From NCBI RefSeq assembly GCF_003574215.1, contig NZ_AP018558.1, positions 959,478 to 983,477 of the forward strand: 24,000 bases of DNA, written 5' to 3'. The DNA comes from Hydrogenophilus thermoluteolus. GTDB taxonomy: Bacteria > Pseudomonadota > Gammaproteobacteria > Burkholderiales > Rhodocyclaceae. Below, piece by piece: positions 1 to 24,000 of this stretch. Position 1 is the first letter of the stretch. The number at the start of each line of letters is the position of its first letter. Both the position numbers and the translations under genes were made by a program. Under the pieces are notes generated by a model that saw nothing but the letters and a program-made list of their open reading frames with translations, had not been told where the DNA came from and ran no database searches.

Positions 1-236
1 ACCCGTTTGTCTTTGATCAGCGCTTGGTGGAGCTTCGCGTCTCCTTGGATGACGTTCACGAAATCATAGACGACGCGGCGTTCGCAACCCATGATGAGGT
101 CGAGATTACGCAACCCGACGTCGAAATCGATCACGGCCGTTTTGTACCCGCGCAACGCCAAGCCGGTAGCGAACGCGGCGCTGGTGGTGGTTTTTCCTAC
201 GCCCCCTTTCCCCGAGGTCACGACGACGATGCGCAT
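1..236 (-). CDS. minD: Septum site-determining ATPase MinD (N-terminal 78 codons; gene continues past the left edge)
   Basis: The reverse complement from CAT at 234-236 reads [78 protein letters not shown]. It has the deviant Walker A GKGGVGKT and is near-identical in pattern to the E. coli MinD N-terminus. It lies 24 nt downstream of minC. It is missing from the ORF track because no stop codon falls inside the window. Confidence 0.9.
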   Translation of the reverse strand, partial: MRIVVVTSGKGGVGKTTTSAAFATGLALRGYKTAVIDFDVGLRNLDLIMGCERRVVYDFVNVIQGDAKLHQALIKDKR

Positions 237-260
237 GATGTTCGATCCGTAAATTCAATT

Positions 261-1043
261 TCAGGGTTCGATGATTTCGAATTGTAACCGCATTTCCGTT
301 TTTTCTGATTGGGGTTCCAAGCGGACCTGTACGGGCTTACCCGAAAAGGCAGAAGGGACACCCTGTTCGAAGGTTTTGAAGATCCCCGCGATCGCGACGA
401 GCTCGGGTTGGAAGCGCTGCGCGAAGATACGTGCCGATTCCAAGCCATACGCGCCTGCGATCGCTCGCCCGGCAAGGGGCCCCCAGCAAATGATGTGCCC
501 TCCTGCGATCACTTCGCCACCGGGATTGACTCCGTTCATGAGGATCACGTCGCCGTCGGGATGATGGATCTGCTGCCCGGAGCGAACGGGACGGTCGATG
601 ATACGCGTGGCGCTCGTGGGCGATTCGCTGGGTTCTGCTTTCGCTCCCTCAGGCGTTGCCGCAAGCGGGCCATTCCATTCGGGTGTGACCGCTCTAGTGG
701 CTTGTGGCATTGGGGAGGCGGTACGCTCCGCAGGAATGGCATCGAGCAGCGCCAGGTTGGTGCGCGCAAGCGCCGTATGAAACGATTCCGGAACACTGCG
801 CACCCCAACCGGTTGCAGACCGATGCGGCGCATCAACGCAGCGATTCCCGCCCAATCGACCTGAGTGGGCCACTCGGGCACTTCGCTAAAATCGAGCACC
901 GCCACTTCGCCAGCAAAGTAGCGGTTGGCGCCAGCGAACACCTTGTGGAGTTCGTCTGCCAAACGGGCGGGGCTGGTTGCGGCGAGTGTCACGACGAAAC
1001 CGGCAAGGTTCGTCGGAGTGAAGCGGACGATCGGTTCCGGCAT
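261..1043 (-). CDS. minC: Septum site-determining protein MinC
   Basis: 260-aa ORF. The C-terminal block IIDRPVRSGQQIHHPDGDVILMNGVNPGGEVIAGGHIICWGPLAGRAIAG is the typical MinC C-terminal beta-helix domain. A Pro/Ser/Thr/Ala-rich linker sits in the middle. It is immediately upstream of minD. Confidence 0.85.
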   Translation of the reverse strand: MPEPIVRFTPTNLAGFVVTLAATSPARLADELHKVFAGANRYFAGEVAVLDFSEVPEWPTQVDWAGIAALMRRIGLQPVGVRSVPESFHTALARTNLALLDAIPAERTASPMPQATRAVTPEWNGPLAATPEGAKAEPSESPTSATRIIDRPVRSGQQIHHPDGDVILMNGVNPGGEVIAGGHIICWGPLAGRAIAGAYGLESARIFAQRFQPELVAIAGIFKTFEQGVPSAFSGKPVQVRLEPQSEKTEMRLQFEIIEP

Positions 1044-1052
1044 CGCAATACC

Positions 1053-1943
1053 TCAATGAATGCGAGGGGAAGAGGGAAGGTCGTTCGCGAACGCGGCAAG
1101 CGCTTCGTTGCGCTCGAGCCGGTAGGTGTGTCCTGAGAGTTCGTCGTGGATCTCCACGACACCCTGTTCAGCCAACATCGCCTCCACTTCGTCACGTCCG
1201 ATCAAACGCAAGAGCCGTTGGATCCGTTCGGGTTCGACCCGGTCGTACGGCAGGATCGGCACCGAGGGGAATGCGCGAATGGTCTCTTCGGCAAAGAGCC
1301 GCGTCAAAAGGGTGCTGGCGTCGAGTTGCACGAGTTCCGTTTCGCGCAAGGTTTCGGCTAAAAGAACGGTACGCCGCCAACCATCGGGGTCTTTTTCGTC
1401 TGCGGTGGGCAATTTCTGGATCATCAGGCCGGCTGCGGTCTGGTCGTCGGCGCTCAGCCAAAGTCGCGTGGGCTGTTGATCCGATTGCGCAAGGAACGCT
1501 TCCAGGGCGTCGTTGAGGGTCGTCCCTTCCCACGGGACGATACTGATATACGGGGTATGCGTCGCGGGCAGTTCCATGATCAGAGCGAGTTGCGCCGCTT
1601 CGCCCAACAGTTCGCGGAGTTCCGCGTCGTCGGCGATCGGGATCGCTTCGTCGCGCCGTTGCGCGACGGCACGCAGCTCGCGTTCGAGCGAAAGATCGAC
1701 GACCACGAGCGGAACGAGCCCTTTTCCCTGCGCCTGCAATGTGATCCGCGTGGGGGTTTTGAGGCGTGCCGATAGGAGCGCCGCAAAAGCGGTGAGTTGC
1801 CCAAGGGCGCGCCGAATCGCCGGAGGGTAACGACGGTGCGCCAAAACGCGCTGCCACACCTGGGTCAGTCGCACATGGGCGCCACGGATGTCCGTATTTT
1901 CGAGTAGGAAAGGGGTCACGCAATCGGTCGATTCTGGGGTCAT
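1053..1943 (-). CDS. hslO: Hsp33-family chaperone, a variant lacking the four zinc-binding cysteines
   Basis: 296-aa ORF that is colinear with E. coli Hsp33 as I remember it: FLLENTDIRGAHV vs YLFENFAVRGELV, SDQQPTRLWL vs SEQLPTRLFI, AAGLMIQKLP vs AAGGMLLQVMP. The C-terminal domain aligns, but CxC and CxxC are replaced (see findings). Its start ATG overlaps the tex stop (ATGA at 1940-1943). Confidence 0.8.
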   Translation of the reverse strand: MTPESTDCVTPFLLENTDIRGAHVRLTQVWQRVLAHRRYPPAIRRALGQLTAFAALLSARLKTPTRITLQAQGKGLVPLVVVDLSLERELRAVAQRRDEAIPIADDAELRELLGEAAQLALIMELPATHTPYISIVPWEGTTLNDALEAFLAQSDQQPTRLWLSADDQTAAGLMIQKLPTADEKDPDGWRRTVLLAETLRETELVQLDASTLLTRLFAEETIRAFPSVPILPYDRVEPERIQRLLRLIGRDEVEAMLAEQGVVEIHDELSGHTYRLERNEALAAFANDLPSSPRIH

Positions 1944-4297
1944 CGCGCGGATTTCTCCTGTTGCGCGCGGGCAAGGGCCAGCGCGAGCGCCGTTACCGGT
2001 TCTTGGGGTCGAGTGGGGTTGTGTTTGGCAGGTGTGGCGGTACGGGAACGGTTGTGCGCGCCGTTGTGCGCTGTTACGGTCGTGCCGGAGGGGACACTGT
2101 TGGGTTTCCCGCTACGTTCGTGTTGGGCACGCATCGAGAGCGCAATGCGCTGCCGTGCTTTGTCCACAGAGAGCACCCGTACGCGAACGATTTGCCCCGG
2201 TTTGACGACGGTCAACGGATCTTTGACGAAGCGGTCGGCAAGTTCGGAGACATGTACCAACCCGTCTTGATGCACGCCGATATCGACGAATGCGCCGAAA
2301 TGGGTGACGTTGGTGACCACCCCTTCGAGCCACTGCCCTTCTTGGAGGTCGTCGAGCGATTCGACCCCTTCGGCGTAGCGGACGGTGCGAAACTCGCCGC
2401 GTGGATCGCGCCCCGGTTTTGCCAGCTCTTCGAGCACGTCCTGCACGGTAAAGAGGCCGAATTGCGCGTCGGTGAATTCGTTGGGGTCGATCGCGTCACG
2501 CCAGTCGCTTCGCCCCATCACCTCTTTCACCGTTTTCTGGATGCGCGCGAGTATCCGTTCCACCAGCGGATAGGCTTCGGGGTGGACGGCAGAGGCATCG
2601 AGCGGTTCGTCTCCGTCGCGAATGCGTAAGAAACCAGCACACTGTTCGAAGGTTTTTGGGCCCAGCCGGGGCACTTCGAGGAGTTGCGCGCGGCTGCGAA
2701 AGGGGCCGTGCTGGGTGCGCCACGCGACGATCTCCCGCGCTAGCGTGCGATTGAGCCCGGAGACGTAGGCGAGGAGCGCGGGCGAGGCGGTGTTGAGATC
2801 TACCCCTACGGCATTGACGCAGTCCTGAACGACCGCGTCGAGCATCCGCGCGAGTTCCACTTGATCGACGTCGTGTTGGTATTGCCCGACACCGATCGAT
2901 TTCGGGTCGATCTTCACCAACTCTGCCAGGGGATCCTGCACGCGGCGGGCGATCGAGACCGCGCCTCTGAGGCTGACATCGAGTTCCGGGAGCTCTTCAC
3001 TGGCGAGTTCGCTGGCCGAATAGATCGAAGCGCCCGCTTCCGAAACGATCAACTTCATGGGGCGTGCGTCGTGGGGCAAACGCGCAAGGAGTGTGTCGAT
3101 CAGCTTTTCGGTTTCCCGGCTCGCGGTGCCGTTGCCGACTGCGATGAGTTGCACTCGGTGTGTCGTTACCAATTCGGCGAGGCGCGCAAGTGTTGGCTCG
3201 ACGTGGCGTTTCGGTTCGAACGGGTAGCAGGTTTCCGTGGCGACGACGGCGCCGGTGGCGTCGATCACCGCGATTTTGATCCCGGTGCGAATGCCTGGGT
3301 CGATTCCCATCACGACCTGGTTGCCGGCAGGCGGCGCAAGGAGCAGCTCCTTGAGGTTCGCCGCAAAGATGCGGATCGCTTCCCGTTCCGCGTTTTCACG
3401 CATCTGGTTGAGCGCGTCGCGTTCGAGTTGCGGGTGGAGTTTGGTGCGCCAGATGCGCGCAAGGGTCTGGGTCCGCCACGCTGCTGCCGGGTCGTCGAGT
3501 CGATCCCACCCGATCCGACGGGCGATCCACGCCAGGAAGGGATGGGGCTGGTCTTCCGCGGTAGGGATATCGACGGCAAGGTGCAGCACCCCCTCGTTGC
3601 GCCCGCGTAGGAGCGCCAATGCGCGGTGTGAGGGAATAGAGCGGATCGGCTCTTCGAACGCGAACCAGTCGCGAAATTTTGCGGCGTTCGGGGCGTTGGA
3701 ATCGAGCACCTGCGACCGGATCACCGCCTCGCTCCAGAACCGTTCGCGCAACGGTTGCAACAAAGCGGCGTCTTCGCTGAGGCGTTCGCTCAAGATCGCG
3801 CGGGCCCCTTCGAGCGCCGCAGCGGCGTCGGCAAACCCTTTTTCCGGAGCGACGAACGGTGCGGCAAGCACCTCCGGCGGCGCTTCGACACGGCTCATGA
3901 GCTGTTCGGCAAGCGGTTCTAAACCCGCTTCGCGGGCAATACTCGCTTTGGTCCGACGTTTGGGTCGGTACGGCAGGTAGAGGTCTTCGAGCGCCTGTCG
4001 TGTCTCAGCCGACCGTACGGCCTGTTCGAGTTCGGCCGTGAGATGTCCCGCCTCACGGAGGGTGTTGAGGATCGTTTCCCGTCGTGCTTCGAGCGCGCGC
4101 AGTGCAAGCAGCAGGGTTTCGATTTCGCGCAGTTGAGCGTCGCTCAGCCCCCCAGTCGCTTCTTTGCGGTAGCGCGCGATGAAGGGAACCGTTGCCCCTT
4201 CGTCCATCAGCCGCACCGCGGAGATCACTTGGTGCGGCGAAACGCCAATCCGCTCGGCGATACGGGCTTCGATCGAAGGCAAGTGTGTCGTCGTCAT
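1940..4297 (-). CDS. tex: Transcription accessory protein Tex (YhgF family; S1 RNA-binding domain)
   Basis: 785-aa ORF. The N-terminus VSPHQVISAVRLMDEGATVPFIARYRKEATGGLSDAQLREIE is the Tex signature. It has a YqgF/RuvC-like core (VMGIDPGIRTGIKIAV), a helix-hairpin-helix region (LNTASPALLAYVSGLN) and a C-terminal S1 domain (GVVTNVTHFGAFVDIGVHQDGLVHVSEL). Confidence 0.9.
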   Translation of the reverse strand: MTTTHLPSIEARIAERIGVSPHQVISAVRLMDEGATVPFIARYRKEATGGLSDAQLREIETLLLALRALEARRETILNTLREAGHLTAELEQAVRSAETRQALEDLYLPYRPKRRTKASIAREAGLEPLAEQLMSRVEAPPEVLAAPFVAPEKGFADAAAALEGARAILSERLSEDAALLQPLRERFWSEAVIRSQVLDSNAPNAAKFRDWFAFEEPIRSIPSHRALALLRGRNEGVLHLAVDIPTAEDQPHPFLAWIARRIGWDRLDDPAAAWRTQTLARIWRTKLHPQLERDALNQMRENAEREAIRIFAANLKELLLAPPAGNQVVMGIDPGIRTGIKIAVIDATGAVVATETCYPFEPKRHVEPTLARLAELVTTHRVQLIAVGNGTASRETEKLIDTLLARLPHDARPMKLIVSEAGASIYSASELASEELPELDVSLRGAVSIARRVQDPLAELVKIDPKSIGVGQYQHDVDQVELARMLDAVVQDCVNAVGVDLNTASPALLAYVSGLNRTLAREIVAWRTQHGPFRSRAQLLEVPRLGPKTFEQCAGFLRIRDGDEPLDASAVHPEAYPLVERILARIQKTVKEVMGRSDWRDAIDPNEFTDAQFGLFTVQDVLEELAKPGRDPRGEFRTVRYAEGVESLDDLQEGQWLEGVVTNVTHFGAFVDIGVHQDGLVHVSELADRFVKDPLTVVKPGQIVRVRVLSVDKARQRIALSMRAQHERSGKPNSVPSGTTVTAHNGAHNRSRTATPAKHNPTRPQEPVTALALALARAQQEKSAR

Positions 4298-4327
4298 GGT
4301 ATTCGGTTCGATCCAGGCAAGGGGCGA

Positions 4328-5188
4328 TTATAGCGAGGGAAGGGCGACGAGCGACTGTCGTCCCGCCCATTCGGCTCGGGGGTCAAGGGTGATCGGTGCG
4401 GTGAGTTGCGCCGCTTCGACGCAAAGGAAACGCCGAAACCCATCTGCGGGCAGATCGGCCAGGTTGTGGTGTTCCCCGGGGTTCCAGACGACGAGATTGG
4501 CAAAGCCCGCTTGGTCGATGCCCGTGGCCACTTTGCCACTTTTCCAGAGCAGCGCGCGCGTAGGCGCTGGATAGACGCGGTTCACCGCGCGATCGACGAC
4601 CAGTTCGGGCGCGGTCTCTTTGACCGCTTGCCATTGGGCATTGGCGTCCTGGTAGGTGAGCCCGTACAAACCGGAGAGTTGGGAAAGTTCGAGTTCCGGA
4701 GTGGCCAGATAGGTATGCAATCCACCGGTGAAAGAGAGGGGGGTGCTTCCGTCGTTTCCTACCGCCAACTCGACATCCAAGCGGTCGGGGGAGAGCATTA
4801 CGGTAACTTCCGCCCACCAGCCTGAGGGGATTTCGTCACGATAGGACGCAGGGAGCGCGTCCGGCGTGAGCCGCCACGTTGCGAAGACGAACGCTGGGTC
4901 TTGTTTCTGTTCTGTCATCTGCCACAGGACGCGCCGCGCAAACCCGTGGCGTGTGCGGGGGCCCTGGTCGGCCCACTGCGGAAAGATCACTGGGATGCCG
5001 CCGCGAATGGGGGTAACGCCATCCCCTGGGTTTTTGGGGCTCAGGTAGAGCCGTTCGATGCCGTCGGTGGGGATCCAGGAAAGCACGTGCGCGCCCCAGT
5101 GGCTCACCGTGACCTGAGCACCGCCAATCTGAAGCCGCACGACGTCGAGCCCGCACCAGCGGTCGGTGGTGATTGCGGTCGGAGTCAT
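4328..5188 (-). CDS. Aldose 1-epimerase family protein, D-hexose-6-phosphate mutarotase-like (YeaD-like)
   Basis: I trimmed the track ORF 4328..5437 to the ATG at 5186-5188 (MTPTAITTDRW...). A GAGG Shine-Dalgarno sits about 9 nt upstream, and the longer version would overlap the pat gene. The motifs IRGGIPVIFPQW, HGFAR and FLCVEAA are typical of the YeaD/aldose-epimerase family. Confidence 0.7.
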   Translation of the reverse strand: MTPTAITTDRWCGLDVVRLQIGGAQVTVSHWGAHVLSWIPTDGIERLYLSPKNPGDGVTPIRGGIPVIFPQWADQGPRTRHGFARRVLWQMTEQKQDPAFVFATWRLTPDALPASYRDEIPSGWWAEVTVMLSPDRLDVELAVGNDGSTPLSFTGGLHTYLATPELELSQLSGLYGLTYQDANAQWQAVKETAPELVVDRAVNRVYPAPTRALLWKSGKVATGIDQAGFANLVVWNPGEHHNLADLPADGFRRFLCVEAAQLTAPITLDPRAEWAGRQSLVALPSL

Positions 5189-5199
5189 CTTCGATTGCC

Positions 5200-7893
5200 T
5201 CAATGCAGCGGTTGCAAGGGAAGGACACCGTGCTTGATCGTTCGATCTTCGGGGTCGTCGGAGAGGGTGAAACCGAGACTCGCGACGAACCGCAGCATCC
5301 GTTCGTTGTTTGCGAGAAAGACACCGCGCATCTCTTTGAGGCCTCGGTTGCGTGCCGTTTCGATCAGCACCTGCATCAGTTTGCGCGCAAGCCCCCGGTG
5401 CTGCCACGCATCGGCAACGACGATCGCGAATTCGCACGTTTCGCCGTCGGGGTTTACCGCGTACCGCGCCACCCCCAGTTCGATCTCTTTGCCGTTTTGT
5501 GTCGTGACCGCGATGAACGCCATTTCGCGGTCGTAGTCGATTTGGGTGAGGCGCGCGAGCATCGCGGGCGGCAGCTCGTTGAGCGTGGTCATGAAACGGA
5601 AGTACTTCGTCTGTGGCGAGAGGTTGCGGACGAACTCCGCTTCCAGTTCGGCGTCTTCCGGCCGGATGGGGCGGATCAGCACGTCGGTGCCGTCAGGCAG
5701 CGTCCAATGTTGGACGAGGTGAGACGGGTAGGGGTGGATCGCCATGTGCGCGTAGCGATCCTGTGACGGGTTCGTAGGGGTGAGCGAAATTTTGGCGTCG
5801 AGCGCGATCGCGTCGTGTTCGTCGACGATCAGCGGGTTGATGCTCAGATATTCGATCCACGGCAATTCGCAGACCATTTCTGAAACCCGCAGCAGGACGT
5901 ATTCCAGCCGTTCGAGCGCTACCGCGGGCATGTTGCGCCACTCCTGCAGCATCGGATAGATGCGGCTCGACCGAACCAGGTCGTGCGCCAGGTATTTGTT
6001 GAACGGCGGCAGCGCAACCGACATGTCCGCTTCGGGAACGGCCCGTTTGCCCCCTTCGCCGAAGTAGATCACCGGCCCGAAGACGGGGTCGCGTTTGACG
6101 CGGATCATCACCTCGCGGCCGTAACGACGAATCACCATCGGTTCGATCACTACCCCTTCGATTTCCGCTTCAGGCGCATTTTTTTGCACTTCGGCGACGA
6201 TCTCCTGAAACGCGGTGCGTACCGCCGCCATGGTGGTGAGGTTGAGTCGCACTCCGCCGCTGTCGGCTTTGTCGATGACGTTTTTCGCCTGAATTTTCAT
6301 CGCCACCGGCAGTCCAATCTCTTCGGCGAGCACGATCGCTTCGGTGACGGTGCGCGCCAGCATCGCTTGGGCAATCGGGATGCGAAACGCAGAAAGGACC
6401 GCTTTGGCCTCCATCTCGTTGAGGCGTAGCCGCCGTTCGGTGAGCGCGGCTTCGATGATCAGTTCGGCGCTCTCGATGCGCGGCGCTTCGAAATGGGTGA
6501 GCGGCGGGGGGGTCTGCGCCAGCAGTTTTTGGTTTCGGTAGTACGACGAGACGTGCGAGAAGAGCTCGACCGCAGGTTCCGGCGCACGGAAGGTGGGGAT
6601 CCCCGCCGCTTGGAATTTTTGCCGCGCTTCCTGGACGTGCGCCTCTCCCATCCAGCAGGTGACGACCGGTTTGTCGGCTTTCGCTTCGAGTGCGATGATC
6701 CGGTCTGCGACCGCGGTGGGGTCGGTCATCGCCTGGGGCGTGAGAATCACCAGGATCCCGTCGACCTCTTTCGCAGCCAGAAGGGTTTGAAACGCAGCGC
6801 CGTAGCGTTCGGCGTCGGCGTCGCCCAAAATATCGACCGGGTTGGCGTGGGACCAGTTCTGGGGCAGCAGTTTGTCGAGTGCTTCGCGGGTGGTATCCCC
6901 GAGTTCCGCAAGCGGAATGCCCAGGTCCGCGGCGCGGTCGGCAGCCATCGCGCCGATTCCGCCGCCGTTCGTGAGGATCGCCAAGCGGTTGCCGCGCGGA
7001 CGAAGTCGGGCAAAAAGCGCGGAGAGCGCGGCGTAGAGCTGCGAGATGTTATAAAGACGAATCACGCCACTACGCCGCAAGGCCGCGTCGAACACTTTGT
7101 CGTCACCCGGTTGATGGGCAGCGTGGAGATGAATCGTGCGCATCACCTCGGGGTGACGCCCTGCTTTGAGCACCAAAACCGGTTTGACGCGCGCCGCGGC
7201 GCGTAGCGCACTCATGAAGCGGCGGGCATTCTTGATCCCTTCGATGTAGAGCACGATCGCTTCGGTGCGGTAGTCTTGCGCCAGGAAGTCGAGCACTTCG
7301 GCAAAATCGATATCGACGCTTGCGCCAAGCGAGACCACTGCCGAAAACCCGACCCCCGCCGGTTTTGCCCAGTCGAGTACCGCGGAACAGAGCGCACCGG
7401 AGTGGGAGATGAACCCGATCGACCCTTTGAGCGGAGCAGTCAGGGCAAATGAAGCGTTGAGCCCGATCTGCGGGCGCATCACGCCCAGGCAGTTTGGGCC
7501 CAAAAGGCGCATCCGGTAGCGGCGTGCGGTTTCGATCAGTTGCCGCTCCAACCGTTCACCGCGAGCACCCGTTTCGGCAAAACCGGCAGAGAGTACCGCA
7601 ACCATCTTGACGCCAGCCCTGCCGCACCCTTCGACCACACCGATCACCTTTTCCGCCGCGACGCAGATCACCGCAAGATCGATGCGGTGGGGAACCTCTT
7701 CGATCGACGGATAAGAGGGGAGATCGAAGATTTTTTTATGTTTGGGGTTGACCGCAAAGAGGCGGCCGGTGTACCCACTGTCGATCAGGTTGCGGATCAC
7801 GGTTCGACCCAATGACCCGGCACGTTCGGAAGCACCGATCACGGCGACCGAGCGCGGTTCGATCAACGGTTGCAAGTAGTGGTTCTCCTGCAC
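5200..7893 (-). CDS. pat: Pat/YfiQ-type protein lysine acetyltransferase (ADP-forming acetyl-CoA synthetase-like domains fused to a C-terminal GNAT)
   Basis: 897-aa ORF with a GTG start at 7891-7893. AGGAG (complement of 7903-7907) lies 9 nt upstream. It has an N-terminal CoA-binding block (PRSVAVIGASERAGSLGRTVIRNL), an ATP-grasp middle region, and a C-terminal GNAT (IRPIRPEDAELEAEFVRNLS...QHRGLARKLMQ). Size and architecture match E. coli YfiQ/PatZ. Confidence 0.8.
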   Translation of the reverse strand: MQENHYLQPLIEPRSVAVIGASERAGSLGRTVIRNLIDSGYTGRLFAVNPKHKKIFDLPSYPSIEEVPHRIDLAVICVAAEKVIGVVEGCGRAGVKMVAVLSAGFAETGARGERLERQLIETARRYRMRLLGPNCLGVMRPQIGLNASFALTAPLKGSIGFISHSGALCSAVLDWAKPAGVGFSAVVSLGASVDIDFAEVLDFLAQDYRTEAIVLYIEGIKNARRFMSALRAAARVKPVLVLKAGRHPEVMRTIHLHAAHQPGDDKVFDAALRRSGVIRLYNISQLYAALSALFARLRPRGNRLAILTNGGGIGAMAADRAADLGIPLAELGDTTREALDKLLPQNWSHANPVDILGDADAERYGAAFQTLLAAKEVDGILVILTPQAMTDPTAVADRIIALEAKADKPVVTCWMGEAHVQEARQKFQAAGIPTFRAPEPAVELFSHVSSYYRNQKLLAQTPPPLTHFEAPRIESAELIIEAALTERRLRLNEMEAKAVLSAFRIPIAQAMLARTVTEAIVLAEEIGLPVAMKIQAKNVIDKADSGGVRLNLTTMAAVRTAFQEIVAEVQKNAPEAEIEGVVIEPMVIRRYGREVMIRVKRDPVFGPVIYFGEGGKRAVPEADMSVALPPFNKYLAHDLVRSSRIYPMLQEWRNMPAVALERLEYVLLRVSEMVCELPWIEYLSINPLIVDEHDAIALDAKISLTPTNPSQDRYAHMAIHPYPSHLVQHWTLPDGTDVLIRPIRPEDAELEAEFVRNLSPQTKYFRFMTTLNELPPAMLARLTQIDYDREMAFIAVTTQNGKEIELGVARYAVNPDGETCEFAIVVADAWQHRGLARKLMQVLIETARNRGLKEMRGVFLANNERMLRFVASLGFTLSDDPEDRTIKHGVLPLQPLH

Positions 7894-7924
7894 GGCGAAA
7901 CTCTCCTAGGGCATTGCGGCGAAG

Positions 7925-7959
7925 TGTACCGCATCGCACCGACTCTGTGCGCGTACAAT
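7925..7959. repeat. Imperfect inverted repeat TGTACCGCA-N14-TGCGcGTACA overlapping a TACAAT -10-like hexamer in the pat/gabD divergent intergenic region
   Basis: 7925-7933 is TGTACCGCA. 7948-7957 is TGCGCGTACA, its reverse complement with one extra C. TACAAT is at 7954-7959. Confidence 0.25.
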
Positions 7960-7999
7960 CCCACTTATTCGCAAACGATTCGTTCGAACGACCAGGGAG

Positions 8000-9472
8000 A
8001 TGACGATGCACGAATGGCTGAACCACTTGACGCAAACCCGGTGTTGGCAAACGAACGCCTATTGGGGTGGTGCGTGGCATCCGGGATCGGGCCGATTTCC
8101 AGTGCGGAACCCCGCAACCGGAGAGGTGATTGCCGAAGTGGCCGACTGTGGGCGCAACGAGACCGAAGCGGCGATCGCCGCGGCGGCGCAAGCCTTCCCC
8201 GCCTGGAAAAATGCCCTCGCGAAAGAGCGTTCGGCGCTGTTGCGCCAATGGCATGCGCGCATCATCGAAAACGCCGAACCCCTGGCGCAATTGATCACGC
8301 TCGAGTGTGGCAAACCGCTTGCGGAATCGCGGGGTGAAATCGCCTATGCGGCGTCGTTCGTCGAGTGGTTCGCCGAAGAGGCGAAACGGGTTTATGGCGA
8401 TCTCATCCCAACCCCGCAGGCGGATCGGCGACTCATGGCGTGGAAACAGCCCGTTGGGGTGTGCGCGGCGATCACACCGTGGAATTTTCCCGCCGCGATG
8501 ATCACCCGTAAGGTGGCTCCGGCGCTTGCGGTGGGGTGCACGGTGGTGGTGAAGCCGGCGGAGCAAACCCCGCTCACGGCTCTGGCTTTGGCGGCGCTGG
8601 CAGAAGCCGCTGGTTTTCCCACCGGGGTGTTCAATGTGATCACCGGCAGTCGGCCGGATGTGATCGGCGAGACGCTCACCGCGAGCCCGATCGTGCGCAA
8701 ACTCTCCTTTACCGGCTCGACCGAAGTCGGTCGCCTCTTGATGGCGCAATGCGCACCGACGTTGAAGCGCCTCTCGTTTGAACTGGGTGGCAACGCCCCG
8801 TTCATCGTGTTCGACGATGCTGACCTGGACGCGGCAGTGGCCGGGGCGCTGGCGTCGAAATACCGGAACGCCGGGCAGACGTGTGTCTGCGCCAACCGGT
8901 TGATCGTCCAAGAGGGGATCTACGACGCTTTTGCGGAACGGTTCGCTGCGGAAGTGGCCAAGTTGCGCGTCGGTCCCGGGTGGGAAGCGGGGGTCGCGGT
9001 GGGGCCGCTCATCGATGCTGCGGCAGTCGCCAAAGTGACGCGCTTGGTCGAAGAGGCGGTGTCTCGCGGGGCGCAAGTACGTTGCGGCGGGCATCTGCTC
9101 ACGGAATTGGGCAACCAGTTCTACGCCCCCACGGTGCTCACGAACGTCACCGCGGAGATGGCGATCGCCAGTGAAGAGATCTTTGGCCCCGTCGCGCCCA
9201 TCTACCGTTTTCGTACCGACGACGAAGCCGTCGTGCTTGCGAACGCGACCGAATATGGCCTTGCAGCCTACTTCTACGCGCGCGACGTGGGGCGCGTCTG
9301 GCGGGTAGCCGAGCAGCTCGACTACGGGATGATCGGGATCAACACCGGGATCATCTCGAGCGAGGTTTTCCCCTTTGGCGGCGTCAAACAGTCGGGGTTT
9401 GGCCGCGAAGGGTCGAAGTACGGGGTCGACGAATACCTAGAGGTGAAGGCGATCTGTCTTGCCGGCGTGTGA
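8000..9472 (+). CDS. gabD: Succinate-semialdehyde dehydrogenase, NAD(P)+-dependent (aldehyde dehydrogenase family)
   Basis: 490-aa ORF with ALDH motifs: FELGGNAP (catalytic Glu), GQTCVCANR (catalytic Cys), ITPWNFP and FTGSTEVG. The N-terminal pattern is GabD-like (NPATGEVIAEVADCGRNETEAAIAAA). The ATG at 8006 is an equally plausible start, because AGGGAG at 7993-7998 is better spaced for it. Confidence 0.8.
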   Translation: MTMHEWLNHLTQTRCWQTNAYWGGAWHPGSGRFPVRNPATGEVIAEVADCGRNETEAAIAAAAQAFPAWKNALAKERSALLRQWHARIIENAEPLAQLITLECGKPLAESRGEIAYAASFVEWFAEEAKRVYGDLIPTPQADRRLMAWKQPVGVCAAITPWNFPAAMITRKVAPALAVGCTVVVKPAEQTPLTALALAALAEAAGFPTGVFNVITGSRPDVIGETLTASPIVRKLSFTGSTEVGRLLMAQCAPTLKRLSFELGGNAPFIVFDDADLDAAVAGALASKYRNAGQTCVCANRLIVQEGIYDAFAERFAAEVAKLRVGPGWEAGVAVGPLIDAAAVAKVTRLVEEAVSRGAQVRCGGHLLTELGNQFYAPTVLTNVTAEMAIASEEIFGPVAPIYRFRTDDEAVVLANATEYGLAAYFYARDVGRVWRVAEQLDYGMIGINTGIISSEVFPFGGVKQSGFGREGSKYGVDEYLEVKAICLAGV

Positions 9473-9490
9473 TCGTTGTAGAACCCGAGT

Positions 9491-9498
9491 AAGGGAGG
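9491..9498 (+). promoter_or_regulatory. Strong Shine-Dalgarno (AAGGGAGG) for the 9503 ORF
   Basis: Read directly from the sequence; it lies 4 nt before the ATG at 9503. Confidence 0.5.
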
Positions 9499-9502
9499 AA
9501 CC

Positions 9503-10096
9503 ATGAGGGAAAGGAGCCGTAATGTGGGGTGTGGATCGGTCGGTTCGAGCAGAGGCAGTGCTTGGCGCGACCTTTGGGTGGGCGCGCTCGTTTTGACCCT
9601 GTTCTCAGGGGGTGTCACCGCATCGGGTCTTGAGCCCTCGACGCGCGGCGCTGCGCCGCTTGCTGAGGGTTCCGCGACCCTGTCTGCCGAAGCTGCGGCG
9701 GAATGGGAGGGGCGGCAAACGGTTACCGAAGCCGAAGTCGAGGCGGCGATCGCGACCCTTCGTTGCGGGCAAACCCCGTTCTTTTGGTGTGCCGGTGGGA
9801 TCGGCTTGGAGGAGCGGGTGGCGTTACAACGGCTCAGAGACCGTTTTACGGTCTGCGTCGAGTGGGCGCAAAAGGAGCGCCCTTACCTTGCTGAAGCGAC
9901 CTTGACCCTCGAAAACGACTCCGGCGCGGTGGTTTGGCAAGGCGGCGGGTTGGGGCCGCTTTGGTGTGCGCAGTTGCCAACAGGGCGTTATCGGTTGGTC
10001 GCCTCTGCGCTCCCAGTCGTCGAATATCCCCCTCAGGATCGCTGGGTCGAGGTGACGCCGCAAGCACCCCTTAGGCGCGTGACGTTTCTCTGGTAA
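9503..10096 (+). CDS. Hypothetical exported protein (signal-peptide-like N-terminus, 5 Cys, C-terminal beta-sandwich-like segment)
   Basis: 197-aa ORF preceded by a strong SD, AAGGGAGG (9491-9498). The hydrophobic segment LWVGALVLTLFSGGVTASG is followed by an Ala/Glu-rich stretch. I recognise no family. The tail LPTGRYRLVASA weakly resembles carboxypeptidase-regulatory-like folds. Confidence 0.55.
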   Translation: MRERSRNVGCGSVGSSRGSAWRDLWVGALVLTLFSGGVTASGLEPSTRGAAPLAEGSATLSAEAAAEWEGRQTVTEAEVEAAIATLRCGQTPFFWCAGGIGLEERVALQRLRDRFTVCVEWAQKERPYLAEATLTLENDSGAVVWQGGGLGPLWCAQLPTGRYRLVASALPVVEYPPQDRWVEVTPQAPLRRVTFLW

Positions 10097-11171
10097 CAGT
10101 CGCCACTGGTCGGAAAGAGGCGGCGATGGCGATGAGCTGCGCGGCCAAATCGGCGAACGTCGCCTCAGAGAGCGTGGAAAAGGAAAAGTGCGCCACGATC
10201 GGGCCCGACCAGGTGGCAAGCCCTTTGCGGTAACGGGGGTCGTAGTGGCGCACCATCAGGTCACGGTAGAGCGCGGCGAAATCGCCCCGATCGATCCATT
10301 GCTGCCAGTGCGCGAGCACGGCGTTCGGGACCACCCCTTTGAGGCGGAGCAACTGCGCCTTGAGGGTTTCGCGGTCGTGGCGCCAGAATCCGTACTCGGC
10401 CAAGACCAGCGACAGGCGTGCATCAAGCGGGGCTTCCAACGTGACGCGCGGCGCTGCGCGCATCTGCTGCCACAGCGTCTCAGGCAGGTGGCAGGTGCCG
10501 ATGCGGCGATTCTCCGCTTCCACGAAAACCGGTTGGGTGGGATCGAAGCGGCGCAGTGCGGACCAGAGCGCCGTCTCGAACGCTTTCTGGGTCGGTTGTG
10601 GCGCGCCGTCCGGCGCTCGCCCCAACAGCGAACCGCGATGGCGCGCCAACGCTTCCAAGTCCAACACCTGTGCGCCCAGTTGTGCCAGAGTGTGCAGCAG
10701 CTTCGTCTTGCCACAACCCGTAGGACCTGCGAGCACGAAAAGCCGCAACCGAGTCGGCAACGTATCGAGTTGCGCTAGGACATGACGGCGAAACGCCTTG
10801 TACCCGCCTTCGAGCTGCGCGGCGTCCCAACCAATCAACCGCAGCCAGGTGACGAACGCGCCGCTTCGCTGCCCGCCGCGCCAACAATAAACCAACGGGC
10901 GCCACGAACGCGGTTTGTCCTGAAACTGGTTTTCGATGTGGTGCGCGATATTTTTCGCCACCCACGCCCCCCCGATTCGCCGCGCTTCGAACGGGGACTG
11001 CTGTTTGTAGATCGTACCGACGATCGCCCGTTCCCGGTCGTCCAGCACCGGGCAACTGATCGCGCCGGGAATGTGGTCTTCGGCGTATTCGGCGGGACTA
11101 CGGGCGTCGATCACCGTATCGAACGCGTCGATCTCCGCTACCGAAACGAGGGGGGCAGTTTCGCGGGGCAT
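10071..11171 (-). CDS. selU: tRNA 2-selenouridine synthase (rhodanese domain plus P-loop domain)
   Basis: 366-aa ORF. The N-terminal rhodanese domain carries the active-site loop YCWRGGQRSG, and the P-loop is LAGPTGCGKTKLL. This is the diagnostic SelU/MnmH/YbbB architecture. It is divergent from selD. Confidence 0.9.
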   Translation of the reverse strand: MPRETAPLVSVAEIDAFDTVIDARSPAEYAEDHIPGAISCPVLDDRERAIVGTIYKQQSPFEARRIGGAWVAKNIAHHIENQFQDKPRSWRPLVYCWRGGQRSGAFVTWLRLIGWDAAQLEGGYKAFRRHVLAQLDTLPTRLRLFVLAGPTGCGKTKLLHTLAQLGAQVLDLEALARHRGSLLGRAPDGAPQPTQKAFETALWSALRRFDPTQPVFVEAENRRIGTCHLPETLWQQMRAAPRVTLEAPLDARLSLVLAEYGFWRHDRETLKAQLLRLKGVVPNAVLAHWQQWIDRGDFAALYRDLMVRHYDPRYRKGLATWSGPIVAHFSFSTLSEATFADLAAQLIAIAASFRPVATVTRETSRA

Positions 11172-11245
11172 TGGCGAACCATGGAGTGGACTCGGGTACT
11201 ATTATCGCGCAATTCGAACGGGTGTTTTCAAGGAGCGAGCTGGGA

Positions 11246-12301
11246 ATGACAGCAGCGGTACGGTTGACAGCGCTCGCGCACGGTGGCGGCTGCGGGTGCA
11301 AGATTGCGCCCGGCGTACTCGAACGGCTCTTGCGGGAGATTCCAACGGGGTGCGTTCCCCCTGAGCTCTTGGTGGGTTATGACAAAACCGACGACGCTGC
11401 GGTATGGCGATTGAACGAGACGCAGGCGCTCATCGCCACCACCGACTTTTTCCTTCCCGTCGTCGATGATCCGTTCGACTTCGGCGCGATCGCTGCGACC
11501 AATGCGCTTTCCGACGTCTATGCGATGGGGGGACGCCCGATCCTGGCGCTTGCGGTCGTCGGGATGCCCGTCGGAAAACTGCCCGAGGCGGTGATCGCGC
11601 AGATTTTCGCGGGCGGCGCTTCGGTGTGCCGCGAAGCAGGGGTGGCGCTTGCCGGGGGCCATTCGATCGACTGCGTCGAGCCGTTTTACGGCCTGGTCGC
11701 GCTGGGGCTGGCACACCCCCGGGAGATCAAGACCAACGCCGGGGCGCGGCCGGGCGACCAGTTGATCCTGACCAAACCGCTTGGGATTGGCATCCTCTCC
11801 GCGGCGCTCAAGAAGGGATTGCTGACTCCAGACGAATATGCGGAAATGCGGCGGTGGACCACCTGTCTCAACCAGGTGGGAGCCCGTTTGGCCGCCGACC
11901 CGGAGGTGCATGCGCTCACCGACGTCACCGGTTTCGGCCTGGCGGGACACGGATGGGAGATGGCGCGTGCAAGCGGTGTGGTGGTGCGTTTCCACGCAGC
12001 GGCGCTGCCGGTGTTGCCCGCAGCGCTCCGTTACCTTCGCGAAGGGATCAGCACGGGCGCTGCAACGCGCAACTGGCAAAGCTACGGCAACGCGATCGAC
12101 CTCTCTGCGCTGCCGGAAGCAAAGCGCGCCTGGTGGCAAGCGGTCGTCACCGATCCGCAAACGAGCGGTGGTCTTTTGATTGCGTGCGCCCCTTCTGCGG
12201 TGGAGCGGGTGTTGCGCGCGATCTCGGAGACGCAAGGCGGAGGTGGGGTGGTGATCGGTTCGGTAGTCGCCGGAACGCCAAAAGTTGAGGTATTGCCGTG
12301 A
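11246..12301 (+). CDS. selD: Selenide, water dikinase (selenophosphate synthetase), Cys-type
   Basis: I trimmed the track ORF 11171..12301 to the ATG at 11246, which has AAGGAG at 11230-11235. The N-terminus LTALAHGGGCGCKIAPGVLERLL is the SelD glycine-rich/Cys loop, with Cys rather than an in-frame TGA. AIR-synthase-like domains follow (DDAAVWRL, LSDVYAMGG, TDVTGFGLAGH). Confidence 0.9.
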   Translation: MTAAVRLTALAHGGGCGCKIAPGVLERLLREIPTGCVPPELLVGYDKTDDAAVWRLNETQALIATTDFFLPVVDDPFDFGAIAATNALSDVYAMGGRPILALAVVGMPVGKLPEAVIAQIFAGGASVCREAGVALAGGHSIDCVEPFYGLVALGLAHPREIKTNAGARPGDQLILTKPLGIGILSAALKKGLLTPDEYAEMRRWTTCLNQVGARLAADPEVHALTDVTGFGLAGHGWEMARASGVVVRFHAAALPVLPAALRYLREGISTGAATRNWQSYGNAIDLSALPEAKRAWWQAVVTDPQTSGGLLIACAPSAVERVLRAISETQGGGGVVIGSVVAGTPKVEVLP

Positions 12302-13332
12302 ACGGATCGGCGCATCGGGCGGTAACCGGTTGGGGGCGTCGCGCGCTGCTGTTAGCAACCCCGATCGTTCTGCTCTGGGGAACTGTCCTCTCCCTCAAAC
12401 TCACGCCCGCCTTTTTTGCGGGTGTGCTCACCTTTGGTGCCTCTCAGGCGATGACCCAGCGTTTTGCTCGCTCGCCCGCTTTTGCCCGCCATGCGCGTCT
12501 CTATTCTGCCGCGGTGGTGGCCGTGGTGACGCTCCTTTTGATCGTCGGATTGGTCGAGTTCGTCTTGTGGGCGCCGCAAGCGATCCCAAAGCTCTTCAAA
12601 CAGTTGGCGACCACGCTCGAACAGTTACGGGTTCTGCTGCCCGCCTGGGCGAGCTATCTGCCCGATTCGGTTGATACCGTGCGCCGCGAGGTGATCGTAT
12701 GGCTCAAAGCGAACGCAGCGGCGGTGCAGAGTTGGGGGCTGCACACCGCACGGGGGATAGGGTACGTGATCCTGGGGCTCGTCATCGGTGGGCTGGCGGC
12801 CGTTCAGGTTGCCTGGTCTAGCAGCGATGCCCCCAATCCCAAACCGCTTCCCCCTTTGGCGCAGGCCATTTTCGACTACACGCGCGAGCTCGTCGCCAGT
12901 TTTACCCAGGTCGTTTTTGCCCAGGTGAAGATCTCTCTGGTGAACACCGCGCTCACCGCCGTTTTTTTGGTGGGGATTTTGCCACTTCTAGGGCGAACGT
13001 TGCCGCTCACCCCAGTCCTGCTGGTCGTCACTTTTGTGGCGGGGCTGCTTCCTGTGGTGGGTAATCTCATCTCGAACACCATCACCACGTTGGTGGCGTT
13101 GAGCGTCTCGGTGATCGACGCGGTACTGGCCCTGGGTTGGCTCGTTTTCATCCACAAACTGGAGTACTTTTTGAACGCCCACATCATCGGCAACCGCATC
13201 CGCTCCCACGCGTGGGAGATTTTGACGATGATGGTGGTGCTGGAGGCGGCATTTGGGGTGGCTGGGGTGGTGAGCGCCCCCGTTTTCTTCGCGCAACTCA
13301 AATCGACCCTGCGGCGCGAGGGGCTGCTGTGA
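12298..13332 (+). CDS. AI-2E family transporter (PerM/UPF0118-like inner-membrane permease)
   Basis: 344-aa ORF with a GTG start overlapping the selD stop (GTGA, 12298-12301). It has multiple hydrophobic helices. The block LLPVVGNLISNTITTLVAL...FIHKLEYFLNAHIIGNRI is characteristic of the AI-2E/PerM family. Confidence 0.8.
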   Translation: MNGSAHRAVTGWGRRALLLATPIVLLWGTVLSLKLTPAFFAGVLTFGASQAMTQRFARSPAFARHARLYSAAVVAVVTLLLIVGLVEFVLWAPQAIPKLFKQLATTLEQLRVLLPAWASYLPDSVDTVRREVIVWLKANAAAVQSWGLHTARGIGYVILGLVIGGLAAVQVAWSSSDAPNPKPLPPLAQAIFDYTRELVASFTQVVFAQVKISLVNTALTAVFLVGILPLLGRTLPLTPVLLVVTFVAGLLPVVGNLISNTITTLVALSVSVIDAVLALGWLVFIHKLEYFLNAHIIGNRIRSHAWEILTMMVVLEAAFGVAGVVSAPVFFAQLKSTLRREGLL

Positions 13333-13349
13333 CAACAGACGCCCATCCG

Positions 13350-14075
13350 TCACCGCGACCCGGTGCGGCGCGAAAGTTCCTGACAGGGGATGAGCGGCGC
13401 GAGAGCAGGCCAGACCGTTTCGAGAAGGAGCGGCTGCGCTTCCGCGGTGGGATGGAGCCCATCGGCTTGGAACGCGTCACGGTTGAGCGCAATGGGCGCC
13501 AAAAGGAACGGAACGAAACCGGCGACCCGTTTTTCCGCTGCCAATTCCGCAAAGGTCGCGGCGAACGCTTCGCTGTAGTCGGGGCCAAGGTTTGGCGGGA
13601 TCTGCATGCCAACGAGTACCACTTGCGCGCCAGCACCGTGCGCTGCGTCGATCATCGCAGCCAGGTTTTCCCGCATCGCCGTGAGTGACAGACCGCGCAA
13701 TCCGTCGTTTGCGCCAAGTTCAAGGATCACCAACCGGGGCCGTTCGCGGGCGAGCAGTTTCGGTAGCCGCACCCGACCGCCGTGGGTCGTCTCTCCCGAA
13801 ACGCTGGCGTTGACCACGCGCCACTGCGGCGCGCAGGCGCGCAATCGTTCGGCAAGGAGATCGACCCAACCGTTACCGGCGCGCAGACCATAGCCTGCCG
13901 AAAGGCTGTCGCCGAAGACGAGGAGCGTAGGTGCCTCGTTACGCGGCGCTGAAGCACTGGTCGTGGTCGCCGGGTCGGGGTTGGCCAGCGCCAGACTGTT
14001 CGATAACCGGTTGAGGAACCCAACCGTTATCATCGCACTCAAGAGACGACGACGATTAAGAGAGCAACGCGACAT
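13350..14075 (-). CDS. tesA: SGNH/GDSL hydrolase, TesA-like thioesterase I / lysophospholipase L1
   Basis: I trimmed the track ORF 13350..14369 to the ATG at 14073-14075 (MSRCSLNRRRLLSAMITVGFL...ALA). The mature part has LLVFGDSLSAGYG (GDSL block I with the catalytic Ser), ELGANDGLRG (block III) and DGLHPT (block V, Asp/His). Confidence 0.8.
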   Translation of the reverse strand: MSRCSLNRRRLLSAMITVGFLNRLSNSLALANPDPATTTSASAPRNEAPTLLVFGDSLSAGYGLRAGNGWVDLLAERLRACAPQWRVVNASVSGETTHGGRVRLPKLLARERPRLVILELGANDGLRGLSLTAMRENLAAMIDAAHGAGAQVVLVGMQIPPNLGPDYSEAFAATFAELAAEKRVAGFVPFLLAPIALNRDAFQADGLHPTAEAQPLLLETVWPALAPLIPCQELSRRTGSR

Positions 14076-14759
14076 ATGATCGAAGCCATCCATCTCACGA
14101 AAACGGTCACCCTGCCGAGCGGAACCACCTTGACCTTGCTCGATGCGGTAGACTGTACCATCAACGACGGCGAGGCGGTCGCGATCGTGGGCGCCTCCGG
14201 TTCCGGCAAGACGACGCTCCTTGGCCTGCTCGCCGGGCTCGACCTGCCTACGAGCGGAAAGATCGTCGTCGATCGCGCCGATATCGCCACGTGGGACGAA
14301 GAGGCGCGCGCCCGTTGGCGGCAGCAAGCGGTTGGGTTCGTCTTCCAGGATTTCCAGCTCCTCTCCCACCTCACCGCGTGGGAGAACGTAGCGCTACCAC
14401 TCTGGCTCAAGGGCGACGGGAATGCGGAAAAGCAAGCCAAAGCGTGGCTCGCTCGTGTCGGTTTGGCCGAACGGCTCAGTCATCGCCCGGAGACGCTCTC
14501 CGGTGGCGAACAGCAACGCGTCGCGTTGGCGCGCGCTTTTGCGTGCAACCCGCGCTATCTCTTTGCCGACGAACCCACGGGAAACCTCGACGCCGCTACG
14601 GGCGAAACCGTGATCGAACTTCTCTTTTCTCTGCAGCAAGAGAGCGGGGCGACGCTCGTTCTGGTCACCCACGATCCGGCATTGGCCGCGCGCTGTCAGC
14701 GGGTATTGACCTTACAGCGGGGCAGACTCGTCGCGAACGACCATCCTTCACTGGGATGA
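14076..14759 (+). CDS. ybbA: ABC transporter ATP-binding protein, YbbA/LolD/MacB-ATPase-like
   Basis: 227-aa ORF with Walker A GASGSGKTTLL, a Q-loop, the signature LSGGEQQRVALARA, Walker B LFADEPTGNLD and the H-loop VTHD. The divergent arrangement with tesA matches the E. coli tesA/ybbA layout as I recall it. Confidence 0.8.
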   Translation: MIEAIHLTKTVTLPSGTTLTLLDAVDCTINDGEAVAIVGASGSGKTTLLGLLAGLDLPTSGKIVVDRADIATWDEEARARWRQQAVGFVFQDFQLLSHLTAWENVALPLWLKGDGNAEKQAKAWLARVGLAERLSHRPETLSGGEQQRVALARAFACNPRYLFADEPTGNLDAATGETVIELLFSLQQESGATLVLVTHDPALAARCQRVLTLQRGRLVANDHPSLG

Positions 14760-15728
14760 GAGCGCGGCGCGTACCGCGCGCGCGGTGGTCCAGCCACTAG
14801 CCACCGCGCTTTCCAGCCCGGGAAGCGCGCCGATGGGGGGCAACCAGTCGCCGGCAAGCCACAAATGGCTGGCGATGCGAACCGGTTTGGCAACCATCTG
14901 CGGAAGCGCCCGTGCGCTACCCCAGCGCAGAACCTGCGGCCACTGGTGCAGCCGCGCCGCTGTTCGGCCCAATTCAGCGGGCAAAAGCGGCGCTGCGTCC
15001 TGCGGTTCGGTTGCCACGACTACCGCTGCTGCGGTGAAGTGCAGTTGCCCGACCGTGGTCACCCGCCACCCCGAATCGCCGTGTGGGGTGAGCGTCATTA
15101 CTGGGGACGCGATCTGTACCACCTGTCCGAACAGACCGATCCGCCGCGCGAGCGCCACCGCAAACCATTCGCTGGCAGCTTCCGCTACCTGCCACGCATG
15201 TCTTTGCGGCGCCGAAAAACGCATGATGGCGCGAAGCAGCGGCGCGAGACGTGGCCAGGTCAGGGTTGTGACTGACTCTCCACACCATTGGGCAGCCAAT
15301 TGTGTGAGCGCAGCGCTGAGCGGCGCGGGCGGAGTGGCGATACGGAACCAGGCATCGAGCGGCGTATCCGGATGGCGACGCCCCCACGCCCGCAACCGCC
15401 AAAGCCAAAAGAGGGGGTGGGGAACGGGCGTTCCCTCGATTTTGGGCCAACCGGTTGCGGGGATTGACCACTGCTGCGTTCCGGCGTCATCCCCCCAGGT
15501 GAACGGAAGCGAACGGAGCGGTTGCAGGGAAAGCACACCCGTACGCATGAGTTGTTTCAACGTCGGAGCGGCGGCTGGGAAACGAAGCGCATTTTCTGCC
15601 AGTTCGGCGAGCGCCCCGCCCAGTTGCGCACGCTTTTCCAGTACGATCACGGAATACCCCCAACGCGCCAACCGCCAACCAGCGGTCAGTCCCGCTGCGC
15701 CCGCCCCGATCACGACGATTCGTTTCAC
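14748..15728 (-). CDS. NAD(P)/FAD-dependent oxidoreductase (amine-oxidase/renalase-like, short form)
   Basis: Track ORF 14748..15794. I prefer the GTG at 15726-15728, which has AGGAG 4 nt upstream and puts the Rossmann motif KRIVVIGAGAAGLTAGWRLARWGYSVIVLEKRAQLGG at the N-terminus. The C-terminal LWLAGDWL...GLESAVASG is the usual FAD-binding tail of this superfamily. The start codon is uncertain: 15785 and 15794 are alternatives. Confidence 0.6.
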   Translation of the reverse strand: MKRIVVIGAGAAGLTAGWRLARWGYSVIVLEKRAQLGGALAELAENALRFPAAAPTLKQLMRTGVLSLQPLRSLPFTWGDDAGTQQWSIPATGWPKIEGTPVPHPLFWLWRLRAWGRRHPDTPLDAWFRIATPPAPLSAALTQLAAQWCGESVTTLTWPRLAPLLRAIMRFSAPQRHAWQVAEAASEWFAVALARRIGLFGQVVQIASPVMTLTPHGDSGWRVTTVGQLHFTAAAVVVATEPQDAAPLLPAELGRTAARLHQWPQVLRWGSARALPQMVAKPVRIASHLWLAGDWLPPIGALPGLESAVASGWTTARAVRAALSSQ

Positions 15729-15767
15729 TGCGCTCCTTTTCGAGGGGTGATCGTTCCTGCCACACGG

Positions 15768-15776
15768 TGGTATGAT
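15768..15776 (+). promoter_or_regulatory. Candidate extended -10 promoter element (TGgTATGAT) for apbC
   Basis: TGGTATGAT lies in the 86-bp gap between the oxidoreductase (GTG at 15728) and apbC (ATG at 15815), about 40 nt upstream of the ATG. I saw no convincing -35. Confidence 0.3.
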
Positions 15777-15814
15777 CGCACGCATCGTTCGCATTCGACA
15801 AGGAGCCGCGCGAC

Positions 15815-16906
15815 ATGGCGATCACACAAGAGGCTGTTCGAAAGGTCCTCGCGCAAACCCTCGACCCCAATCGCGGAAAAGATTACGTGACCACCGGTGC
15901 TGTTCGGCAAATCGCGGTCGACGGCGACGCCGTTTCGGTCCAGATCGCGCTCGATTACCCCGCAAAGAGTCAATGGGTAGCGATCCAGCAGCAGATCGAA
16001 ACCGCGCTTCGTGACGCGTTGCACCCTTCGGCGCTTTTTGTCGAAGTGACCAGCCAAATCGGCATCCACAAGGTGCCGCCCGGGTTACGGCCGCTGCCCG
16101 GTGTCGCGAACATCGTCGCGGTCGCGTCGGGTAAAGGGGGTGTGGGGAAGAGCACCACCGCGGTCAATCTCGCGCTCGCGTTGGCGGCAGAAGGGGCGAA
16201 GGTCGGGATTTTGGATGCCGACATCTATGGCCCCTCGATTCCGCAAATGCTCGGGCTTGGCCATCACAATCCGGTCTCGGAAGACGGGAAGAAGATGCAG
16301 CCGCTCACCGCGTATGGGATCGAAGCGATGTCGATCGGCTTCATGGTGGACGTCGAAACGCCGATGATTTGGCGCGGCCCGATGGCTTCGCAGGCGCTGG
16401 TGCAACTCCTCACCGAAACCGCGTGGCACGACTTGGACTACCTCATCGTCGATATGCCACCGGGAACGGGGGATATCCATCTCTCGCTCGCGCAGAAAGC
16501 GCCGCTCACCGGCGCGGTGATCGTCACGACCCCGCAGGAGATCGCGCTGTTGGACGCGCGCAAAGGGCTCAAGATGTTCGAAAAAGTCCAAGTCCCCGTT
16601 TTGGGGGTGATCGAAAACATGAGCCTGCATATCTGCTCGCACTGCGGTCACGTCGAACCGATCTTCGGCGAAGGGGGGGGCAAGAAGTTGTGCGCCGACT
16701 ACGGCGTGCCCTTTTTGGGGGCGTTGCCCTTGGATCGTCGCATCCGGGAAGAGACCGACGGCGGCAAGCCCACCGTGGTCGCCGAACCCGATGGCCCGAT
16801 CGCCGAAAAATATCGAGAAATCGCCCGGCAGGTGGCGATCGCGATCGCCGACCGCGGCAAAGATTTCACCCACAAAATGCCCACGATCGTGGTCAAGAAC
16901 GACTGA
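15815..16906 (+). CDS. apbC: Iron-sulfur cluster carrier ATPase ApbC/Mrp
   Basis: 363-aa ORF. It has an N-terminal DUF59/MIP18-like domain, the deviant Walker [19 protein letters not shown], a CSHCGH (CxxC) cluster-ligand motif and ENMS. AAGGAG at 15800-15805 lies 9 nt before the ATG. Confidence 0.9.
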
Positions 16907-16914
16907 ACGCAACG

Positions 16915-17481
16915 ATGAGCATCAAATCGGACCGCTGGATACGCCGCATGGCAGAAGCGTATGGGATGATCGAACCGTTCGAACCCGAACTCGTGCGGCA
17001 AGTCGACGGCGCGCGCGTCGTCTCGTTCGGCACCTCGAGCTACGGCTACGACGTGCGCTGCGCCAACGAATTCAAAATCTTCACCAACATCAATTCGACG
17101 ATCGTCGACCCCAAGAATTTCGATGAACGCAGTTTCGTCGACTTCGTCGGTGACGTCTGCATCATCCCGCCCAACTCGTTTGCGTTGGCGCGCACCGTCG
17201 AATACTTTCGCATTCCGCGCAACGTACTCACGGTCTGCCTTGGGAAGAGCACCTACGCGCGCTGCGGCATCATCGTCAACGTCACACCGCTTGAACCGGA
17301 GTGGGAAGGGCATGTGACGCTCGAATTCTCCAACACCACGCCGCTGCCAGCCAAGATTTATGCCAACGAGGGTGTGGCGCAGATGCTCTTCTTCGAATCG
17401 GACGAGGTGTGTGAAACGAGCTACCGCGACCGGGGCGGTAAGTATTTGGGGCAACGCGGCGTGACCCTGCCGCGCATGTGA
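16915..17481 (+). CDS. dcd: dCTP deaminase
   Basis: 188 aa, from the ATG at 16915 inside track ORF 16369..17481. The sequence [14 protein letters not shown]...SSYGYDVR...[31 protein letters not shown]...GVAQMLFF is a near-canonical Dcd. Confidence 0.95.
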
Positions 17482-17506
17482 AGCGACAACGACAAAGGGC
17501 GACGCG

Positions 17507-19741
17507 ATGCGTTTTCATTTTCCGATCGTCATCATCGACGAGGATTTCCGTTCGGAAAACGCCTCCGGCTTGGGGATTCGAGCGCTCGCGCAGGCGATCG
17601 AAGCCGAAGGAATGGAGGTGCTGGGGGTGACGAGTTACGGCGACCTCACCTCGTTTGCCCAGCAACAGAGCCGGGCGTCGGCGTTCATCGTCTCGATCGA
17701 CGACGAGCAGCTGCAAGACCCGCTGCAGGCGGCTGAGGTGATCGAACAGATTCGCAATTTCGTCGCCGAGATCCGTTTTCGTAACGCCGACATTCCGATC
17801 TTCCTCTACGGGGAGACCCGCACCAGCCGCCACATCCCCAACGACGTGTTGCGCGAACTCCACGGCTTCATCCATATGTTCGAGGATACCCCGGAATTCA
17901 TCGCGCGATACGTGGTGCGCGAGGCGCGCAACTACCTCGACAGCCTCGCTCCCCCCTTCTTTCGGGCGCTTACCCATTACGCTGCCGATGGATCCTACTC
18001 ATGGCACTGCCCGGGGCATTCGGGTGGGGTGGCATTCCTCAAAAGCCCCGTCGGTCAGATGTTCCACCAGTTCTTCGGCGAAAATCTCCTGCGCGCCGAC
18101 GTCTGCAACGCCGTAGAAGAGCTGGGGCAGTTGCTCGATCACACCGGGCCCGTTGCGGCGAGCGAACGCAACGCCGCGCGCATTTTCCACTGTGACCATC
18201 TGTTTTTCGTCACCAACGGAACCAGCACCTCGAACAAGATGGTCTGGCACTACACCGTTGCGCCGAACGATATCGTCGTGGTCGATCGCAACTGCCACAA
18301 ATCGGTGCTGCACGCGATCATCATGACCGGCGCGATTCCGGTCTTTCTCACCCCGACGCGCAACCACTACGGGATCATCGGCCCGATCCCGGAACGCGAA
18401 TTCGCGCCAGAAGCGATCCAGGCGAAGATCGACGCACACCCGTTCGCCCAACTGGCAAACGACCGACAACCCCGCATCCTCACGCTGACGCAATCGACCT
18501 ACGACGGCATCCTCTACAACGTCGAACGGATCAAAGCAGAGCTCGACGGCTACATTCCGACGCTGCATTTCGACGAAGCGTGGCTACCGCACGCCGCTTT
18601 TCACGACTTTTACGGCGACTACCATGCAATTGGCGCAGACCGCCCGCGCTGCGAAACTTCGCTTATCTTCTCCACCCAATCGACCCACAAACTGCTTGCG
18701 GGGCTGTCGCAGGCGTCGCAAATCCTGGTTCAAGAGGCGAAACAGGGTGGGTTTGACCGGGACCTCTTCAACGAAGCGTACTTGATGCATACCTCGACCT
18801 CGCCGCAATACGCGATCATCGCCAGTTGCGACGTTGCCGCGGCGATGATGGAACCGCCTGGGGGTACCGCGCTCGTCGAAGAATCCTTGATGGAAGCCGC
18901 CGAATTCCGCCGTGCGATGCGCGAAGTGGCGCGCGACTATCCCGATTGGTGGTTCCGCGTCTGGGGGCCGGATCGGCTCGCGGAAGAGGGGATCGGTTCG
19001 CCCGAAGACTGGATGCTGAGACCGAACGAACGGTGGCACGGTTTTGGCGAAATCAGCGAAGGGTTCAACATGTTGGACCCGATCAAAGCGACGATCATCA
19101 CCCCAGGGCTCGACGTCGATGGCGATTTCCACGACTGGGGTATCCCGGCCGGGGTCGTGACCCGCTACCTTGCGGAACACGGCATCGTCGTCGAAAAAAC
19201 TGGGCTTTACTCGTTCTTCATCATGTTCACCATCGGCATCACCAAAGGGCGGTGGAACACGATGGTGACCGAATTGCAGCAGTTCAAGGACGATTTCGAC
19301 CGCAACCAACCTCTGTGGCGGGTGATGCCGGAGTTCATCGCGAAGCACCCGAGATACGAAAAATGGGGGCTACGCGACCTGTGTCAGCGCATTCACGCGT
19401 TTTACAAAGCACACGACGTGGCGCGCCTTACCACGCAGATGTACCTTTCGGAGATGGAACCGGCGCTGCGCCCTGCGGACGCCTGGGCCAAACTGGCGCA
19501 TCGCGAAATCGACCGCGTCCCCATCGACGCGCTCGAAGGGCGGATCACCGCGATGCTCGTCACCCCGTACCCACCGGGAATCCCGCTTTTGATTCCGGGC
19601 GAGCGCTTCAACGCAACGATCGTCCACTACCTGCAGTTTGCCCGCGCGTTCAACCGGGCGTTCCCGGGGTTCGAGACCGACGTGCACGGCCTCGTCAAAG
19701 GCGAGGATGGGGAATACTACGTCGATTGCGTGCGCGATTGA
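17507..19741 (+). CDS. Orn/Lys/Arg decarboxylase, large PLP-dependent type (LdcA/AdiA/SpeC fold; closest in pattern to Pseudomonas LdcA-type lysine decarboxylase)
   Basis: 744-aa ORF. It has an N-terminal receiver-like wing domain, the PLP lysine motif STQSTHKLLAG, and the blocks DRNCHKSVLHAIIMTGAIPVFL, LYSFFIMFTIGITKG, PYPPGIPLLIPGERF and FPGFETDVHGL. Substrate cannot be assigned from sequence by eye. Confidence 0.85.
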   Translation: MRFHFPIVIIDEDFRSENASGLGIRALAQAIEAEGMEVLGVTSYGDLTSFAQQQSRASAFIVSIDDEQLQDPLQAAEVIEQIRNFVAEIRFRNADIPIFLYGETRTSRHIPNDVLRELHGFIHMFEDTPEFIARYVVREARNYLDSLAPPFFRALTHYAADGSYSWHCPGHSGGVAFLKSPVGQMFHQFFGENLLRADVCNAVEELGQLLDHTGPVAASERNAARIFHCDHLFFVTNGTSTSNKMVWHYTVAPNDIVVVDRNCHKSVLHAIIMTGAIPVFLTPTRNHYGIIGPIPEREFAPEAIQAKIDAHPFAQLANDRQPRILTLTQSTYDGILYNVERIKAELDGYIPTLHFDEAWLPHAAFHDFYGDYHAIGADRPRCETSLIFSTQSTHKLLAGLSQASQILVQEAKQGGFDRDLFNEAYLMHTSTSPQYAIIASCDVAAAMMEPPGGTALVEESLMEAAEFRRAMREVARDYPDWWFRVWGPDRLAEEGIGSPEDWMLRPNERWHGFGEISEGFNMLDPIKATIITPGLDVDGDFHDWGIPAGVVTRYLAEHGIVVEKTGLYSFFIMFTIGITKGRWNTMVTELQQFKDDFDRNQPLWRVMPEFIAKHPRYEKWGLRDLCQRIHAFYKAHDVARLTTQMYLSEMEPALRPADAWAKLAHREIDRVPIDALEGRITAMLVTPYPPGIPLLIPGERFNATIVHYLQFARAFNRAFPGFETDVHGLVKGEDGEYYVDCVRD

Positions 19742-20271
19742 ACGCGGCGGTAGGTGACGAACGCAAACGGATAGGGGTGGTTCGCGTCCGCCGGGTGTCG
19801 CGTGCGTGCAACTTCGACGAATTCCGTTTTGGGCCAAGGCGGAAAGAACGCGTCGGCAGAGACTTCGGCGTCGACCTCGGTGAGCTCCAAGCGGTCCGCA
19901 AAGGGAAGTGCCGCGGCGTAGAGCTGCGCGCCGCCGATCACGAACACGGTGGGCGCCTTCGCCAATGCCGCCAATGCCGCCTCGAGCGTTGGAAAGCATA
20001 GCACCCCAGAGGGAAGCGTCGATTCCGGTTCTCTTTCGGTGGGCGCGGCGTCCGTTTGCGATCGCGCAAGCGTTCGACTCACCACCACATTGGTGCGCCC
20101 CGGCAGCGGCCTCCCAAGAGAGTGCCACGTGTTGCGCCCCATCACCACCGGCGCCCCCAGCGTGAGCTGCTTGAAGCGTTTGAGGTCGTCCGGCAGATGC
20201 CACGGAAGCGCATTGCGGTACCCCAGTTCCCCATTTCGCCCCATTGCGGCGATGATCACGATTTCGCTCAT
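19717..20271 (-). CDS. folA: Dihydrofolate reductase
   Basis: 184 aa, from the ATG at 20269-20271 inside track ORF 19717..20772. The motifs [49 protein letters not shown] and VIGGAQLY are canonical DHFR. The start overlaps the thyA stop (ATGA). Confidence 0.9.
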
Positions 20272-21068
20272 ACCGCCACCGGCGCCGGAATATGGGGATG
20301 GGGGTCGTACCCCTCCAGGGTGAAGTGCTCGTAGCGAAAATCCTCGAGCCGTGTGACCGTCGGGTCGAGCCGCATCCGCGGCAACGGGCGTGGCGTGCGG
20401 GTGAGCTGCAGACGCGCTTGTTCGATGTGGTTGCGGTACAAGTGGCAATCGCCGCCCGTCCAGATGAACTCGTGCGCGGTGTAGCCGCAAACCTGCGCCA
20501 CCATCATCGTCAGGAGTGCATAGGAGGCAATGTTGAACGGAACCCCCAAAAAGACGTCGGCGCTGCGCTGATAGAGTTGGCACGAAAGCCGCCCATTCGC
20601 GACGTAAAACTGAAAAAGTGCGTGACAGGGCGGAAGCGCCATCTTGTCGACATCGGCGGGGTTCCACGCCACGACCAGGTGGCGTCGCGAGTCTGGATTG
20701 TTCTTGAGCGATTCCACCACCTGCGCGATCTGGTCGATCACCCGCCCGTCTGGTGCCTCCCAGCGCCGCCACTGTTTGCCGTAGATCGGCCCCAAGTCAC
20801 CATTTGCGTCGGCCCATTCGTCCCAGATCGTCACCTTGTTTTCATGAAGGTAGCGAATGTTGGTGTCGCCGCGCAAAAACCAGAGCAGCTCATGAATGAT
20901 CGAGCGCACATGGAGCTTTTTCGTGGTGAGGAGCGGAAAGGTCTCCCCGCCGTTGAGTGGAAACCGCATCTGATAGCCGAAGACCGACAGCGTGCCGACG
21001 CCGGTGCGGTCGCGTTTTTCCACGCCGTAGGTGAGGATGTGGTCGAGAAGCGCCAGATAGGTCTGCAT
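20268..21068 (-). CDS. thyA: Thymidylate synthase (ThyA type)
   Basis: 266 aa, from the ATG at 21066-21068 inside track ORF 20268..21143. The sequence [31 protein letters not shown]...[12 protein letters not shown]...DAHLY-like GGDCHLY...PAPVAV is canonical ThyA with the active-site Cys in PPCH. Confidence 0.95.
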
Positions 21069-21160
21069 ACAAAAACTCGCCGGTTTTTTGATCCAGGTCA
21101 AAGAAGCCCGTGAATAACTATGGTAATGTGAAAAATACCACACGTGCCATGGGGTGGCGT

Positions 21161-21931
21161 ATGCGCAATCTAGAACTATACCGCGATTCGAACCACCTGT
21201 GCGTGCTTTTGCACGAAACCGAAGGGAATGAAGAGGAAGGCATTCACTCGAATCAGTATCTCATTTTGCACCGGGAGGAGGGGGTATTGCTCGACCCCGG
21301 CGGTTTCGGCGTGATGCCCGACGTGCTCGAAGCGATGCTCGACTACTGCACGCCGGAGCAGATCAAGGCGATCATCCTTTCGCACCAGGACCCGGACATC
21401 GTCGGCGGGTTAGCTTCCTGGCTCGAGATCACACAAGCTCAGGTGTGGATTTCGCGTTTGTGGACCCGCTTCATTCCCCATTATGGTCTCCCACCCAAGG
21501 CGGTCGAGCGCCTTATCGCGATTCCCGACGAAGGGGCACGCTTCACCTGGAACGACGGTACGGAACTGGAGCTCCTGCCGGCTCATTTCCTCCATTCCGA
21601 AGGCAATTTCCACGTCTATGACCCCACCAGCCAGATCCTCTTTTCAGGCGACCTCGGTGCAGCGGAGATGAGCAGTGCGGCACTCAGCCCATTTGTCGAT
21701 GACTTCCCCGCTCACGTTTGCCAAATTGCCGGATTTCACCGTCGCTACATGGTGAGTCACCGTGCGGTTGCCGTATGGCGCGCGACCCTGGGGGATCGAC
21801 CGCTCTCGATGATCGCCCCGCAGCACGGAGCGATCTACCGTGGTCGTGCGATCACTGATTTCCTTGCCTGGATCGACGAACTGCCTTGCGGCGTCGATTG
21901 CCTACAGCCAGGCGGGAGATTCCTTCCGTGA
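21161..21931 (+). CDS. Stand-alone metallo-beta-lactamase-fold protein of the flavodiiron-core / oxygen-binding diiron protein (ODP) type, with no flavodoxin domain
   Basis: Track ORF 21110..21931. The 21110 start is a GTG in an AT-rich intergenic stretch. I prefer the ATG at 21161 (GGGG 6 nt upstream). The ATG at 21149 is an alternative. The blocks [38 protein letters not shown] and IAPQHGAIY line up with the metal-ligand blocks of flavodiiron protein cores. Confidence 0.7.
21914..21918 (+). promoter_or_regulatory. Shine-Dalgarno (GGGAG) for the GGDEF-EAL gene, embedded in the 3' end of the diiron-protein gene
   Basis: GGGAG lies 9 nt upstream of the GTG at 21928. The only other in-frame start candidates after the upstream stop (21856-21858) are TTG at 21886 and 21898. 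Confidence 0.4.
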
Positions 21932-24000
21932 ACCGTTTCGTCCCCAGTAATCTGGTCGTTTTGCGCCGTGACGTGCTTCGCGCCGCGAGCGCGCTCCTGG
22001 AAGAGCAGGTTCGGGCTAGCCAGGCCTTCTCGGCAATCGCCAAGACGCTTCACCGCGTTCACGGAGAACTGGCCAATTCGCTTGCGGAATTGGCTGGGAG
22101 AGCCGATGCGGACCTTACCGTTCGGCAATTGGCCAGACGGTGCCAAACGCTGAGAACGACTCTTGCGCTCGTCGAGCAACACTATCAGGCCGATGTCGTC
22201 CGGCAGCGCGATGCGTTGCGCGCCCTTCTTGCGGCGTTCAACGAAAGCAGCAAAGTGCTGGCGCAGACGTTGGTAGAAAAGGATCTTCTCGATCGCCACC
22301 GGATGGTGCTCGAGCGGGTTGTCCTCTCCTACGAACGGGTGATCAACTGGCTGCCCTTCATCGAAGAGGTGCTCAAGGAGTTTCACGCGATTTTTCCGTT
22401 CGACCTCTTTTTCGTCGCGTTTGCGGAAAAGCATGGGTTGACCGCGCACCTCTTCTACCCAGGGCGACCCACAGCGGCACAGCGATCCGATCTGGAACCA
22501 CAACTCGTGCGCGAACTCCTTGCGCGTTTGAACCAACCGTTTGATGCCGCTGTCGACCTGGCGGTCCATTACCTGGATTGGACGCCGTGGTTTGGGATCG
22601 CGACAGCGCAATGCTATCAATTGCTCACCGAGAAGGTGCCCGATCATCGCTCAGGACTGGCCGGTATTCTTGGTGTTGGCTTTGGCACCGCGCAACCGCT
22701 CAGCGCGCAAGAGCAAACCGTGATCCGCTCGCTCTTGGCAATCCTGGTGATCGTCGTCGGGTCTAGCCGGGCGCTTTCAGACACGCTGCGCGAGCTTGAG
22801 TATTTTTCGATGCACGATCCGCTCACCCACCTCTACAACCGCCGCCATTTTCTCCACATGCTCGAGTACGAGATCGGTCGCAGCGAACGGCACCAGCATG
22901 CGTTTAGCCTCATCATGATCGATCTCGACGATTTCAAGGAGATCAACGACACCTACGGTCACCCCGCAGGTGACCTGGCGCTCACAGAGCTTGCGAACGT
23001 GCTCCAGGCGCAAGTTCGGCAAGGCGACCTCGCTTGCCGGATTGGCGGCGATGAGTTCATCTTGTTGCTTCCCGAAACGCCGCTGGAGGGTGCTAAGGCG
23101 CTCGCGCGCAAACTCTGTGATCGGTTGCGCGCCCATCGTTATTTCTATCAAGGGACCTCATTTCATGTGACCTGTTCACTGGGCATTGTGAGCTACCCGC
23201 AAGACGGAAAGTCGGTCCATGAACTCCTAGCGCACGCCGATCTGGCTGCCTATGAGGCAAAACGGCGAGGAAAAGACGAAATCTGCGCTTATGACGACCT
23301 CAAAACGCGCCGGACGGGCGGCGCTTTGACGCGTGACTCCCTTGCCGAGCAGCGCAGCGAGGTGGAAGCGCTTCGCGAAGCGCTCGCCGAGCGACGCATT
23401 GTTCCGTTTTTTCAACCGATCGTCGATATGGCAAGCGGTCAGGTGGTTGCGTTCGAGGTGCTCGCCCGCCTCATCCCGTCGGTAGGCGACCCGATCCCAG
23501 CAGGACGGTTCATCACGGTAATCGAAAAATATGGTTTGGGACGCGAACTCGACCGCCAGATCATTGCAGCAGCGCTCGCGGCGTTGCGTGACTTTCCAGG
23601 GGAAAAACCCACCCTTTTTCTCAACCTATCGGTACAGGAGATCCAAAACCGCAACGTGCTCGGTTTTGCGGCACGCCTTTGCCACCAGTGGGGGCTGGAT
23701 CCCGGCCGCATCGTCTTCGAGCTCTTGGAGCGGCACGCCGTCGACGATCTCGAGAAGTTGCGCCAGTTCATCCGGCAATTGCGCAAAAGAGGGTTCCGGT
23801 TTGCGCTCGACGACTTTGGCAGCGGCTACAACAGCTTGCACTATCTGCGGGAACTGGAGCTCGATTTCGTCAAGATCGACGGCGCGTTCGTGCGGGGCAT
23901 GCAAACGTCGCGCATCGACGAGGCGCTGGTGCGTAACCTCTCCAATCTCTGTGCGGATCTCGGCATGCAGACGGTAGCGGAATTCGTCGAAAATGACGAA
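21928..24000 (+). CDS. Cytoplasmic signalling protein: helical N-terminal region plus GAF-like region, then GGDEF diguanylate cyclase and EAL phosphodiesterase (3' end beyond the window)
   Basis: I translated this by hand. It is an open frame of 691 codons from the GTG at 21928 to the window end, absent from the ORF track because it has no stop. The GTG overlaps the upstream TGA (GTGA), and SD GGGAG sits at 21914-21918. RIGGDEF is at 23041-23058 and RQGD (I-site) at 23017-23028. EAL-domain motifs are FEVLARL (23452-23472), FLNLS, FELLER, DDFGSGYNS and KIDG. Confidence 0.85.
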   Translation, partial: MNRFVPSNLVVLRRDVLRAASALLEEQVRASQAFSAIAKTLHRVHGELANSLAELAGRADADLTVRQLARRCQTLRTTLALVEQHYQADVVRQRDALRALLAAFNESSKVLAQTLVEKDLLDRHRMVLERVVLSYERVINWLPFIEEVLKEFHAIFPFDLFFVAFAEKHGLTAHLFYPGRPTAAQRSDLEPQLVRELLARLNQPFDAAVDLAVHYLDWTPWFGIATAQCYQLLTEKVPDHRSGLAGILGVGFGTAQPLSAQEQTVIRSLLAILVIVVGSSRALSDTLRELEYFSMHDPLTHLYNRRHFLHMLEYEIGRSERHQHAFSLIMIDLDDFKEINDTYGHPAGDLALTELANVLQAQVRQGDLACRIGGDEFILLLPETPLEGAKALARKLCDRLRAHRYFYQGTSFHVTCSLGIVSYPQDGKSVHELLAHADLAAYEAKRRGKDEICAYDDLKTRRTGGALTRDSLAEQRSEVEALREALAERRIVPFFQPIVDMASGQVVAFEVLARLIPSVGDPIPAGRFITVIEKYGLGRELDRQIIAAALAALRDFPGEKPTLFLNLSVQEIQNRNVLGFAARLCHQWGLDPGRIVFELLERHAVDDLEKLRQFIRQLRKRGFRFALDDFGSGYNSLHYLRELELDFVKIDGAFVRGMQTSRIDEALVRNLSNLCADLGMQTVAEFVENDE
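22810..23292 (+). other. GGDEF domain of the 21928.. protein (approximate boundaries)
   Basis: The domain runs from MHDPLTHLYNRRHF through IMIDLDDFKEINDTYGHPAGD and RIGGDEF to AHADLAAYEAKRRGKD. Confidence 0.8.
23359..24000 (+). other. EAL domain of the 21928.. protein (N-terminal about 210 residues; truncated by the window end)
   Basis: PFFQPIVDMASGQVVAFEVLARL, GLGRELDRQI, LFLNLS, IVFELLER, FALDDFGSGYNSLHYLREL and DFVKIDGAFV. Confidence 0.8.

Follow-up and report, generated by a model that had tools for sequence, protein, structure and literature searches.

The 24,000-nucleotide stretch of Hydrogenophilus thermoluteolus DNA analysed here (the window) holds two overlapping genes, one for a small protein of the ODP family and one for a GGDEF-EAL enzyme, and the same two genes stand together throughout the closest related loci that could be evaluated. 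We consider it probable that the ODP relays O2/Fe(II) status to the N-terminal helical module of the enzyme and thereby shifts c-di-GMP synthesis versus hydrolysis.

The layout of the locus is given in Table 1. The ODP gene is divergent from the minus-strand thyA gene, and the spacer of about 90 nt between them carries the SD-like sequence of the ODP gene; no sigma-70 consensus promoter was found in this spacer. A longer form of the ODP that starts at GTG 21110 is the choice of the gene caller only. The conserved N-terminus supports ATG 21161: across 14 homologues, M1 and N3 never change and R2 is nearly invariant. An earlier note on this DNA had described the overlap of the ODP stop codon with the GTG of the partner, as well as an SD of the partner inside the first gene, and both were read again from the sequence. 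In alignments with the Tepidiphilus and Methyloversatilis orthologues, the partner GTG falls on their ATG, and the 4-nt overlap recurs there. The partner gene (ORF B) stays open for 691 codons up to the window end, matching the minimum length of 691 aa given before, and for 37 more codons beyond; the complete protein, taken from a longer metagenome contig, has 728 aa. Downstream of the pair, after a further 172 nt and just outside the window, comes a gene for an Aer-like PAS chemoreceptor, which is a secondary candidate for the ODP partner.

Table 1. Features of the ODP/GGDEF-EAL locus in window coordinates
Feature	Residues	Position	Strand	Remarks
SD-like GGGGTGG of ODP gene		21151..21157	+	purine-rich; ahead of the ODP start codon; read from sequence
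ODP gene (ORF A)		21161..21931	+	ATG 21161 to TGA 21931; 256 aa, metallo-beta-lactamase fold
SHQDPD, first putative metal-ligand motif	74-79	21380..21397	+	
HFLHSEG, second putative ligand motif	142-148	21584..21604	+	FLHSEG: aa 143-148, 21587-21604
LFSGD block	160-164	21638..21652	+	identical in both solved ODPs
PQHG, last putative ligand motif	220-223	21818..21829	+	
SD GGGAG of partner gene		21914..21918	+	within ODP coding sequence, 9 nt before GTG; read from sequence
GTGA overlap		21928..21931	+	4-nt overlap formed by partner GTG 21928-21930 and ODP TGA 21929-21931
Helix-loop-helix of partner (modelled)	1-115	21928..22272	+	helix 7-56, loop, first part of helix 63-155
Divergent GAF-like alpha/beta domain (modelled)	~116-296	22273..22815	+	long entry helix and exit (signalling) helix; AF2 secondary structure
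GGDEF domain	295-450	22810..23277	+	Pfam PF00990, 2.9e-50
EAL domain	480 onward	23365..24000	+	Pfam PF00563, 2.3e-56; cut by window end

At least 570 genome stretches encode a relative of the ODP, and the pairing was analysed in the 80 closest loci, 79 of which were evaluable. In every one of these 79 species genomes, the ODP gene is followed, on the same strand and immediately adjacent, by a gene whose product is about 725 aa long and built from the same four segments, confirming that the adjacency is conserved in relatives. The junction falls within -11 to +10 nt in 77 genomes, and the exact 4-nt overlap is present in 24. The genomes belong to Hydrogenophilus, Tepidiphilus, Rhodocyclales, Gallionellaceae, Methylophilaceae, Comamonadaceae and Methylococcales, and the pairing of ODP with GGDEF-EAL is far beyond chance. 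The reciprocal test started from six divergent partners (P0128, P0130, P0142, P0150, P0156 and P0172) that are only 21-36% identical to the N-terminus of the window partner, and each of them has an ODP gene immediately upstream. By comparison, no ODP was found beside three proteins, a small set with all three evaluable, that have the same GAF-like-GGDEF-EAL core and other N-terminal inputs (P0169, with PilJ-N; P0158, of 844 aa with an unassigned N-terminus; P0131, with PAS+HAMP). Because the ODP stands beside all six partners with the helical N-terminus and none of the three controls, it tracks the short cytoplasmic helical N-terminus, not the core. The genetic linkage of ODP and enzyme is thus strict and two-way.

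The order of GGDEF and then EAL behind an N-terminal region, as first described, agrees with the Pfam matches. The GGDEF motif is intact (aa 373-377) and, together with D332, D334, N340 and D341, is invariant in 73 orthologues, as are the RxxD inhibitory site (I-site), which reads RQGD (aa 364-367), and residues E510, N566, E598, E601, D628, D629, K649, E685 and Q705 of the EAL domain; E510 sits in an EVL variant of the EAL motif. The partner is therefore predicted to be a cytoplasmic bifunctional enzyme in which both the cyclase (GGDEF) and the phosphodiesterase (EAL) would be active, and it is presumably dimeric.

The roughly 290 residues ahead of these domains had been called unrecognised. 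Pfam is indeed blank over residues 1-290, with no GAF hit, and residues 1-115 have no Pfam or PDB sequence match. However, the AF2 model of the partner (pLDDT 88.5) and Foldseek searches resolve the region into three confidently modelled parts, namely a helix-loop-helix, then a divergent GAF-like domain, and last a signalling helix. The top PDB matches of Foldseek to the GAF-like part were mostly GAF domains (3p01, 4g3v, 4g3k, 6ob8 and 3k2n), at weak statistical levels (E 7e-3 to 0.1, probability up to 1.0, target-normalised TM-score up to 0.62). Given these weak statistics and the lack of a Pfam GAF hit, we use the label GAF-like. The partner had also been said to have no transmembrane segment. 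Residues 265-283 (VIRSLLAILVIVVGSSRAL) do reach a Kyte-Doolittle score of 1.96 in a 19-residue window, but the hydrophobic stretch covers no more than about 11 residues, AF2 models these residues as part of the helix that closes the GAF-like domain, and in relatives the GAF-like module lies between a cytoplasmic HAMP and GGDEF. For these reasons, residues 265-283 are not taken as a membrane span, and the partner has no convincing one.

An exhaustive search found the segment of residues 1-115 only in proteins of about 720-740 aa with the same architecture and in shorter partial entries, and these proteins, where looked up, all adjoin an ODP. Residues 1-115 are our proposed ODP-receiving module. 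In 77 orthologues, R13, E25, Q27 and R29 are nearly invariant; because the three polar residues E25, Q27 and R29 cannot all share one helix face, they may be structural and not a docking site. When the helical N-terminus was compared with ODP-coupled chemoreceptors, hhalign gave a probability of at most 1.1%, no clearer than shuffled controls. We tentatively suggest that the helix-loop-helix, an undescribed element of about 100 residues that has no Pfam family, is a dedicated ODP receiver that would place a generic GAF-like-GGDEF-EAL core under Fe(II)/O2 control. As part of this same tentative reading, an Aer-type PAS+HAMP would replace the ODP and the helical module in related proteins with the same core.

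The GAF-like domain could, instead, be the actual sensor, responding to a ligand that it binds itself, in which case the ODP would be an accessory, such as an iron/O2 buffer or a protective scavenger, and not the source of the signal. Ligand binding is common among GAF domains, the model of the GAF-like module in the partner is a confident one, and the module is kept in ODP-less relatives that use other inputs. In those relatives, however, the module always lies directly ahead of GGDEF-EAL and behind an upstream sensor (PAS+HAMP or the PilJ N-domain), which is where a transmitter, and not a primary sensor, would be expected. That the ODP and the helical N-terminus co-occur strictly in both directions argues for a specific pairing, and the ODP is without an electron-supplying domain for catalytic O2/NO turnover. 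Taken together, these data make a primary small-molecule sensor in the GAF-like domain unlikely.

The ODP may signal to the neighbouring Aer-like PAS chemoreceptor as well as to the enzyme, or in its place. It may also be asked whether this chemoreceptor is the true partner of the ODP, with a chemotaxis output and the GGDEF-EAL gene merely co-transcribed. The sole characterised ODP, that of T. denticola, signals through a separate receptor, a chemoreceptor (PMC7666581, PMC6978683), and no terminator-like site was found between the enzyme gene and the downstream PAS-MCP gene. Nevertheless, such a gene flanks the pair in 11 of 81 loci, upstream in some and downstream in others, and is missing from about 86% of them, whereas the GGDEF-EAL partner is never missing from the evaluable genomes and its gene overlaps or nearly abuts that of the ODP. 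Known ODP receptors have no sensor domain (PMC7666581), whereas the neighbouring MCP carries a PAS sensor. Furthermore, one metagenome locus (L092) contains an ODP gene (ODP1) followed by a GGDEF-EAL gene and, separately, a cluster in the order MCP-MCP-ODP2-MCP, showing that the classical sensor-less MCP cluster comes with a second ODP of its own. Sequence identities sort ODPs by partner type, GGDEF-EAL or MCP: the window ODP shares 54% identity with ODP1 and 44% with ODP2, and ODP2 is closer to the T. denticola and T. maritima ODPs (46-48%) than to ODP1 (43%). We therefore regard the neighbouring chemoreceptor as the true partner as very improbable.

The ODPs of T. denticola (TDE2498 with TDE2496) and Thermotoga maritima were reportedly described by Muok et al. 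2019 in PNAS, with PDB entries 6qrq and 6qnm. Judged by its sequence, the ORF A product clearly belongs to this family and not to the flavodiiron enzymes or the zinc hydrolases, and profile and PDB searches thus favour the earlier view that the small protein is of the ODP kind. Its match to Pfam PF19583 (ODP) reached 6.5e-71 (238.7 bits against a cut-off of 27.2) over profile positions 1-194 of 194, and the PDB search aligned it end to end with 6qrq (7.5e-67) and 6qnm (5.3e-64), to which it is 45% and 41% identical, respectively, over the full length. Homologues of the ODP amount to more than 6000 clusters. The only Pfam domains in the product are ODP and Lactamase_B (PF00753, 2.6e-22), with no flavodoxin or other output domain, as the earlier note had stated. 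A flavodiiron protein was considered and rejected: the NorV model scored 13.6 bits against a cut-off of 635, PDB 4dik matched at about 4e-3, and the flavodoxin domain is missing.

The motifs SHQDPD, FLHSEG, LFSGD and PQHG, which had been picked out in a protein of about 256 aa, were all recovered. HQDPD is identical in the T. denticola and T. maritima ODPs, and the serine before it is matched in the T. maritima ODP only. Among 14 homologues, H75, Q76, D77, P78 and D79 are invariant, as are H142 to G148, a block that aligns with AHFLHS of the T. denticola ODP, then L160, F161, G163 and D164, and finally APQHG, which is also identical in both solved ODPs. The aspartate of the LFSGD-type block bridges both metals in flavodiiron proteins. 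The ligand-block pattern of HxDxD, HxxH, D and H is present as HQDPD, AHFLHS, LFSGD and APQHG, the same as in the T. denticola ODP. By homology, the window ODP is predicted to be cytoplasmic and to bind O2 and report Fe(II) availability through a di-iron centre. That it is a metallo-hydrolase of the same pathway, degrading, for example, pGpG or another nucleotide product, is scarcely credible: its metallo-beta-lactamase fold belongs to a superfamily that includes nucleases and phosphodiesterases, and some database homologues are named 'hydroxyacylglutathione hydrolase' or 'MBL fold metallo-hydrolase', but these names are automatic annotation, the match to the ODP family exceeds that to generic MBL models by about 50 orders of magnitude, the ligand blocks are common to proteins solved as di-iron O2 binders, ordinary MBL hydrolases scored 1e-2 or worse in profile and PDB searches, and zinc hydrolase families fell far under their cut-offs (SoxH-related, 22.7 bits against 300; B1 lactamase, 17.9 against 200), with only the generic PF00753 passing.

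The relay from ODP to enzyme that we prefer could work as follows. The two proteins of this Hydrogenophilus sensor-effector unit are produced from the overlapping genes, and we infer that the ODP binds metal and O2 and would make physical contact with the enzyme by docking on its N-terminal helical module. Once loaded with iron and O2, the ODP would change its conformation or association state, and this change may travel down the long helix and on through GAF-like domain and signalling helix. The regulatory effect would be a shift in the balance of c-di-GMP synthesis versus hydrolysis, in either direction.

To our knowledge, ODP is the only known sensor on the metallo-beta-lactamase/flavodiiron fold and has been studied only as a chemotaxis input. 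In bacteria, the choice between swimming and attachment is governed mainly by c-di-GMP, and the cassette would extend ODP sensing from chemotaxis to c-di-GMP. The earlier note took the pairing to be uncharacterised by experiment, and we found no experimental study of an ODP-GGDEF/EAL pair in the literature; however, published gene-neighbourhood analyses had already placed ODP and GGDEF/EAL genes in common operons (TREND paper and its Fig. S1 legend, PMC7319448), so the idea of the pairing is not new. A 2022 census of c-di-GMP sensory inputs makes no mention of ODP (PMC8846402), although the counts given above indicate that the cassette is common. It is concentrated in microaerophilic iron oxidisers, methanotrophs, methylotrophs and floc formers, in whose ecology position in O2/Fe(II) gradients and stalks, flocs and biofilms are central. 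If the receiver reading is true, the cassette would be a main route coupling iron/oxygen gradients to attachment versus motility at oxic-anoxic interfaces in Gallionella, Sideroxydans, Ferrovum, Methylobacter, Methylophilaceae, Zoogloea and Hydrogenophilus. Because the pair is small, soluble and derived from thermophiles (Hydrogenophilus, Tepidiphilus), it would make a practical system for di-iron control of a bifunctional enzyme.

Among known systems, the T. denticola and T. maritima ODPs are like the window ODP in belonging to PF19583, in their ligand blocks and in being stand-alone proteins of about 250 aa, and the T. denticola ODP is likewise coupled to a separate cytoplasmic signalling protein. 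The window partner, however, is a helix-loop-helix/GAF-like/GGDEF-EAL protein and not a sensor-less MCP, with a predicted c-di-GMP output in place of CheA control. The two types of partner showed no sequence similarity, and their ODPs form separate identity groups. Flavodiiron proteins (FprA, flavorubredoxin NorV) have the MBL-like di-iron core fold in common with the ODP at weak sequence similarity; the window ODP has no flavodoxin domain and, thus, no electron supply for O2/NO reduction.

The H-NOX systems share the logic proposed for the pair, with the gene of a small stand-alone gas sensor beside that of a cytoplasmic c-di-GMP enzyme (Shewanella woodyi SwH-NOX/SwDGC; Legionella Hnox1/Lpg1057). 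H-NOX binds the c-di-GMP enzyme encoded next to it and can set whether an adjacent GGDEF-EAL protein acts as cyclase or as phosphodiesterase, as for the bifunctional enzyme of S. woodyi (reviewed in PMC8846402). The two sensors are not homologous: H-NOX is a heme protein specific for NO, whereas the window ODP is a non-heme di-iron MBL-fold protein expected to respond to O2/Fe(II). The pair is therefore not a member of the H-NOX/HaCE system, although it may work alike. In Vibrio cholerae Bhr-DGC and Ferrovum Bhr-HD-GYP, a hemerythrin di-iron centre reports O2/redox to a c-di-GMP enzyme (PMC8846402). A non-heme di-iron sensor, predicted here, is common to both systems, but the hemerythrin four-helix bundle is fused to its enzyme, whereas the window sensor is a separate MBL-fold protein. 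The ODP cassette also occurs in Ferrovum, an iron oxidiser. Finally, E. coli DgcO/PdeO (DosC/DosP) likewise encode an O2-responsive cyclase and phosphodiesterase together (PMC8846402), a response that we infer for the window pair; there, heme sensors are fused to two separate enzymes, whereas the window pair has a single bifunctional enzyme and, as a protein of its own, a single predicted di-iron sensor.

The ODP gene (ORF A) and the GGDEF-EAL gene (ORF B) overlap by 4 nt in the sequence GTGA, which joins the GTG of ORF B to the ORF A stop, and the Shine-Dalgarno sequence of ORF B, GGGAG, lies inside ORF A, 9 nt upstream of that GTG, as had been read from the sequence before. The overlap favours co-production of both proteins. 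Around the operon, scans for promoters and terminators found sites no more often than in shuffled sequence. ORF A matched PF19583, the ODP family, over the entire profile (6.5e-71), and its best PDB matches were the ODPs of Treponema denticola (6qrq, 7.5e-67) and Thermotoga maritima (6qnm, 5.3e-64), with end-to-end alignment and conservation of the four ligand-containing blocks. These blocks (SHQDPD, FLHSEG, LFSGD and PQHG) are located where the earlier note had placed them and, as it also said, ORF A carries no flavodoxin or additional domain; flavodiiron proteins gave weak matches only (~4e-3). Two longer in-frame starts are possible (GTG 21110 and ATG 21149), and ATG 21161 is the start common to homologues, with M1 and N3 invariant and R2 almost invariant. 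This family is large; a threshold of E <= 1e-10 returned more than 6000 clusters.

Coordinates of the features discussed (L-numbers, genome or metagenome loci carrying relatives; P-numbers, partner relatives from the representative search)
Feature	Sequence	Position	Strand	Remarks
ORF A (ODP)	window	21161-21931	+	ATG to TGA; 256 aa
ORF B (GGDEF-EAL)	window	from 21928		GTG start
Segment absent from SS56	window	22686-22849		164 bp; break at L004 7525/7526
344-aa ORF	window	12298-13332	+	starts 4 nt before selD stop, opposite selU
selD	window	11246-12301
197-aa ORF	window	9503-10096	+	between aldehyde dehydrogenase gene and selU
Aer-type PAS chemoreceptor gene	L001	13177-14586		469 aa; ~1.2 kb past window end; 172 nt downstream of GGDEF-EAL gene
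Crp/FNR-type regulator and NapC/NirT-type cytochrome c genes	L001	15052-16155		after MCP and thioesterase genes
Loose junction	L049	6771-7001		229 nt
Loose junction	L078	6750-6774		23 nt
P0131	L097	1911-7179		PAS + HAMP type
P0127	L090	89-2800		PAS + HAMP type
Two ODP systems	L092	3225-9092		JGI 3300005360, metagenome

A scan with the ODP alignment, using one genome per species, returned at least 570 loci, and we examined the 80 closest (53-100% identity). These belong to Hydrogenophilus, Tepidiphilus, Methyloversatilis, Azoarcus/Parazoarcus, Zoogloea, Gallionella, Sideroxydans, Ferrovum, Methylophilaceae, Curvibacter, Rhodoferax and the gammaproteobacterial methanotrophs Methylobacter, Methylovulum, Methylocaldum and Methylomicrobium. 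Experimentally tractable carriers of the pair include Methylobacter tundripaludum, Parazoarcus communis and Curvibacter lanceolatus. The sequence of one locus stops at the ODP gene. In each of the 79 evaluable loci, the ODP gene is followed on its strand by a gene for a protein with the same four segments, confirming that the adjacency is conserved across the genomes examined. Overlaps of 4 nt account for 24 of the junctions and 2-nt spacers for 25, and 77 of 79 fall within -11 to +10 nt. Because junctions were measured to the start codon closest to the ODP stop, the counts are biased to small gaps, yet it is at these starts that the protein alignments begin. The sole two loose junctions, one of them with a partner that apparently lacks the first ~20 hairpin residues (L049), could reflect sequencing error or a truncated start, because both come from metagenome-assembled genomes.

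The reciprocal test started from the most divergent partners of the representative search, with 21-36% identity to the ORF B N-terminus. An ODP gene lies immediately upstream in six of six (P0128, P0130, P0142, P0150, P0156 and P0172), whereas none is nearby in three of three relatives that carry the same GAF-like-GGDEF-EAL core behind a PilJ-N (P0169), an unassigned N-terminus (P0158) or PAS+HAMP (P0131); P0127, of the PAS-HAMP type, was left out of these controls, as its contig begins 88 nt before the gene. These results indicate that, in the sequences compared, ODP presence tracks the short cytoplasmic helical N-terminus rather than the core. In P0131 and P0127, N-terminal PAS and HAMP domains replace the ODP and the helical module, which looks like an alternative sensory input, perhaps for O2 or redox, swapped onto the same output. 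An Aer-like PAS-HAMP-MCP gene lies directly upstream in L097.

ORF B, for which at least 691 aa had been given, is open for 691 codons up to the window end, and its full length, taken from a longer contig of this organism in metagenome data, is 728 aa, with Pfam GGDEF at 295-450 and EAL from 480 onward. Across 73 full-length orthologues taken from genomes, there is no variation in the GGDEF motif, in the RxxD inhibitory site or in the metal and substrate residues of the cyclase (73/73), nor in E510, N566, E598, E601, D628, D629, K649, E685 and Q705 of EAL (73/73); because of this invariance, both cyclase and phosphodiesterase activities are expected to be retained. In the assembly of Hydrogenophilus thiooxidans SS56, which is 99% identical to the window, 164 bp are absent, from the last part of the GAF-like domain into the beginning of GGDEF, and the partner gene is frameshifted into two ORFs; the window and three metagenome contigs carry an intact gene. 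Either the gene has been inactivated in this strain or the assembly is in error; the break points showed no obvious direct repeat.

The ~290-aa N-terminus of ORF B, called unrecognised before, indeed has no Pfam match in residues 1-290, but structure prediction gives it a recognisable form. An exhaustive HMMER search of residues 1-293 against 1.84 billion representatives found 74 clusters only. Residues 1 to ~100 are confined to proteins of ~720-740 aa with the same architecture or to shorter partial entries, and residues ~100-293 are also found in longer proteins after PAS+HAMP or a PilJ N-domain, always directly before GGDEF-EAL. AlphaFold2, given 39 of these relatives (representatives) as input, modelled residues 1-300 with confidence (mean pLDDT 88.5, pTM 0.72); the model contains a helix (7-56) joined by a short loop to a very long helix (63-155), then a five-stranded alpha/beta domain (160-254) and an exit helix (260-296) running into GGDEF. 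GAF domains dominate the top Foldseek matches in the PDB, with weak E-values and high probabilities. From these elements and matches, we describe the N-terminus as a predicted helix-loop-helix, most simply an antiparallel hairpin, followed by a divergent GAF-like domain and a signalling helix. The claim that ORF B has no hydrophobic transmembrane segment needs one qualification, since one hydrophobic stretch exists at 265-283 (Kyte-Doolittle 1.96); it is part of the exit helix and no membrane span, because its equivalent in relatives lies between a cytoplasmic HAMP and GGDEF. The GAF-like domain might itself be the true sensor, yet in all relatives its place is that of a transmitter.

The helical N-terminus was also considered as a relic or mimic of the ODP-binding MCP hairpin. 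Homology was rejected: when the hairpin profile was compared by hhalign with the local Aer-like MCP and with the three sensor-less MCPs adjoining L092 ODP2, probabilities were at most 1.1%, no clearer than shuffled controls, and the profile retrieved only generic helical bundles from the PDB. The two may be structurally analogous.

The nearby Aer-like PAS-MCP could instead be the primary partner of the ODP. In 11 of 81 loci (for example in Zoogloea, L015 and L022) a gene of this kind lies next to the ODP pair, either upstream or downstream, which suggests a recurrent three-gene neighbourhood for O2/redox behaviour, and the chemoreceptor may share this theme; however, it is missing at most loci and carries its own sensor, so that it is unlikely to be the primary partner. 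Together with the ODP and the chemoreceptor, the Crp/FNR-type regulator and NapC/NirT-type cytochrome c genes further on lend this region an oxygen- and respiration-related character. A hydrolase role for the ODP is unlikely from the family scores, as zinc hydrolase and lactamase families scored far under their cut-offs, and the earlier guess of an ODP, not a hydrolase, was correct.

The metagenome locus L092 offers a natural side-by-side case for partner specificity. Its ODP1 gene overlaps a GGDEF-EAL partner gene, and ~3.4 kb further on three MCPsignal-only genes surround ODP2 in a cluster of the classical kind. The window ODP is 54% identical to ODP1 and 44% to ODP2, whereas ODP2 is 48% and 46% identical to the Thermotoga and Treponema ODPs, respectively, and 43% to ODP1. 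On these identities, ODPs sort according to the type of partner, a pattern to be expected if every ODP recognises a partner of its own.

Around the pair lie minC, hsp33, tex, selU, selD, mrp, dcd, folA, thyA and genes for a Pat-like acetyltransferase, an aldehyde dehydrogenase and an Orn/Lys/Arg decarboxylase, that is, housekeeping genes and no chemotaxis or biofilm island. Two further ORFs there, of 344 and 197 aa, have no match in Pfam or NCBIfam; the former is possibly an uncharacterised selenium-pathway partner.

According to the TREND paper, a 2019 study found ODPs in operons with MCPs or other signal-transduction genes and also fused to signalling domains (PMC7319448). The ODP-GGDEF/EAL association is therefore already in the literature, natural ODP-GGDEF fusions are also reported in a published analysis, and the present system would be one of ODP-based sensing with c-di-GMP output, as predicted earlier. 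ODP is not mentioned in a broad census of sensory inputs to c-di-GMP from 2022 (PMC8846402), and we found no experimental study of the pair in the open-access literature, in agreement with the earlier note. New here are a linkage that is strict in both directions, a conserved junction at which the genes overlap or abut tightly, the anatomy of the partner N-terminus, the restriction of its first ~100 residues to this architecture (with linkage to ODP in all cases that were looked up), the intactness of both catalytic domains, and the occurrence of both ODP system types side by side in one locus. The pair will not surprise a specialist, yet it is widespread, tractable and ecologically relevant.

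We propose that the ODP, a cytoplasmic protein with a predicted di-iron centre, would report Fe(II) loading and O2 binding and would dock on the N-terminal helical module of the presumably dimeric enzyme, and that the signal may pass along the long helix to the GAF-like domain and the exit helix, resetting the cyclase/phosphodiesterase balance. In the 2019 work of Muok, peroxo-bound ODP reportedly destabilises phospho-CheA. A reversible peroxo band has reportedly been described for the T. denticola protein. The T. denticola ODP is described as an O2 sensor that works via a separate, sensor-less receptor (PMC7666581), and the ODP-receptor interaction as conformation-dependent (PMC6978683). The pairing described in the earlier note holds and, as far as sequence analysis reaches, the signalling interpretation is supported. 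Such a mode is known from stand-alone H-NOX proteins, which toggle GGDEF-EAL enzymes encoded next to them (PMC8846402), and the ODP and its partner would probably work likewise.
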